64,000 nucleotides of DNA. Origin: Candidatus Bathyarchaeota archaeon (lineage in GTDB: Archaea; Thermoproteota; Bathyarchaeia; Bathyarchaeales; Bathycorpusculaceae). The translations under genes and the position numbers were made by a program. The stretch is taken from assembly GCA_963720565.1 (NCBI GenBank), contig CAVRFW010000005.1, positions 359,027 through 423,026 of the forward strand, written 5' to 3'. Each line of letters starts with the position of its first letter. Positions within the stretch are counted from its first letter, which is position 1. A model generated the notes under the pieces. The model saw nothing but the letters and a program-made list of their open reading frames with translations. It did no database searches and had not been told where the DNA came from. This document shows, piece after piece, positions 1-64,000 of this stretch.

Positions 1-2
1 AA

Positions 3-728
3 TTGGGGTTTTCAGCCATTTCATTGGCGGGGTATACAAATGCTGGAAAGAGTTCCTTGTTTAATGCGCTGACGGAAGAGACAGTCCGTGTGGACTCTAA
101 GCTTTTTACAACTTTGTCGACCACGACCCGCTTTGTCGAAATTTCAAAAAGGAAGTTCTTAATAACGGACACAGTTGGTTTTATAGACCGTTTGCCCCTA
201 ACGCTGATAGAAGCGTTCCACTCAACTCTGGAAGAAACTATCTATTCAGACCTGATAATTCTGGTCCTAGACATAAGTGAATCATTAGAAATGATTGAAA
301 AGAAAAACAACATTTGTCTAGAGACAATAGACCGCATAGGAGCGTCCGGCATTCCGATCCTGACGACATTGAACAAGATTGACTTGCTGGAAAAGACAGA
401 AGTAGAAGAAAAACTGAAAATACTGGAAATGAAAATCAAAAACCCCGTTCTCATATCAGCGCTCCGTAAAACAAATCTTGAACCGGTAAAGAATGTGATT
501 CTTGAAAAGCTTGGAGACTATGTCAGAGTATCTTTCTCCATCCCAATGAGCAGCCAAACCATGTCGTTCATGTCATGGATCCATGAAAGGGCAGATGTCC
601 AGAAAGTAAGTTACATGAGCGACTCTGTGCAGGTGATTCTCGAGGCTGCACCTTGGTTCGCTGAAAAAGTCAGAAAACGAGTAAAGGACCTCGGTGGAAA
701 ATTTGAAACAAACCACGAGAATCCGTGA
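3..728 (+). CDS. hflX: GTPase HflX (5'-truncated by window edge)
   Basis: G1 GYTNAGKSSLFN, G2 LFTTLSTT, G3 DTVGFI, AFHSTLEE, G4 NKID. Confidence 0.93.
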   Translation: MGFSAISLAGYTNAGKSSLFNALTEETVRVDSKLFTTLSTTTRFVEISKRKFLITDTVGFIDRLPLTLIEAFHSTLEETIYSDLIILVLDISESLEMIEKKNNICLETIDRIGASGIPILTTLNKIDLLEKTEVEEKLKILEMKIKNPVLISALRKTNLEPVKNVILEKLGDYVRVSFSIPMSSQTMSFMSWIHERADVQKVSYMSDSVQVILEAAPWFAEKVRKRVKDLGGKFETNHENP

Positions 729-741
729 AAAGAAAAACAAG

Positions 742-1287
742 ATGCAGAAACTTGTTGTTCTTAGATGGGGTCACAGACCTCAACGAGACGTGAGACTCAC
801 AACACACGTTGCTCTTACAGCCCGCGCTTTGGGTGCCTCAGGATTCCTGCTCTCAGATGTGGTGGACCAGAAAATCAAAGAGACTATTGAAAGGGTTTCT
901 CAAAATTGGGGAGGAGAATTCCTTTTTGAAATGGGAATACCTTGGAAAAGATTTGTGAGAGACTGGAAAGCTGATGATGGTCTAGTTGTTCATCTTACTG
1001 CCTATGGCGAAAACATACAAACAAGTCACGTACTCGATCGTATCCGTGCCTTGGGAAAAAAAGTGTTGATTGTTGTGGGCAGCCAGAAAGTTCCCAAGGA
1101 ATTCTTCTTAGAAGGTTATTCTGATTTTAATGTGTCAATTGGGAATCAACCACATTCAGAGTGTGCAGCGGTTGCCGTTTTCTTAGATAGATTTTTTGAA
1201 GGCAGAGAATTGGCTACGAAGTTCGAGAAGCCTAAAATAAGAATAATTCCCCAAAGAAGAGGGAAGAAAACTGAAGTCGAAAGTTGA
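742..1287 (+). CDS. trm56: tRNA (cytidine(56)-2'-O)-methyltransferase (aTrm56, SPOUT)
   Basis: VLRWGHRPQRDVRLTTHVALTARALGA, VHLTAYGE, VGSQKVP, NQPHSE motifs; ATG at 742 chosen as start. Confidence 0.93.
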   Translation: MQKLVVLRWGHRPQRDVRLTTHVALTARALGASGFLLSDVVDQKIKETIERVSQNWGGEFLFEMGIPWKRFVRDWKADDGLVVHLTAYGENIQTSHVLDRIRALGKKVLIVVGSQKVPKEFFLEGYSDFNVSIGNQPHSECAAVAVFLDRFFEGRELATKFEKPKIRIIPQRRGKKTEVES

Positions 1288-1362
1288 TTATACCCAGACA
1301 TTTGAATAAGAGTTTTATTGAAGCATGACACTATTAATCAGGTATCTAAAGGAAAACAGATT

Positions 1363-1875
1363 ATGTTATCAACCATTGACGATGCTACGCTCATGAAAGT
1401 GGCGGCAGCGCTAGGTGAAGAAGAGGCTGTTCAACTTATTGAACACATAAAAAATATTGATGAGACAACAGATGATGAAATCTCTAACAAGACTGGCATT
1501 CGGCTGAATGCAGTTCGGAAAATACTCTACAAGCTTTACGATCATTCGCTTGTAAGTTTGAGAAGAACCCGAGACCCAAAGACAGGCTGGTTCATATTTC
1601 ATTGGAAACTTCAACCGGATCAACTTGAAGGTTTCATCCTAAGTCAAAAACGCCGGGTTCTAGAGAAACTAAGCGTTCGTCTTGAGTATGAGAAGAATCA
1701 CGATTTCTATTATTGCAACACGCCCGGATGCAAACGAGTCCCGTTTGAGGATGCAGTAGAATTGATTTTTCACTGTTCTATTTGCGGCAAACCATTAGAG
1801 CATAATGGAAACGAGATGATAGTTCAAAAATTATCAGAGAAAGTTGAGATTCTGAGGAAGGAACTAGGTGAGTAA
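1363..1875 (+). CDS. tfe: Transcription factor E (TFE alpha)
   Basis: wHTH TDDEIS..TGIRLNAVRKILYKLY, RDPKTGWFIFHW, Zn ribbon CxxxxC..CxxC; conserved operon position. Confidence 0.92.
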   Translation: MLSTIDDATLMKVAAALGEEEAVQLIEHIKNIDETTDDEISNKTGIRLNAVRKILYKLYDHSLVSLRRTRDPKTGWFIFHWKLQPDQLEGFILSQKRRVLEKLSVRLEYEKNHDFYYCNTPGCKRVPFEDAVELIFHCSICGKPLEHNGNEMIVQKLSEKVEILRKELGE

Positions 1876-2398
1876 CGAGCTTCCTTCACGGGAGCAAGCA
1901 CTGCAATTTTTACGCGAAAGCGGGTGTCACCCGAAGGTTATCAGGCATTGTGAAGCTGTTGCAAGCCTCGCATTGAAAACCGTGCAGAATGTCAAGAAAA
2001 AGAATTTGAATGTTGACTCTCACCTTGTGGAAATAGGAGCTCTCCTCCACGACATTGGTCGCTCGAAGACCCATACCGTTCATCATGCAGTTGTCGGAGC
2101 AGAGTTGGGGGAGGTCTTAGGCTTACCCGAACCAGTTATTTTAATAATTAAAAGGCATGTTGGCGGCGGAATTACAAATAGCGAAGCCGAAGAATTGGGC
2201 TGGCCAAACGACGTTTATATGCCTGTGTCACTTGAAGAAAAAATCGTTTCATACGCAGACAAGCTCATCGTAAATTCAAGGCAGGCACCAGTTGAGATAA
2301 CCATCCGAAAACTGAATAGAGAAGGGAAGAAAGACGCTGCGGACAGGGTTCGGAAAATATATGAGGAAATAGAAAATCTAATTGGCGACAACTCATGA
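1868..2398 (+). CDS. HDIG-domain metal-dependent phosphohydrolase (TIGR00295-like)
   Basis: HC..V, LLHDIGRS, HAVVGA, RHVGGG, EKIVSYADKL; follows tfe. Confidence 0.85.
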   Translation: MSNELPSREQALQFLRESGCHPKVIRHCEAVASLALKTVQNVKKKNLNVDSHLVEIGALLHDIGRSKTHTVHHAVVGAELGEVLGLPEPVILIIKRHVGGGITNSEAEELGWPNDVYMPVSLEEKIVSYADKLIVNSRQAPVEITIRKLNREGKKDAADRVRKIYEEIENLIGDNS

Positions 2399-3156
2399 TT
2401 ACACTTACTCTGCTTTCGAAAATTAGCAATTCTTATCAATTGAGACAAGTCGAAAAAGCTCTGAACGAACCACTAGGGGAATTGAGTGTAGACGCGAAAA
2501 TCAAAGGCACAATAGGTGATAGGTGGGTACAGGTAAATCTGGAAGGAGAAGATGAAACAATAGCGGCTACCTATGTCGCCAACGAGATTGGAACTTGTCC
2601 CGCCAGCATGGAAAACCTGAAGAAAACAACTGACCTCAAAGGGTACATAACGGATTTTGAGAAAAATACCGAAGAATTACTGGTAGACGTAGGGGTTTTC
2701 CAGCCGAAAATCGTGTGTGCAAGAATCCCGCTGCAACGGTTGCAGGCTCAACTCGCCAACGGTGTTAAGACTGCCCCAAACAAGATACCTGAACTGTGGG
2801 CTCTATGCAGAGATTTGCCCATAAGCGTTAATATCGTACAATTAGATGAGAAAGAAAACCACCTGAAAGCTGAATTGTCAGACGATCAAGTGAAAAAGCT
2901 GAAAATATGGCAGGAATCCCTGCTGGATAGACTACTTGTATTAGGCTCCTCTCTTCAAGACATAGAATACGTTTTGGAAGCTGAGAAGTTAACAAGGGAC
3001 ATAATAAACGTCGAGACCTTAGGGTTGCTGGAATACTCTTTAACCTGCAAGCTGGGTACTGACGCTGCTGGTCTCGTCCCAAAAATCGGTAGGAGACTCA
3101 GAAAAGCAAAATTTACCGTCTTTAATCCAAAAAAACTGCTTAGTCTTGAATTGTAG
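2395..3156 (+). CDS. DUF2110-family conserved archaeal protein
   Basis: Overlaps the HD gene; CKLGTDAAGLVPKIG motif; usual neighbour of tfe/HD genes. Confidence 0.7.
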   Translation: MITLTLLSKISNSYQLRQVEKALNEPLGELSVDAKIKGTIGDRWVQVNLEGEDETIAATYVANEIGTCPASMENLKKTTDLKGYITDFEKNTEELLVDVGVFQPKIVCARIPLQRLQAQLANGVKTAPNKIPELWALCRDLPISVNIVQLDEKENHLKAELSDDQVKKLKIWQESLLDRLLVLGSSLQDIEYVLEAEKLTRDIINVETLGLLEYSLTCKLGTDAAGLVPKIGRRLRKAKFTVFNPKKLLSLEL

Positions 3157-3209
3157 CGTGCTCTTTTTCCTGTTCTTTGATGGTTTTTTAGTAGGCGGGA
3201 ACCGACATA

Positions 3210-3246
3210 TTTATATGAGAAATAATTCATATGAATTATTTATCAA
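3210..3246 (+). promoter_or_regulatory. TATA box with overlapping ArsR/SmtB-type operator
   Basis: TTTATATG at ~3210; perfect palindrome AAATAATTCATATGAATTATTT at 3220-3241; also ATATGA-N8-TCATAT at 3213-3232; directly upstream of the ArsR gene. Confidence 0.75.
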
Positions 3247-3290
3247 GTTAAATCTGAACCAAAACGCGAAACTGAACGAGGTAGAAAGCA

Positions 3291-3611
3291 ATGAAAAAAG
3301 GACTAACAGAAATCTGCTATAAATTCTTCACCAACTTGTCAAATCCAACAAGATTAGCAACCTTGGAGAAGCTAATGATCCACCCCATGAGTGTAAACGA
3401 ACTTGCCACCTCCTTAGGACAGGAGCAAAGTATGGTTTCACACAATCTCAAACCTCTGCTCCAATGCAATTTCATATTCACCAAAAGACAGGGAAAAAAA
3501 CGCGTATACTCTGTCAATCAAGAGACTGTGGGTGTCCTATTCAAGGCTATTGAAAATCACGCAGAAAAGTATTGTCCTTCTGGCGGAAAATGCACAACTA
3601 TGGAGAACTGA
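3291..3611 (+). CDS. ArsR/SmtB-family transcriptional regulator
   Basis: LSNPTRL..L..L, SVNELA..LGQEQSMVSHNLKPL, RQGKKRVYS; C-terminal YCPSGGKC. Confidence 0.9.
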   Translation: MKKGLTEICYKFFTNLSNPTRLATLEKLMIHPMSVNELATSLGQEQSMVSHNLKPLLQCNFIFTKRQGKKRVYSVNQETVGVLFKAIENHAEKYCPSGGKCTTMEN

Positions 3612-3613
3612 GA

Positions 3614-4246
3614 ATGGTAACAAGAAAGATTGTTCACATAAACGAAGCCCTTTGCAACGGATGCGGTAACTGCATTCCAAAATGCGCTGAAGGCGCACTC
3701 CAAATAGTAAACGGAAAGGCCACAATCGTCAAAGACATCTACTGTGATGGTCTCGGAGCATGCTTAGGACACTGTCCTCAAGACGCCATAACCATAATAG
3801 AGAGAGAAGCCGACCACTTTGACGAAGAAGCAGCACATGAGCACGCAAAAAAAATTCCGGAAAAACCAGAAGAGAATACACAGAAAGTGCAGTGGCCGGT
3901 CAAAATAAACCTCGTACCCTTAAAGGCGCCCTTTTACGAAAAAGCTGATTTATTAGTTGCTGCAGACTGCGCCCCAGTCGCCTATCCCCAATTCAAAGGT
4001 TCTTTGTCATCCGGGAAAAGAATTGTGATAGGATGTCCCAAGTTTGAAGACGCAAAGGTATATTCTCAGAAGCTCGGGGAAATACTGAAACAGAACAACA
4101 TTAGGAGCATAACAATTGCCCATATGGAAGTGCCTTGCTGCTCAGGTTTGAAGTGGGCTGTGGATAAGGCAGTGGAAGCATCTGGAAAGCAAATCCCGAT
4201 TAAGCAATACGAACTAACAATAGGGGGTGAAATTAACGAGCGCTAA
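3614..4246 (+). CDS. 4Fe-4S ferredoxin-domain protein with Cys-rich C-terminal domain
   Basis: CNGCGNCIPKC and CDGLGACLGHCP; QWPV, AADC, IGCPK, MEVPCC motifs. Confidence 0.85.
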   Translation: MVTRKIVHINEALCNGCGNCIPKCAEGALQIVNGKATIVKDIYCDGLGACLGHCPQDAITIIEREADHFDEEAAHEHAKKIPEKPEENTQKVQWPVKINLVPLKAPFYEKADLLVAADCAPVAYPQFKGSLSSGKRIVIGCPKFEDAKVYSQKLGEILKQNNIRSITIAHMEVPCCSGLKWAVDKAVEASGKQIPIKQYELTIGGEINER

Positions 4247-4484
4247 TAATCCAGTAAAGAGCCCAGATACATGCCCTGGCTTGCGAGACTTTCTCAGACC
4301 AACAGTAGCCTATGTAAAATGCCATGTCTGTGGTGGCAATGCAGAAATTTGGAGCGATGAGGACGTAGGAACATGCACAGAATGTGGAGCTGAATGGAAA
4401 AGACCTGACAAAAACAACTCATGCTTAGACTATTGTGAGTACGCGGACAAATGCAGGGGCATAATTGAATCGAGAAAAACCTGA
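4227..4484 (+). CDS. Small Cys-rich Zn-ribbon/Fe-S protein
   Basis: CPG, CxxC (x2), CLDYCEYADKC; overlaps the upstream gene. Confidence 0.7.
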   Translation: MKLTSANNPVKSPDTCPGLRDFLRPTVAYVKCHVCGGNAEIWSDEDVGTCTECGAEWKRPDKNNSCLDYCEYADKCRGIIESRKT

Positions 4485-4503
4485 AGAAGGAGGAAGAATA
4501 GAA

Positions 4504-4905
4504 ATGGAAAACACTGAACATCCAAGAATAAAGCGGGAGAAGAAGACCATCCAAGCGATGGTAAAAATCTATTGCAAAGACAAACATAACACAAAAAAAG
4601 AACTCTGTCCAGAATGCACGGAATTTATTGAATACGCAAGAATGCGCTTAAGCAAATGCCCTTTTCAAGAAAACAAGACAACCTGCGGAAAATGCCGTAT
4701 TCACTGCTACAAACCAGATATGAGAGAGAAGGCAAAAACGATCATGCGATATTCCGGTCCGCGAATGCTTCTACATCATCCAGGATTAGCCATGCACCAC
4801 GTAATCGACGGTTTCAAAAAACCAGAAGATGCCAAAATAAAAACCAAAACTTGCAGGGCAAACATGATTTCAGCTGAGTCTACCTCCAATCTTGTCTTCC
4901 GGTAA
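4504..4905 (+). CDS. YgbA / nitrous-oxide-stimulated-promoter family protein
   Basis: RIKREKKTIQAMVKIYC..H, CPEC, RLSKCPF..KTTCGKCRIHCYKP, IMRYSGPRMLLHHP. Confidence 0.9.
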   Translation: MENTEHPRIKREKKTIQAMVKIYCKDKHNTKKELCPECTEFIEYARMRLSKCPFQENKTTCGKCRIHCYKPDMREKAKTIMRYSGPRMLLHHPGLAMHHVIDGFKKPEDAKIKTKTCRANMISAESTSNLVFR

Positions 4906-4978
4906 CGCAATGAACATTGCGTTTTCTTTTCTCTTGACCGAAGAATTTTATATTGCGTGTTGACCTTCACCTTGCAGT

Positions 4979-5092
4979 ATGTCAGCTCCTAATTGTCCCT
5001 GCCCCAAGAGAGACTGTGTTCGTCACAGCGATTGTGAAGAATGTGTCAGGCATCACAAAGCAAAGGACGAATTGCCTTACTGTGCAAGGTAA
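4979..5092 (+). CDS. 37-aa Cys/His-rich microprotein (DUF6485-like), not in ORF track
   Basis: Hand translation MSAPNCPCPKRDCVRHSDCEECVRHHKAKDELPYCAR*; TTTTATAT box ~25-30 nt upstream. Confidence 0.7.
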   Translation: MSAPNCPCPKRDCVRHSDCEECVRHHKAKDELPYCAR

Positions 5093-5437
5093 TCTTTCTA
5101 AATTTTGGTTTGTCGTCTTGGGCCCGTATGGATAAGCGATAAACCGAGCTTGTTTTTTCTCGCAAATCGCATGGGTTTATTTTGTTCTTCTTCTTATTCA
5201 GAAGTCCGTTTTGGTTGCGCTGGCAGAATATGATGACGCGTGTGGAAACGCCTGTCTGACAAAGTGGGATATTGAGGTGGGGTGATTACGTATATGTCGA
5301 AAATCGATATATTTCGGTTTCCAAAACAAGATATATATTAAATCTTACGATATGATGTGTATCTGAGTTTGACACAACAACAGTACAACACAAATACAAA
5401 ATGGTGACAAGTATGATGATTCAAACGCACGATTGAA

Positions 5438-5783
5438 ATGAACCAAGTTTGTTTGAACGAGAAGAACACAGAAACGCATAATCGCAATTTCGAGAAATTG
5501 CTGACAAAAGCGGTGGACAAAGCTTTTTCTTCACTATTCCATTCACAAAAGCAGAATCTCTACTCTCACCTGAGTAGCTGCTACAGCATCAGCAAACAGG
5601 ATATTCCGTATGCTGTTGACGATTTTGTTAATGCTCTACAAGAGATCTTTGGTTCAGGGGCAAAACTTATCGAAATCGAAATGATGAAAAGCCTTCACGC
5701 ACTGGTTAAGAATTTCACATTCGCACCCAATCAAGAGTGACCTGTCATTTACTGAATATGTTAGGGCGATACGCGGCTTATGA
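5438..5783 (+). CDS. Hypothetical protein (DUF3227/NitrOD5-like); apparent +1 indel near 5738
   Basis: AVDKAFSSL..LYSHL..IP..F..ALQEIFGSGAKLIEIEMMKSLH; removing one base continues the frame as DLSFTEYVRAIRGL*. Confidence 0.6.
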
Positions 5784-5870
5784 CAGAATCAATTGTTTTC
5801 CAGCTGAATTGATTCCGGAATGCGTGTAAACAGCCGGAACGTTGAGAAATAGGCTGTGAGATGCGTGCTC

Positions 5871-6650
5871 CTAACCTTTTGTGAGCACTATTTCAATTGT
5901 TGAAACCATTCTTGCTCTGGTTTCGCCTTCTCTTGGCGGCATCTCCTCTGTTCCTATGACGATTTTGCCTATTTTTAGGTCTTTTAGAAAGCGGTTTCTG
6001 GTTATTTCAGCCGCATCAACAGCTGTAGTTATAGCATGTCCTCTGGCCTTCAAGATTATCTCCTCAACCTTGCTGCCAGAAAATCCTGTTATTATTGCCA
6101 TTACATAATCCATTGGCATTTTGTTTCCCACGAAAACGATTTTTCCCGGTGCTCGAATTGAAGGCGAAACTTTCTTTTCAATAGTCGCAGGCTTCTTCTC
6201 TTGAGTCAAGTCTTTTGCTTCAGTGGCAACCGCGGTAGTTGGCAGCTGTGCTTTAGTCTCTTGCTGAGTTGGCTCTTGAGCAATTGTTAGATCTTCGATT
6301 TCTCCATTACAGCTGTTCCTGAATGCTTCAATTCCGTTCATGCAGCCCTCTTTAGTCTCGTAGCCCTCACTTTGAGCGATTATTTCTCCGTTTGAAGCAT
6401 TCAGATGAAACCTGAACTTGCCATTTTCATCGCAGAACACTTGATATTTGGGGTTGCTAATTCTCTTCTGTTCTGTGGTCATATCTTCAATTTCTGAATT
6501 GCAGTTTTTCTGAACGCTTCTCACACCTTTGATACAACTTGCATGTTGTTCATAAGCTTCGCTTGCAGCCACAATTCTGTTGTTTTCAGCATTAAGACGA
6601 AACCTGAACTTCCCTGCAGCGTCTTTGTAGACTTCAAATCTTCCTGGCAT
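5871..6650 (-). CDS. Tandem YegP/DUF1508 repeats fused to a C-terminal Alba domain
   Basis: Two repeats (FEVYKDAAGKFRFRLNAENNRIVAASEAY; YQVFCDENGKFRFHLNASNGEIIAQSEGY), T/A/E/K linker, Alba core IILKARGHAITTAVDAAEITRNRF...VSTIEIVL. Confidence 0.88.
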   Translation of the reverse strand: MPGRFEVYKDAAGKFRFRLNAENNRIVAASEAYEQHASCIKGVRSVQKNCNSEIEDMTTEQKRISNPKYQVFCDENGKFRFHLNASNGEIIAQSEGYETKEGCMNGIEAFRNSCNGEIEDLTIAQEPTQQETKAQLPTTAVATEAKDLTQEKKPATIEKKVSPSIRAPGKIVFVGNKMPMDYVMAIITGFSGSKVEEIILKARGHAITTAVDAAEITRNRFLKDLKIGKIVIGTEEMPPREGETRARMVSTIEIVLTKG

Positions 6651-6780
6651 GAAACTCACGAGACCATGATGTTGTGTTTCTAGTAGAAAAAGCTTTGCGA
6701 GTGCACGCTAAAAACGCAAAAAGGAAACGCCAGATCTTAAAGGCTTTAAGCAGAACGAAGTACAATAAGGTAAATCAAAG

Positions 6781-7548
6781 ATGCAGAAGATTTTCAAGTC
6801 TCAAACTAGAAATCTTATCAAAGATTGGGCAAAAATCATAATGCGAGTTAGACGACTTGACAGAGCAACTATAGCTTCTATTTACCTTGATGGAGTTGGC
6901 ATAGAGATTGGTGCATTACATAATCCCTTAAGAGTGCCCCTTTCCGCTAAAGTGCGATACGTTGACCGTCACTCCGTATCAGAACTGCGCAAGCAATACC
7001 CAGAAATGCAGTCTCTAAAGTTGGCAAACGTAGATATCATTGACGACGGTGAGACACTAAAAACTGTCGAGGATTCAACGCAGGATTTTGTTATAGCAAA
7101 TCACTTCTTGGAGCATTGCGAAAATCCAATTAACGCTGTCATCAACTTCTTGAGGGTTCTCCGCGATGGAGGAATACTCTATCTCAGCGTTCCAGATAAG
7201 CAATTCACTTTTGATAAGAACCGTCAAGTTTCTTCTTTTGAACATCTTATTCATGACTACCAAAAAGGACCGACTTCATCAAGGAAAGACCATTTTCGAG
7301 ACTGGGTCATTAACGTTGAACAGAAAAGAAATGAAATAGAGATTCAGACTCGGATAGATGAATTGATTTCTAATAACTACAGTATTCACTATCACGTTTG
7401 GGCTCAGAATGACATCTTAAATTTTTTTGTTCTGTTAAATGAGCGCTTTAACCTGCCTTTAGAGATTCAGCTCTTCTACAAGAACGGAGAAGAAGTTATA
7501 TTCATTATTAGGAAGCAATACCAGAATTTATGTCAGAGCTGCTATTAG
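6781..7548 (+). CDS. Class I SAM-dependent methyltransferase (glycan-associated type)
   Basis: GIEIGAL, YVD, DFVIANHFLEH, RVLRDGG..YLSVPDK. Confidence 0.85.
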   Translation: MQKIFKSQTRNLIKDWAKIIMRVRRLDRATIASIYLDGVGIEIGALHNPLRVPLSAKVRYVDRHSVSELRKQYPEMQSLKLANVDIIDDGETLKTVEDSTQDFVIANHFLEHCENPINAVINFLRVLRDGGILYLSVPDKQFTFDKNRQVSSFEHLIHDYQKGPTSSRKDHFRDWVINVEQKRNEIEIQTRIDELISNNYSIHYHVWAQNDILNFFVLLNERFNLPLEIQLFYKNGEEVIFIIRKQYQNLCQSCY

Positions 7549-7655
7549 CAACAAGTGAGTTACGCGAGGAGTATAGTTTTGAAAGAAAGAATGAGTGTCA
7601 AAGAGTTGGAAAGTTTGGGGTCAACCTTCTTGTTCTCTTGCATCACCAAGATAAG

Positions 7656-7730
7656 TGGGCCGAGCCGGACTTGAACCGGCGACCTTTGGCTCGTAAAGCC
7701 AATGTCCTAACCAAGCTAGACGACCGGCCC
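7656..7730 (-). tRNA. tRNA-Val(TAC)
   Basis: Reverse complement GGGCCGG...TTGGC TTTACGA GCCAA...GGTTCAAGTCC...TCGGCCC A folds as a cloverleaf; no intron, no encoded CCA. Confidence 0.95.
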
Positions 7731-7992
7731 TTGAAATTTTCTCCTGTTTCTAAATTGGAACTATTTACTTTAAGATTTTGGTCTATGTGATTTGTTTTGG
7801 CTCAACCGCCTAGCCAGTGTGAGAAATCTCTAACTCGCGTCCGCTCAAGCTGGTTACGCCCTTTTTTGACCAATGACAGGAGACTTCGTAAGATCTCAGA
7901 TTAATGGCGAAGAACTTGTTGCTGAATCAGTTCTTCTTGCTCGCTAATATGGACAGAATGTCGTGCGCTTTCAAGGATTTGTAGCTTGGAAT

Positions 7993-8977
7993 CTAGGATA
8001 CAGACTGAGTTTCAACGATCTTTTCAATTATGTCCAATGGGTTTTCGAGCGAGGCAAGCTTTCGCTTCACGTCAAATTTTCTTCCAATATTGCTCTTGGC
8101 AATTCTGAGCAAGTTTTGAGGGCGAGTTATGAAAAGGGGGAATCCCAGTTTCGAGAGGTACTTGTTTACATAGGTGTTTCCAATTTCAGAAACCACAATG
8201 CTGGGGACACCTTGAAGCGCAGCTTCCCTTGCCAGCGTTCCTCCTGCGCTAACAACCAAATCAGCATTAGCGACGAGGCTCGCAGAATCAACAAAATCAT
8301 CGTTCGAGCCAAATCCCACACTAGTTCTGTTATATCTTCCGAGACAGAAGATGTTCCCAAGAGAGCTTAGTTTTTCCGTAACTGTTTCGGTGAAATCACT
8401 TGTGCCTCCGGCATAAGCAGCTTTCGTCTCCATTTGTCTAATAACAATCAGGGGTTTTTCAGAAGCAGCCTTCTTAGGCGGCTTGAAATCTTTAATCCAG
8501 GCCACTTCATCTACGCCATCAAATTGAATGATTTTCCTAGCGCCCTGCCCTATCAGGAATCGTCTAGGAATAGAGCATGATGCAACAACAGTGGTGGCAA
8601 ATGGTATTGTGAGCCTGTTCACCGCCGTTGCGTGAGGAGTATCCGCGGTTAGAACTATGGGGATTCCCAAACCAAAGGCGGTTCGACACAGCTCGACAGA
8701 TTGATGTGCTATTGCTAAATCCGGCTTGTCGCTCTCAAACATTCTTGAAAACTTGATTACACGGCTAGCACTTTCTTCTAATCTGGAAAAAACCGAATCG
8801 GGACTATATTTGCCGACTACTACCGGTTCTTCTTTGAGAATTCGCGCTAAGTGGGAGAGTATCAGGGTGATCTCGCGTTGTGAGCAGTACTTCATGACCT
8901 CTTAGTCTGAGGCGCCGGGCAATAGCTGTGCCGTACCTGATATGCTTGCCTGTGCAGGCATCATACCAGATCTTCAT
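7993..8977 (-). CDS. DUF354-family GT-B protein; frameshift near 8850
   Basis: N-terminus MKIWYDACTGKH..GHEVLLTTR lies in the 8804..9487 frame; C-terminus (SVELCRTAFGLGIP..DTPHA, GGTLAREAALQGVP) lies in 7993..8895. Confidence 0.78.
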
Positions 8978-9487
8978 GGGTTCACCTTGCGCTTTTCTTT
9001 GAATGAAGGTTTCACGTTTTAGATTGTATTCTTCGATTGACATTATTTCCCTAGCTGGAACTCCAATCGCGACTTTTCCGGAAGGTATGCTTTCTGTGAC
9101 TACACTCCCTCCGCCGATTACACAATTCTTGCCTAAAACCACGTTCGGCAACACCGTGACGCCTCCGCCAATTATTACATTATCTTTCACTATTGGGGGA
9201 GTTAGGAGGCTGCTCTTTGGGTATTTGTCGTTTAGGAGAGTGCTGTTAGGGGCGATAAACACATTATCCCCAAGTATGCATCCATTTGAAATGGTAACGT
9301 GCGCCTGAATGTTGCAATTGCTTCCGATTTCAACATTCTTGCCTATGTCGCAAAAACTACCTATACAGGTTCTATCGCCAATTCTTGCGTTATCACCAAT
9401 TACTACATAATTCCAAATGGCGACATTAGCCCCTAATTGAACATTGGCACCAAATATCACGCCTTTTCCCTTTTTCAGAGTCGGCAT
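8974..9487 (-). CDS. Hexapeptide-repeat N-acetyltransferase (WbpD/WlbB-like); true stop uncertain
   Basis: Left-handed beta-helix repeats, LNDKYP, GGGSVVT..IP...GVPAR; reads through into the DUF354 N-terminus. Confidence 0.8.
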
Positions 9488-9556
9488 AGGCTTTTCTTTC
9501 GGGCTCCAGATTTAAATAGTTTAACACTCTGAATCTCCGTTGTTGGGGGTAAGAGA

Positions 9557-10426
9557 ATTAATCACGAAAACGTTTTGGTCTTGGGTTTAGGAGAAATCGG
9601 GACAGCACTATTCTCCGTTCTAAAAGAGGAAAAAAGCAGCTTTAACGTTTACGGTTTAGACCTTGAAAAAAGCAAAATGCAAGCACTAAACCAGGACTGA
9701 AGCCAAACTACCGGCCAGAATTGACACAATGCATGTTTGTCTTCCGTGCAAAAAACCAGACGCTTTTGTGGATACAGTCTGCGGCTACGCTGAACGGTTT
9801 AACCCAAACTTGGTTATTATAAACAGTACAGTTCCGCCAGGAACAACCATGAAAGTCCAACAACGATGCCCCTGTCTCGTAGCGCACTCACCAGTTCGCG
9901 GAGTACACAAAAATCCTGAACACATGAAATGGGAAATAAGGCGATGGAGAAAATACGTCGGCGGAGCAAACTCGAAGGCAACTGACGCTGCACGCAAGCA
10001 CTTTGAGAAGGCACACCTACGGGTGAAAACACTGAATAGCTGCAATGAAACGGAATTGGCGAAACTGTTTGAAACAACCTATCGCGCATGGATGATTGCC
10101 TGCTTCCAAGAAATGCACCGCATTACCCGAAACATCGGGAGCGGATTTTGACGATGTGGTCGATTTCTTGGAGGATACACATCGCATCAGGTTGGACAGA
10201 CCACACAATGTATCCCGGATTCATCGGAGGACACTGCCTAATGCCCAACATCGAGCTGCTGCTGCAAAGCTACGATTCCGAGTTTCTGCGCTTGGTTATC
10301 AAATCGAATGAGAAACGAAAAATTGAGATCAAAGACAAGACGGTTCAAAGAGAAGCAGACAAAATCGCCAAGAGAGTTGAAGCATTGGAAAAGGAGCTAG
10401 GGGAAAAGACCGGTGAGCATAACTGA
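9557..10426 (+). CDS. Short UDP/GDP-sugar 6-dehydrogenase family protein lacking the C-terminal domain; several indels
   Basis: VLVLGLGEIG (Rossmann), STVPPGTT, HSPVRG, ETELAKLFETTYR, YPGFIGGHCLMPN; pieces fall in different frames (shifts near 9698, 10140, 10205); start codon uncertain. Confidence 0.75.
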
Positions 10427-10520
10427 TGCAGCGTACGCTGTTGGCATGCCCCCTAAGATAGCTGCAAAAGCTTGGAAAGAATCTGATGCAGAAAGACTCC
10501 CCGTGAATGCAACGCGCAAC

Positions 10521-11463
10521 ATGAAGCTCGTCATGATTAATGACGCTGCCTTCGTAGGAGAGACACTTCTCAAGTATATGCCAACTGAGATCGACAAGCA
10601 ACAAATAAAACGCACCAGAGGTCTGTGGAGCAAAACATTTGGCTTGGCTTTAGAAATACTGAAGGCAAAAGGCGACTTGTACCACGCAAACTACCTTCTT
10701 CAAGACTGCTACATAGCTTCAAGACTGAATAAGAAACCGTTGATAGGACACGCCCACGGCAGCGATTTGAGAACAACATTAAATCACAGCGTCTGGGGCA
10801 GAATTGTTAGACATAACTTGATTAACTGTGATAGGATCTTGGTCAGCACCCCGGACATCATCAGCATTGCCAAACAATATCGAGATGACGCTGAATACCT
10901 GCCTAATCCCGTGGACTTCGAATTTTTTTATCCCAAACCATCCACAAGGAACGATGGCAAAAAGAAGGTGTTTATTGCCAGCGATTCAAACTGGGCTGTA
11001 AAAGGAACAGATGTCGCCATAAAAGCATTAAGTAGAATCAAAGACCAAGTAGAGGTTAGCATAGTTCAGACAAGGCAAAGACCTCGAAAAGACATTATCG
11101 CTAGCTCGCTCGCTAGGGATAGAAATCAAATTACTTCCGAAAGTCCATCACTCAACAATGAACACATACTACTGGGATGCTGATGTGGTCATCGATCGAT
11201 TCACGTTAGGCTCGCTGGGACTAGTTTCGCTTGAAGCCATTGCTTGCGGTCGTCCAGTCTTAGCTTACGTTTCATCAGAATACCCTGAAAACGCAGATTT
11301 CCCACTCAAAGACTTGAAGGATGAAGAAACTATAGCGGCAACTATCGATGATCTGCCCACTGACCTTTGGGAAAAAGAACATGTCTTCATGGAGAAGCAT
11401 CACGACACAAAGAAGATAGGCGAACGTCTTGCTCAGATTTACACAGAGTTGGTGGAGAAATAG
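10521..11463 (+). CDS. GT4 glycosyltransferase; frameshifted
   Basis: HAHGSDLR, YLPNPVD, KGTD, ADVVIDRF..GSLGLVSLEAIACGRPV; split over two ORFs. Confidence 0.8.
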
Positions 11464-11494
11464 CAGCAAATCTAAGAATCGCTTTACAATGTGT

Positions 11495-12433
11495 CTATTG
11501 AGATAAAGTACCCGCCGAGAGTATGAATAAAATTTCTTGTAGATAAGACGCACAGCGAAAAATAGTTATTTCAAGCTGTTTAGATGTCTGCTTTGAGTAT
11601 CCCCTCAGGACCCCGAGAAAAGTTGATAAACGCATAAGAGGGTAGACCAAACTGATTTGCCAACAACTTTTGTCATAAGCAATCTGTAACCCACGCAAAG
11701 GACTAAACAATGTCCTAACAAACATTGAGGCCAGACCTGGTTCTTCCCCAAGCTCCTTCGACAGCGCAACAGATTCTTTTCCGTACCAGTACCCATGTCG
11801 CAATTCGTTGACGACGCCTTGGCGTAAGTGAGTACTCTTCACGCTGAAATCAACTTTCCACAAACGCCCACTACAACTAACTTGCTTTACAAGAGCTGTG
11901 TCTACACCGGCGTTGATGCGCAGCCTAGGAAATCCACCTATTTGCCTCAGTGCCTCTGTTTTGTAAATTGTGTTGTCCAATGTCTTACCATAGGGAAAAC
12001 TCGCGTTAACTTTCGTCTGCTGAAGGTACCTCTGGTTCGTGTACTCTCCTATCAGTTTAAGGGCAAAGGGCTTATCTGGAATTCTAATGCCGGAAGCAAC
12101 CATGACTTTCTCGTCTTCAAGCAAGAGCGGGATCTTTTCCCACCAGTTTTCAGCCAGAACAAGGTCTTGTTCAACACTAACGAACATTCTTGAACACACA
12201 TGCCTCAAAGCCTCGTTCGCACCCGAGGAAATGCCTCCTTCAGGGTTCTCGTAAACCTTCCAATTGTAACTCTTCCCTATTTTCACGGTTTCATCAGTGC
12301 TATTGTCATCAACCATAATCTTGTTGGAGAGATTTTCGGAAGGAATTACCTTGTCTACCTGCTTGAGCACTGTGGGCAAGAATGGCTCGCCGTTCTTTGT
12401 CCACATTACTATGTCAACTTTGTCTTCCTTCAT
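11495..12433 (-). CDS. GT2 glycosyltransferase
   Basis: VDIVMWTKNG, VDDNSTDET, GANEAL, VEQD, IGGFP. Confidence 0.85.
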   Translation of the reverse strand: MKEDKVDIVMWTKNGEPFLPTVLKQVDKVIPSENLSNKIMVDDNSTDETVKIGKSYNWKVYENPEGGISSGANEALRHVCSRMFVSVEQDLVLAENWWEKIPLLLEDEKVMVASGIRIPDKPFALKLIGEYTNQRYLQQTKVNASFPYGKTLDNTIYKTEALRQIGGFPRLRINAGVDTALVKQVSCSGRLWKVDFSVKSTHLRQGVVNELRHGYWYGKESVALSKELGEEPGLASMFVRTLFSPLRGLQIAYDKSCWQISLVYPLMRLSTFLGVLRGYSKQTSKQLEITIFRCASYLQEILFILSAGTLSQ

Positions 12434-12891
12434 CCGGGCAAATCACTCGTTAATTAATTCAATAAAGGCTATTTTTACTTTAACCCTCCGAGTTCGAAAT
12501 TTATTTGCGCTGGTTTCAGCAAACAACTCTATCGTTTGTCTGCTACTCCGTAATTTCTCACAGCAATTTACTATAGGGTGCAGTTGATTTCAGAAAGCAT
12601 AAACATGGCAGTCGAACTCCTCGCACAAGATTTTTAAACATCTCCGCCAAAATCGGTGCTAGACAAAGATGTTTTCAAGCATCCGTCGCCAAGGCATGAA
12701 TGTCGAAACACACTTATCCCCCTTCATGTCACAATCAGTTTGCCGACATACCTCATTCGCATTATTGTGTCTTCGAATTTGCAGCCGTATGAAATATTCC
12801 GATGTTTGGCACTGCCTGCTGGGGCTTTTGGTTACCATATTTCCATCTGTTGGATGCAGAGTATCGCTATTGGGTTTGGAGGCGAAGAAGG

Positions 12892-14139
12892 ATGTTTGAG
12901 AGTTTAGATGTAGGTTGCGGAATTGAATCGGGCTTCAAAGGCTCAGTAACCGTGGGTTGCCTAAAGGCGGCAATGAGTCTTCAAGTGCGGTATCAATTAG
13001 TTGGAGAAGTTAGACCGCATAAGATTTCAAACTTTGTCTTGGCTGACGCTTGCCACCTACCTTTCAAGAATGGAGCATTCAACTTAGCTTTCAGCAGCCA
13101 CACAATTGAACGCGTCAAAGATCCTTTCAAAATGTTTTCTGAGCTACATCGTGTTGCAAATCGAAAGGTTATTGTTCGCTGTTCACACAGGAGAGGCAGT
13201 GGTGCAAAGAGGCACTTAAACGTCAACTACTTCAGCGAATCCTGGTTTGGGCTCGCTGCCTATCGATTGGGCTATAGCAGTAGGCAATTCACAAACACCT
13301 ATGACTATCCCATTAGCTCCAGACTTCATTGCCCTTTGAAATCGCAGAATAGTGCACCTTGGAGAACCTTGAGGCGGATTGAGAGCAGGTGGCTAATCCA
13401 TAGGTTAAAGATTCCTTCTGAAATAGAGTCCTGGAGCAACATTGTTGAAGAAAGGCGTATTATGGATCCTGTTTGCTTTGTTGTCGTCTCTAACGACGAA
13501 AAAACCTTGAACACATGTTTCAAAAAAGGCACAGGAGTACGCGATGAGAACTCGAAAATATACATGAACTATGACAGGACACCATTACCTGACTTTTTCA
13601 ATCATCATATTGGCAAACTTGGGTCCGAAGAAAATGTCTGGCTTGTCTTCTGCCATCAAGATTTTATTCTCAAAGAAAATCTCGAACTTGTCCTTGGTAG
13701 TTTAGACGCAAACTCTATCTATGGAGTAATTGGGACGAGGGCGGCGTCTGCAAACCTGTTTGGCAGAATACTGCAAACAGACAACACAGCAATTGGGCTT
13801 TCCCTCGCTAAACCTGAACCTGTTCAGACATTTGATGAAATGTGCCTAATTGTTCACTCAAGTTTGTTCAGGAAAGGCATGCGCTTTGATCGTAGATTCA
13901 AGTTTCATTTCTACGTGGCTGATTTATGTATGCAAGCTTACACAAATGGCTTTGGAGTCTATACGCTGCAGACATACTGCCAACACAAAAGCAAGGACCT
14001 AATAGGAGACCGAAATAGCGAAGAGTTTAACACCTCGAAGAAACTTTTTGCAGAGAAGTGGTGCCTATACCTGCCAATCAGAACAACCACAGGCTTGCTG
14101 AGCAATGAGTATCCAGACTACAATAATCCCATTGATTAG
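12892..14139 (+). CDS. Methyltransferase domain fused to a GT2-like domain
   Basis: LDVGCG, ADACHLPFKNGAF..SSHTIE; C-half VFCHQD, QTFDEMC, FHFYVADLCMQA. Confidence 0.72.
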   Translation: MFESLDVGCGIESGFKGSVTVGCLKAAMSLQVRYQLVGEVRPHKISNFVLADACHLPFKNGAFNLAFSSHTIERVKDPFKMFSELHRVANRKVIVRCSHRRGSGAKRHLNVNYFSESWFGLAAYRLGYSSRQFTNTYDYPISSRLHCPLKSQNSAPWRTLRRIESRWLIHRLKIPSEIESWSNIVEERRIMDPVCFVVVSNDEKTLNTCFKKGTGVRDENSKIYMNYDRTPLPDFFNHHIGKLGSEENVWLVFCHQDFILKENLELVLGSLDANSIYGVIGTRAASANLFGRILQTDNTAIGLSLAKPEPVQTFDEMCLIVHSSLFRKGMRFDRRFKFHFYVADLCMQAYTNGFGVYTLQTYCQHKSKDLIGDRNSEEFNTSKKLFAEKWCLYLPIRTTTGLLSNEYPDYNNPID

Positions 14140-14232
14140 TAGAATATATCCAGACAAATAATAGCTCGCGCTAGCTATAGTCGAGCAGGCTCTAACTGGC
14201 TAATCAAAATGAAGAAGTAAAGGTGAAAGACA

Positions 14233-15069
14233 ATGAAAGTTGACTTGGTGATGTGGACTAAAAATGGTTCAGCAACTTTGAGGCAAGTTCTTGAAAGAAT
14301 CAACAGAATTATCCCAAAAGAAAATGTGAATCAGAGGTTCATAGTAGACGACAATAGCATAGACGACACTCGATTAATTGCATCCTCCAATGGTTGGACG
14401 GTCTACAAAAACAAGGGAACTGGAATCAGTGATGGAGCAAACACAGCTCTTGACCTTGTAACAACAGACCACTTTTGCAGTTTCGAACAAGACCTTCTGT
14501 TGTCATCTGATTGGTGGAACAAGATTCCCAAACTGCTCAGAGGAAACGCGTATGTTGCTTCAGGGATAAGGCTAACCTCAAAACCTAAATTTCTACATAG
14601 GTTGCAGCTTTATTCTGCAGCGAAATATAAGATAAACAAAACTGATTCTTCAGGCTTTGGATTTGGCAAAACCTTCGATAACACAATCTATGACGCTGCT
14701 TTCTTGAGGAGAATTGGCGGTTTCCCTAAATTGAGGACGAGCTTGAGTGTTGACACTGCTTTAGCATACAGGATGACACGCGCGGGAGCTGTTTGGACTG
14801 TAGACTATAGTGTAGTGAGTGACCATCTGCGTCAGAACTTCATACAGGAATTAAGGAAGGATTATTGGTATGGAACTTGTAATAAAGCTGTTAGAGAAGC
14901 ATTAGGTGATAGAGCTGACTCCATTTTGCAGATATTTGTTCGTACGCTATTCAGTCCAATTAGGGCTTGGCAGATTGCTTACAAAATGAAATCTCTGCCA
15001 ATCATCGCTTATTATCCTTTACAACGATTAGTATTCTTTCTTGGTATGACACGGAGTTATTCAGACTGA
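14233..15069 (+). CDS. GT2 glycosyltransferase, paralog of 11495..12433
   Basis: VDLVMWTKNG, VDDNSIDDT, GANTAL, FEQD, GKTFDNTIY, IGGFPKLR. Confidence 0.85.
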   Translation: MKVDLVMWTKNGSATLRQVLERINRIIPKENVNQRFIVDDNSIDDTRLIASSNGWTVYKNKGTGISDGANTALDLVTTDHFCSFEQDLLLSSDWWNKIPKLLRGNAYVASGIRLTSKPKFLHRLQLYSAAKYKINKTDSSGFGFGKTFDNTIYDAAFLRRIGGFPKLRTSLSVDTALAYRMTRAGAVWTVDYSVVSDHLRQNFIQELRKDYWYGTCNKAVREALGDRADSILQIFVRTLFSPIRAWQIAYKMKSLPIIAYYPLQRLVFFLGMTRSYSD

Positions 15070-15239
15070 TTGCACATCGGACAAGAGATTTGTTGGCGAT
15101 TTCGGGAACACTACCTCTTCCCTTCCCGCTTCTTTTTTACAAGTTCGTTTTGATATCATCCAGGCATCCGCTAAGACCAGAAAATCGATTGCTATCAGTG
15201 GGAATAACAAACAAATAAATGAAAGGGTAGCAAACGTCA

Positions 15240-16159
15240 ATGTCAATGTCAGCAATAAAAAATTATCTCAGAAGGGTATATGACACTGAAACAGGCTTGC
15301 TTTCGTCTCTCTTGAACCTGTTGATTATTTTCCGTGATTTTCTTCTAGAATGCCATTTTGGTAAGCCGTTTAACCTTTGGACCAAGTCTCGTGTGCAATG
15401 GGTTTGCTCGAGCAAGTGGGCTGCAATTAGAAAAGCGATTATTTATGTTACACCATCAGGGGAGAAGAAAATTCTCCGTTAGAAAGAGAAGCAGAAAGGG
15501 GCGCGGAACCAAACTCTAACCCATTGGTTAGTGTAATCATTCCAACCTATAACAGGGCAAACATTCTTCTAAACCGTTCTCTCCCTTCGGTTCTCGGTCA
15601 AACACACAAGAATCTTGAAGTAATCATAGTTGGAGACCATTGTACCGATGATACTGAGTTGTTGTTGAAAGAAAAAGCAGATCCAAGAGTAAAATTCATA
15701 AATTTGCAGGAACGAGGTCGCTACCCTGAAGAACCGATTCTGAGATGGTTTGTAGCTGGGGTAGTCCCTTTGAATGTGGGATTGCTCGAATGCAAAGGCG
15801 ACTGGATAGCTAACTTGGATGATGATGATGAATTTTTCTCAAATCATATTGAAGTATTGTTAAATTTTGCATTGCAGCAGAATCTTGAGATGGTTTACGG
15901 AATTGTCGAGTATGAGGATGGAAATGTTGGAAAGACGTTGATCGGCAGACCTCTTCTTAGACGGGGAGCAATTTCCCGTTGTTCAACCCTATATAGAGGT
16001 TATTTGAAATGCTTTCAGTATGATATCAACTCTTGGAAAATGAAGGAACCTGCAGACTTTAATCTGTGGAGACGTATGAAGCGAGCAGGGGTCGAAATAG
16101 GTTTTCTTAACAAGGTTGTTGGAAAACACTACAAGGAATTAACTCAGTTGGAGAGATGA
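15240..16159 (+). CDS. GT2 glycosyltransferase; N-terminal extension probably split by an indel near 15470
   Basis: LVSVIIPTYNR, SVLGQTHKNLEVIIVGDHCTDDT, LDDDD; upstream 80-aa ORF abuts. Confidence 0.75.
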
Positions 16160-16825
16160 AAAGAATGAATGAGAGAGTGTTTATTGTAGGCGCTGGAGGA
16201 TTTGCCAGAGAAACCCTAAGTATGTATGTGGACTTGGGGAGAGAACGAGACATATGTGGATTCTTAGAGGAAAACTGCAAAAGGGAAGGCGAAATTGCAT
16301 CTTGGGAAACCGCTCTATGATATTTCCCACTTGAACCAATTCTCGAAAGAGAACAAACCTTTGCTAATTATGGCTATTGGTACAACAAAACGCCGGCGAC
16401 TAATCGAAAAATTGCAGGATGAAGAATATCGATTTGACACAGTGATACATCCGGGTGCGAAGTATTCAAGATGGGTTAAAATTGGTGAAGGATCAATCGT
16501 TGCAGTTGGAGTGATTATGACTTGTCAAGTAGATATCGGTCGTCATGTTATTCTCAACGTTGGAGTTCACATAGGTCATGACGTGAAGATTGGAGATTAT
16601 GTCACTGTTTCTCCAGGTAGTGGAATTATGGGCCACGTCACAATAGGCGATGAGGTCTTTATCGGAGCGCATGCGACTATCGCAGATCGCGTAAGAATAG
16701 GGAATGGTGCGATCGTAGCGGCCGGGGCGGCAGTAATCCAAGATGTACCGGCTATGTCGCTTGTAGCGGGGGTCCCAGCCAAAGTGAAAAAAATGTACAA
16801 ATCTGTTGAAGAGAAACCTTGGTAG
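16156..16825 (+). CDS. NeuD/PglD-family sugar acetyltransferase; frameshift near 16300
   Basis: Hand-read N-terminus MKRMNERVFIVGAGGFARE; IHP.A, IGHDV, hexapeptide repeats, GVPAK. Confidence 0.85.
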
Positions 16826-16828
16826 ACA

Positions 16829-17566
16829 ATGTGGGAGAGTGAAGGAATGCCCATTCCAGAAGTAGTTACAACAATCGCGAAACGATACCGACTATTGAGG
16901 TTACCTCTTCCTCAATCTCTTCGTTTGTTCTTCCTATCGAAATACGCAAACGATTTGCGACATTATTCAAATCCTATTAAGAAAACTCTTCTCTTTTACT
17001 TGTCTTACTTGGAAGAAATAGAAGCACAACTAACGATGCCATTCATAGCTGAAACACTGCTGCAAGCAATTCTTGGAACCAGCCACCTTGAGGGAGACAT
17101 CATTGAATGCGGAACATATAAGGGCGGTTCCACGATTTTAATTGCACATCACCTAAAAGCAACAAGATCTAAAAAGCAAATCTATGCGTGCGATACGTAC
17201 GAAGGTCATCCATATGATGACATTGAATCAGCTTGCTACGGCCTTAAGCGCGGAATGGGAAGCGACTCAAGCGTTTATCATGTTGAACATAAATTTAGGA
17301 AATTCAAGATCTTGGACAGAATCACGATTGTCAAGGGCAAGTTTGAAGATACTCTTCTTGACAACTCGGGGACAGAGTTTTCTCTAGCATTTATTGATTG
17401 CGATCTCTATCAAAGTGCAAAGTTCTGCTACTCTTTTCTCTATCCAAGGATTGTTCCAGGAGGATGCATAGTGGTGCATGATTACGAGGAACAAGAGCCA
17501 AATAAGACGCCGCTCCTTTGGAATATCTCTGGCAACCGACGAGTTTCTCCAAGGAAAAAGGGTTGA
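16829..17566 (+). CDS. TylF/MycF/NovP-family O-methyltransferase (C-terminus probably frameshifted)
   Basis: EGDIIECGTYKGGS, DTYEG, VKGKFEDTL, IDCDLYQS, PGGCIVVHDY. Confidence 0.85.
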   Translation: MWESEGMPIPEVVTTIAKRYRLLRLPLPQSLRLFFLSKYANDLRHYSNPIKKTLLFYLSYLEEIEAQLTMPFIAETLLQAILGTSHLEGDIIECGTYKGGSTILIAHHLKATRSKKQIYACDTYEGHPYDDIESACYGLKRGMGSDSSVYHVEHKFRKFKILDRITIVKGKFEDTLLDNSGTEFSLAFIDCDLYQSAKFCYSFLYPRIVPGGCIVVHDYEEQEPNKTPLLWNISGNRRVSPRKKG

Positions 17567-17632
17567 AAATTGCGCGGAAAGGCTCATCCGGTTACGCGAT
17601 CTGGTTCCCCAATTTTGGTGGTAAAGAGAAGA

Positions 17633-18713
17633 ATGTTGTTAGCAGTAGTAGACACACATTTTCCTTGGATACTTAGTGGCTTCAGATACTGGGAGAATTT
17701 CGAGTTCTACAAAATTGACAAAAACATATTATTTTTTAGTGTTCATAAAATGAACGATGACTTTCCTGCACAAGTTCACCCATTGACACTTATTAGAGAA
17801 TACTCGATCACCGACATCTATTGCGTATTCTTAAATCACACTTTAGGATTATTGGACTATCCGGGAAAAATACCGGGCAAACAAAATTATGGATTGTCTG
17901 AGCTTATAAAAGAAAGAAACATATCAATTCATACAACTATCTACCCCGGTGGCGGTTACGAAAATAACTCTTTAGATCAAGCCTTGAAAGCTTTGAAGTT
18001 TCTAAAAGGTCATCCCAGCGTAAAGAGCGTTTTCACAAATCTTAGTGAAGTGCAAAAAATTATTCCTAAAGCGCATTGGATTGCAGGCATCATAAACACT
18101 GGCTTTTACAAGTATCGCCACAGAGCCAAAAGCAATAAACTTCAACTCCTGTTTTCTGCGTTTCACCGGAAAGAGAAAGGGTTTAATTATTTAGCTAAAG
18201 CGCTTAACTTCACTAGATCCTTCCAAATATCACCTGCATATCGTAGGAGATTGGGAGAGTGAACTTCATCTAGTCAAACACCATAATTATACATATTATG
18301 GAACGCTACCTCCAGAAACATTAAGAGAAGTTTATTACAACTGTCATGTTATCATAGCTCCCAATTACAAAGGATGTGGCCCTATCAACAATAGATTCAT
18401 ACCTATTTACAGGAAATATGTAACTCTCGATGGATTTCCAACAACCACTGCGGTAGACGCTATGTCCACTGGTTGCTGTTTAATCTCAACCAATCCCAGA
18501 AAGGATTATTCAGCACTAAAACCAGAGGAAGATTACTGGGAAATCAAAGAAAAATCTGCCAATCATATACAAAAGGCTATTGAATATTGTTATGATAATC
18601 AAGACGAAATGTTACTAATGGCAGAAAGAGGTCACAAAAAAATTTTGGAGTACTATGATGCCGAAAAAAATGTTCGATTTAAGTACGACGTAATCAAAGG
18701 GATGAATTTATGA
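17633..18713 (+). CDS. GT-B glycosyltransferase; frameshift near 18210
   Basis: SGFRYWEN, YPGGG, KGF; alternate frame gives HLHIVGD..DGFPTTTAVDAMSTGCCLISTN. Confidence 0.72.
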
Positions 18714-19814
18714 TAACTGTCACAAAATCAAGTCTTCCCAGAGCTAGACAAATACACAGAGTATTTAGAAAAAATATGGACAACCAGATGGTTGACAAAT
18801 GATGGCGAATACACCAAATTACTGGAAGAAAGGCTAAAAGCCTACTTGAGAATTAAAAACTTGGCACTTGTTTCTAATGGAACACTGGCTCTTCAACTCG
18901 CTCTAAGAGTTCTTGATCTTAAGGGTGAGGTAATAACGACCCCATTTACTTTCATAGCGACAACGAACGCGATAGTATGGGAAAGACTGAAACCCGTTTT
19001 CGCCGACATTGACCCACAAACGTTCAACATTGACCCCGCTGAAGTGGAGAGGAAGATAACAGAGAAGACAAGCGCGATACTTGCCGTTAACGTTTATGGA
19101 AACTCTTGTTGCATGGAAGAACTTCAGGAGATTGCAGAAAAACATGAGCTGAGACTAATCTTCGATTCCGCTCACGCTTTTGGCGTTGAATACAAGAACA
19201 AATCAGTTCTCGACTTCGGGGACATGTCGACCCTGAGTTTCCACGCAACCAAAGTTTTTAACACAATAGAAGGAGGAGCAATCGCATCCGTGAAAGAAGA
19301 ATTGACACAGAAAGTGAAGACTATTCGAAATCACGGCATTAAATCCGAGGAAGAGGTAGTTCTGCCTGGAACAAATGCAAAAATGAATGAGTTCCAAGCT
19401 GCAATGGGATTGTGTAACCTGGAAAATCTTGAATTAAATCTTCAATTACGGAAGAAGCTATACGATGAATACAAAGAGAGACTTGGTTGTGAACGTGTCA
19501 AATTTCAGAAAATAACAGCGTCAAAGTACAATTACAGCTATATGCCAGTATGCTTTGAAAGTGGCAGAATCAGAAATGAAGTGTCCGATGAACTTCTTCG
19601 GAAAGGCATTAAATCTCGAAAGTACTTTTACCCCCTAACGGTCAAAGCAGACTATTTCAGGGAAAAGACACAGGACCTATCCAATAAGTCTGGTCTGGAT
19701 GTAGCCTCATCGATTTCAGACAGGATATTGTGTCTTCCTCTATACCCTGATTTGGATACATCAACCGTCGACCAAATTGTTAAAATAATATTTCAAGTCT
19801 TGAAAAATAACTAG
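18710..19814 (+). CDS. DegT/DnrJ/EryC1/StrS sugar aminotransferase (VioA-like); indel near 18740
   Basis: WLTNDG, SNGTLAL, TTPFTFIAT, DSAHAFG, SFHATKVFNTIEGG, NAKMNE, LCLPLYP. Confidence 0.9.
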
Positions 19815-20217
19815 TTTGCGAAATCAAAACTCCCAAAGTCACTAAGGATCAGCCGGATTACTAGGCTGCAAAATAGTTGAAGCCTCCAGTGGTCATCAAG
19901 TTTTTCCTGTTTAGAGATTCTATGTTTGTGTTAAACAGAACTATAAATCCTGATATCATTCCATCAAAATGGAAAAAATAGACCGCCCTTTTGGAAACCA
20001 GCAATCAGATTCGAAGAAGGAATTGTGAACACTGTTCAAAGGTGCTATGAGAACACTCAATGGTGGAGACCCGTGGCTGAAACCGAACAGACAAATTTCC
20101 TGAGAGAAAAAGGGTAGAGTGCCCAACATTGGCCGCTGTTCCACGAAAGGATTTTGAGAGAGAGTTTATAATAACACAATGTCATCAATCTGAAATGAGC
20201 AAAAGAGTATTCAAATT

Positions 20218-21688
20218 ATGAAACTGAGACTGGATGTTGACTATGCCTATCCTTCGAGAATCAAAAGCTTCATTTTCACAGCGCTTAAGCAGAAAAAGCA
20301 GAAAGCACTATCTCAAGAACGCAAAAACAATAGCCAGAATGATAGATGAGTCGCCGCGAGAAATTCAAGCTTACTGGTTTTTTACCCCTCCCACTTGGCC
20401 CGACGATGAAATGCTGAGATTGCTCAATTCGGATAAGCATGAGATAGCTCTCCACGTAACCAATAATCCCTACGAGGAACTCCAAGGATTAGAAAAGGCT
20501 ACCGGAAGAGATATAGAGTTTTACACCATCCATGGAACCGAGCGTTTATTGGCGCGGATAATTTGGAAACGAAAACTTTGGGAATCCAGAACACCGATAC
20601 CTGCTGATTTTCCATTGAAGTCTTTTCACGAGTTCCCGACTCTGGCTTTTGACCGCATATGTCACAATAGTTCAATATCAGTTGCTGTAGCAATCGCTGA
20701 GGCGAGCATAGAGAAAGGAGAAGTATTAGAGATTCATCCTGAATGGCTCTTCCAGAGGGGAACAATTAACCACAGGGGACCATTCTACGGACCACTAAAA
20801 CAGGTTCTGCAAGTTGACCGAGAATTAGACCAGCTTGTTATCCGCAAGAAAGCATTTGTAAGAATTGCTAAACTCCTTGAACCGAAAGAATACACGCATG
20901 ATTTCGTTCCAACCGAGGAATTCATCCAGAAACTCGGGGATAGAGCAATAGACATTTTCACTTTCATCGAAAGAAAATGGTGCAACACTATCTCCAATGC
21001 TTCCAATTCATGGATAAAGACAGCTGACAATATTGCTCTCCTCAAAGTGGCAAGTTATGAAGATTGGTGGAAAAACATTGGAAAAAAGACCCGCAACATG
21101 AATCGTAAAGCAGAAAAAACCGGAATAACAACCCAGGTGGTAATGCCAAGCGAAGAACTGGCTGAGGGCATTTGGAAGATTTACAATGAAACTCCTATAC
21201 GGCAGGAAAGAGCTTTCCCGCACTACGGCGAGTCATTACTCTCAGTCAAGAACGACGTGTTTTCTCCTAGAAAGGGAGCGTTCATTGGTGCTTTTTTCGA
21301 AAACAGACTCGTCGGATTCATTCAACTCCTATACGGAGATAACATAGCTATAATATCCCAGATTCTTTCACTGCAAGAGTTCTGGGACAAGGCAGTCAAC
21401 AACGCCCTGCTTGCCAAAGCAGTGGAGTTTTGTTCACAGAACCAGATGCAATGGATTATGTATGGCAGAATGGGAAATCACCCTTCCCTGGACAAATTCA
21501 AACAAAGCAACGATTTCAAAAAGTTTCTGTTAGCAAGATATTTTATACCCATCACAAAGAAAGGTCAAGTCGCTGTAAAATTGGGATTACACAACGATGC
21601 AAAAGATATCCTTCCTCAAAGAATAAAGTATTCACTCATCCCAGTGTACAATTGGATAAGCAGAAGAAGAGTCGGGATCAAGCGTTAG
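20218..21688 (+). CDS. Two-domain protein: deacetylase-like N-half plus GNAT/FemAB-like C-half; indel near 20290
   Basis: Hand-read start MKLRLDVDYAYP; HEIALH, TIHG, IHPEW; C-half KKTRNMNRKAEK, NNALLAKAVE, YGRMG..SLDKFK. Confidence 0.55.
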
Positions 21689-21757
21689 CGCAGGGTTTGC
21701 TGCAAGAGATTAAGAAAAGAAAAACGACAAGGCCGCACTAATGAAGGTGCAACGCTT

Positions 21758-22027
21758 CTAGAATAGGAGAGAAGTCAAGATCTTCCACAACTCTTCCTTA
21801 TCCTTGATACTTCTGAATATCGCTTTTCCGCTTGCGTACATCCGGAAAGAAACATCATTGAAGATTAATTCGAATATTATACCAGCTACACAGTTCTTGA
21901 GTTGAGCCTTCTTGAGAATTCTGTCGATGGCTTCATCTTTTTTATCATACCTGAATACTACAATTACGTCTTTCTCTGCTCCGCAGGTTCCTTCGATTCT
22001 TGCGACGTAATCGTTAACTGATGCCAT
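21758..22027 (-). CDS. Hypothetical 89-aa protein, last gene of the Fe-S operon
   Basis: Start overlaps the sufS stop; GTCG and YASGKAIF motifs. Confidence 0.65.
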   Translation of the reverse strand: MASVNDYVARIEGTCGAEKDVIVVFRYDKKDEAIDRILKKAQLKNCVAGIIFELIFNDVSFRMYASGKAIFRSIKDKEELWKILTSLLF

Positions 22028-23259
22028 TAGAGCTGCTCGATCTCCTGCAATACTTCCACGAAGCGGTCGACCTCTTCACGCGTGTTATATATGTAGAAGC
22101 TTGCTCGGGCAGAAGATTGCAGTCTAAAAACTTGATGCAACGGTTGCGCGCAATGGAAACCGCTGCGAATCATTATACCGTAGTTATCAAAATAGAGTGC
22201 GACATCATGGGAGGATAAACCATCGATATTGAAGGGGATTATTCCACATTTTGAAGACAAGTCACTTGGTCCATAGATTGTTACCTTGGGGAATTTTTGC
22301 ATCTGCTTTACTGCGTACTCGTTTAGCAGTCTTTCATGCTCTAGGACATCAGCCATTCCAATCTGCTCAAGATACTTGACGGCTTCACTCAAAGCAATAG
22401 CTCCGCTTATGTTCGGTGTTCCAGCTTCAAATTTCCAAGGCGGTTCATTCCATGTTATATCGCACCTTTCTCTTCCCTGGCTTAAAGAAACGTCTTTTAT
22501 CATTTCTCCTCCCCCTTGGAAGGGACCCATTTTTTCAAGTAGGTCCCTCTTGGCATAAAGCACCCCGATTCCTGTTGGACCCAACATCTTATGTCCAGAA
22601 AAAGCTAGAAAATCTATGTCTAAATCTTTGACGTCTACCGGCATGTGTGGAACAGATTGAGCTCCATCAACCAGCATCAGAGCACTGTGCTCATGAGCCA
22701 CTTTAGCTATTCGCTTAACGTCATTGACAACCCCGCTAACGTTCGAGACTTGGCTCAAGCAAGCTATTCTTGTCTTGCTGGAAAACTTGCTCTCAAAGTC
22801 TTCATAATCAAGTGTCCCATCTGCGTGAACCTGTGCGTATTTCAATGTGAACCCTCTCAGTTTTGCGACAATTTCCCATGGGACAATATTGCTGTGATGC
22901 TCCATTAAAGATACCAAAACTTCATCACCTTTTCCCAAGTTGCCAAGTCCCCAGGAATAGGCGACTAGGTTTATAGCCTCTGTAGTGCCTCTGACAAAAA
23001 CGATTTCCGACGAATCTCTTGCACCTATGAAAGCTGAAATTCTTTCGCGTGCTTTTTCGTAACGCTCGGTCGCTTCGAGAGAAATTGTGTGAACAGCCCT
23101 ATGAACGTTAGCGTTATAGTTCTCGTAGAAATCGCTTATTGCTTCAATTACTTGCCGTGGTTTTTGGGCGGTAGCCGCATTGTCAAAATAGATTAGAGGG
23201 TTATTGTTGATTTTTCGTTTTAGGATCGGAAAATCTTCGCGGATTTTGTAGGGATCCAA
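22027..23259 (-). CDS. sufS: Cysteine desulfurase, group II (SufS)
   Basis: IREDFPIL, YFDNAATAQKP, EHHSN, DGAQS, SGHKMLGPTGIG, EAGTP, RSGFHCAQPL, RASFYIYN. Confidence 0.95.
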   Translation of the reverse strand: MDPYKIREDFPILKRKINNNPLIYFDNAATAQKPRQVIEAISDFYENYNANVHRAVHTISLEATERYEKARERISAFIGARDSSEIVFVRGTTEAINLVAYSWGLGNLGKGDEVLVSLMEHHSNIVPWEIVAKLRGFTLKYAQVHADGTLDYEDFESKFSSKTRIACLSQVSNVSGVVNDVKRIAKVAHEHSALMLVDGAQSVPHMPVDVKDLDIDFLAFSGHKMLGPTGIGVLYAKRDLLEKMGPFQGGGEMIKDVSLSQGRERCDITWNEPPWKFEAGTPNISGAIALSEAVKYLEQIGMADVLEHERLLNEYAVKQMQKFPKVTIYGPSDLSSKCGIIPFNIDGLSSHDVALYFDNYGIMIRSGFHCAQPLHQVFRLQSSARASFYIYNTREEVDRFVEVLQEIEQL

Positions 23260-23262
23260 TAA

Positions 23263-23766
23263 CTATTTTTCTCCCTCTGCCTTCAACCTCTTGGACAACA
23301 TCTTTGCCAGTTCTTCCTCTTCCACTGCCTGTTTTTCCTCGAAAGTCAGTTCATTTGGCAACCAACTGGGATTGCCGCTTCTATCAGTGTAGTATTTCCT
23401 TATTGCTCGTTTCAGAGCGCCCACAGCGAGAACTCCGCAATGGAACTTGATGCTGGGTAATCCTCCGACTTCTTCAGTCACCTTTTTCCATGTTATGTCT
23501 TCCCAAGCACTCTTCAGACTGAGTCCTCGAACCATCTCAGTGACTATGCTGGAGGTGGCGATGTTGGCGGCGCAACCGTAGCTTTCAAATGTAGCTCTTT
23601 CAATTACTTCATGCTCGTTAATTTTCAGGTAGAAAGTGATCATGTCTCCGCAGGCTGGATTGCCTGCAACTGCAGTGACTGTAGCATCTTCCATTTTTCC
23701 CAGATTCTTAGGGTTTCTGAATAAATCAAGGACTTTCGGATTGTACGGTAAAGGTACACGTGACAT
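23263..23766 (-). CDS. iscU: Fe-S scaffold protein IscU/NifU-N
   Basis: YNPKVLDLFRNPKNLG, GNPACGD, GCAANIATSS, LPSIKFHC. Confidence 0.9.
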   Translation of the reverse strand: MSRVPLPYNPKVLDLFRNPKNLGKMEDATVTAVAGNPACGDMITFYLKINEHEVIERATFESYGCAANIATSSIVTEMVRGLSLKSAWEDITWKKVTEEVGGLPSIKFHCGVLAVGALKRAIRKYYTDRSGNPSWLPNELTFEEKQAVEEEELAKMLSKRLKAEGEK

Positions 23767-23768
23767 TC

Positions 23769-24992
23769 CTAATCAACTCCTGTTGAGCCAACTATTCCCC
23801 TTATTCTATTTACAGCCTTTGGTAGTGCTTCCAAAACATAGGCGATATCTTCGTCAGTGTGAGTTCGTATTGTTTTCATCAGTATGCTTCCGTGAGCTTC
23901 GCTGAATCTTCGGCCTATGGCTACAAGAACATGGCTTGGTTGAAGGAGTCTTCTGCTGCAAGCGCTGCCGCTTGACACGTAGATCCCAGCCAGGCTTAGT
24001 TCAATTGTCAGAGCTTCACCCTCACACCTCAGGAAGCTCATGTTAGCATTGTCAGGTGCTCGCTTGTCGCCTTTTGGACCGTTCAGCTTAACTTCAGAGA
24101 GTTTCTCGAATATGCCACTAACTAGTTTGTCTCGCAGTCTGCGCATGCGATCCACGTTTGACTCAAAGTCCTGGAACACTAATTCGCTTGCTTTTGTGAA
24201 ACCGACAATTAGGGGAGTATTTTCAATCCCTGGCCAGAGCTTCTGTGTTCCTATTTGACCTTCGAGAATTCTTTCTAGATTGACGCCTTCTCGCACATAG
24301 AGAGCGCCCATGCCTCGCGGTCCCAAAATCTTGTAGCTACTGACAGTTGCCATGTCTACTTTCAAGTCCTGCACGTTTAGCGATATTCTGCCATATGCGT
24401 CTGAGGCATCGGTATGAAAGAGAGTTTCAGGGTTCTTGTCTTTAACGATATCCCGCGCTTCCTTTATTGGTTGTATTGTACCGATTTCGTTGTTAACGGC
24501 TGAAAGGCTTACAAGAACGGTGTCTTTGTCAACGGTTTCCTGAAGTTTTGCAAGATCTACAAAACCTTCTTTGTCAACCGAAATTTTGACTGTAGTGAAA
24601 CCGAATTTCTGCAACATCTCTGCGACATGTAAAACGTTTATGGGCTCAATCTCTGAAATCACGATTTTCTTACCCTTGTTTTTCATGGCAAAGGCCGAAC
24701 TCATCAACGCAAGGTTGTTGGCTTCTGTTTCGCCTGGCGTAAAAGTAATTTCTTCGAGAATTTTTGCGCCCATGAACTTGCTGATTTTTTGAGCCGATTC
24801 CATTATGGTTTCGAAGGCTTCCCAACCAGGCTTATGCGTGAGCGTGGGGTTGCCATACGCCCGCTGACTATAGTAAGGTATCATGGCTTCAACTACCTCC
24901 CCAGGCACGACGGTTGAGTTTTCGTTATCCAAGTAAACTTCACGGGCAATATTCTCGTGCGCTTTGAGCAATTCTTTAACGTTCTCTACCAT
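23769..24992 (-). CDS. Divergent group I (IscS/NifS-like) cysteine desulfurase homolog
   Basis: YLDN, YGNP, NNEIGTIQP, SSYKILGPRGMGALYV, SSGSACS..PSHVL; several active-site motifs altered. Confidence 0.85.
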   Translation of the reverse strand: MVENVKELLKAHENIAREVYLDNENSTVVPGEVVEAMIPYYSQRAYGNPTLTHKPGWEAFETIMESAQKISKFMGAKILEEITFTPGETEANNLALMSSAFAMKNKGKKIVISEIEPINVLHVAEMLQKFGFTTVKISVDKEGFVDLAKLQETVDKDTVLVSLSAVNNEIGTIQPIKEARDIVKDKNPETLFHTDASDAYGRISLNVQDLKVDMATVSSYKILGPRGMGALYVREGVNLERILEGQIGTQKLWPGIENTPLIVGFTKASELVFQDFESNVDRMRRLRDKLVSGIFEKLSEVKLNGPKGDKRAPDNANMSFLRCEGEALTIELSLAGIYVSSGSACSRRLLQPSHVLVAIGRRFSEAHGSILMKTIRTHTDEDIAYVLEALPKAVNRIRGIVGSTGVD

Positions 24993-25153
24993 ACAATACA
25001 CTGACCTATTTTGTGAGCAGATAATTCGTTTACAAATAATATCACTCGTTCAAATAGAAAAGTATAACCGTCAAAGCTGAAAGAGACACGACTAACACTA
25101 TAAATCAGCCTTCCCCTAATTCTTGTGAACAAATCGAACAACGGCGTATCCTA

Positions 25154-27385
25154 GTGAAAATAACCGAACTATCAGTTCCTGAATCAATCAAAGAAATTAT
25201 GCTGAATTCTGGAATTGCCGAGTTGTACCCTCCGCAAGAAGAAGCAATAAGAGCCGGCGTCTTGGAGGGGAAGAACCTGGTTTTGGCGAGTCCAACAGCA
25301 TCCGGAAAAACGTTAATCGCAGAGCTCTGTGGTTTGAAGCAGGTTCTAGAAAGGAAGGGTAAAGTGATTTACTTGTCGCCTTTGAGAGCCCTGGCGAGCG
25401 AGAAGTTTGAAGAGTTCAAAAAGTACGCATCTATCCAAAAACCCAATGGACGGCGAGTAAGTGTTGGAATCAGCACTGGTGATTTTGACAGCAGTGATGC
25501 ATGGCTAGAAAAATACGATATAATAGTAACCACAAACGAGAAAGCCGACTCCCTCTTGAGGCACAGGGCAAAGTGGATGGACGAGATTTCACTTGTAGTT
25601 GCCGACGAAGTGCATCTTCTAAACGAAGCGGAGCGAGGCCCAACTTTAGAAATTGTATTGGCAAGGCTTCTACAGGTCAACCCTGAAATGCAGATTCTAG
25701 CGTTGAGCGCCACCATAAACAATGTTGATGAGATAGCAAACTGGCTAAAATCCTCCTATGTCGTAACGGAATGGCGACCCGTATCATTAAAGGAAGGCGT
25801 ACTTCTACACGAGGAAATCCAGTACAAGGATGGAGACGCAAAGAAGATCGAGAAAAAGACCCGCGATTCAACCATAAATATTGTTTTGAACACTGTGAAA
25901 AACGGAGGCCAAGCACTGGTATTCGCATCAACCAGAAAAAATAGTGCAACCTCTGCCAAGAAAATTGCAGAACACATGACCGATGTGCTCTCCAGACCAA
26001 TAAAACGAACACTGGAACATGAAGCCCAGAAAATTTTGTCGACCGGTGAACGAACCCGAATCAGCGAATCTCTAGCCGACCTTGTTAAGCAGGGAACGGC
26101 TTTTCATCACGCAGGCTTAGGCGGAGCTCATCGCAGATTGATAGAGGACTTGTTCCGACAGGGAAAAATAAAAGTGCTAACTGCCACCCCAACGTTGGCT
26201 TTCGGAGTTAACCTTCCGGCGCGCACGGTTGTAATTCAAGATTACAGAAGATGGGAACCAGGCTACGGACATTACCCAATAAGCGTTCTAGAGTATAAAC
26301 AGATGGCAGGGCGAGCTGGAAGACCTAAATACGATAAAGTGGGCGAGGCTGTGCTCATCGCAAAAACTGCGGATGAAGCTGATTACCTGATGGACAATTA
26401 CATTCTAGCGCGTCCTGAGAGAATTTGGTCGAGACTGGCTGTTGAAAAGATTATTAGAGGTCACGTGTTAGCAACAATCGCCTCGGATTTTGCACACACG
26501 GAAAACGGGATCTATGAATTCTTCGGAAAGACCTTTTACGCATATCAATATGATGTCAAAGCCATCAAGAGCATAATAGCAAAAATTCTAAAGTACCTAT
26601 ACGACGAGGAAATGATTGAGCTAGACGGAGAGAATATTTACGCCACCAAGTTTGGCAAGAGAGTAAGCGATCTTTACATAGACCCCTTGTCAGCCGTCGT
26701 TATTCGCGATGCAATAGAGAACAAGCCGCCTAATGTAACAGACCTGAGCCTCCTCCATTTAATTTCACACACACCTGATATGGGTCCAATAATGAGGCCG
26801 TACGCCCGTGAATTAGAAGAGATGGCCATTCTGCTGGAGCAACACAAAGAAGAGTTCTTAATCGAGGCTCCTAACGAGTGGGATGATCACATTGCCTACC
26901 AGGAGTTTCTGGGCGAGATCAAAACTGCCATGGTTCTGAAGAGTTGGATTGATGAGATGAGCGAAGAAACACTTCTGGAGAAGTTCAACGCACAACCCGG
27001 AGACCTTTACAGAACCATCGAGAACGCAAAATGGCTGCTTCATGCTACACATGAGCTTACGGCACTCCTCGGGAAAAAGGAAATTTTACCTTTAGCCTTT
27101 GAACTTGTGGAGAGAACAACCAAAGGAGTGCGGAAGGAGTTGTTGCCAATCGTTCGATTAGAGGGCATTGGACGAGTGCGAGGGCGGATAATCTACAACG
27201 CTGGATTCAAGACAATTGAAAACATAAAACACGCAACACTAGAGGAATTAACAAATTTGCCACTTGTGGGTCCGAGACTGGCAAAAAGGATCAAGGAGCA
27301 AGTGGGTGGTTTTGTTAAGAAGGATACGTGGGAAAGCCTTGAGAAGGGCGAAGAGTGGAAACAGAAAGCCATTACCGAATTTTAG
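25154..27385 (+). CDS. hel308: Ski2-like DNA helicase Hel308/Hjm
   Basis: LYPPQ, PTASGKT, DEVH, LSAT, FHHAGL, TPTLAFGVNLPAR, QMAGRAGRP, C-terminal HhH GIGRVRGR. Confidence 0.95.
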   Translation: MKITELSVPESIKEIMLNSGIAELYPPQEEAIRAGVLEGKNLVLASPTASGKTLIAELCGLKQVLERKGKVIYLSPLRALASEKFEEFKKYASIQKPNGRRVSVGISTGDFDSSDAWLEKYDIIVTTNEKADSLLRHRAKWMDEISLVVADEVHLLNEAERGPTLEIVLARLLQVNPEMQILALSATINNVDEIANWLKSSYVVTEWRPVSLKEGVLLHEEIQYKDGDAKKIEKKTRDSTINIVLNTVKNGGQALVFASTRKNSATSAKKIAEHMTDVLSRPIKRTLEHEAQKILSTGERTRISESLADLVKQGTAFHHAGLGGAHRRLIEDLFRQGKIKVLTATPTLAFGVNLPARTVVIQDYRRWEPGYGHYPISVLEYKQMAGRAGRPKYDKVGEAVLIAKTADEADYLMDNYILARPERIWSRLAVEKIIRGHVLATIASDFAHTENGIYEFFGKTFYAYQYDVKAIKSIIAKILKYLYDEEMIELDGENIYATKFGKRVSDLYIDPLSAVVIRDAIENKPPNVTDLSLLHLISHTPDMGPIMRPYARELEEMAILLEQHKEEFLIEAPNEWDDHIAYQEFLGEIKTAMVLKSWIDEMSEETLLEKFNAQPGDLYRTIENAKWLLHATHELTALLGKKEILPLAFELVERTTKGVRKELLPIVRLEGIGRVRGRIIYNAGFKTIENIKHATLEELTNLPLVGPRLAKRIKEQVGGFVKKDTWESLEKGEEWKQKAITEF

Positions 27386-27387
27386 AG

Positions 27388-28723
27388 CTATTCATTCGCG
27401 AACAATTCTGCCTGCTTGATGGCAGTGCCGAGATAGTTACACGGTTCTAGAGCCTTGGTTATCTCCTTCTCGTCAAGTTTTCCTCTGATAAAGGTGTTTT
27501 GAAGGAGAACGTCTCTGAAAGGGCGTTTTTCAAGCGAACTCTCTATCGTTAATTGCCTAAGCAACTCGTGGGCTTCCTGGCGATTTACACCCTTCTTGGT
27601 CAGAATCATCATAACAGCTTCAGACATGGAACGACCCTGCGTAAGAATCATATTCTGCGACATTCGCTGTTCATCAACCCGTAGATTAGTCACGATATCG
27701 CTCATCAGAACAACTAGATAATCAACTATGATACACGATTCTGGAAGAATGAAACGTTCAGCCGAGGATTGAGTCAGGTCTCTCTCATGCCACGTTATCA
27801 TGTTTTCCAGTGCTGGGATCGTGAGGCTTCGAGCGATTCGAGCTAATCCACAGACTTTCTCGCATGTTTCTGGATTCTGCTTGTGAGGCATCGTGGAACT
27901 GCCCACCTGCTTCTCAGTTTCGAAAGTCTCGAAAAGCTCGCCAATTTCGGGACGCTGCAACTCTCGGATTTCTGTGGCAAAATTCTCCAAAGAAGAAGCA
28001 ATAATCGCTAGAATGCAAATAAGCTCCGCATACCTATCCCTCTGGACAATCTGCGTCGAAATCTCAGCCGCATTAATTCCAAGTCTTTTCATGACAATGT
28101 CCTGAATGCGGGTCGCATATTTTCCCAGTCCTGCTTGAGTGCCCACAGCGCCGCTCATCTTGCCTACTATCACACGCTTCTTTGCAGTCATTAAGACGTT
28201 GAATGTGTCTTGCTATTTCTCTTCCCCAAACCGCAAACTTGAATCCTAACGTGATAGGCAACGCGTGTTGACCGTGTGTCCTGCCCATCATCACTGTTTC
28301 CTTATAGTGCCCAGCCTTTTTTTGCAGGATGCCCTTTAGCTCAATTAGTCTCTTTTCCATAAGTTCTAATGCGTCTCTGAGTTGCAGGGCGTTGGCTGTG
28401 TCCACAATGTCATAGCTCGTTGCGCCCAAATGGACGTAAGCACCGCTTGAGCCACACACCTCTGATAGTCCACGCACCAAGGAGGCGAGATCATGTTTTA
28501 TTTCCTTCTCTATTGCTTTTACGCGGGCTATCTTCACGTACTTCAGTGATGCCATAGCTGCGATTTTTTCCGCGTCTTTTAACGGTATGTTACCGACTTC
28601 AGCATGAGCCAAAGCCAGTGCTGCCTCAACATCGAGCATTTTCTGAACACGGGTTTCCTCTTCGAAAATCCTGCGCATCTCAGCAGTTCCATACCGTCCT
28701 GTATCTATGGGAAGAATAGGCAA
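27388..28723 (-). CDS. purB: Adenylosuccinate lyase; +1 indel near 28182
   Basis: HLGATSYDIVDT, GRTHGQHA, GKMSGAVGT, GSSTMPHKQNP, WHERDL; two abutting ORFs. Confidence 0.93.
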
Positions 28724-28817
28724 TGGGTTATACCTCGTCAAGAAGGATATACAGATTAAGGATTAATGTTTTACCAAACATTAACAGGCTGACACTCAGG
28801 GAGAAGGTCATAAAAAC

Positions 28818-30279
28818 ATGAAAACGACGGTTTCTGTTTTAGACAAGAGAGGAAACGACGCAACAGCGATTGTAGAAGGAATATTACGATCACTTCACAA
28901 AGAACAAAATTCAGAGATTAGATTAGTTTCATCATCGTCAATCCAAACGATAGAAAATCATCGCGTCACCTTGCGAGAGCAAAGCAACAAACTCGCCGAT
29001 AGTAGTTGGCTGCGCATTGCCCAGATCTCTCTCAACCTCCTGGCTACATTATTTTAAGCTGGACAATGCAGCAATGATACTTGACGGGGTATTATACTCG
29101 CCTATTCAGACCCCACTGAAACAGAATGCACTCGAAAAAATGCGTAATCTGGATCCGTTAGTTATAGGTGAAACAGTGCTAAAGAATGTTGAAGGGGATT
29201 TTTCGTTTCTAATAGTAGATGGAGACAAAATCGTCGCTGGAAGAGACACAGTAGGCGTTCAACCGCTCTATTATGGCGAAAACAAAACAATAGTGGCCTT
29301 TGCTTCCAACCGAAAAGCTTTGTGGAAACTCGGGATAGAAACACCCAAATCCTTTCCACCTGGAAATATGGCAGTAGCCACCAGCAAAGGACTAGAATTT
29401 ACCGCGGTCAAAAACATAACATACTCAGAAACAGAGCCCATAACAATGCAAAAGGCAGCAAAAAATCTCCAGAAACTGCTGGAGCAAGCAGTCAAGATGC
29501 GTGTAATGGGACTTAAAGATGTTGCCATTGCATTCTCAGGAGGATTAGACAGCAGCCTTATTGCAGCTCTTGCCAAGAAGTGCAAGGCCAACGTTTGCTT
29601 ATTCCATGTGAGTTTGGAAAATCATCATGAAACAGTCGAAGCAAAGAAGGCGGCTGCAGCTCTGAGCCTCCCAATTCAGACGCATCTCTATGAGGAATCT
29701 GATGTTGAAACTGTCCTTCCCAAGGTTGTAGAACTCGTCGAAGAAAACGACCCTGTCAAGTCAAGCATCGGAGTTGCAATGTACTGGGTAGCCCAGAAAG
29801 CAGCTGAGGCAGGATTTCATGTATTGATAGCAGGGCAGGGCGCCGATGAACTCTTCGGAGGCTACAAACGATATGTTGACCAGTACGTGTCGCATGGAGC
29901 TGAAGAGGTTAGAAAAACCCTATACGAAGATGTTAGAAGTCTTCATGAGAATAACATCGAAAGAGACGTCAAAATCTGCAATTTCCATGACATACAACTG
30001 CGTCTGCCTTTCGCAACATATCAAATCGCCGATTTTGCCATAAAACTCCCTACGGAACTAAAGATTGAAAGGAAACAGGATTCTCTAAGAAAGCTTGTGT
30101 TAAGAAGGGTGGCCGAAAACTTGAATTTACCCGCGTCATTATCTAGTAAACCAAAAAAGGCTGTACAATATGCTACCGGAATAAATAACGCCTTAAGACA
30201 AATAGCAAAGAGCCAGAAAACAACTCTAAAAGACTACATTGACAGAATCTTCATCTCGAATACAAGAAATAAACTTTGA
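28818..30279 (+). CDS. asnB: Asparagine synthetase B-like protein; indel near 28985
   Basis: GRDTVGVQPLYY, AFSGGLDSS, GQGADELFGGY, LRLPF, KKAVQYATG; no N-terminal catalytic Cys visible. Confidence 0.78.
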
Positions 30280-30503
30280 AAATTTCGGCACTCAGAAAAG
30301 CTAAGACGCGAGGACATCAATCAGCTGTATTTCGAGAATAGAGACTGCAGAGTTAGATCAATAATTCTGTATTCTGATTAGCTATAGACTAACTAAGACC
30401 TCGGAGGGACAACGTCTTTGCCCTTGCAAGCACTCTTACACAAGAAACAGCGAAAATGGCAACAGAAACATTATAACCATTGCTGGTCTTTCGCTGAAAC
30501 AAG

Positions 30504-31466
30504 GTGGTTAAACTGAAGTTTGGAGCTTACATCTATCAGCCGGAAAAAACCAGAGGCTTTGACTTTCATGTTCTGCGTGTCAAACAGGAAACTGGCAGAA
30601 GAATCCCGCCAGTGCAAGACATGTACAGCAACATAGCCGTTTTTGCAGATAATGCCGCAGTCGGAAGTCATCCCGAATGGATTTCACAGTCACCTCTCGG
30701 TCCAGCTCAAATAGGAAACAACCGTTTCAACATCTACTGGAATATAGTCTGCGCAACTCAGCCACATCACAGAGCGGAACAACTAGAGTATATACAAGAT
30801 GTTGAAAGGCATTCAATGGGTGTATGGCTAAATAGCCACTACTTTGCTGAGCAAGGTCATTGCATATGCCCTCGGTGTGAGAAGCTTTGGAAGAAGAGCG
30901 GTCTCAGCTGGCTTGAATGGAGAAGAAAAGAGGTTAAAACCTACTTAGCTCAAGTCAGGGAACGAGTGAAAAAAGAGCTGGTCATGTGCATACAACCTGA
31001 TCCTGTATGTTCTTACGAGCGATATGGAGTTGATTTTAATGATCTCGCCGAATACGCTGATGCGTTCAACGTTGTAATGTTTTCGAAGAACTATGCCACG
31101 CCATGGTATTGGGAAATGCTGACGCGATCATTCAGGAAATTGTTGAAGAAACCCTTCTATGTCAGTCTATATGTTTTCGGTCTAGGCGACAACGCAAAAG
31201 ACGTGCCCTCAGCCTCTGAATTGTTGACGGTTAGCACTCGTTGCGCACGAGCTGGGGCTGATGGGATTCTCTACTTGGCAGATGGATCTAGCCAAATTTG
31301 GGATTTCCAAAAAGCTACAGTTGATGCAATTGAACTCAGACAGCGATTGGCAAGCTACGGAGGAGAATCCGTTCAAGAGGTTCTGGACTTTATTCTCAAG
31401 TTGGAAAGACCTAGTTCAGTAAATCGGTGCATCAAACACTCATTGCAAGGATTCTTTGAGGACTGA
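30504..31466 (+). CDS. Hypothetical TIM-barrel / glycoside-hydrolase-like protein
   Basis: HPEWIS, HCICPRC, WLEWRRKEV, ERYGVDFNDLAEYAD resemble GHL10/GH42-type barrels. Confidence 0.5.
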   Translation: MVKLKFGAYIYQPEKTRGFDFHVLRVKQETGRRIPPVQDMYSNIAVFADNAAVGSHPEWISQSPLGPAQIGNNRFNIYWNIVCATQPHHRAEQLEYIQDVERHSMGVWLNSHYFAEQGHCICPRCEKLWKKSGLSWLEWRRKEVKTYLAQVRERVKKELVMCIQPDPVCSYERYGVDFNDLAEYADAFNVVMFSKNYATPWYWEMLTRSFRKLLKKPFYVSLYVFGLGDNAKDVPSASELLTVSTRCARAGADGILYLADGSSQIWDFQKATVDAIELRQRLASYGGESVQEVLDFILKLERPSSVNRCIKHSLQGFFED

Positions 31467-31796
31467 GAGGTAAGACATTACTTGCTCTATTCTTGGGTCA
31501 GATATTTTCAAGGATAGCTGGATTATTGCTCGTGGATTCGGTTTGCGTGAGGTTTGTATTGTCTCCAAAGCATTATCTATGTTTGATAGAAGAGAATCCC
31601 AGGTTATCTTGGTTTTTTGACCCTTCAGAGTATACAGCGTAAGGATGTGCGCGCTGATTTTGTTCAGATTGCTTTTAAATTCTCTCAAGGTCTGAATTAT
31701 GTCGACTGTGGCATATTCTGCCCCAGAAAGGTACTTCTTGATTACTTGATACTGTTTTTCAATAGCATGAATTTCCGTGAATAATTCTCTTTCCAT
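31440..31796 (-). CDS. Hypothetical helical protein
   Basis: 118-aa ORF with ATG start and protein-like composition. Confidence 0.55.
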   Translation of the reverse strand: MERELFTEIHAIEKQYQVIKKYLSGAEYATVDIIQTLREFKSNLNKISAHILTLYTLKGQKTKITWDSLLSNIDNALETIQTSRKPNPRAIIQLSLKISDPRIEQVMSYLSVLKESLQ

Positions 31797-32327
31797 TGTT
31801 GCATGCTTTTCGTCCCGGATTTATACCAGCTCCGTCATCTACTCTTTGAAAGAAGTAAATAAGATTTTGTTCTGATATTTTTAAACCCAATTGCTTCTGA
31901 AGAAAAAGCATGGTGCTAAGAAATGGATGTCTTTTCAAGAGTTTTCAAGCGCTTATACTTAATCAGAAAAAAATGATAGTCTCATAGACAATGCCTTGAT
32001 TCAGCACTTCATCTGAGACTTTAGTCAACGTCAGAAGAAGGAACTGGTATTCGCAGTTATGATCGCGGACTAGTCTGCTGATCAATCTCGCGTGCTTGGG
32101 CATATAAGTTGTAGCGTAGCTGCTCGTGAAAACAAAAAACGTTGGGAAGACAACGACGACCTCAATACAACTAGCTGCAGTTGCTCATTTTTCAAAATAT
32201 TGAAACTAAATTCATAATTAAATAATAGATAAATCTCGTTTTTTTGCGCCTTTACCCACAGTTTCAAAGTAGAATTAAAAAGAAGAAAGCCTTTTATGAA
32301 AATATGGGCACAACTGTATTAGGGTGA

Positions 32328-32594
32328 TTGAAAATCTTGGAAGCGTATATCTTAATAAAAATTGCTACTCAAACAGACGTCTGTGGGTTCAGTCGCTCTG
32401 TAATTGAGAAAATAGGAAACATGAAAGGCATTGAAAAAGCCAACCTATTGTTTGGTGACTTCGATGCTATCCTCAAAATCAGAATGCCAAAAATTCATGA
32501 GATAGAAAATACAGTAATGGAAGAGATACACATGATTGAAGGTGTTGAGTCAACGTTGACACTTCTGTGCGTGGACGAAAACGTGATTGAGTAG
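32328..32594 (+). CDS. Stand-alone Lrp/AsnC ligand-binding (RAM) domain
   Basis: AYILIK..LLFGDFDAILKI..IEGVESTLTL; no HTH. Confidence 0.85.
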   Translation: MKILEAYILIKIATQTDVCGFSRSVIEKIGNMKGIEKANLLFGDFDAILKIRMPKIHEIENTVMEEIHMIEGVESTLTLLCVDENVIE

Positions 32595-32606
32595 GGGAGA
32601 TGGACC

Positions 32607-32852
32607 ATGGAAACGGGTTATATACTTTTCAATCTGAAACCAGGAATGAAGCGTACCTTTCTCCAAAGCATTAGAAAGATACAGAGCGTAAAAGAAGCTC
32701 ACATAGTACTTGGCAATTGGGATGCGATTGCAGAGGTCGAAGCGGAGGATGTTCAAGAACTGGAGAGAGTTTATTTTAACCAAATTGACAAGTTACTGAG
32801 TATAACTAGCTCCAGACTCTACATAATGGCTTGCCCCAGAACTAGAAAATAA
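32607..32852 (+). CDS. Stand-alone Lrp/AsnC ligand-binding (RAM) domain
   Basis: GYILFN..VKEAHIVLGNWDAIAEVEAED; no HTH. Confidence 0.85.
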   Translation: METGYILFNLKPGMKRTFLQSIRKIQSVKEAHIVLGNWDAIAEVEAEDVQELERVYFNQIDKLLSITSSRLYIMACPRTRK

Positions 32853-33115
32853 GTGTCAGGAACGAAATCTTGAAAGGCTACTGAACATTGAAATAACTAG
32901 ACGGTCTTCAAATAGTCGAGTTTCAATCTACTCAAAAGAATCTTTTTCCGAAGTGTATCCACATTTCTCGCTGGTCCCAGCACCCCAACTGCAGTAGTCC
33001 GCTCGGGCTCAATAATTCGCTCGAGCATATTAGCAAATTGATATTCTTAATTCTATATGATTATGTACCAGATTAACGCCACAATCTCGTAGCGCGAGAT
33101 AAAGAAGCAGGATTT

Positions 33116-34366
33116 CTACGGCCAAAGTCCACGGGTCCTCAGCGCATGAGCTACTCTTCCAACGCCAAGCATGAGCGCAGCGGTTCTCATATCACTTTCC
33201 TCTTTCTTTGCGAGTTTGTATACGTCCTCAAAAGCCTTTACAATCTTTTTCTCTAGCTTAGTGTTTACTTCATCAAGAGTCCAATGCTCTCTGGTAAGAT
33301 TCTGTACCCACTCGAAGTAACTTACTGTAACTCCTCCAGCATTGGCAAGGATGTCGGGAATTAGCCAGACGCCCTTTTCATTAAGGACCTGATCCGCATC
33401 TGGACTTGTAGGCCCATTTGCTCCCTCAGCCACGATTTTGGCTCTGACGTTAGCTGCATTCTCTATGCTTATCTGGTTCTCAAGTGCCGCTGGCACTAGA
33501 ATATCACATTTGGTTTGGATCAGTTCTGAGTTTGTTATGTCATTACAGTCTTTGTAGCCTTTCACCGAACCAGTTTTGTTCTTGTGGACGAGAACATTGA
33601 AAGGTTTCAAGCCTTCACTACATCGAATTCCGCCCGTTGAGTCACTAACTGCAACTATGTTACAGCCCAAATTGTGGAGAATATTGGCTGCATTGTACCC
33701 CACATTTCCGAAACCCTGAACCGCCACAGTTGAACCTTTAAGTTTCAAGTTCAGTTTTGCAGCTGCTTCTCTAACACAATAGGACAACCCTAGCGATGTT
33801 GCACAGAATCTTCCTTCCGAACCGCCTATCTCAATCGGTTTGCCAGTAACGCTCTCCGGCACGCTGTATCCTTTAAGTTGACTGTATGTGTCCATTATCC
33901 ATGCCATAGTCTGTTCGTTCGTGTAAACATCTGGAGCTGGAACATCCCGGTGAGGACCAAGATAGTCAACGATTAAACTAATGTACCTCCTTGTTAAACG
34001 CTCTGTCTCTCCAAGCGACAATCTCTTGGTGTCGCATTGCACTCCTCCTTTTGCGCCTCCATACGGCAGACCCATTATTGCACATTTCCAAGTCATCCAC
34101 ATCGCCAAAGCTGTAACATCATCCAGGGTAACATTTGGGTGATACCGAATGCCACCTTTGAACGGTCCCATAACGTCCCAGTGTTGAACACGGCAGCCTT
34201 TGAAAACACCGATGCTGCAGTCATCCATCTTAATTGTCACCGATACCGTTATCGAGCGCTTTGGCTGTCTTAAAATCGCATGAATTCCCGGGTCTAGGTT
34301 CAATTTTTCAGCAGTCATTTTGAGCTGTTTAAGAGCTACAGTCAAGGCGGTTTGTTCTTGAGTCAT
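33116..34366 (-). CDS. gdhA: Glutamate dehydrogenase (Glu/Leu/Phe/Val family)
   Basis: GPFKGGIRYHP, MTWKCA..LPYGGAKGG, DVPAPD, VTGKP, QGFGNVG, EGANGP, ANAGGVTVSYFEWVQN. Confidence 0.95.
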   Translation of the reverse strand: MTQEQTALTVALKQLKMTAEKLNLDPGIHAILRQPKRSITVSVTIKMDDCSIGVFKGCRVQHWDVMGPFKGGIRYHPNVTLDDVTALAMWMTWKCAIMGLPYGGAKGGVQCDTKRLSLGETERLTRRYISLIVDYLGPHRDVPAPDVYTNEQTMAWIMDTYSQLKGYSVPESVTGKPIEIGGSEGRFCATSLGLSYCVREAAAKLNLKLKGSTVAVQGFGNVGYNAANILHNLGCNIVAVSDSTGGIRCSEGLKPFNVLVHKNKTGSVKGYKDCNDITNSELIQTKCDILVPAALENQISIENAANVRAKIVAEGANGPTSPDADQVLNEKGVWLIPDILANAGGVTVSYFEWVQNLTREHWTLDEVNTKLEKKIVKAFEDVYKLAKKEESDMRTAALMLGVGRVAHALRTRGLWP

Positions 34367-34605
34367 CAAGAGTTCCCTGCTCTGGTTGTTTATCTGGTGC
34401 ACGTTTAATTTAAAAGAATTGTCTTCTGGAATTCGCGATTCAACGATAGTTTCTGCTATCTAATGACTATGCCAAATACTCCATGAATTAGCGCACTGTT
34501 TCTATTCTTGTTTCTTCATCTAGATTTCAAAATCTGCCTAATATATGCGAAGAAATACCAATAAGCCAACCTATGAAAATGTCAATGAGAAAAGAGATAG
34601 TGTTG

Positions 34606-36213
34606 CTAGTCCAAAATCCTCTCTATAGCTTCTTTTTCAACTTCGTCAACTGTTGGGATCCCCGTCACCCTAGCAGCTCTTTCCGACAAGCTCATTAAGT
34701 CATTTCTGTCGAGAAGATCAAGCTTCCATCTTCTCGCACCAGCCATTAACTGTTTCAGTCCGACGCCTACCCTATCCGAAAGGTAGGTGTAAACACCAAT
34801 TGCTTCAATCGGAATTTCACTGAATCGATTGCCATATTTCGTTTTCAGAGTTGGCGTTGCGATGAAGAATTTTTCTGGGTCTGTACCGTAGCGGTCTGCA
34901 AAGCTTTTGGGAAGCTTAGCTTGCCCTGCCAACAGTTTAAAGTAGTGCGATTTCATAGCTGCTGTAATCGGAGAGCGTCCCATGAGCACGCCTTTCACTA
35001 GTGGCCCATCGCCGTAGTTACTTATGGCGATTGTCTTGAAAATCGATGTTTCTTCTATGAAGCCCCCTGCCATAACAAGATCAGGCACGTGGCGACCTTT
35101 CTTTTTGAGTATGCGGGCACATTTTAGAACTATTGCTTCGAGATAGACTGTCGGAATACTCATCTCATCCATCATAGGTACAGGGCTCATTCCTGTCCCG
35201 CCGCCTGCGCCGTCAAATGATAGTGCATCGATTTTAGCCTCAGAGGCAAATTTCATCGTGTAAGCCACTGCGGAGGGTCTATAAGCCCCCGTTTTTAGGA
35301 AAACACGCTTTGCACCTTGTCGTCTTAGCCATTCAATGTCTTCAACAAATGCTTTTTCCTTAGGTATGCCAACTCTGCTGTGTCTTTCAAAGGTCGTGAA
35401 GACGCCATCTCTAAAAGCTTGCTGAACCGATGGATCTTCAGGATCTGGGATAACTATATACCCTCTCTCCTTAAGCAGCAATGCCTTTTCAATGTTGTTT
35501 ATTCGGACTTCCCCGCCTATAGCTTTAGCTCCTTGCCCCCATTTCCTCTCGATTACGTTTACTTCCAATTTAGACAAAGCGTAAACATCTACGCCAAGCT
35601 TCTGATCTTCGACGTTTGTCTGCACGACCACTTCTCCATATTTCCCATCCCAGAACTTCCTGAAAGCTTCGACTCTCCGCTTCAACTCTTTTGAGTAAGT
35701 GAGCTTTCCACTCTCGATTTTAGCTTCAGCATCCATCCCGCAAACATTTTCTCCAATTACTATGGTAACACCTGAAAGGGCAGCGCCTACAGCTAGGCCG
35801 TCCCAATTTACTCTTGCGACATCAGTCGAGCCGAATGCTCCAGTCATTATTGGCAGCTTCAGTTGCACTCCGCCAATTTTGGTTTCTGTGTTCACGTTCG
35901 GGAAAACAGCCACTTCAGAATTCTCCTCAATTCCGCGAACCTCAAAAACGCTAGCTTGAATGTTGAAGTGTGACCAATCAAGGTCATAGTTCTTTAGTGA
36001 TCCAGCAGTACTTGTTCCATATTGCGAGGGTTCAGGATAAAGTGCTTCACGTCCCCTGAAGGCTGACAAACTGATTTCGCACATTACGGGGCAATCGTGG
36101 ATGCATATTGGGCACATTCCACTCACTGTGCTCGTGTCTTTCACACGTGTTGTAGTTCCAACTGTCGATTTTCCATTAAGATAAGAGCTGTTCTTTTGTA
36201 CGCGTTCACTCAA
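34606..36213 (-). CDS. FMN-binding glutamate synthase family protein (stand-alone GltB2-like)
   Basis: N-terminal CPICIHDCPVMCE, KWGQGAKAIGGE, LKTGAY, DGAGGGTGMSP, AGG. Confidence 0.88.
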   Translation of the reverse strand: MSERVQKNSSYLNGKSTVGTTTRVKDTSTVSGMCPICIHDCPVMCEISLSAFRGREALYPEPSQYGTSTAGSLKNYDLDWSHFNIQASVFEVRGIEENSEVAVFPNVNTETKIGGVQLKLPIMTGAFGSTDVARVNWDGLAVGAALSGVTIVIGENVCGMDAEAKIESGKLTYSKELKRRVEAFRKFWDGKYGEVVVQTNVEDQKLGVDVYALSKLEVNVIERKWGQGAKAIGGEVRINNIEKALLLKERGYIVIPDPEDPSVQQAFRDGVFTTFERHSRVGIPKEKAFVEDIEWLRRQGAKRVFLKTGAYRPSAVAYTMKFASEAKIDALSFDGAGGGTGMSPVPMMDEMSIPTVYLEAIVLKCARILKKKGRHVPDLVMAGGFIEETSIFKTIAISNYGDGPLVKGVLMGRSPITAAMKSHYFKLLAGQAKLPKSFADRYGTDPEKFFIATPTLKTKYGNRFSEIPIEAIGVYTYLSDRVGVGLKQLMAGARRWKLDLLDRNDLMSLSERAARVTGIPTVDEVEKEAIERILD

Positions 36214-36726
36214 TTCCAGCTTTCTCCTTGACGTTTGTTCATTTTCGGAATTCTCGTGCTTAATACTTCATGAGAATATTTAATTCTATTATACATTATC
36301 TATGTGAAGATATCGCCAACTATGCGAAATGAATGAAACATGTGTTGAAAGACAACGGATTTGGCTGGTAAACCTGGAAAGGTTTTCTTACAAATGCTCT
36401 CTAAGCGTCTTGTCTTCCTCCAGACATTAAACGCACAAAAATTCAAAAGAAAGGTGCTTAGCTGAATATGATTCTTAGCATAAGCAAAGTTCATGCCAAA
36501 CCCGAATGCAGGTTTGCGTAAAAGTTGCTCCAACACTAATCTTTGCGAGCGTTGCTGAGAGTTTCTGGATTTGCTTGCAGTTGGTGAAGCTGAATGTAGC
36601 CTGCTCCCGCACGCTGGGTCTGCATATTGCCATTCACGATTATTAGCATATACGAAAATGAAGGAACTGCTTAACATTCAACCCGTAAATTATATAACAG
36701 ATCTGAGAATGCCTCAGATCTATCGC

Positions 36727-37050
36727 TCACATCCTTTTTTCCTCTCTGAGGCACTTCGAACATACGCAATAGAATGGCAGGTTTTTTGTGTCACATAACT
36801 CGCAGTATTTGCAGTCTTGGCAAGGGAAATCGCTACCGCAGATTAAACAACTTTGAAGAAACGTCACTCTTTCGAGGCCCATAATGTTGGAGACTTCATC
36901 AACCAGTTTTTCAATGTTATTGTAGCTCTTTATCGAGAAAAAACCTTGCTCCCTATTGTATTCAAGACCAAGCCTGAGAAGCAGAACGAATTTTTCTTTT
37001 TCAACCCGAGGCAATTTGAAAGATTTTCTATTTAGAACAACCACTTCCAA
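36727..37050 (-). CDS. Hypothetical protein with Cys-rich C-terminus
   Basis: CLICG..CQDCKYCELC..CVCSKC; starts 11 nt after the rfcL stop. Confidence 0.7.
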   Translation of the reverse strand: MEVVVLNRKSFKLPRVEKEKFVLLLRLGLEYNREQGFFSIKSYNNIEKLVDEVSNIMGLERVTFLQSCLICGSDFPCQDCKYCELCDTKNLPFYCVCSKCLREEKRM

Positions 37051-37061
37051 TCACTCGCGGG

Positions 37062-38285
37062 TTAGATCCTGCTCATCTTTAGTAGATAATCAACTTCTGC
37101 AGGTTCCAGCTTAAGCCATGCAGGTATTTGGCTTGATTTGTGTTTCTCCATAATAATCTTAATGAAAGGAACAAAGTCGTTTTTAGCAGTAACTCGCGAA
37201 ACATGGCATTGTTTTCCTATTTTGGTGCAAATACTATCTAGCATCGTTCTCTTACCCTTGGTCCAAAAAAGGGTGATTATTCTTATCGGTGGGGAAATGA
37301 ACTCAAAAGGCTTATATGATTCAGGTGAGACCGCTGCGGCTTCAGCCATGGAATTGAAAAAATATTTTAGAAGATGCCAATGTTCCATACCGATTCTGCC
37401 CCTAAACAAGTCTGCACGAGAAACAAAGTTATAAGCCTCCGCAAGTTCCGAGGAATTAGTGTATCGCCTCGGAAGATTATCACTCACTGAAAGCAAAAAA
37501 TCATCATAATCAACACCTGAACGACTAAGCAAGCTAGCGGCTTCAGAGACAGATTTAGCTGAAAAGAATCCACGCAACGTCTGATCCATACTGACATCCT
37601 TGTTTCTGAAACTCAGACTCATAGTGTCTTGGAGCGTGAGAATCTTATTCGGTTCAGACAGGCTTTGCAAGTCATTTATGGCTGAACGAACGTCGCCTTT
37701 GCTGTTCTGTGCTATTCTCTCAAGAGCTTCAAATTCAGCTTCAACCTTTTCCATCTTGCAAATTTTTTGGAGCACGGCAATTACCAACGGTATGCGCACT
37801 TGTTGAAAGCGTATTAATACGGAAACTTTCTTTAAAGGTCTGATTTTTTCGAGGTCAGGATCGTTCGCAGCCATTATAACGGGTATGCGCGATTCCTCGA
37901 CTATCTTAACTATCGCTCCTATACCTCCTCGATCCTCTCTGCCTGCAACGCCGTCAACCTCGTCCAGAAAAAGAAGATTGCCCTTAACATCCGTTGAAAA
38001 CCTGTCCAAACCTGTAAACGAAGTTGCTGGCTTGGCGACCTTGTTTATTGTTTTTTCTGTTCTGGTGTCGCTGGCGTTCATCTCGATGATTCTGAAGCCG
38101 AATTCGTTTGCAGTTGCGTTAACCAGAGCAGTTTTCCCCACTCCAGGCGGTCCATAAAGCAACGCTGCTTTCTTTAGTCGGCGCCTGTTTTTAAGCCATT
38201 CGACAAAATTAGCCTTTGCCTCTTCATTTCCAATGACATCAGCTATTTTCTTTGGGCGGTACTTTTCAACCCATAAGGCATCCAT
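37062..38285 (-). CDS. rfcL: Replication factor C large subunit
   Basis: WVEKYRPK, GPPGVGKT, EMNASD, LDEVDG, GDVRSAINDLQ. Confidence 0.93.
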   Translation of the reverse strand: MDALWVEKYRPKKIADVIGNEEAKANFVEWLKNRRRLKKAALLYGPPGVGKTALVNATANEFGFRIIEMNASDTRTEKTINKVAKPATSFTGLDRFSTDVKGNLLFLDEVDGVAGREDRGGIGAIVKIVEESRIPVIMAANDPDLEKIRPLKKVSVLIRFQQVRIPLVIAVLQKICKMEKVEAEFEALERIAQNSKGDVRSAINDLQSLSEPNKILTLQDTMSLSFRNKDVSMDQTLRGFFSAKSVSEAASLLSRSGVDYDDFLLSVSDNLPRRYTNSSELAEAYNFVSRADLFRGRIGMEHWHLLKYFFNSMAEAAAVSPESYKPFEFISPPIRIITLFWTKGKRTMLDSICTKIGKQCHVSRVTAKNDFVPFIKIIMEKHKSSQIPAWLKLEPAEVDYLLKMSRI

Positions 38286-38287
38286 TC

Positions 38288-39286
38288 TCAAGAGTGTTCC
38301 CCTTTCAATTTCCCAATCTTTGCAAATTGGGCAAGCAAGGCGCTCAGCTGAATGTCACTGTTTGCGCCTTGAGTGAGTCGGTAGTCGTATTCACCTATTA
38401 TGTTTGTCAGTTCAGCCTTCTGTTCTGGAGATATGTAGGAAAGCTTGAGCAATTCCCTTTGCATCTGTCGAACTATCTCTGCCCCTGAGAAGCCAAAAGA
38501 GCCTATAAGATCGTACATTAATTTTCTAGCCTCGACAAAGTCTCCGCTTAATGCTTTATTGAGCATCATTTGAACCTGCTTAGGGCTTGCTTCACCAATC
38601 ACTTGGAGGACTGTTTTCTCGTCGATAATTCCATCTCGGAATACAGACGCGGTCTGCAAAGCATTGATCGCATGCCTGAGATCGCCTTCAGAGTGTTCGA
38701 CGATTCTCTCTGCGGCCTCAGGCGACAGAGTCAAGTTTTCTTTCTTTGCGATATACTCCAAGTGATCTTTCATCGCTTTCTTGTCAAGTTTCGAAAAGCG
38801 AAATACCGCGCAACGACTCTGTATGGGCTCGATGATTTTCCCTGACTGATTGCAAATCAAGATAAACCTGCTCGTGCGGGAGCTTGTCTCCATAATTCGT
38901 CTTAAAGCCGTTTGAGCCGGTCCAGTCATCTGATCGCTTTCGTCGAGAATAATTAAGGCGAAGGGTATGTTGCCAAAACCTGATCGGCTGTAACGTGAAA
39001 AATCTTTAACTCTATCCCGCACAGTATCGATTCCTCTTTCATCCGACGCATTAAGCTCCAAAGTGAAAGTCCTCCAATTCTGACCAAACAACTCCCGAGA
39101 GATACAAAGTGCCACAGTCGTCTTCCCAGTACCAGGTATACCCGCGAGAAGCAAATGCGGCATAGTTTTAGGGTTCCGCATAAAAGCTTTCAAGCTCTCT
39201 ACTATGTCATGCAAACCAACAATTTCATCCAATTTTTTTGGTCGGTATTTTTCAACCCACATAAGCGCTTCTTCATCAGATGCCAT
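38288..39286 (-). CDS. rfcS: Replication factor C small subunit (no intein)
   Basis: WVEKYRP, GIPGTGKTT, ELNASDERG, LDESD, ALRRIME, IQSRC. Confidence 0.95.
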   Translation of the reverse strand: MASDEEALMWVEKYRPKKLDEIVGLHDIVESLKAFMRNPKTMPHLLLAGIPGTGKTTVALCISRELFGQNWRTFTLELNASDERGIDTVRDRVKDFSRYSRSGFGNIPFALIILDESDQMTGPAQTALRRIMETSSRTSRFILICNQSGKIIEPIQSRCAVFRFSKLDKKAMKDHLEYIAKKENLTLSPEAAERIVEHSEGDLRHAINALQTASVFRDGIIDEKTVLQVIGEASPKQVQMMLNKALSGDFVEARKLMYDLIGSFGFSGAEIVRQMQRELLKLSYISPEQKAELTNIIGEYDYRLTQGANSDIQLSALLAQFAKIGKLKGEHS

Positions 39287-39482
39287 AAGTAATCCCCCAC
39301 ACAAATGGGTACAATTAACTTCTTTTGCATTCTTAATTTACTTTTCCATGTCGCACATCCTTCACAAAATGGCAATCGCTGTTGTTTGGCGAGTGGATGT
39401 CTAATAAAGGGGCTGATTTACGGCGCTTAAATATTATACCAAACTTAGGTGGCGAATTATCGTCTTGATAAAACAGTTAGCT

Positions 39483-39809
39483 TTAGCGGATTTTGCTGCC
39501 CTCTGCAATATCCTTTTCTGGTTGCAGAAACACAACGTTGCCTTTGTTGTCTTCAGCAGCCAGAATCATACATTGCGACTCGACACCCATCAATTTGCGT
39601 TTGGGAAGGTTAAGAATAAATGCACATTTCTTGTTGATTAGAGCTTCAGGCGTATACCACTGAAGAAGCCCCGCCACCGCCTGCCTTTTCTCTTCGCCAA
39701 AATCAACCAAGATTCTGATCAGGTTTCGAGATCCAGGAATCTGGTTCGCCTCCGCAATTTTGCCTATGCGCAAATCGAGCTTTTGAAATTCCTCAAAGGA
39801 GAGTTCCAA
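39483..39809 (-). CDS. tRNA-binding OB-fold protein (Trbp111 / MetRS C-terminal-like)
   Basis: FEEFQKLDLRIGKI, NLPKRKLMGVESQCMILAA. Confidence 0.88.
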   Translation of the reverse strand: MELSFEEFQKLDLRIGKIAEANQIPGSRNLIRILVDFGEEKRQAVAGLLQWYTPEALINKKCAFILNLPKRKLMGVESQCMILAAEDNKGNVVFLQPEKDIAEGSKIR

Positions 39810-39991
39810 CTTTAGACTTCCTCAATGAGGTTCTGTGGCTGACTAAATTAAAGGTTTTCATGTCTTCATCTCTCCTAAGGTACTACTATTACTGCTTGTT
39901 CATTTTCTTGTTCCGGAGAATCTTCATTTTTCTTCTGAAGTGCACGCTTTAGCAACAAGGAAATTGAAAAGAAAAATTGTATCGAGCAGAA

Positions 39992-40648
39992 TCATTTCTT
40001 GGCTTTTCGAGTCGATTGAGTTGTTCTTTGTGTTTCTTCAAAACGTTTCAAGTAATCTTCCAATGCTTTCCTACGTACTTCTTGAGTAACGTCCCCACGT
40101 GTTGTTTCGATAATTCTTCTAGCGACGTCGCATTTCCTCCTTAGCCCTGGGACAAGCATGTAGGCTTCGTCCAATGCAGTTAGCTCTAAATAGATTTCAT
40201 CCATCGTTTTCAGGCATTCATCACCTCTTTCGGCGTCTCCAACCCGTAGGGCATCCAGAGCTAAACGTCGGTATTCACCTATGACGTCGGCTAGACCTAG
40301 TACATAATCAGCAGAAGGGACCGCTAGTTCCTTTGGCGTGGCAAAACGCGTTTCCTTAGCTAATGTTAGAAATATCGCAGCTTCAGAATATTCCTGAAGC
40401 GCAGCGCTGAACATGCCCCCGTAGATTATGCTGGGATATTCTTTGGCCATTGTATGGAGCCTCAAAATGAGTTCTTTCGCTTTTTCTATCAGCTTTTCTG
40501 CTTCTTCCAGCTTTTTTTGATGATGGCGAAGTATAGATTGTTTCGAGAAATTCGTTGCTTTTCTCATATCTTCATGAGCGACTTCTCTCGTTCTTTCTTT
40601 TTCCGTAAGTTCTCTTTTCACTTCGTCAAGTATGTCTCTTAAAGTCAA
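39992..40648 (-). CDS. Translin/TRAX (archaeal C3PO) family protein
   Basis: QEYSEA, DYVLGLADVIGEYRR, LRRKCD. Confidence 0.85.
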   Translation of the reverse strand: MTLRDILDEVKRELTEKERTREVAHEDMRKATNFSKQSILRHHQKKLEEAEKLIEKAKELILRLHTMAKEYPSIIYGGMFSAALQEYSEAAIFLTLAKETRFATPKELAVPSADYVLGLADVIGEYRRLALDALRVGDAERGDECLKTMDEIYLELTALDEAYMLVPGLRRKCDVARRIIETTRGDVTQEVRRKALEDYLKRFEETQRTTQSTRKAKK

Positions 40649-40794
40649 GTTTTCACCACTTCATAAGAGTAGAACACATCTAGCTATTTATCGAAATCGT
40701 GAGAATTTAGAAGAAGCACTGCGCACGTTTCGGTTTTCTGGTTTTTAGGGTTTTGCTCCATGCATTAATCAAGAACTGTGTATTCCCCCTTAAT

Positions 40795-41758
40795 TCAGAC
40801 TGAGTCAAACCGGGTAGGCCTCTTGCGTTTACTCAGTAATACAACTCGGCTTTCGATCGACTCGTCTATTATGGTATAACTAGTTAGCTTCGCCAAGCAC
40901 TCAGCAAAATCGTGAACCTCCTGGTGTCCAGGCATATTATCGTAACTCAAACGAAGGCTTGAGAAACCGACATGCATATACGCTTTAGCCTCGATGTATG
41001 TTGGACTTGCTTTTTCAATGATTGCTGCATATTCCTCAATTGATTTCATATTATGCTCCTTCACCAAGGTCATGCGAATCACTGAAGGGCATCGGAAACT
41101 GGACAAGAAGTCAAGCGTCTCATTCAACTTCGCCCAAGCGTCTGGAAAATGCGGACGGCAAACTCGCTTGTATTCCTTCTCGTTCGGGGCACAAACGGAA
41201 ATATAGAGCTGGCTTGGTTCTTCATTCAACTTACCGAGTCTTGAGGGTAGAGTGCCATTTGAGACGAGAAACGTTGTGAATCCTCTCTCATGGAACAGTG
41301 CGAAGCAATTCTCCGAGAGGACCATAGAGGGTAGGTTCACCAGTTAGACTAACTGCAACGTGTCTAGGTGTCAAAGCTTCCGCTAACTTTCCCCAGTTCA
41401 CTTTCGAATTACCATTGTATCCGCTCAAGATCGCTCTCTGCGCTCTCAAACTCCCGAGCACAATATCTTCAACCGTGTCCCATTCGAGTAATTTCATCTC
41501 ATCCCAAGTAACCTGCAAATCTCCACTTTGCGCTCTCCAACAAAACAGACATTGCTGCGTACAGGAGAAAAGCGCAGGCGACATCTGGATACATTGATGA
41601 GACTTTATTCCGTAAAACTTTTGTTTGTAGCATGGTCTATCGTGAATCAGACTTTCATGAAGCCACTTGCACTTCTTAACTGCCGAATGATTGCCAACCA
41701 GATGATACTTCTGCTTTTTCAATGCTTGCACAAGCAAAGGAGAAATCGGGTTTACCAT
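40795..41758 (-). CDS. taw1: 4-demethylwyosine synthase Taw1/TYW1 (radical SAM); indel near 41297
   Basis: HSAVKKCKW, CYKQKFYGIKSHQC, CTQQCLFCWR, SLTGEPTLY, FLVSNGT, EAKAYMHVG. Confidence 0.92.
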
Positions 41759-42049
41759 TGTACCTTGCAGTCTCACATGCATTTTTTCTTAAAACATAGA
41801 AAGTAAACATGGTTCTATTAAATAATCGCTTAGCGTAATCTGCTGAAGAAAACAGCAATTATGATTGGTGTGAGGAGTTAGCCCGAGTCTTCTCAGATCG
41901 TTCAACTTCATATCAGAGTTGACCTGATTCTTCTCGCATATTTTTTGTTGTTTTCACTTGTTCGAACTAAAGGCAAAGTTTAAAATGGTCTCTTGGTAGT
42001 AAATGTCAGCCGCAATGAGAATGTCTAACGAACATCGGAGACCTTTGGT

Positions 42050-44153
42050 TTGAACAATAAAACTGTTACAGGTATGCTTCTTCTTACGTTATGCGCAACA
42101 TTTCTGTATATGCCTCTCTCGGTCATTGGTCAGCTTGGAGTTTATATCTACCAAGTCACTCCAACGGGTTTGTCGGGGCCAGTTGGGGAATATGTCAATG
42201 TCCAAGGCACAATAAACACTAGGAATGGCAATTATGAGGTTTGGTTTGGCGATACCCTTGTTGTCAGCAACACAGCTGAAGGATACTACATAAACGCCAA
42301 TTTCTCGGTGCCAGAAACCATGGCGGGAGACTACACAATTATGTTGTTGGACGTTAAGGAGGATGCTTACGCTGAAAAAGATTTTAAGCGTAACCACAGA
42401 GTATTCTGCGGAAGCTGTTGTTCCTTCATCGCCAGCAATATTGCAGCAAGGAAGCAGTGTGCCTCTGAATATTAAGGTTACGGGAGGAGAAAATAACACA
42501 GTTTACTACGCAACTATCACAGTTATGCTTCCTTCCCCATTAAACACAAACTACTCTAGGCAAATCACCCTCACCACAAACAGTAAAGGAACTGCTCAAG
42601 CCCAACTTACCTTTCCAGATACTAGTTTTCAGCCTGATGGTTCGATTACTAACTACGCGGGTTCATACACAGTCTTCTTTAATCAGACGCAATTGTTGTC
42701 AACTAGTTCATTCTTGATAGGTTTTGCCGACTCGAACATCTATCATAGAGGTCAATCCGCAACAATTCGTGCAATAGGATACCAACCAAACGAAGGTGCG
42801 ACAATAACTATCACCTATTCAGACACTGGTGCTGTAGTTCACTCTGAAGCAGCAACAGCCTCAGGCGCGGGCGTCATTAACGCTGCTTGGGCTGTTCCAC
42901 TAGACGCGAAGGTAGGTAATTATGTCATAACCATAACTCCGTCGAACACACCCAAACCGGTCATGGATTCGCAACTCTTTACCATTCCGGGTTATCCTAT
43001 TACAATCCGGACTTTGAGTTTGGCGGGTAACATTGTGTCCCAGGTCCTGGTTCAAGCAGTGGATGGAGAAACAAACGCAGTTTTTAACGCTACAAGTGCA
43101 CTTGATGGAAAGGCTACTCTGAAACTTGAGAGGGGCAGTCATAGAATAACTGCTTTCTGGAATGATGTAAAAGTAGGCGAAATTACCGTCTCAATAATTG
43201 GCGAAAGCTCATTTGATTTAACATGTGAACTAACCAACCTCAAGATAACCGTCAAAAATGGCGACGGTTTCTTGATGCCATTTGTAAACCTAGATGTTAG
43301 TTTTCAATACGTAAAAACTGGGGGAAGCGGAATAGAAAAAGGAAGTGCATCAGGTCAAACGGATCTATCTGGAACTTTTGTTTTGAACTCTACCCTTGCC
43401 CGAATCGGTTACACAATAAATGCTTCTTTGTACGGAATAGTTTTCAACCTTGGCAACAACACCATTACCAGTCTTCCAGCTCAATCATCTTCTGAGGCGT
43501 TGATACTATGTCCAACTAAGACATTGGCATTGAAAGTTGTCGGTTACAATCAAGTGCCAGTTACTAACTCACGTTTGGAACTGGTTGAATCAACTAGCGG
43601 GATATTCTACGGATACATTACGGACAATTCTGGTATTGCCAATGCAGAAGTCACTTTTGGAAAGTACAAGGCACGAGTTTATGCGCAGGGTATTTTGCTG
43701 AATGAGACTACAATAGAGGTTTACAGCGACATACAAAAAGAAATTCACTGTAGCCTCTACAACATTCAGATTTCCGTGAAAGTCGTTGACTACTTCGGAC
43801 AGCCAATATCCAACGCTCAGGTGGTTATAAACAAACTGGGCACAGAAGAAATCTCCGCCAAAACTCAAGCTGATGGAACAGCAACATTCAACAATGTAAT
43901 TGGTGGCAGCATACAAGCAATTGCTTATCCTGCAGGGATGGAGAATTCTTACGAAGCAGTAAATATAGAAGTTAATGCCCCCCAGTCCATCCAAATCAAA
44001 CTAGCCAAGTACACGCTTCTAGGACCTCTCCTAGTGGAGACAAGCGTGCTGGTAACAGTATTGTTAATTGTAGCAGCAATAATCATGTTCCTGCTAATAG
44101 AAATTTACAGAAGAAAGAAAACAAGCTCTGACAGAAATGAATTAAATGCATAA
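42050..44153 (+). CDS. Secreted, C-terminally anchored surface protein with beta-sandwich (carboxypeptidase-regulatory-like) repeats; indel near 42385
   Basis: Signal peptide, T/S/N-rich beta strands, repeated TD.SG motifs, many N-x-S/T sequons, TM helix followed by RRKK. Confidence 0.75.
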
Positions 44154-44260
44154 TCTTAAGTTTGGGATAAAAAAGTTTATATCTACTCCAAGAGAAATAG
44201 CATTTTCGGAAATGCATCGCAATCCATTTAATTTTAATGACTAAAACAGAGGTGTATCCA

Positions 44261-44548
44261 TTGGCTCAAGCAAAAGCTTGTTCTCCAACATGTCCGTCTT
44301 TCAAATGCGCCAAGAATTCTGCCTTCTACAGACGCGATGTTGTATGGTGCAGGTGGACTGAAGAAATGTGTAGCCTTTCAAACTGCACGTATGCCCTTTG
44401 CGTCAAGAGGCGTTTACTGCCTGAAGGCATCTGCGGAGAAACTGTAAAACGTCAAACCGTAGAGAGGACTCCAGAAGAGGAACTAGATGAACCAGTAAGA
44501 CTTCGAGGAAAGACGTTGCGCAAAATTGGGGACCGGGAAATATTCTAG
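44261..44548 (+). CDS. Cys-rich hypothetical protein
   Basis: CxPxCxxFKC..WCRW..C...CTYALC..ICG; TTG start after GAGGTG. Confidence 0.65.
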   Translation: MAQAKACSPTCPSFKCAKNSAFYRRDVVWCRWTEEMCSLSNCTYALCVKRRLLPEGICGETVKRQTVERTPEEELDEPVRLRGKTLRKIGDREIF

Positions 44549-44611
44549 AATAACCTGCAATCCGAAATCTGCTGCAGGCTTCCATCTTCTTGAGGTCGCC
44601 AAAGGCCCACT

Positions 44612-44773
44612 TTATTTAGCTTGGACCCTTTTTACCACTGGCGGTTTTACTTTCTTCAAAATCCTGTAGCCACAGATTATGCACTTTGTTTCTCCGCCGC
44701 GGAGTTCCAATTCTTCAGATGGAACTCTTGCTCCACATCTCATGCACTCGTAAACAATTCCGTTTCTTTCCAT
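44612..44773 (-). CDS. rpo12: RNA polymerase subunit Rpo12 (P)
   Basis: YECMRCG..KCIICGYRILKKVKPPVVKRVQAK. Confidence 0.92.
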   Translation of the reverse strand: MERNGIVYECMRCGARVPSEELELRGGETKCIICGYRILKKVKPPVVKRVQAK

Positions 44774-44855
44774 GGAATTTCCTCTGTTTCTACAAAGGAA
44801 AAGTATTTTGCATTTAAAGGTTTCCAATCACATTCTGAATAGCGAAGGGCAAAGC

Positions 44856-45722
44856 TTGAGGAAACGGCTTAGAAACACGCTTTCGCGCGTTCTTTCCATC
44901 GAAGACTTGGGGAAGGTGCACAATGCCTTCGACGTCATAGGGGATATAGCGATAATCAAGTTGCCGGGCATCTCTGCAGCAAGTGCTCAGAGCATCGCAG
45001 CAACGATAATGGCTGTTCATCGAAATGTTGCAACTGTTCTAGCTCAGACAAGCGCAGTAATTGGAGACTTCAGGCTTAGACCATTAGTGCATGTGAGAGG
45101 TGAAAACAAAACCAGCACAATTCATAGAGAATTCGGATGCTTATTCTCGGTTGATATTGCCCACTGTTATTTTAGTCCGAGACTCTCAAATGAAAGACAC
45201 CGAATCGCCACGATGATTAAACCACAAGAAACTATCGTTAACATGTTCGCGGGAGCAGGGTGCTTTTCTATACTAATCGCCAAGAAGGCAAACCCGGCAA
45301 AGGTGTATTCAATAGATATCAATCCAGCCGCAATCCAGTCTATGAAAGAGAACGTTAGGCTTAACAGGGTTTGCGACAGAGTAATCTCTCTACAGGGTGA
45401 CGCGAAGGAAATCATTAATGCTCGATTACAGAGTATGGCTGACCGCGTTTTGATGCCTTTACCCGAGAAAGCCCTTCAGTATTTGACCTGCGCTGTTTCG
45501 GCACTCAAGGGATCAGGGGGATGGATCCATTACTACGATTTTGCGCATGCCACGAAAACAGAGAATCCAGTTGAAAAAACCAAGCTGAGGGTTGCCGAAG
45601 AACTAAACAGGTTGAATATTGAATTCAGTTTTCCTTCTTCACGTATTATTCGAACAATAGGTCCAAACTGGCATCAAATTGTTCTAGATATATATGTTTC
45701 ACTGATACCGGACAAATGTTAA
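44856..45722 (+). CDS. Trm5/Taw2-family tRNA transferase
   Basis: FDVIGDIAII, GDFRLR, YFSPRLSNER, NMFAGAG, DINP, ADRVLMPLP. Confidence 0.88.
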   Translation: MRKRLRNTLSRVLSIEDLGKVHNAFDVIGDIAIIKLPGISAASAQSIAATIMAVHRNVATVLAQTSAVIGDFRLRPLVHVRGENKTSTIHREFGCLFSVDIAHCYFSPRLSNERHRIATMIKPQETIVNMFAGAGCFSILIAKKANPAKVYSIDINPAAIQSMKENVRLNRVCDRVISLQGDAKEIINARLQSMADRVLMPLPEKALQYLTCAVSALKGSGGWIHYYDFAHATKTENPVEKTKLRVAEELNRLNIEFSFPSSRIIRTIGPNWHQIVLDIYVSLIPDKC

Positions 45723-45760
45723 TAACCATTTCCGCATTCAGTATCTGTACGTGAGAGTAA

Positions 45761-46033
45761 ATGAAAAAGAAACTGATGGAAATATTGGCTTGCCCAATTG
45801 ATAAACATCATCCGCTTGAATTGCATATTTTTGAAGAGAAGGAAGAGATAGTTGAAGGACTCATCGTCTGCCCTAAATGTTTACGATGGTACCCAATACG
45901 TGATGAAATTCCAGAGATGCTGCCCGACGAGTTGCGGAAAGAAACTGAAGATTTGCCATTTCTGAGGAAATGGAAGTCTCGAACACCGGAAAAAGTTGTT
46001 TTGGAAGGCAAGCCATTCAATCTGAAGCAGTAA
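45761..46033 (+). CDS. Trm112-family methyltransferase activator
   Basis: LMEILACPIDK..LIVCPKCLRWYPIRDEIPEMLPD. Confidence 0.9.
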   Translation: MKKKLMEILACPIDKHHPLELHIFEEKEEIVEGLIVCPKCLRWYPIRDEIPEMLPDELRKETEDLPFLRKWKSRTPEKVVLEGKPFNLKQ

Positions 46034-46034
46034 C

Positions 46035-46985
46035 CTATTGCCTTAATTTTATCATTCTATTTCTCGCAGAAGATTGTAGCGCAGCTTCAGCTATAGTTAG
46101 AGCTTCCAAGCCATCACTTCCGGTGATAATGGGCTTTTTCTTTTCCGTTATGCATTCTGCAAAGTGTTGGAGCTCAAGTTTTAGAGGTTCCTGAAATGGA
46201 TACCTAGGTTGCAGGCTTTCCTTGGCGCTTTCAATCCACAAGTCTTGTGTTATGTAATCTAGCCTCATTATCGCGTCGCTCCCGGTGACTGTCAGGGTTC
46301 TTGTTTTGTACGGCGTTAGCCAATTCGATTCAATGAAGGCACTCTTTTCGTCTTCATAGGTTAGCATTAGTTGTGCATAATCTTCGAATTGCCTATGTCT
46401 CATGCTTCCTGTCTTGGCGTAGACGCTGGTTGGACTCTCGTTCGATATGTAATGCATGACATCTATGTCGTGGATTGCAGTATCTTTGACTACTCCCACA
46501 TCACCTATCCTTTCAGGCCACTGTGAGACTCGTTTCGCCGTAGCGCATACTAGTTCTCCGATTTCTTTTTTCTCAACTGCCTTTCGAATGTGCTGAAGAC
46601 CAGGGATAAATCTCATTAGAAAGCCCACCGTTAGGTGAAGCGCGTTTTCTTCAGCAGTTTTGATGAGTTGCTCCGCTTGTCGCGTGTTTGTTGCCATTGG
46701 CTTCTCTACTAGAACGTGTTTTCCAGCTTTAAGCGCTTTGAAAGCTTCTTTGGCGAGCACAGTTGACCAAGTGCAGATACTCACGGCGTCGATTTCCTTG
46801 TTCTTTAGCATTCGCGAACTGCTTGTGTATGCTTTAGCGTCAAACTGCTCGGCAACAGTCTTGGCTCTCTCAGCGTTCACATCGCATATGCCAACGAGTT
46901 CGGTTGAAGGAAGTTCTCGATAGACTCTAGCATGGTTTCTTCCCCAAAAACCCGTTCCGATTACTGCTACATTCAGTTTCTTCAT
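46035..46985 (-). CDS. Gfo/Idh/MocA oxidoreductase (UDP-GlcNAc(A) 3-dehydrogenase, WbpB-like)
   Basis: VIGTGFWGRNH, HVLVEKPM, DVGVVKDTAIHDID, NWLTPYK, EPLKLEL. Confidence 0.88.
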   Translation of the reverse strand: MKKLNVAVIGTGFWGRNHARVYRELPSTELVGICDVNAERAKTVAEQFDAKAYTSSSRMLKNKEIDAVSICTWSTVLAKEAFKALKAGKHVLVEKPMATNTRQAEQLIKTAEENALHLTVGFLMRFIPGLQHIRKAVEKKEIGELVCATAKRVSQWPERIGDVGVVKDTAIHDIDVMHYISNESPTSVYAKTGSMRHRQFEDYAQLMLTYEDEKSAFIESNWLTPYKTRTLTVTGSDAIMRLDYITQDLWIESAKESLQPRYPFQEPLKLELQHFAECITEKKKPIITGSDGLEALTIAEAALQSSARNRMIKLRQ

Positions 46986-48331
46986 TTCTGTCCACTCGAT
47001 CTTCCATAACCTCGATATATGAAACCTTCTCTTTCAATTTCTTGAGGATTATCTAGCCCCGTTAAATCAACAATCGCTGCAGGTGTTTTCATTACCGCTC
47101 TCAGCTTCTTGAGATTCAAGGGTTTAAACTGATTTTGGCCAAGAAATAACACCAGGCAGTCTGCACCCTCGACTGCTTCCCCAAGACTTTTTTTGAGTGT
47201 TGGCGTGGCTTCTGCATGTTCAATCCTCGCCCAAAGCGGGTCGTAGAGACTGGCTTTCGCACCTTTTGTTTCTAGCATCCTAACGAAAACTACTGATGTG
47301 GCACCTGGTTTGGCTGAGCCCAATACTCCAATTCTCGCCCTTCTGAAGGTCTTTCCGCAACTCCGTAATGCAGTCTGAGTAAGATTGATAGCATGCCAAA
47401 CCGCTTCCTGGTTTATTTGTCTTGCCAGCTTTGAAAGTCTTAGCTTGGTATTTAGGTTCTCGGCGTTTTCGAGCAGAATATATGTTTCATTCGATCCTTT
47501 TCCATCAGTCATCGCTGGAGCTGCTATAGGTTTGTATGAGTCGAAAAGCTTTGAAACCTCAAAGTAGTCTGAACCTGCTTTTTCGCATAGAATGGCCAAT
47601 TCGTTAGCCAAAGAGTTTTCCACGTCCTTTATGGTGGCGGAGAAAAGTGTAGCTAATTCCATTGATTTAATATTGGGTACCTTTCTAACGCCTTTGTTCG
47701 TCAGCGTCCCAAGAACGATTGACGCTGCCTCCAAGCTCGTCTTATCGAACCCCGCAACTTTCAGTTCCTGGTCGGTCAGAAAGCAGGGCGTTTGTTCGTC
47801 AGATGGTTGAATTGGATTGTAAACAATTCCGAATTCTTGGCCATTCTTTAAACCTGACGCGTTCTCCAACGTCTCCTTGATAACACTCTCAGTGAAGCCT
47901 AAACCCGATGTGCCGCAATAGACGAACAATGTGTCCCTGTGAAGGGACGCCCCGACGTGTTTGCAGTTGATTTCCAATTCTGAATAATCAGGATTGTTCT
48001 TGGAATCAATTCTCGGGGTAATTGTCATGATTATTATGTCACTCTGGGAGACCGCACCTTTCAGGTCATTAGTAACAGTTATCTGTCCTGTTCCCAAAAG
48101 GCTTTTCAACTTAGCTTCCACTTCACGGTCAGAGAACAGGGTTTTTCCCTTCGCAACGCGTTTGACTACACTTTGATCAGCATCTACACATTTCACTTTG
48201 AATCCTGATTCGGCGAAAGCCATGGCATAGAGAATCCCTTTTTGCCCACAACCAATAACACTCACCGTGTATCTTCCACGTTTCTCGGTTGTATCTATTT
48301 CCTCTGGCTTAACGCGAAGAATTGCGGGCAT
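46982..48331 (-). CDS. Full-length nucleotide-sugar 6-dehydrogenase homolog with degenerate catalytic motifs
   Basis: VIGCGQKG, LANELAILCEKAG, ARQIN, YDP, ADCLV, IVDL..YRGYGR; GGHC and the catalytic Lys are absent. Confidence 0.8.
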   Translation of the reverse strand: MPAILRVKPEEIDTTEKRGRYTVSVIGCGQKGILYAMAFAESGFKVKCVDADQSVVKRVAKGKTLFSDREVEAKLKSLLGTGQITVTNDLKGAVSQSDIIIMTITPRIDSKNNPDYSELEINCKHVGASLHRDTLFVYCGTSGLGFTESVIKETLENASGLKNGQEFGIVYNPIQPSDEQTPCFLTDQELKVAGFDKTSLEAASIVLGTLTNKGVRKVPNIKSMELATLFSATIKDVENSLANELAILCEKAGSDYFEVSKLFDSYKPIAAPAMTDGKGSNETYILLENAENLNTKLRLSKLARQINQEAVWHAINLTQTALRSCGKTFRRARIGVLGSAKPGATSVVFVRMLETKGAKASLYDPLWARIEHAEATPTLKKSLGEAVEGADCLVLFLGQNQFKPLNLKKLRAVMKTPAAIVDLTGLDNPQEIEREGFIYRGYGRSSGQK

Positions 48332-48353
48332 GAAAGTGAAATCTCCCCTCTCG

Positions 48354-49721
48354 TTATACGGTTGCGAGAATCTTCCTGAGCATTGCGCTATAGTCTTCAA
48401 CTAGCTTTAATGCTTTTTCTTTGTTCTTAGCTTCTGCATATAGACGGTAAGTTGGTTCGGTTCCGCTGGGTCGAACTAGAATAGCGCTTTGGTCATCGAA
48501 CCATATTTTGACTCCGTCTATGGTTGTCACATTTGGACCTTTGACTACTTCACGGAGTTTTTCGAGAACTGTCATTTTCTTGTCTTCGGGACATTCAACC
48601 TTCCCTTTCTCGATGAAGTATTGCGGTTGCTCTGCAACGAGTTCTGAAAGTTTCGCCCCAGTCTTGGCCATTATTTCTAGTATCAATGCTGTAGTCATTG
48701 CCCCATCTCGAACTGATTGATGTGGTCCGTAGAAGACTCCGCCGTTTTCCTCACCGCCGAGTTTGGCATTGATTTGTTTCATCTTCTGTGAAACCGTGAC
48801 ACTTCCAACCTTAGTCCATACAATTTCTCCTTTGTAGGCGTCTGCGGTTTCTTTTATTAGTGTTGACGAACTCACTGGAGTGACTATTTTTGAGTGGGGG
48901 TTCTCGATTAGGAAGTATTTCTCAACCACCGCGAAAGTTTTGTCCCCCATGTAAACCTGGCCGTTTTCGTCAAGGAATATGGAACGGTCCGCGTCCCCGT
49001 CGAAAGCTACGCCTAAGTCTGCGCCTACCTTCTTTATGGTTGCTGCGGCGTTTTGAAGGTTTTCGGGGCGCGGTTCTGGCATTCTTCCTGGAAATGTTCC
49101 GTCGATGTCTGCGTTTATTACAGTGACTTTGCAGCCTAAATCTTTTAGGAGTTGTGGAGTTGTTAGACCGCCAACACTGTTTGCCGCGTCGACGAGAACA
49201 TGATAATGCTTCTCTGCAATCTTTTGGGCGTTTACGTGCTTCTTCACAGCCTCAATGTATTCTTTGTTAATTTCAGATAGCTCAGTTATCGCCCCCAGTT
49301 TGTCCCACTTCGCGAATTCTGGCTTGTTTTCGAAAAAAATGGATTCTATATCCGTTTCTTGTTCATGGGAAATTTCTATGCCGTCGTTCCAAATGACTTT
49401 TATTCCATTGTATTCTGGTGGGTTGTGGGATGCTGTTACTATGACCCCCCCGCCCATGCCATGGTTTTTCACCGCGTACTGCAGTGCGGGTGTAGGAGCC
49501 ATCCCTGCGAGAAAAACATTGCAGCCAGTAGATGTCAAGCCTGCAATAACTGCCTTGGCAAACATTGGACCACTTGTTCTGGCATCATAACCAACAAGCA
49601 GATTCCTAAGTTTGAAGAAGGTTCCTATTGATATTCCCACTTTTACGGCTATTTCTGGCGTCAATTCTTCGTTGACAATGCCTCGAATGCCGTTTGTTCC
49701 AAAGAGTTTTTTTGAACTCAC
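48354..49721 (-). CDS. glmM: Phosphoglucosamine / phosphomannomutase
   Basis: LFGTNGIRG, TASHNP, FDGDADR, GGEENGG, VRPSGTEP. Confidence 0.9.
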   Translation of the reverse strand: MSSKKLFGTNGIRGIVNEELTPEIAVKVGISIGTFFKLRNLLVGYDARTSGPMFAKAVIAGLTSTGCNVFLAGMAPTPALQYAVKNHGMGGGVIVTASHNPPEYNGIKVIWNDGIEISHEQETDIESIFFENKPEFAKWDKLGAITELSEINKEYIEAVKKHVNAQKIAEKHYHVLVDAANSVGGLTTPQLLKDLGCKVTVINADIDGTFPGRMPEPRPENLQNAAATIKKVGADLGVAFDGDADRSIFLDENGQVYMGDKTFAVVEKYFLIENPHSKIVTPVSSSTLIKETADAYKGEIVWTKVGSVTVSQKMKQINAKLGGEENGGVFYGPHQSVRDGAMTTALILEIMAKTGAKLSELVAEQPQYFIEKGKVECPEDKKMTVLEKLREVVKGPNVTTIDGVKIWFDDQSAILVRPSGTEPTYRLYAEAKNKEKALKLVEDYSAMLRKILATV

Positions 49722-49741
49722 TTTCTTCAAGTCTCCGTATC

Positions 49742-50830
49742 CTAACAAATAATTTTAGATTTTAATATGTCTTCGGTGACTTCTTTAGCTGGACAGATAG
49801 CCGCTTCCTCTGTAAGCACAACATTGTCTCTGATTTTAGCGTGGTCACCAACTATGCACCCCTGAACGATTTTGACTCTTTTCCCAACTGTAGCCCCTTC
49901 TCCAATGATTCCACCTTTTATTGATGCATAGTCGTCTATCTTTGCGTCTTGAAAGACTACGGAATTTTCTATCCGAACGCTTTTTCCAACGGTTACATTC
50001 TTTCCCAGTATAGCATATGGTCCTATCACTGATTTTTCGCCTATAGAGACGTTCTTGTCTATCGCAACTGGGTTTTGAACTTTGAACTTTGCAGTACCCC
50101 TCGGCTTTTGTGTCTTGGCTTGATAATCGAGAAGCATTTTGTTTGTCTGCAAGTATTCCTCGGGTTTGCCTATGTCGATCCATAATCCGCGGTAGATGTG
50201 TCCGTAGAGTTTTCCTTGTTCTGCAAGTTTCGGGAAGACCTCTCGCTCCATCGATACAGTTTTCCCTTTAGGTATGTAGCTGAAAACTTCAGGATCTAGG
50301 ACGTAAATTCCAGCGTTTATGAGTTTGGATGGTTCGGTGTTTTTTGCTGGTTTCTCTATGAATCTCTCTATACGCCCATTCTCTCGAATTTCTGCAACAC
50401 CGTATCGACTTGGATCTTCGACTTCGCAGAGGGCAATTGTGGCCAACGCCCCTCTTTTTTCGTGCGCCTTCACAATTTCCTCATAGCCTAAATCTGCGAA
50501 TATGTCTCCATTCAAAACCAGGAAAGGTTCCGAGTTGCCAAGAAGTTGTTCGGCCCTCTTTATCGGGCCTCCAGTTCCAAGAGGAGTCTTAGGAGGGTCA
50601 ATTGAATATTTTACGTGTAACCCATATTTTTCGAGTCGTTGTTTTTTTATATGGAATTCGGTTTGCAGGTTAACTGCCAATATTGCCTCTTTGATTCTGT
50701 CTCTAGCGAGTCGCTCGAAAATCCACTGAAGCAGTGGTTTGTTCACTATTGGAAAAAGCGTTTTGGGTCGTGTACAACTCAACGGTCTTAATCTTGTCCC
50801 AAACCCGCCTGCGAGGATTAAGGCTTTCAG
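49742..50830 (-). CDS. NDP-sugar pyrophosphorylase (mannose-1-P guanylyltransferase-like)
   Basis: In-frame upstream extension LKALILAGGFGTRLRPLSCTRPK; LGTGG, NGD, EKP, WIDIG, hexapeptide tail; possible CTG start. Confidence 0.9.
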   Translation of the reverse strand: MKALILAGGFGTRLRPLSCTRPKTLFPIVNKPLLQWIFERLARDRIKEAILAVNLQTEFHIKKQRLEKYGLHVKYSIDPPKTPLGTGGPIKRAEQLLGNSEPFLVLNGDIFADLGYEEIVKAHEKRGALATIALCEVEDPSRYGVAEIRENGRIERFIEKPAKNTEPSKLINAGIYVLDPEVFSYIPKGKTVSMEREVFPKLAEQGKLYGHIYRGLWIDIGKPEEYLQTNKMLLDYQAKTQKPRGTAKFKVQNPVAIDKNVSIGEKSVIGPYAILGKNVTVGKSVRIENSVVFQDAKIDDYASIKGGIIGEGATVGKRVKIVQGCIVGDHAKIRDNVVLTEEAAICPAKEVTEDILKSKIIC

Positions 50831-50906
50831 TTGATTTCACCTTCTTGAATTGGAGTGTTCATATTATCACATATGTTTTAATATAAACAATTTCGGTGAT
50901 TGGGTT

Positions 50907-52457
50907 TCATTCCCATTCTATGGTTGCTGGGGGCTTGTGAGTTATGTCATAAACGACACGTGTGACCTCGGGTATCTCGTTGGTTATTCGCGTAGAGATT
51001 GTCTCGAGGATGTCGTACGGAATTTTGGCAAACTTGGCAGTCATTGCTTCCCGGCTTTCTGCAGCTCTAACAGCAACTACAAACCCGTAGGCGCGAGCGT
51101 CGCCTTTCACGCCTGTTGCTTTGGTGTCTGTTAACACTGCAAAATACTGCCATAAACATTCATTTAAACCGTGTTGCTCAAGTTCTTCCGTTACTATCTT
51201 GTCTGCTTTCTTTGCGATTCTGACTTTTTTTTCCGATAATTCACCGATAATCCTGACTGCCAAGCCAGGTCCAGGAAAGGGTTGTCTGTTGACTATTTCA
51301 ACTGGTAAATCCAGCATCTTTGCTACTTTCCTAACTTCATCTTTGTATAAATCGCGCAGTGGCTCCAGAATTTTCTTGAACTTGATTTTTGATGGCAGTC
51401 CTGCTACGTTATGATGCGTTTTAATCTTGTCTGAATGCTTTCTGAAGCCGGATTCGATTCTGTCAGGATAAATGGTTCCTTGAATGAAATACTCCGCGTT
51501 AGTCTGCTCAGCTTCTTCTTCAAAAACTCGGATGAATTCTTCCCCGATTATCTTTCGTTTCTTCTCGGGATCTACTACTCCTCTAAGCCTATCCATGAAC
51601 CTCTTTTGAGCATCTGCTATTATGAGGTTTATTTTGAACTTCTCAAAAGCTTTTTTAATGGACTCTGGTTCGCCTTCGCGCATGAATCCGTGGTCTACAA
51701 AGACTGCTGTTAGTCTATCGTTTAATGCTTTAGCTGCGATGGCAGTTGCCACACTGGAGTCTATGCCTCCGCTCAAGCCTATTACGGCTTTGCCCTCGCC
51801 CACTTCAGCTTTCATCTCTTTGATCATTTTTTCTACTAGGTCTTCCATCTGCCAGTTGGCCTGGCACAGGCATACTTCGAAAATGAAGTTGCGGAGCATT
51901 CGATTTCCGTTTTCTGTGTGAATGACCTCTGGGTGCCACTGCAGACCGTAGATAGGCTTTTCCTTATGCCTAAACGCGGCGACGGGGCAGCTTTTCGTGT
52001 GGGCTAGTACCTCGAATTCTGGTGGCAGTGAGTAAACGGTGTCGCCGTGGCTCATCCAAACTCTTTCTTTTTCGTTTAATCCTTCCAACACGCCTACGGT
52101 TTTGTCTATCGTTACTTTTGCGATGCCGTACTCCTTGCAGGTCGCTGGCTTTACTTTTCCTTGGGCGATTCGGGCTATGAGTTGGTGCCCGTAACACAAG
52201 CCCATTATTGGCAGGTTCAGCTCCAAAATGCGTGAATCGATTTGTGGCGCATTTGTTTCGTAGACGCTTGAGGGTCCGCCTGAAAGGATTAAACCCTTAA
52301 TGTGAAGTTTCTGGCTTAAGCGTATTATATCGTCTGGTGTTATGTCTTGCGGAACAATTTCGGAATAGACCCCCAGTTCCCTAATTCTTCTTCCTATGAG
52401 GTGGCAATATTGTCCGCCAAAGTCTAGCACCAGTATAGTGTCGTGATTTGTCTGCAT
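50907..52457 (-). CDS. guaA: GMP synthase (fused GATase and ATPPase)
   Basis: LDFGGQY, GLCYGHQ, QWHPEV, SGGIDS, KTHHNV, PFPGPGLAVR, KPPATIEWE. Confidence 0.97.
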   Translation of the reverse strand: MQTNHDTILVLDFGGQYCHLIGRRIRELGVYSEIVPQDITPDDIIRLSQKLHIKGLILSGGPSSVYETNAPQIDSRILELNLPIMGLCYGHQLIARIAQGKVKPATCKEYGIAKVTIDKTVGVLEGLNEKERVWMSHGDTVYSLPPEFEVLAHTKSCPVAAFRHKEKPIYGLQWHPEVIHTENGNRMLRNFIFEVCLCQANWQMEDLVEKMIKEMKAEVGEGKAVIGLSGGIDSSVATAIAAKALNDRLTAVFVDHGFMREGEPESIKKAFEKFKINLIIADAQKRFMDRLRGVVDPEKKRKIIGEEFIRVFEEEAEQTNAEYFIQGTIYPDRIESGFRKHSDKIKTHHNVAGLPSKIKFKKILEPLRDLYKDEVRKVAKMLDLPVEIVNRQPFPGPGLAVRIIGELSEKKVRIAKKADKIVTEELEQHGLNECLWQYFAVLTDTKATGVKGDARAYGFVVAVRAAESREAMTAKFAKIPYDILETISTRITNEIPEVTRVVYDITHKPPATIEWE

Positions 52458-52701
52458 CTATTCTAGACTCAGGTTATTGGGGATTCCTTGTGGTAATTTA
52501 AGATTACTATTCAGTTGCCATAAATTTGGTTTGCAACAATACTGTTAAGTTAAGTTTGTCTGTTTTTTCATATGTTGTTAGGTTCAGTATTACATTTCTT
52601 GGGGATAAAACTAAACTTATATAACCATAATTGTTTGAATAGTAAAAGAGTGTTTCCAAAAGGTTTGTTTGACTGTAAGAACGTTCATGGGAGTTTAGAC
52701 A

Positions 52702-53145
52702 ATGAATTTGAATGAAACTGATGTAAGAATCTTGAAAGGTCTTCTAGAAGACGCTCGGTTGTCCAGCAGACAGATAGCGAAAAACGTGGGCGTCTCAGTG
52801 GGTACTGTGCTTTCTAGGATTAAAAAGATGGAAGATGATGGTATCATTAAAGGTTACTCGGCACTTCTCAATCATGAGAAACTTGGCTATGAGTTGACTG
52901 TTGTGACGGAGATTACAGTGTCGAAGGGTCGACTTACGGAGACAGAGGGCGAGATAGCAAAAATCTCTAATGTGTGTGGTGTCTACGATGTTACTGGTTT
53001 AACGGATGCCATAATTATAGCGAAGTTCAGAAGTAGAGAAGAACTCGGCAGGTTTACTAAGACTCTCTTGGCTTTGCCCTATATTGAACGAACGAATACT
53101 CATGTTGTGTTGAAGACTGTGAAAGAGAATTTCCGGTTGCTCTAA
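52702..53145 (+). CDS. Lrp/AsnC transcriptional regulator (HTH plus RAM)
   Basis: LNETDVRIL..L.EDAR.S..IA..VGVSVGTVLSRIKKM..GIIKGY; YDVTG..D. Confidence 0.93.
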   Translation: MNLNETDVRILKGLLEDARLSSRQIAKNVGVSVGTVLSRIKKMEDDGIIKGYSALLNHEKLGYELTVVTEITVSKGRLTETEGEIAKISNVCGVYDVTGLTDAIIIAKFRSREELGRFTKTLLALPYIERTNTHVVLKTVKENFRLL

Positions 53146-53204
53146 CCCTAGACGGCTATCTTAATTGTTGTTTGCCACGTGCAGAAAATCTACAATTTTT
53201 TTGG

Positions 53205-54263
53205 TTAAGGTTTTTCAGTTAGTTGTTTTTTTGTTTCGTATCTTAGTTGGGGGCGGGCGATTGTTATGCATGTTCCTGGTGCAACCTGGCTAGTGATCCA
53301 CACGTTTCCGCCTATGGTTACATTGTCGCCAACTATCGCTTCAGGCCCAAGGAGCGTAGCACCCGAGTAGACGATGACGTTGTTTCCAATGGTTGGGTGT
53401 CTTTTTCTTCCTCTTATTATTTGTCCCTTCTCGTCCTTTGGGAAGCTTAGTGCTCCCAATGTTACTCCTTGATAGAGTTTCACGTTATTGCCGATTTCAG
53501 CGGTTTCGCCTATGACCACGCCAGTGCCATGGTCAATGAAGAAGTTCTTGCCGATTTTGGCTCCAGGGTGTATGTCTATTCCCGTTAGTGAGTGTACATG
53601 TTCGCTCATTATTCTAGGGATGAGGGGCACTCCTCTCAGATAGAGCTCGTGTGCTATCCTGTAAGTTGTTATCGCTAAGACGCAAGGGTAGCTTAGAATT
53701 ACCTCTTCGTTGCTAACGGCAGCTGGGTCTCCGTCGTAGGCTGCTTGTATGTCTCCGCTTAGGAGAGATCTTACTTCGGGAAGTTTTTCCAAGAGTTCTC
53801 TGACAACGACTTGGGCTCTTTTTTGGCAAATGTCTTCTGGGCATTCTTTGATTTTTCGGCAAATATACTTGAGGCTTTTCTCCACTTCGTTTGTTAGTCG
53901 AGTGTATGTTGAAGCCAGCGTCGTGCCAAGAAGGTATTTTATGTTGGCTTTGGTTATTTCTGCCTTCCCAAGGTATCCTGGAAAGAGCAGAGTAACAAGG
54001 TCTTCAAGAACCTCGATGACGATTTTTTTTGAAGGCAGGTCTCTTCCTTCGAGGTGGTCCATACCGCCAATTGTCTGGTAATTCTTCATTACGTCTTCAA
54101 CAAGTCCGGGCAAACCTGATTCAACCCAGTTCTTCTCTACGTCAGAATAGTTATTCATTAGAGTGTCAACGAGCTTTTCTGTGCTCCAGCAGTAACTCTC
54201 CGAATTGCGGTTTTCACATTCCTTGGACTCTTCTGGGCGTGGTTGTTTTGTTTTTGGTTGCAT
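53205..54263 (-). CDS. cysE: Serine O-acetyltransferase (EpsC/CysE long type)
   Basis: AAYDGDPAA, YRIAH, TGIDIHPGAKIG..FFIDHGTGVVIGET, YQGVTLGA, KRHPT. Confidence 0.92.
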   Translation of the reverse strand: MQPKTKQPRPEESKECENRNSESYCWSTEKLVDTLMNNYSDVEKNWVESGLPGLVEDVMKNYQTIGGMDHLEGRDLPSKKIVIEVLEDLVTLLFPGYLGKAEITKANIKYLLGTTLASTYTRLTNEVEKSLKYICRKIKECPEDICQKRAQVVVRELLEKLPEVRSLLSGDIQAAYDGDPAAVSNEEVILSYPCVLAITTYRIAHELYLRGVPLIPRIMSEHVHSLTGIDIHPGAKIGKNFFIDHGTGVVIGETAEIGNNVKLYQGVTLGALSFPKDEKGQIIRGRKRHPTIGNNVIVYSGATLLGPEAIVGDNVTIGGNVWITSQVAPGTCITIARPQLRYETKKQLTEKP

Positions 54264-54565
54264 ACTGTTACCCTTCGCTGATTAATTGGAAAAAGTGGGA
54301 TATAAGAGAAGTGCCCTTTAATACGCGAGTCTCTCGAGCGTCTCTCGTAGGTCGGCATTTGAATAGTGTATTGCACAGTTACATGATCGTGGGAGCTGAC
54401 AAATGGGCTGGCTCACTAAATTCAAAGCGGCTTTTTTTCACGGCCCGAGTCAATTCGTAACAGTCTCCATAAGGAGGAAAGTAAAGCCTTTTAATGCGCT
54501 ACCCCGTTTCTATTATTTGCCATATGGCGCATACGTTCCCATTAAGAATCTGATCTGAAATCGGG

Positions 54566-54650
54566 GCGGGGGTTGCCAAGCATGGTCAAAGGCGTAGGAC
54601 TGAGGCTCCTATCCTGTAGAGGTTCGTGGGTTCAAATCCCACCCCCCGCA
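54566..54650 (+). tRNA. tRNA-Leu(GAG)
   Basis: GCGGGGG/CCCCCGC-A acceptor stem, TAGGA CTGAGGC TCCTA anticodon arm, long variable arm, GTGGG TTCAAAT CCCAC T-arm. Confidence 0.95.
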
Positions 54651-54894
54651 CTCTTAAGACCTGAGAAAATAGCGCGCTTTTGACGAATGACTGCATAAGT
54701 AAGCTCAATCCATGGACCTCTTAGGTTCTTTATGAAGAAGACAAAATAGGGTGTCAGTTTGAAGGCAACCACTTTCCTGTATAGGTAATTGTCCTAAATT
54801 AGGTAGTGGTTTTGATTGGTATTGCTAGCGCGCGAGGAAGAATTCAGGCAGAAGGAAAAATTGTGAACACAGTATCTAATCGGACCTGTTTGCC

Positions 54895-57309
54895 CTAGTT
54901 TGCGTTTGACTTGATTTTCCAAAGGAGGGCAACAAGTCTGACTGTAATGTCGACTTTGGAAGGAGTGACCTGAACTCTTTCCAGATTTTCTGTGAGTGTG
55001 TTGATTTTTGTTTCGGTGTTTTTGACTTCGGATTGGAATTTCTCCTCCAGCCTCGCACGCTCCTGTTGCGCTGCTTTCAGGTTTTCTTCTGCGCTTTCTT
55101 TGTCTCTTGATTCTTTTTTGCTACGTTCAAGTGCCCGAGTAGCTTTTGATATGCGGGAGCTTGATTTTCTGCCTAAGAATGATCCTAGTATACTTTCTCC
55201 GATTGACGCTGCGACTTGGTATTTCTGACTTCTCGCCTGTGCTTGTTGTTCTTCTAGCCTCATCTTTGCTTTTCTCACTTTTTCGTCTAGTCGAGAGACG
55301 GTTGAAGCGTATTTTTCGCGAAGTTGTTCAACTTGTTGATCACGTTGCTCTCTTGCTTTCTGCTCCAATCTTATTCGGAATTCGCGTTCAGTCTCTCCTG
55401 GTCTTGATATCTCGTTCAACTTGGTGCTTTTGAACAACTCGATTTTCTGATTTCGCGTAAGCCAATTCGTAAAGTCTTTGGTCCACGTTGCATAATTTTT
55501 CTTTTGCATGGCGGCTGAAGGCAGTTCAGCGTAGGGGTAGTTTCCTTGCGGTTTACTCTTGAGTTCCGAGACTGTTATCTCTGCCTCTTCGGCGGCATCC
55601 CAGTTGACTGGTATTGGATCATCACTTACAGGGGCGAGGAAGACTTGTTCTTTTGCGATGTTGACTTTGGCTTTTGTGTCAGAGAAACCTACTTGGGCTG
55701 CTCCAACTATCATGGGTTGATACACTAGACTGGTGTTCGCTTTGATGTTTGGATCCTGAGGTATGAAATATTCTGGTATTTCTGGCGGAACCATGGGCTT
55801 CGAAACTGCTTTCAAGGCGATTGGGGAATCTGAATGAACTGCTGAAAACGCTGTAGGCGTCGTTTTCTGGGTTGGGACTGATGCTATTTGTTGCTTCTTT
55901 ATCGGTTCAACTAGTACCTTTATTTGCTCTCTTGTTAGTGGCCCTCGGAGATAGGACATTGCCCATCTGGTTTCAAAGACCACTGGTACATCTTCGTGAA
56001 CGTTGTTCATTAGAAAGATCCTGTTGCCCAATCCTGATAGTATTTGGTCGAAGGCTCGTCGATTGAACTGTTTTTGCCCCGAGACTGCGGCGCCTTCAAG
56101 TCCGTCTAGCACGCGTTCTTTGTCGCGTTCAGTTTGTAGTCGTCCGAGGAACCATGTTCCAGCGTTTGATAAGGCCTTGTAATCCAAGTCTATCGGGTTT
56201 TGGGTTGCGAGTACTACTCCCAAGCCGAAGGCGCGAGCTTGTTTGAGGAGGGTTAGAAGGGGGAGTTTTGATGGGGGAGTGGCTACAGGAGGAAGGTACC
56301 CGAAGACTTCGTCAATATAGAGTATTGAGCGTAGACTGGTTGTTCCGGATTGTGCTCGCATCCAACCGACAATCTGGTTCAATAGTAGAGAGACAAAGAA
56401 CATGCGTTGTGTGTCGCTCAAGTGTGCAATGTAGAATATTGATACTTTGGGTTTTCCTTTGGGTGAATGGAGGAGTCCGTCGACATTCAAGGAGTCGCCT
56501 TCAAGCCACAAGTTGAAGCCTGGTGCAGCTAGGAGGTTGTTTAATTGCATTGCGAGTGAAAAGCGATCTTTTGAAGGATAGAACGATTCTAAGTCAAGGA
56601 CTCCGATGCGGGTCATGGGCGGAGTCTGAATGAGCTGAATCAAGCGACCTAAGTCTAGGTCTTCGCCTTTTTGCCAGGTTTCTGAGAAAATAGTTGATAG
56701 CAGTATGTGTTCTCTTGACCTGATTGGATCTGCTGATACCCCCAGTAAAGATAGCAGACTTGTAACGGTGGTGTTTATTGACTCTTGAAGAAGTTCGGTG
56801 TCTTCTCTGATTTCTTGTTGGGGCGCGGAAAACGATTTTAGTATCGAGATTGGCAGTCCGGCGTTGCTTCCGGGAGTGTAGATAACGAAGTCCGCTGCGT
56901 CTCGGAGACGTTGGATTCGTTGGCCATCCTGTCCCCATTTAAGGAGTCCGTTCTTCCAGAGTTCAGCCTGTTGCTTTGCGTAGTCTTGTGAGGAGAGCCC
57001 TTTCTTGTTTGCGTCTTCTATGTTTATCCAGGGTTCAAAGTCTTTGCTTTCTAGGTTTGGGAATGTGAGTAGTAGATTTGTGATGTCGCCTTTCGGGTCG
57101 ATTGCGATTGTCGGAACGCCGTCGGTTGCCGCTTCTTCGATTAGGTCTAGGCATAGACCGGTTTTTCCGCTGCCTGTCATTCCGATACATACAGCGTGAG
57201 TTACCAGATCCTTGGAGTCATAGAGTAACAGGTCTTCCAGACCGGTTTTTTTTGCTGGGTCGTAGAGACGTCCTAGATAGAAAACGCCGAGTTTATCAAA
57301 ATCCTGCAT
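54895..57309 (-). CDS. HerA/FtsK-superfamily ATPase (DUF87/DUF853-like) with C-terminal coiled coil
   Basis: THAVCIGMTGSGKT, IDPKGD, YIDEV, LLKQARAFGLG..LATQNP; Q/E/K/R-rich coiled coil. Confidence 0.85.
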   Translation of the reverse strand: MQDFDKLGVFYLGRLYDPAKKTGLEDLLLYDSKDLVTHAVCIGMTGSGKTGLCLDLIEEAATDGVPTIAIDPKGDITNLLLTFPNLESKDFEPWINIEDANKKGLSSQDYAKQQAELWKNGLLKWGQDGQRIQRLRDAADFVIYTPGSNAGLPISILKSFSAPQQEIREDTELLQESINTTVTSLLSLLGVSADPIRSREHILLSTIFSETWQKGEDLDLGRLIQLIQTPPMTRIGVLDLESFYPSKDRFSLAMQLNNLLAAPGFNLWLEGDSLNVDGLLHSPKGKPKVSIFYIAHLSDTQRMFFVSLLLNQIVGWMRAQSGTTSLRSILYIDEVFGYLPPVATPPSKLPLLTLLKQARAFGLGVVLATQNPIDLDYKALSNAGTWFLGRLQTERDKERVLDGLEGAAVSGQKQFNRRAFDQILSGLGNRIFLMNNVHEDVPVVFETRWAMSYLRGPLTREQIKVLVEPIKKQQIASVPTQKTTPTAFSAVHSDSPIALKAVSKPMVPPEIPEYFIPQDPNIKANTSLVYQPMIVGAAQVGFSDTKAKVNIAKEQVFLAPVSDDPIPVNWDAAEEAEITVSELKSKPQGNYPYAELPSAAMQKKNYATWTKDFTNWLTRNQKIELFKSTKLNEISRPGETEREFRIRLEQKAREQRDQQVEQLREKYASTVSRLDEKVRKAKMRLEEQQAQARSQKYQVAASIGESILGSFLGRKSSSRISKATRALERSKKESRDKESAEENLKAAQQERARLEEKFQSEVKNTETKINTLTENLERVQVTPSKVDITVRLVALLWKIKSNAN

Positions 57310-57666
57310 GCTGCCGTCCTTCTTGCGTTGTATTCAGTATTTTCGAGGCAGAGTTATATTTCTTATGTTTCAGGTGAAATTTCAAAAAGTTGATAAGCAA
57401 GGTTTTGCGGATTTCGCAGGTAGTCTTCAGTACTCTTTCGGCAAAAACTCGCTGGATATAGGCTATTGAGTTTTGGACGTTTTTTTAGTTTTGCTGGATT
57501 TTGAGTGTTTGGATTGGAAGAAACCCGTGTTTTCTATTTGTTTGTTGGATGTTCATACATTTTCTGAGGATTTGTATCTCCAAATGGATAGTTTTAAATA
57601 TTTGTCTGGGATATATGCACAGAAAAAGATGAAATGAATAAACATACGTTGAAAGAGGTATGTGAA

Positions 57667-58938
57667 ATGTCGGCATTAGACACGGGAAGCGTATCATGGT
57701 TATTGACCGCGACTGCTCTAGTCATGTTAATGACACCTGCGCTGGGTTTCTTTTACGGAGGCTTAGTGCGCAAGAAGAACTTGGTGTCCACAATAGTTCA
57801 GTGTCTCGTTATATTCGCTGTGATAAGCATAGTTTGGGCTCTGTGGGGTTACAGCCTTGTTTTCGGACAAAGCATAGGCGGAGTCATCGGTAACCTTTCC
57901 TTGGTCGGCTTAAACGGCGTAGGCATATACACGAGTACGGTTGCTTCTCAGATTCCGGATTTGTTGTTCTTTGCGTTTCAACTAAAGTTTGCTGCGATAA
58001 CGCCGGCGTTGATTATAGGTGCTTGCGCGGAGAGAGTGAAGTTTCGTTCTCTCCTAATATTCATCGTTTTGTGGTCTACGTTGATTTATGTGCCCGTGGC
58101 TCATTGGGTTTGGAATCCTGACGGGTGGCTGTATTCTTTGGGTGCAGTTGATTTTGCAGGAGGCATTGTGGTTCATGTTACAGCGGGTTTGTCGGCTTTG
58201 GCAGCGGCGCTTGTCATTGGCAGGAGGAAAGGTTGCGGCATCCCCTGGAAAAATCACATGAAGGCTTTGGAACGGAAAGATGATGCGGGAGAGTTTAAGC
58301 CTACGAACATACCTTATGTGTTGCTTGGTGCGGCTTTGCTTTGGTTCGGCTGGTTCGGTTTTAACGCGGGTAGTGCTCTTGCGGCGAACGAGGTGGCTGT
58401 TCTGGCTTTGGTGACGACGAACTTGGCTGCTGCGGCTGCTGCAGTGAGCTGGATGGTCGTTGACTGGGTTGTGAAGGGCAAGCCTTCGGCGGTCGGTATA
58501 GCTATCGGAGCCGTTGTCGGGTTGGTTGCTATAACCCCTGCCGCGGGCTATGTTAGCGTGACTTCAGCGTTGATGATTGGCTTGATCGCGGGATTAATTT
58601 CGAACTTGGTTGCGAACTGGCGGGCTGGTCGGTCAAGAATAGACGATACTTTGGATGTCTTTGCGTGTCACGGGGTTGGTGGCTTGTGGGGTTCAATAGC
58701 GGTTGGGTTGTTTGCTTCGGCATCTGTGAACGGTGTGAGCGGCTTGTTCTATGGAAACGTCGGTCAGCTGTTGTCTCAGCTGTTGGCGGTTGCGGTGGTT
58801 GCTCCTTTCGCTTTCTTCGGTTCGTACCTGTTACTGAAGGCGATTAACGTGTTCTCTCCGTTACGGGTGAGTCCTGAAGCTGAAGATGCGGGCTTGGATT
58901 TGAGCGAACACGGTGAGGAAGCCTACCAACTCGATTAG
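57667..58938 (+). CDS. amt: Ammonium transporter
   Basis: LMTPALGFFYGG, FQLKFAAIT, DFAGGIVVH, WFGWFGFNAGS, DDTLDVFACHG (both pore His present). Confidence 0.96.
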   Translation: MSALDTGSVSWLLTATALVMLMTPALGFFYGGLVRKKNLVSTIVQCLVIFAVISIVWALWGYSLVFGQSIGGVIGNLSLVGLNGVGIYTSTVASQIPDLLFFAFQLKFAAITPALIIGACAERVKFRSLLIFIVLWSTLIYVPVAHWVWNPDGWLYSLGAVDFAGGIVVHVTAGLSALAAALVIGRRKGCGIPWKNHMKALERKDDAGEFKPTNIPYVLLGAALLWFGWFGFNAGSALAANEVAVLALVTTNLAAAAAAVSWMVVDWVVKGKPSAVGIAIGAVVGLVAITPAAGYVSVTSALMIGLIAGLISNLVANWRAGRSRIDDTLDVFACHGVGGLWGSIAVGLFASASVNGVSGLFYGNVGQLLSQLLAVAVVAPFAFFGSYLLLKAINVFSPLRVSPEAEDAGLDLSEHGEEAYQLD

Positions 58939-58952
58939 AATACAGTGAAGAA

Positions 58953-58991
58953 AGCGCGCAGATATCCGCGCTCTATCCGTCTCTTTTTTTT
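58953..58991 (+). terminator. Putative amt terminator
   Basis: AGCGCG-N8-CGCGCT hairpin followed by a T-tract. Confidence 0.35.
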
Positions 58992-59089
58992 GGTTAGAAA
59001 ACAAGCTTTTTTTGGCTGTTGCGTTTTTTGTGAGTTGGCTTAATCTTAATTAGCTTGTTGTTTACTAGCTTTTTATTGTGTGATGCACT

Positions 59090-59569
59090 GTGACCGGTAA
59101 AGTCGCGATAATAATGGGTTCGGATAGAGATTTAGATTTTAGCCGCGAGATAGGCAAGTATCTGAAACTTTTGGGGGTTGATTACGAGTTCCGTGTTGCT
59201 TCTGCTCACAAGACTCCAGAGAAAGTTCTTGAGATCTTGAGATCTCTTGAATCTGAAAAAATCGTTTACATAACGGTTGCTGGTCGGTCTAATGCTTTGA
59301 GTGGTTTTGTTGATGCTAATACTTCGAAGCCTGTTATTGCGTGTCCGCCGTACTCTCAGAAGTTCAGTGGGGCGGATATTTTCTCCTCGCTTCGGATGCC
59401 CAGCGGTGTGGGATGCACTGTGACTGTTGAGCCTGAAGGTGCTGCGATTGCTGCTGCCAAGATTTTTGCTTTGGAAAACACGGAGCTTGAAGAGCGCGTT
59501 AGAGATTATCAATCCTCGAAGAAGAGAGACGTTGAGAACGCGGACGAAACTGTTAAAAAACTGAAATAG
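59090..59569 (+). CDS. purE: AIR carboxylase / N5-CAIR mutase
   Basis: IIMGSDRD, VASAHKTP, AGRSNAL, PVIACP, SSLRMPSGV. Confidence 0.93.
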   Translation: MTGKVAIIMGSDRDLDFSREIGKYLKLLGVDYEFRVASAHKTPEKVLEILRSLESEKIVYITVAGRSNALSGFVDANTSKPVIACPPYSQKFSGADIFSSLRMPSGVGCTVTVEPEGAAIAAAKIFALENTELEERVRDYQSSKKRDVENADETVKKLK

Positions 59570-59705
59570 CTCTTGTGTTCAAGTGTAATTCTGTTTCTGG
59601 GTTGAGATGTGTTAGCACGCGTTAAGCGGGATGCGTAAAGCGATATAAGTCTAAATCTGATATTTTGATTAGCCTTTAGGTAGGCTCGGGAAATCGGGGG
59701 TTCAC

Positions 59706-60768
59706 GTGATGGGCAGTGTCAAAGATTTGGAGGTAGTTGAGAAGCCTACGCGAGGCGCTATGGGTGTTGGCAGGTTCCGTTTTTCGGATCGCTACTCGGT
59801 TTTCGATTGGGGTGAGATGCCTGACCGCATAGGCTGCAAGGGTGAGGCGCTGTGTCTTATGGGTGCTTACTGCTTTGAAAAGCTGGAGGAAGCGGGGGTT
59901 CAAGAGTCATTACCGTGGCTTGGTTGATGAGAATGGGCGAGTTGTTCGGTTCAAAGAGCTCAGTAGGCCCGCAAACACGATGGAGGTTGCGTTGGTTAAT
60001 GTTTACAGGCCGGAGGCTCGTAGCGTGCGTGGAAAGGTCGAGTACGACTACGGTATTTACACTTCAGATCTTAGGAATTGTTTGATTCCTCTTGAGGTGA
60101 TTTACAGGAATGGTTTGCCTGAGGGCTCCTCTGTTTTTCGGCGTCTTGAGCAGGGAAAGGCTTCGTTGATGGATTTTGGGTTGGATCATTATCCGTGGTC
60201 TGGTGAGCGGTTTGCGAGGCCGATTTTTGATGTGAGCACGAAGCTGGAGGATACGGATCGCTACGTGACCTGGGCTGAAGCTCAACGGATTTCTGGGTTG
60301 ACGGATTCTGAGCTTGTTGCTGTTAAGCGGGTTCTTGGGGAGGTGGATGAGGTTGTGAGTCGGTTGGCTGGGCAGGCGGGTTTGGTGAATGAGGATGGGA
60401 AGATTGAGTTGGCTTTTGATGGGCTCAGGAGGGTTATGGTTGTTGATGTTGTTGGGACTTTGGATGAGTGCCGGTTCACTTATGGGGGGGTTCATGTGAG
60501 CAAGGAAGTTGCCAGGCAGTTTTACAAGAAAACATCGTGGTATGTGGATGTGGAGGAGGCAAAGAGGGTTGCTGAGGCGCATGGGGTTAGGGAGTGGCGG
60601 GGTTTGTGCAGGTCGCAGCCTCCTAGGCTTGATTTGGAGTTGAAGGTTTTGATTGGTGAAATGTACATGGCTGCAGCCAACGATACTACGGGCTGCAGAC
60701 TGTTTGATGTGCCTGGTCTTGGAAAAGTTATCAAGAAGTACAGAGATTATACGAGTGATCGGAAATGA
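59706..60768 (+). CDS. purC: SAICAR synthetase; +1 indel near 59897
   Basis: [56 protein letters not shown]. Confidence 0.92.
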
Positions 60769-61862
60769 TGAAAAATAGGATATCGGAAGTCGTTCGCAAT
60801 TATGATCCTGAGAAGGTTAGGATTGGGGTTTTGGGTTCTCATTCTGCTTTGGAGGTTGCTTCGGGCGCGCGGCAGGAGGGTTTTGAAACCGTGGTTGTGT
60901 GCCAGAAGGGCAGGGATAAGACCTATACGCGATATTACGGGGGCCTTTTTGATCATACGTTGTTGTTGGATCGGTTTTCTGATATTGTGTGGGCTGAGAA
61001 CGTGCGTAGGCTGGTTGATTTGAACGTGGTTTTTGTGCCTAACCGCAGTTTCTCGGTGTATGCGGGGTACGAGAATATTGAGGAGAAGTTCTGTGTTCCT
61101 TTGATGGGTAACCGGTTTATGCTTCGTAGTGAGGAGCGTAATACGCCTAGGAATCAGCAGTATCTGCTTGGGAAGGCCGGTATCAAGGCGCCTAAGACTT
61201 TCGCTTCGCCTGGTGAGATTGATCGGTTGGTGATTGTTAAGGTGGCTGAGCGTGAGCGTGCGATTGAGCGGGCTTTCTTTTATGCTTCGTCGCCTGAGGA
61301 GTTTGAGCGGAAGGCTGAGGATCGTGTTCGGAGGGGGATTATTACGCGGGAGGCGCTTGGGCAGGCGGTTATTGAGGAGTATGTGGTTGGGGCGAAGTTT
61401 AACGCTAATTATTTTTGGTCGCCTTTGTCGGGTGAGATTGATCTTTTGGGTTTTGATCGGCGTGTGCAGACTGATCTTGATGGGGTGTTGGATTTGCCGG
61501 CTGCTGAGCAGTTGGAGCTTGGTATTCCGACGCAGAATATTGAGATTGGGCATATGGGTGTGACGATGCGTGAGAGTCAGATTGAGAAGGTGTTTGAGGC
61601 TGCGGAGCGTTTTGTGGAGGCTTGCCGGGTGGAGTTTCCGCCTGGTATGGTTGGGCTTTTTGCGTTGCAGGGTGCGGTTACGAAGGATTTGGATTTCTAT
61701 GTTTTCGATGTTAGTCCTCGGGTGCCTGGTTGTCCGTGTGTTGAGGCTACTTCGCCTTACATGAAGTATAAGTATGGGTTTGAGGTGGGTCCGGGCAGGC
61801 GTGTGGCTATGGAGGTTAAGCGTGCCCTTAAGCTGGGTAGGTTGGGGGATGTGGTTACTTGA
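60765..61862 (+). CDS. PurP-like ATP-grasp paralog
   Basis: GSHSALEV..GA..EGF, VPNRSF, IEEYVVG, DRRVQTDLDG, IGHMGVTMRES, FDVSPR. Confidence 0.88.
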   Translation: MMKNRISEVVRNYDPEKVRIGVLGSHSALEVASGARQEGFETVVVCQKGRDKTYTRYYGGLFDHTLLLDRFSDIVWAENVRRLVDLNVVFVPNRSFSVYAGYENIEEKFCVPLMGNRFMLRSEERNTPRNQQYLLGKAGIKAPKTFASPGEIDRLVIVKVAERERAIERAFFYASSPEEFERKAEDRVRRGIITREALGQAVIEEYVVGAKFNANYFWSPLSGEIDLLGFDRRVQTDLDGVLDLPAAEQLELGIPTQNIEIGHMGVTMRESQIEKVFEAAERFVEACRVEFPPGMVGLFALQGAVTKDLDFYVFDVSPRVPGCPCVEATSPYMKYKYGFEVGPGRRVAMEVKRALKLGRLGDVVT

Positions 61863-62945
61863 TAACGCCTGAGAACGTGGCTGAGATTCTTGGTGGGTAT
61901 GATTTGGCGAAGCTTGCGGTTGGCACGTTGGGTTCGCATTCTTCGCTTAACATTTTCAAGGGTGCCAAAGAGGAGGGTTTTCGTACGGTTTGCGTTTGTA
62001 AGGAGAAGGATGCGATCATGTACCAGAAGTACCCTCTGGTTGATGAGTTAATCATCGTTAAGGATTTTGGTGAGTTGTTGGATGAGAAGTTGCAGGAGAA
62101 GCTGCGGAGGTTGAATGTTGTTTTGGTTCCGCATGGTTCTTTTACGGCTTATTTGAGTACTGAGGAGCTTACGGATAGTTTGTTTGTGCCTTTGTTTGGG
62201 AACAGGCGGCTTCTTCATTGGGAGGCTAACCGTAAGGAGCAGGAGGAGTGGCTTCGGCAGGCTGGGTTGCGTTTGCCGGCTACTTTTGCGTCGCCTGATG
62301 AGATTGATCGTTTGGTTATTGCCAAGTTGCCTGGTGCTAAGGGTGGGCGGGGTTATTTTTTGGCTAGTTCGCCTTCTGGTTTCTATAAGAAGTTTGATGG
62401 GATGGTTGCAGCGCGGTCTCTTGAGTAAAGAGGATGTGGGTCGGGTTCATTTGCAGGAGTATGCTTTGGGTGTGAATGTTTATCCGAGTTATTTTAGTTC
62501 GATTGTGAAGCATGATGTGGAGTTGTTGGCGATGGATAGGCGTTATGAGTCGGCTGTGGATGCGATTGGTAAGATTCCTGCGGGTGAGCAGCTGGAGATT
62601 GACGTTAGCCCGTCGTATACGGTTGTGGGGAATTTTCCGATTGTGTTGCGTGAGTCGTTGTTGCCGGAGCTGATGCGTATGGGTGATAGTGTGCATCGGG
62701 TGGCTCGGGAGTTGGCGCCGCCTGGGATTATTGGGCCTTTTTGTTTGGAGACGGTTGTTACGGATGATTTGCGGATTTTTGTGTTTGAGATTTCGGCGCG
62801 TATTGTGGCTGGGACGAATGTGGGGATTGGGTCTTCGCCTTATGCTTATTTGCGGTATGGGGAGAACATGTATATGGGGCGGCGGATTGCGTTGGAGTTG
62901 AAGGAGGCTCGTTCTCAGGGTAAGCTTGGGGCTGTTTTGGCTTAG
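61859..62945 (+). CDS. purP: AICAR formate ligase PurP; +1 indel near 62404
   Basis: GSHSSLNIFKGAKEEGF, VPHGSF, GAKGGRGYF, DRRYES, GNFPIVLRESLL, FEISARIVAGTN. Confidence 0.92.
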
Positions 62946-63048
62946 GTTTGTGTGGAATGTAGGGTTCTTGTGTGTGGTGTCTAGAGTTTCGGGTTTGGTG
63001 TTATAGAAGTATGTTCTAGAGTTTTGTTTCATATCTGCATAAAAGGGT

Positions 63049-63283
63049 ATGCTGCGCCTTCTTGTTGGACGGTGTTTGCGAGGGGGAAGGCGGTTTGGCG
63101 GAGACGGAGGATTACGGTTGGTTGTTTGTGGATGTTGTTCCGCTGCTTTACAGCAAGAAGAAGGTTGAGCGGCAGCTTAAGATCGAGGAGTGGCTTGACC
63201 TCTACCAGCTTACCCGGGAGCTGGGCATAGCGAAGTCTGAGCGTTCGCCCGGCGGCAACGGGGCTATTAATTACGTGGTTTAG
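63049..63283 (+). CDS. Possible small hypothetical protein
   Basis: 73-aa frame from 63062 reads like protein (KVERQLKIEEWLDLYQLTRELG) inside strongly skewed DNA; an ATG at 63049 is out of frame. Confidence 0.35.
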
Positions 63284-63560
63284 CCGGGTTCTGGCTTTTG
63301 CCCGCGGTTGGTTGGGGGGCGGGTTTCTGGGTTTTTTGTTTTGTGGGTTTGGTGGTTTTTTGGGTTGTTGTTTGGTGGTTGTTTGTTGCTTTTTGTTGTT
63401 GTTTGGGGTTTTTTGTTGTTTTTTGGGGCTGCGGGTTGTTTTGTGTTTCGTGTTGCTGTGTTCTGGTTGGCTGTTTGTCTGCTGTTTGGTTGAGGTTGCT
63501 TTGGCTGTTGGTTGAGTTGCGTTTGCTGTTGTGGGTGATGTGGGGAGATTTGGGTGTAAT
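63283..63560. repeat. G/T low-complexity tract
   Basis: No adenine on the + strand from 63283 to 63492; degenerate GTT/GGTT units. Confidence 0.85.
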
Positions 63561-63842
63561 TTTGGCAAGGGCTTAAGTACGTTAAATGCGCGTTGCTTGT
63601 TTGAAGGGAAGTGGTGCCTTGCAGGATTTTCCTCTTTCCTTTCTCCTTAAGCTGCGGGCATTGCTCCCTCCCTCTTTTGTTCTTTTGCAGGCAATTCGGT
63701 TTTGCTGGTGTTTCTGGTTTTGGGAGGCGGTGGCGTGTTACTAGAAGCGTGGCTCGGTCCGATTGGAGAATTAAGAATGATTAAAAAAGAAATGAGGGGG
63801 AAAATTTTGGGTTAGATTTTAGGTTAATGCTACTAGCTTAAT

Positions 63843-63980
63843 CTAATATCTTGTTGGTCTTCGTTTTGAGAAACATGTTCGACAGTAAACTGGCCTGCTT
63901 TCGTCAGGTTTGAACGGAACTTCGCATTCCTGCTTGCATTCCGCGCAGACTGCCTTGTGCATCTCTCGGTCTCTATACAA
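63843..63980 (-). CDS. CxxC-x17-CxxC zinc-ribbon microprotein, not in ORF track
   Basis: Hand translation MYRDREMHKAVCAECKQECEVPFKPDESRPVYCRTCFSKRRPTRY* (TTG start, AGGAG upstream). Confidence 0.9.
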   Translation of the reverse strand: MYRDREMHKAVCAECKQECEVPFKPDESRPVYCRTCFSKRRPTRY

Positions 63981-64000
63981 TTTCTATTTCAACTCCTACT

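Follow-up and report, generated by a model that had tools for sequence, protein, structure and literature searches.

Archaeal Alba proteins have been studied as bare 10-kDa dimers that are tuned by the mixing of paralogues and by lysine modification. Two relatives of the main Alba/Sac10b proteins (Sso10b/Alba1, Sis10b; PF01918, TIGR00285) are pertinent here. Alba2 of Sulfolobus is a minor paralogue that is reported to lack the F60 equivalent and could act as a modulator of the main Alba through heterodimer formation (PMC2841500, PMC3535426), and Mth10b of Methanothermobacter, an acidic protein without the basic residues 16, 44 and 83, is reported to keep three of six concave-face basic residues and to show no binding (PMC3325275). 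In Sis10b, the substitutions K16N/R44I are reported to lower dsRNA affinity about 80-110-fold (PMC7498313). The YegP/UPF0339/HVO_2922 family (PF07411, DUF1508), which is tied to stress and anti-phage loci, is known from fusions such as DUF1508-Ubl (Bub operons), Menshen NsnA and TrpRS PRK12284. Fusions of DUF1508 with ubiquitin-like domains are reported to be monomeric in solution (PMC11601603), the tandem DUF1508 of NsnA has been likened to sPC4/Whirly and proposed to be a sensor (PMC12065111), in 57 of 443 cases yegP comes after the DNA-damage-responsive capK/capS (PMC13373217), and HVO_2922 is induced by perchlorate (PMC12175516). The literature consulted here shows no ligand for any DUF1508 protein.

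Here we describe a gene, found in a 64,000-nucleotide stretch of Bathyarchaeia DNA (the window), in which these two families are joined. The encoded protein resembles Alba/Sac10b in its fold, dimer interface, F60 contact, K17, Y22, R42 and R59, but it carries a 168-aa N-terminal appendage, has neutral residues at the K16, R44 and K48 equivalents, is its genome's fourth Alba copy and stands under a different promoter. Like Alba2 it is a minor paralogue, yet it keeps the F60 equivalent and so does not show the interface loss of that type. It matches Mth10b in having three of the six concave-face basic residues, but it is basic rather than acidic and misses 16/44/48 instead of 16/44/83; the extra domain is absent from both Alba2 and Mth10b. 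From the known YegP fusions it differs by its Alba partner and by four conserved cysteines, and no defence operon is apparent among the flanking genes examined. Our literature search found no description of the pairing, although supplementary survey tables could hold one, and the initial annotation likewise knew of no example; the databases already hold fused proteins under plain Alba names. We regard the protein as a real, apparently undescribed Alba variant built from two known families.

Results

A single gene joins two DUF1508 repeats to an Alba domain

The fused gene (Table 1) is a single open reading frame with no internal stop. Pfam recovers both DUF1508 repeats (E 9.4e-32, 109 bits; cut-off 22) and Alba (PF01918) at residues 171-233 (E 1.4e-12, 47.6 bits; cut-off 25), and the NCBIfam models TIGR00285 (92.7 bits; cut-off 88.25) and AlbA (NF003088; 95 bits, cut-off 90) are also exceeded. 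The initial annotation had read one frame with two DUF1508 repeats and a complete Alba domain carrying KARG, RNRF and GNKM motifs, and all of this holds. Its linker of about 45 aa proved right in length (46 aa) and is rich in E, K, A, S, P and T rather than repetitive; pLDDT is below 50 at residues 124-167. Across the 89 homologues the linker spans 21-76 aa (median 33), with a mean pairwise identity of 22%. In contigs of two independent runs (X1 record 8, 6080-7200; X4 record 26, 6063-6560) the sequence continues without a gap through the linker and on into the Alba part. The fusion forms one frame in 17 of 18 near-full-length metagenome loci, L055 being interrupted, and one protein, P0093, stops within the Alba part. 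The DUF1508-Alba fusion is real, and an assembly join is excluded. An internal start yielding free Alba was considered and rejected, a Met within 10 residues of the Alba start being present in only 6 of 89 proteins.

Table 1. Features of the fused locus (window coordinates)
Feature	Position	Strand	Remarks
Fused gene P0001 (2xDUF1508 - linker - Alba)	5871..6650	-	259 aa
DUF1508/YegP repeat 1	6477..6641	-	residues 4-58, with C39 and C50
DUF1508/YegP repeat 2	6285..6449	-	residues 68-122, with C103 and C114
Linker	6147..6284	-	residues 123-168; predicted disordered; length and sequence variable
Alba domain, 'PMDY' paralogue clade	5874..6146	-	residues 169-259
GTGA Shine-Dalgarno-like motif	6656..6659	-	22/23 fused loci
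Conserved A-run + T-run upstream motif	6687..6696	-	23/23 fused loci

Translation start, promoter and neighbourhood

The Shine-Dalgarno-like GTGA motif favours ATG 6650 as the start over GTG 6659; GTG(A/G) directly before the ATG is the rule among the fused loci. The A-run/T-run motif, which we take to be an archaeal BRE/TATA-like promoter, lies 30-56 nt upstream of the ATG in every fused locus examined and in 0 of 23 in the control segment. Shuffling gave means of 1.2 (A-run/T-run) and 0.7 (GTG(A/G)), the patterns having been drawn from the same 23 loci. Since the A-run/T-run motif precedes 15 of 22 module genes with other partners, as opposed to 3 of 64 stand-alone Alba genes of the clade, the fused genes carry the DUF1508-type motif, and fusion therefore gave an Alba the promoter that serves the DUF1508 genes. 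A sigma-70 scan returned chance-level matches only, the sigma-70 model being unsuited to archaea.

Beyond near-identical strains the fusion has no conserved gene neighbourhood, and neighbourhood clustering found no conserved operon of module followed by Alba. A 100-aa frame convergent with the fusion (window 5438-5740, plus strand) has no Pfam match and is conserved alongside it in five close relatives. The stand-alone PMDY-type Albas (L174-L238) have a long, strongly conserved upstream sequence of their own, unlike that of the fused genes, about 80 nt before the start, which reaches beyond the TATA-like box and is possibly a regulator site or a structured leader.

The fused domain keeps assembly residues and loses part of the basic concave face

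The window's genome holds four Alba loci, namely a canonical GKKP type, two stand-alone GNKPP paralogues and the fusion, as well as two histone loci. Judging by their translations, the genes near the canonical Alba are presumably those of TFB and L7Ae. The clade of paralogues into which the fused domain falls is marked by the motif GNK-x-PMDY, and its other members are mostly stand-alone 95-aa genes of 80-88% identity. The K16 position is asparagine in 76 of the 88 fused proteins that were parsed and in 32 of the 43 stand-alone clade members; both stand-alone paralogues of the window's genome have it too, as do the solved Albas 1nfh and 3toe.

We assigned residue roles from PMC3325275, PMC2841500, PMC3535426 and PMC7498313 and mapped them through alignments with 1nfh and 3toe. 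The fused domain shows the b1-a1-b2-a2-b3-b4 order of the Alba fold. Four equivalents of the Mth10b dimer interface (I207, V211, D212, E215) are present in all 89 fused proteins and five others nearly so (I230 and S250 88/89, T234 87/89, I232 and I252 85/89), with variation at the I39 and N53 equivalents (H/Q/K205, N/R219). The filament residues M180 and F221, the F60 equivalent, are each kept in 87 of 89. Judged by sequence alone, both the dimer interface and the F60 dimer-dimer contact are thus in place.

The concave face is different. Its six positions (K16, K17, R44, K48, R59, R83) read N, K, H, T, R and R in the window's protein, with N176, H205 and T209 as the neutral equivalents of K16, R44 and K48 and with R83 assigned through a gapped hairpin alignment. 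Among the 88 parsed fused proteins three of the six are basic in 51, four in 36 and two in 1, so that none exceeds four and the typical strong-binding Sac10b set is absent, compared with five in 18 and four in 4 of the 22 canonical Albas. Positions 16 and 44 are both basic in 0 of 89 fused proteins and 18 of 22 canonical ones. The domain as a whole is basic (net +3 to +11), with extra hairpin arginines R240 and R247.

These residues suggest an assembly-competent Alba that is probably a weak nucleic-acid binder. With the assembly residues intact and a canonical Alba and two paralogues in the genome, co-assembly with other Albas and display of the module appear plausible. The weakened nucleic-acid face did not evolve for the fusion, because stand-alone clade members without the module share it. 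The initial annotation had spoken of an Alba variant and proposed to look for a canonical alba elsewhere in the genome, and both points agree with these results. Two further readings are not supported: GNKM is a mark of the clade rather than of the fusion, and a chromatin role is an assumption, given the two histone loci and the reported RNA chaperone role of Sis10b (PMC7498313).

The module is a predicted pseudo-dimer with many partners

The two repeats share 26 of 55 residues and together have the predicted fold of a single pseudo-dimer (pLDDT 91.9), the arrangement by which YegP/UPF0339 is recognised; the HVO_2922 equivalog NF041908 scores 89.4 bits over two stretches, below its threshold of 90. 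Each of K14, R16, R18, K68, R80 and K100 is found in all 40 modules compared, irrespective of partner type, and since K14, R16 and R18 alternate on strand 2 they probably form one exposed basic face, a view that is derived from strand positions and not from coordinates. The net charge of the module is -3 (median also -3). The full set of four cysteines (39, 50, 103, 114) occurs in 63 of 89 fused proteins and in 27 of 29 with other partners, and H36 in 85 of 89 fused proteins. PC4, Whirly and MRP chains were absent from the best 50 VIA rows for the module alone, a result that neither supports the published likeness nor speaks against it, and Foldseek gave a weak match to Pur-alpha (E 0.04-0.09, rmsd 9.5-11).

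In this lineage the tandem DUF1508 is a mobile N-terminal module on P/E/K-rich linkers. The C-terminal partners at 26 loci are a beta-sandwich (19), Alba (2), MscL (2), other sequence (2) and one unparsed case, L035, which also ends in MscL-like sequence; other relatives have membrane hairpin ends. Among 92 of 150 listed distant representatives, picked for greater length, further partners include DUF7139 (13), fasciclin, HMA, ribosomal L21 and others. The supposition that DUF1508 is normally stand-alone is not supported, in view of the many fusion partners found here and in print (PMC11601603, PMC12065111).

Some of these partners deserve mention in their own right. The beta-sandwich (L013-L037, 19 of the 26 loci; P0094-P0121) is an uncharacterised domain of about 100 aa with conserved tryptophans and weak transthyretin-like and carboxypeptidase-regulatory matches. 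The fusions to a MscL-like mechanosensitive channel, again with the module N-terminal, are L025:1495-2349 (Pfam MscL E 4.6e-14), L030:1495-2349 and L035:322-1158, together with P0168 and P0182. At G000:C2:72078-72899 and 71842-72156 (L007), an apparent frame break separates a 2xDUF1508 gene, which carries about seven tandem PEV(K/E) repeats, from a small membrane hairpin that the relatives P0179 and P0181 have in fused form, and at G000:C8:93027-93567 (L005) a similar hairpin gene is divergent from an adjoining single-repeat DUF1508 gene.

The fusion is patchy, conserved and under purifying selection

Some sediment and wetland archaea (Bathyarchaeia) carry the fusion. A protein search with the window's protein gave 369 matches, the best 120 of which were listed; the alignment comprises that protein and 88 of the first 90 listed (89 rows), the N-terminally short forms P0088 and P0090 being left out. 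All 89 share the architecture, at identities down to 50%, and the named relatives are Bathyarchaeia, 1 of 14 full-length records being titled otherwise. Among the matches listed, at least 4 of 401 Bathyarchaeia genomes (G000, G394, G232, G038) encode it, all in the window's family (104 genomes including G000); this count is a lower bound, with a further 1217 weaker matches beyond those listed. A scan of one genome per species found 14 full-length fused loci, 12 of them parsed intact with the motif (L171 and L173 were not), in a collection that overlaps the former, so that the counts are not additive. The architecture thus recurs in other archaea, as the initial annotation had proposed to look for, and because few genomes carry it we consider it a patchy accessory gene.

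With the window's gene as reference against 14 relatives, dN/dS lies between 0.05 and 0.17 in the module (13 comparisons gave a value) and between 0 and 0.19 in the Alba part (14 comparisons). Purifying selection acts on both domains (dN/dS at most 0.19). The linker, at about 0.2-0.7 where measurable in close relatives, is far freer.

In a quick tree (148 rows, 90 columns), which is poorly resolved, fused and stand-alone Albas interleave with 9 label changes, at least 2 of them forced by starred branches. In G394 the fused and stand-alone Albas share 97% DNA identity over exactly the Alba domain, ending at its border. The stand-alone copy of the same genome is the fused Alba's nearest relative in only 1 of 7 genomes. 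From these observations it follows that the Alba domain has been exchanged at least occasionally; general gene conversion between the two forms, having held in only that one genome, was rejected. An ESM Atlas search brought up only bacterial YegP clusters (0.90-0.91), a result that does not speak for transfer. The 8.7-kb locus L166 contains both a fused and a stand-alone PMDY-type Alba.

Discussion

The reading that we favour, though tentatively, is that of a weakly binding passenger Alba displaying a probable single-strand nucleic-acid-binding stress module, the YegP pair. The Alba domain would form dimers both with its own kind and with the other three Albas of the genome and would enter dimers and filaments through its intact protein contacts, its own grip on nucleic acid being weaker than that of canonical Alba. 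The tandem module would be displayed on the predicted-flexible linker, and the exposed Lys/Arg sheet face of the pseudo-dimer might bind a polyanion, probably single-stranded DNA or RNA, with strands exposed under stress as the most likely target. The fused gene would be co-expressed with other DUF1508 genes, probably under stress, and Alba would be one of several address labels, for nucleic acid or membrane, that the lineage may have given to the module. Against this stand the slightly negative net charge of the module (-3), its commonest partners (beta-sandwich, MscL, membrane hairpins), which are not nucleic-acid proteins, the equally reduced face of the module-less clade members and the patchy occurrence (at least 4 of 401 genomes). 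In addition, R240, R247 and the positive charge of the domain could restore binding, and the comparison with Mth10b is weakened by the acidity of the latter, which the fused domain does not share.

A more far-reaching proposal, which we think unlikely, draws on analogy: a reader-carrying Alba variant might dope the filaments of Alba with a sensor that responds to nucleic acid when it is single-stranded or damaged, and the MscL and hairpin fusions might address the same sensor to the membrane. MacroH2A would be a parallel without homology: it is a variant of a packaging protein in which a linker is followed by a globular domain that binds a ligand. If this proposal were true, the fusion would show what the widespread, uncharacterised YegP family does.

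The same tethering could also serve another cargo, with YegP as a general adaptor for a protein or small molecule that Alba merely brings to nucleic acid, just as MscL or a membrane hairpin would bring it to the membrane, an explanation that we hold to be possible but doubtful. The partner spectrum would suit such a ligand equally well, and the MscL and membrane partners would suit it better. However, a polyanion is suggested by the invariant basic residues, which alternate along the strand, and by the links to sensing and DNA damage in the literature, and the genes next to the fusion include no conserved one for a partner protein.

Rather unlikely, in our judgement, is that recombination placed a spare Alba behind a DUF1508 gene and that the two domains are selected separately. 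The link would then matter only for co-expression, or for interruption of Alba filaments by a bulky appendage, an effect that Alba2 has in Sulfolobus. The interleaved tree, the identity in one genome (G394) that ends at the domain border, the unconstrained linker, the module's promoter and the patchy distribution all agree with such a capture. On the other hand, the fusion is maintained to about 50% identity, the module is in frame in 0 of 52 stand-alone Alba rows, and a conserved module-then-Alba operon is missing; moreover, the same-genome copy is nearest in only 1 of 7 genomes and the 90-column tree is poorly resolved.

A thiol redox or metal switch, by which the module would control Alba in an anaerobe, is quite improbable. 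The conservation of the four cysteines and of H36 speaks for it, but there is no CxxC motif, and we treat the switch as a minor possibility because the cysteines are lost singly, unpaired, and replaced by small or hydrophobic residues (V, S, A, G, Y), as at buried positions. That assembly or read-through merely joined two genes is barely credible, as the interrupted locus and the truncated protein noted above are opposed by 89 proteins of several origins, by contigs from two runs that bridge the linker without a gap and by purifying selection.

If the passenger reading of weak binding and display is correct, an assembly-competent, predicted weak-binding Alba with an extra domain would extend the two means of tuning Alba studied so far by a third. 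The small soluble fused protein would also offer a direct assay for the YegP/DUF1508 ligand. The significance is limited in that each half comes from a known family, the module tends to join unrelated partners, and the fusion is uncommon in its class.

The stand-alone PMDY-type Albas often lie in a small cassette together with two other genes, an Ssb-like one with an OB fold (PF21473) and a Cys-rich one of 60 aa that has no Pfam match (L036:667-2305, L078, L081, L085, L092, L183, L219, L220). The Ssb-like family has four full-length copies in G000 and adjoins 11 stand-alone metagenome loci, many of them near-identical. Taken as a signal, this adjacency was rejected, since the species-level counts (8 of 65 stand-alone, 0 of 14 fused) are too few.

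The lineage appears to have appended Alba twice, with an N-terminal YegP pair and a C-terminal HhH domain. In the second family, also from Bathyarchaeia, an Alba paralogue bears a C-terminal HHH_5/DUF4332 domain; this appendage is found in 13 of 120 listed matches (P0122-P0125, P0128-P0130, P0132-P0135, P0144, P0148) and was confirmed for L043, the loci being L043:3112-3795 (minus strand) and L047:19-525 (plus strand). HHH_5 is of a DNA-binding type, which fits the idea of Alba paralogues gaining extra nucleic-acid-binding arms.
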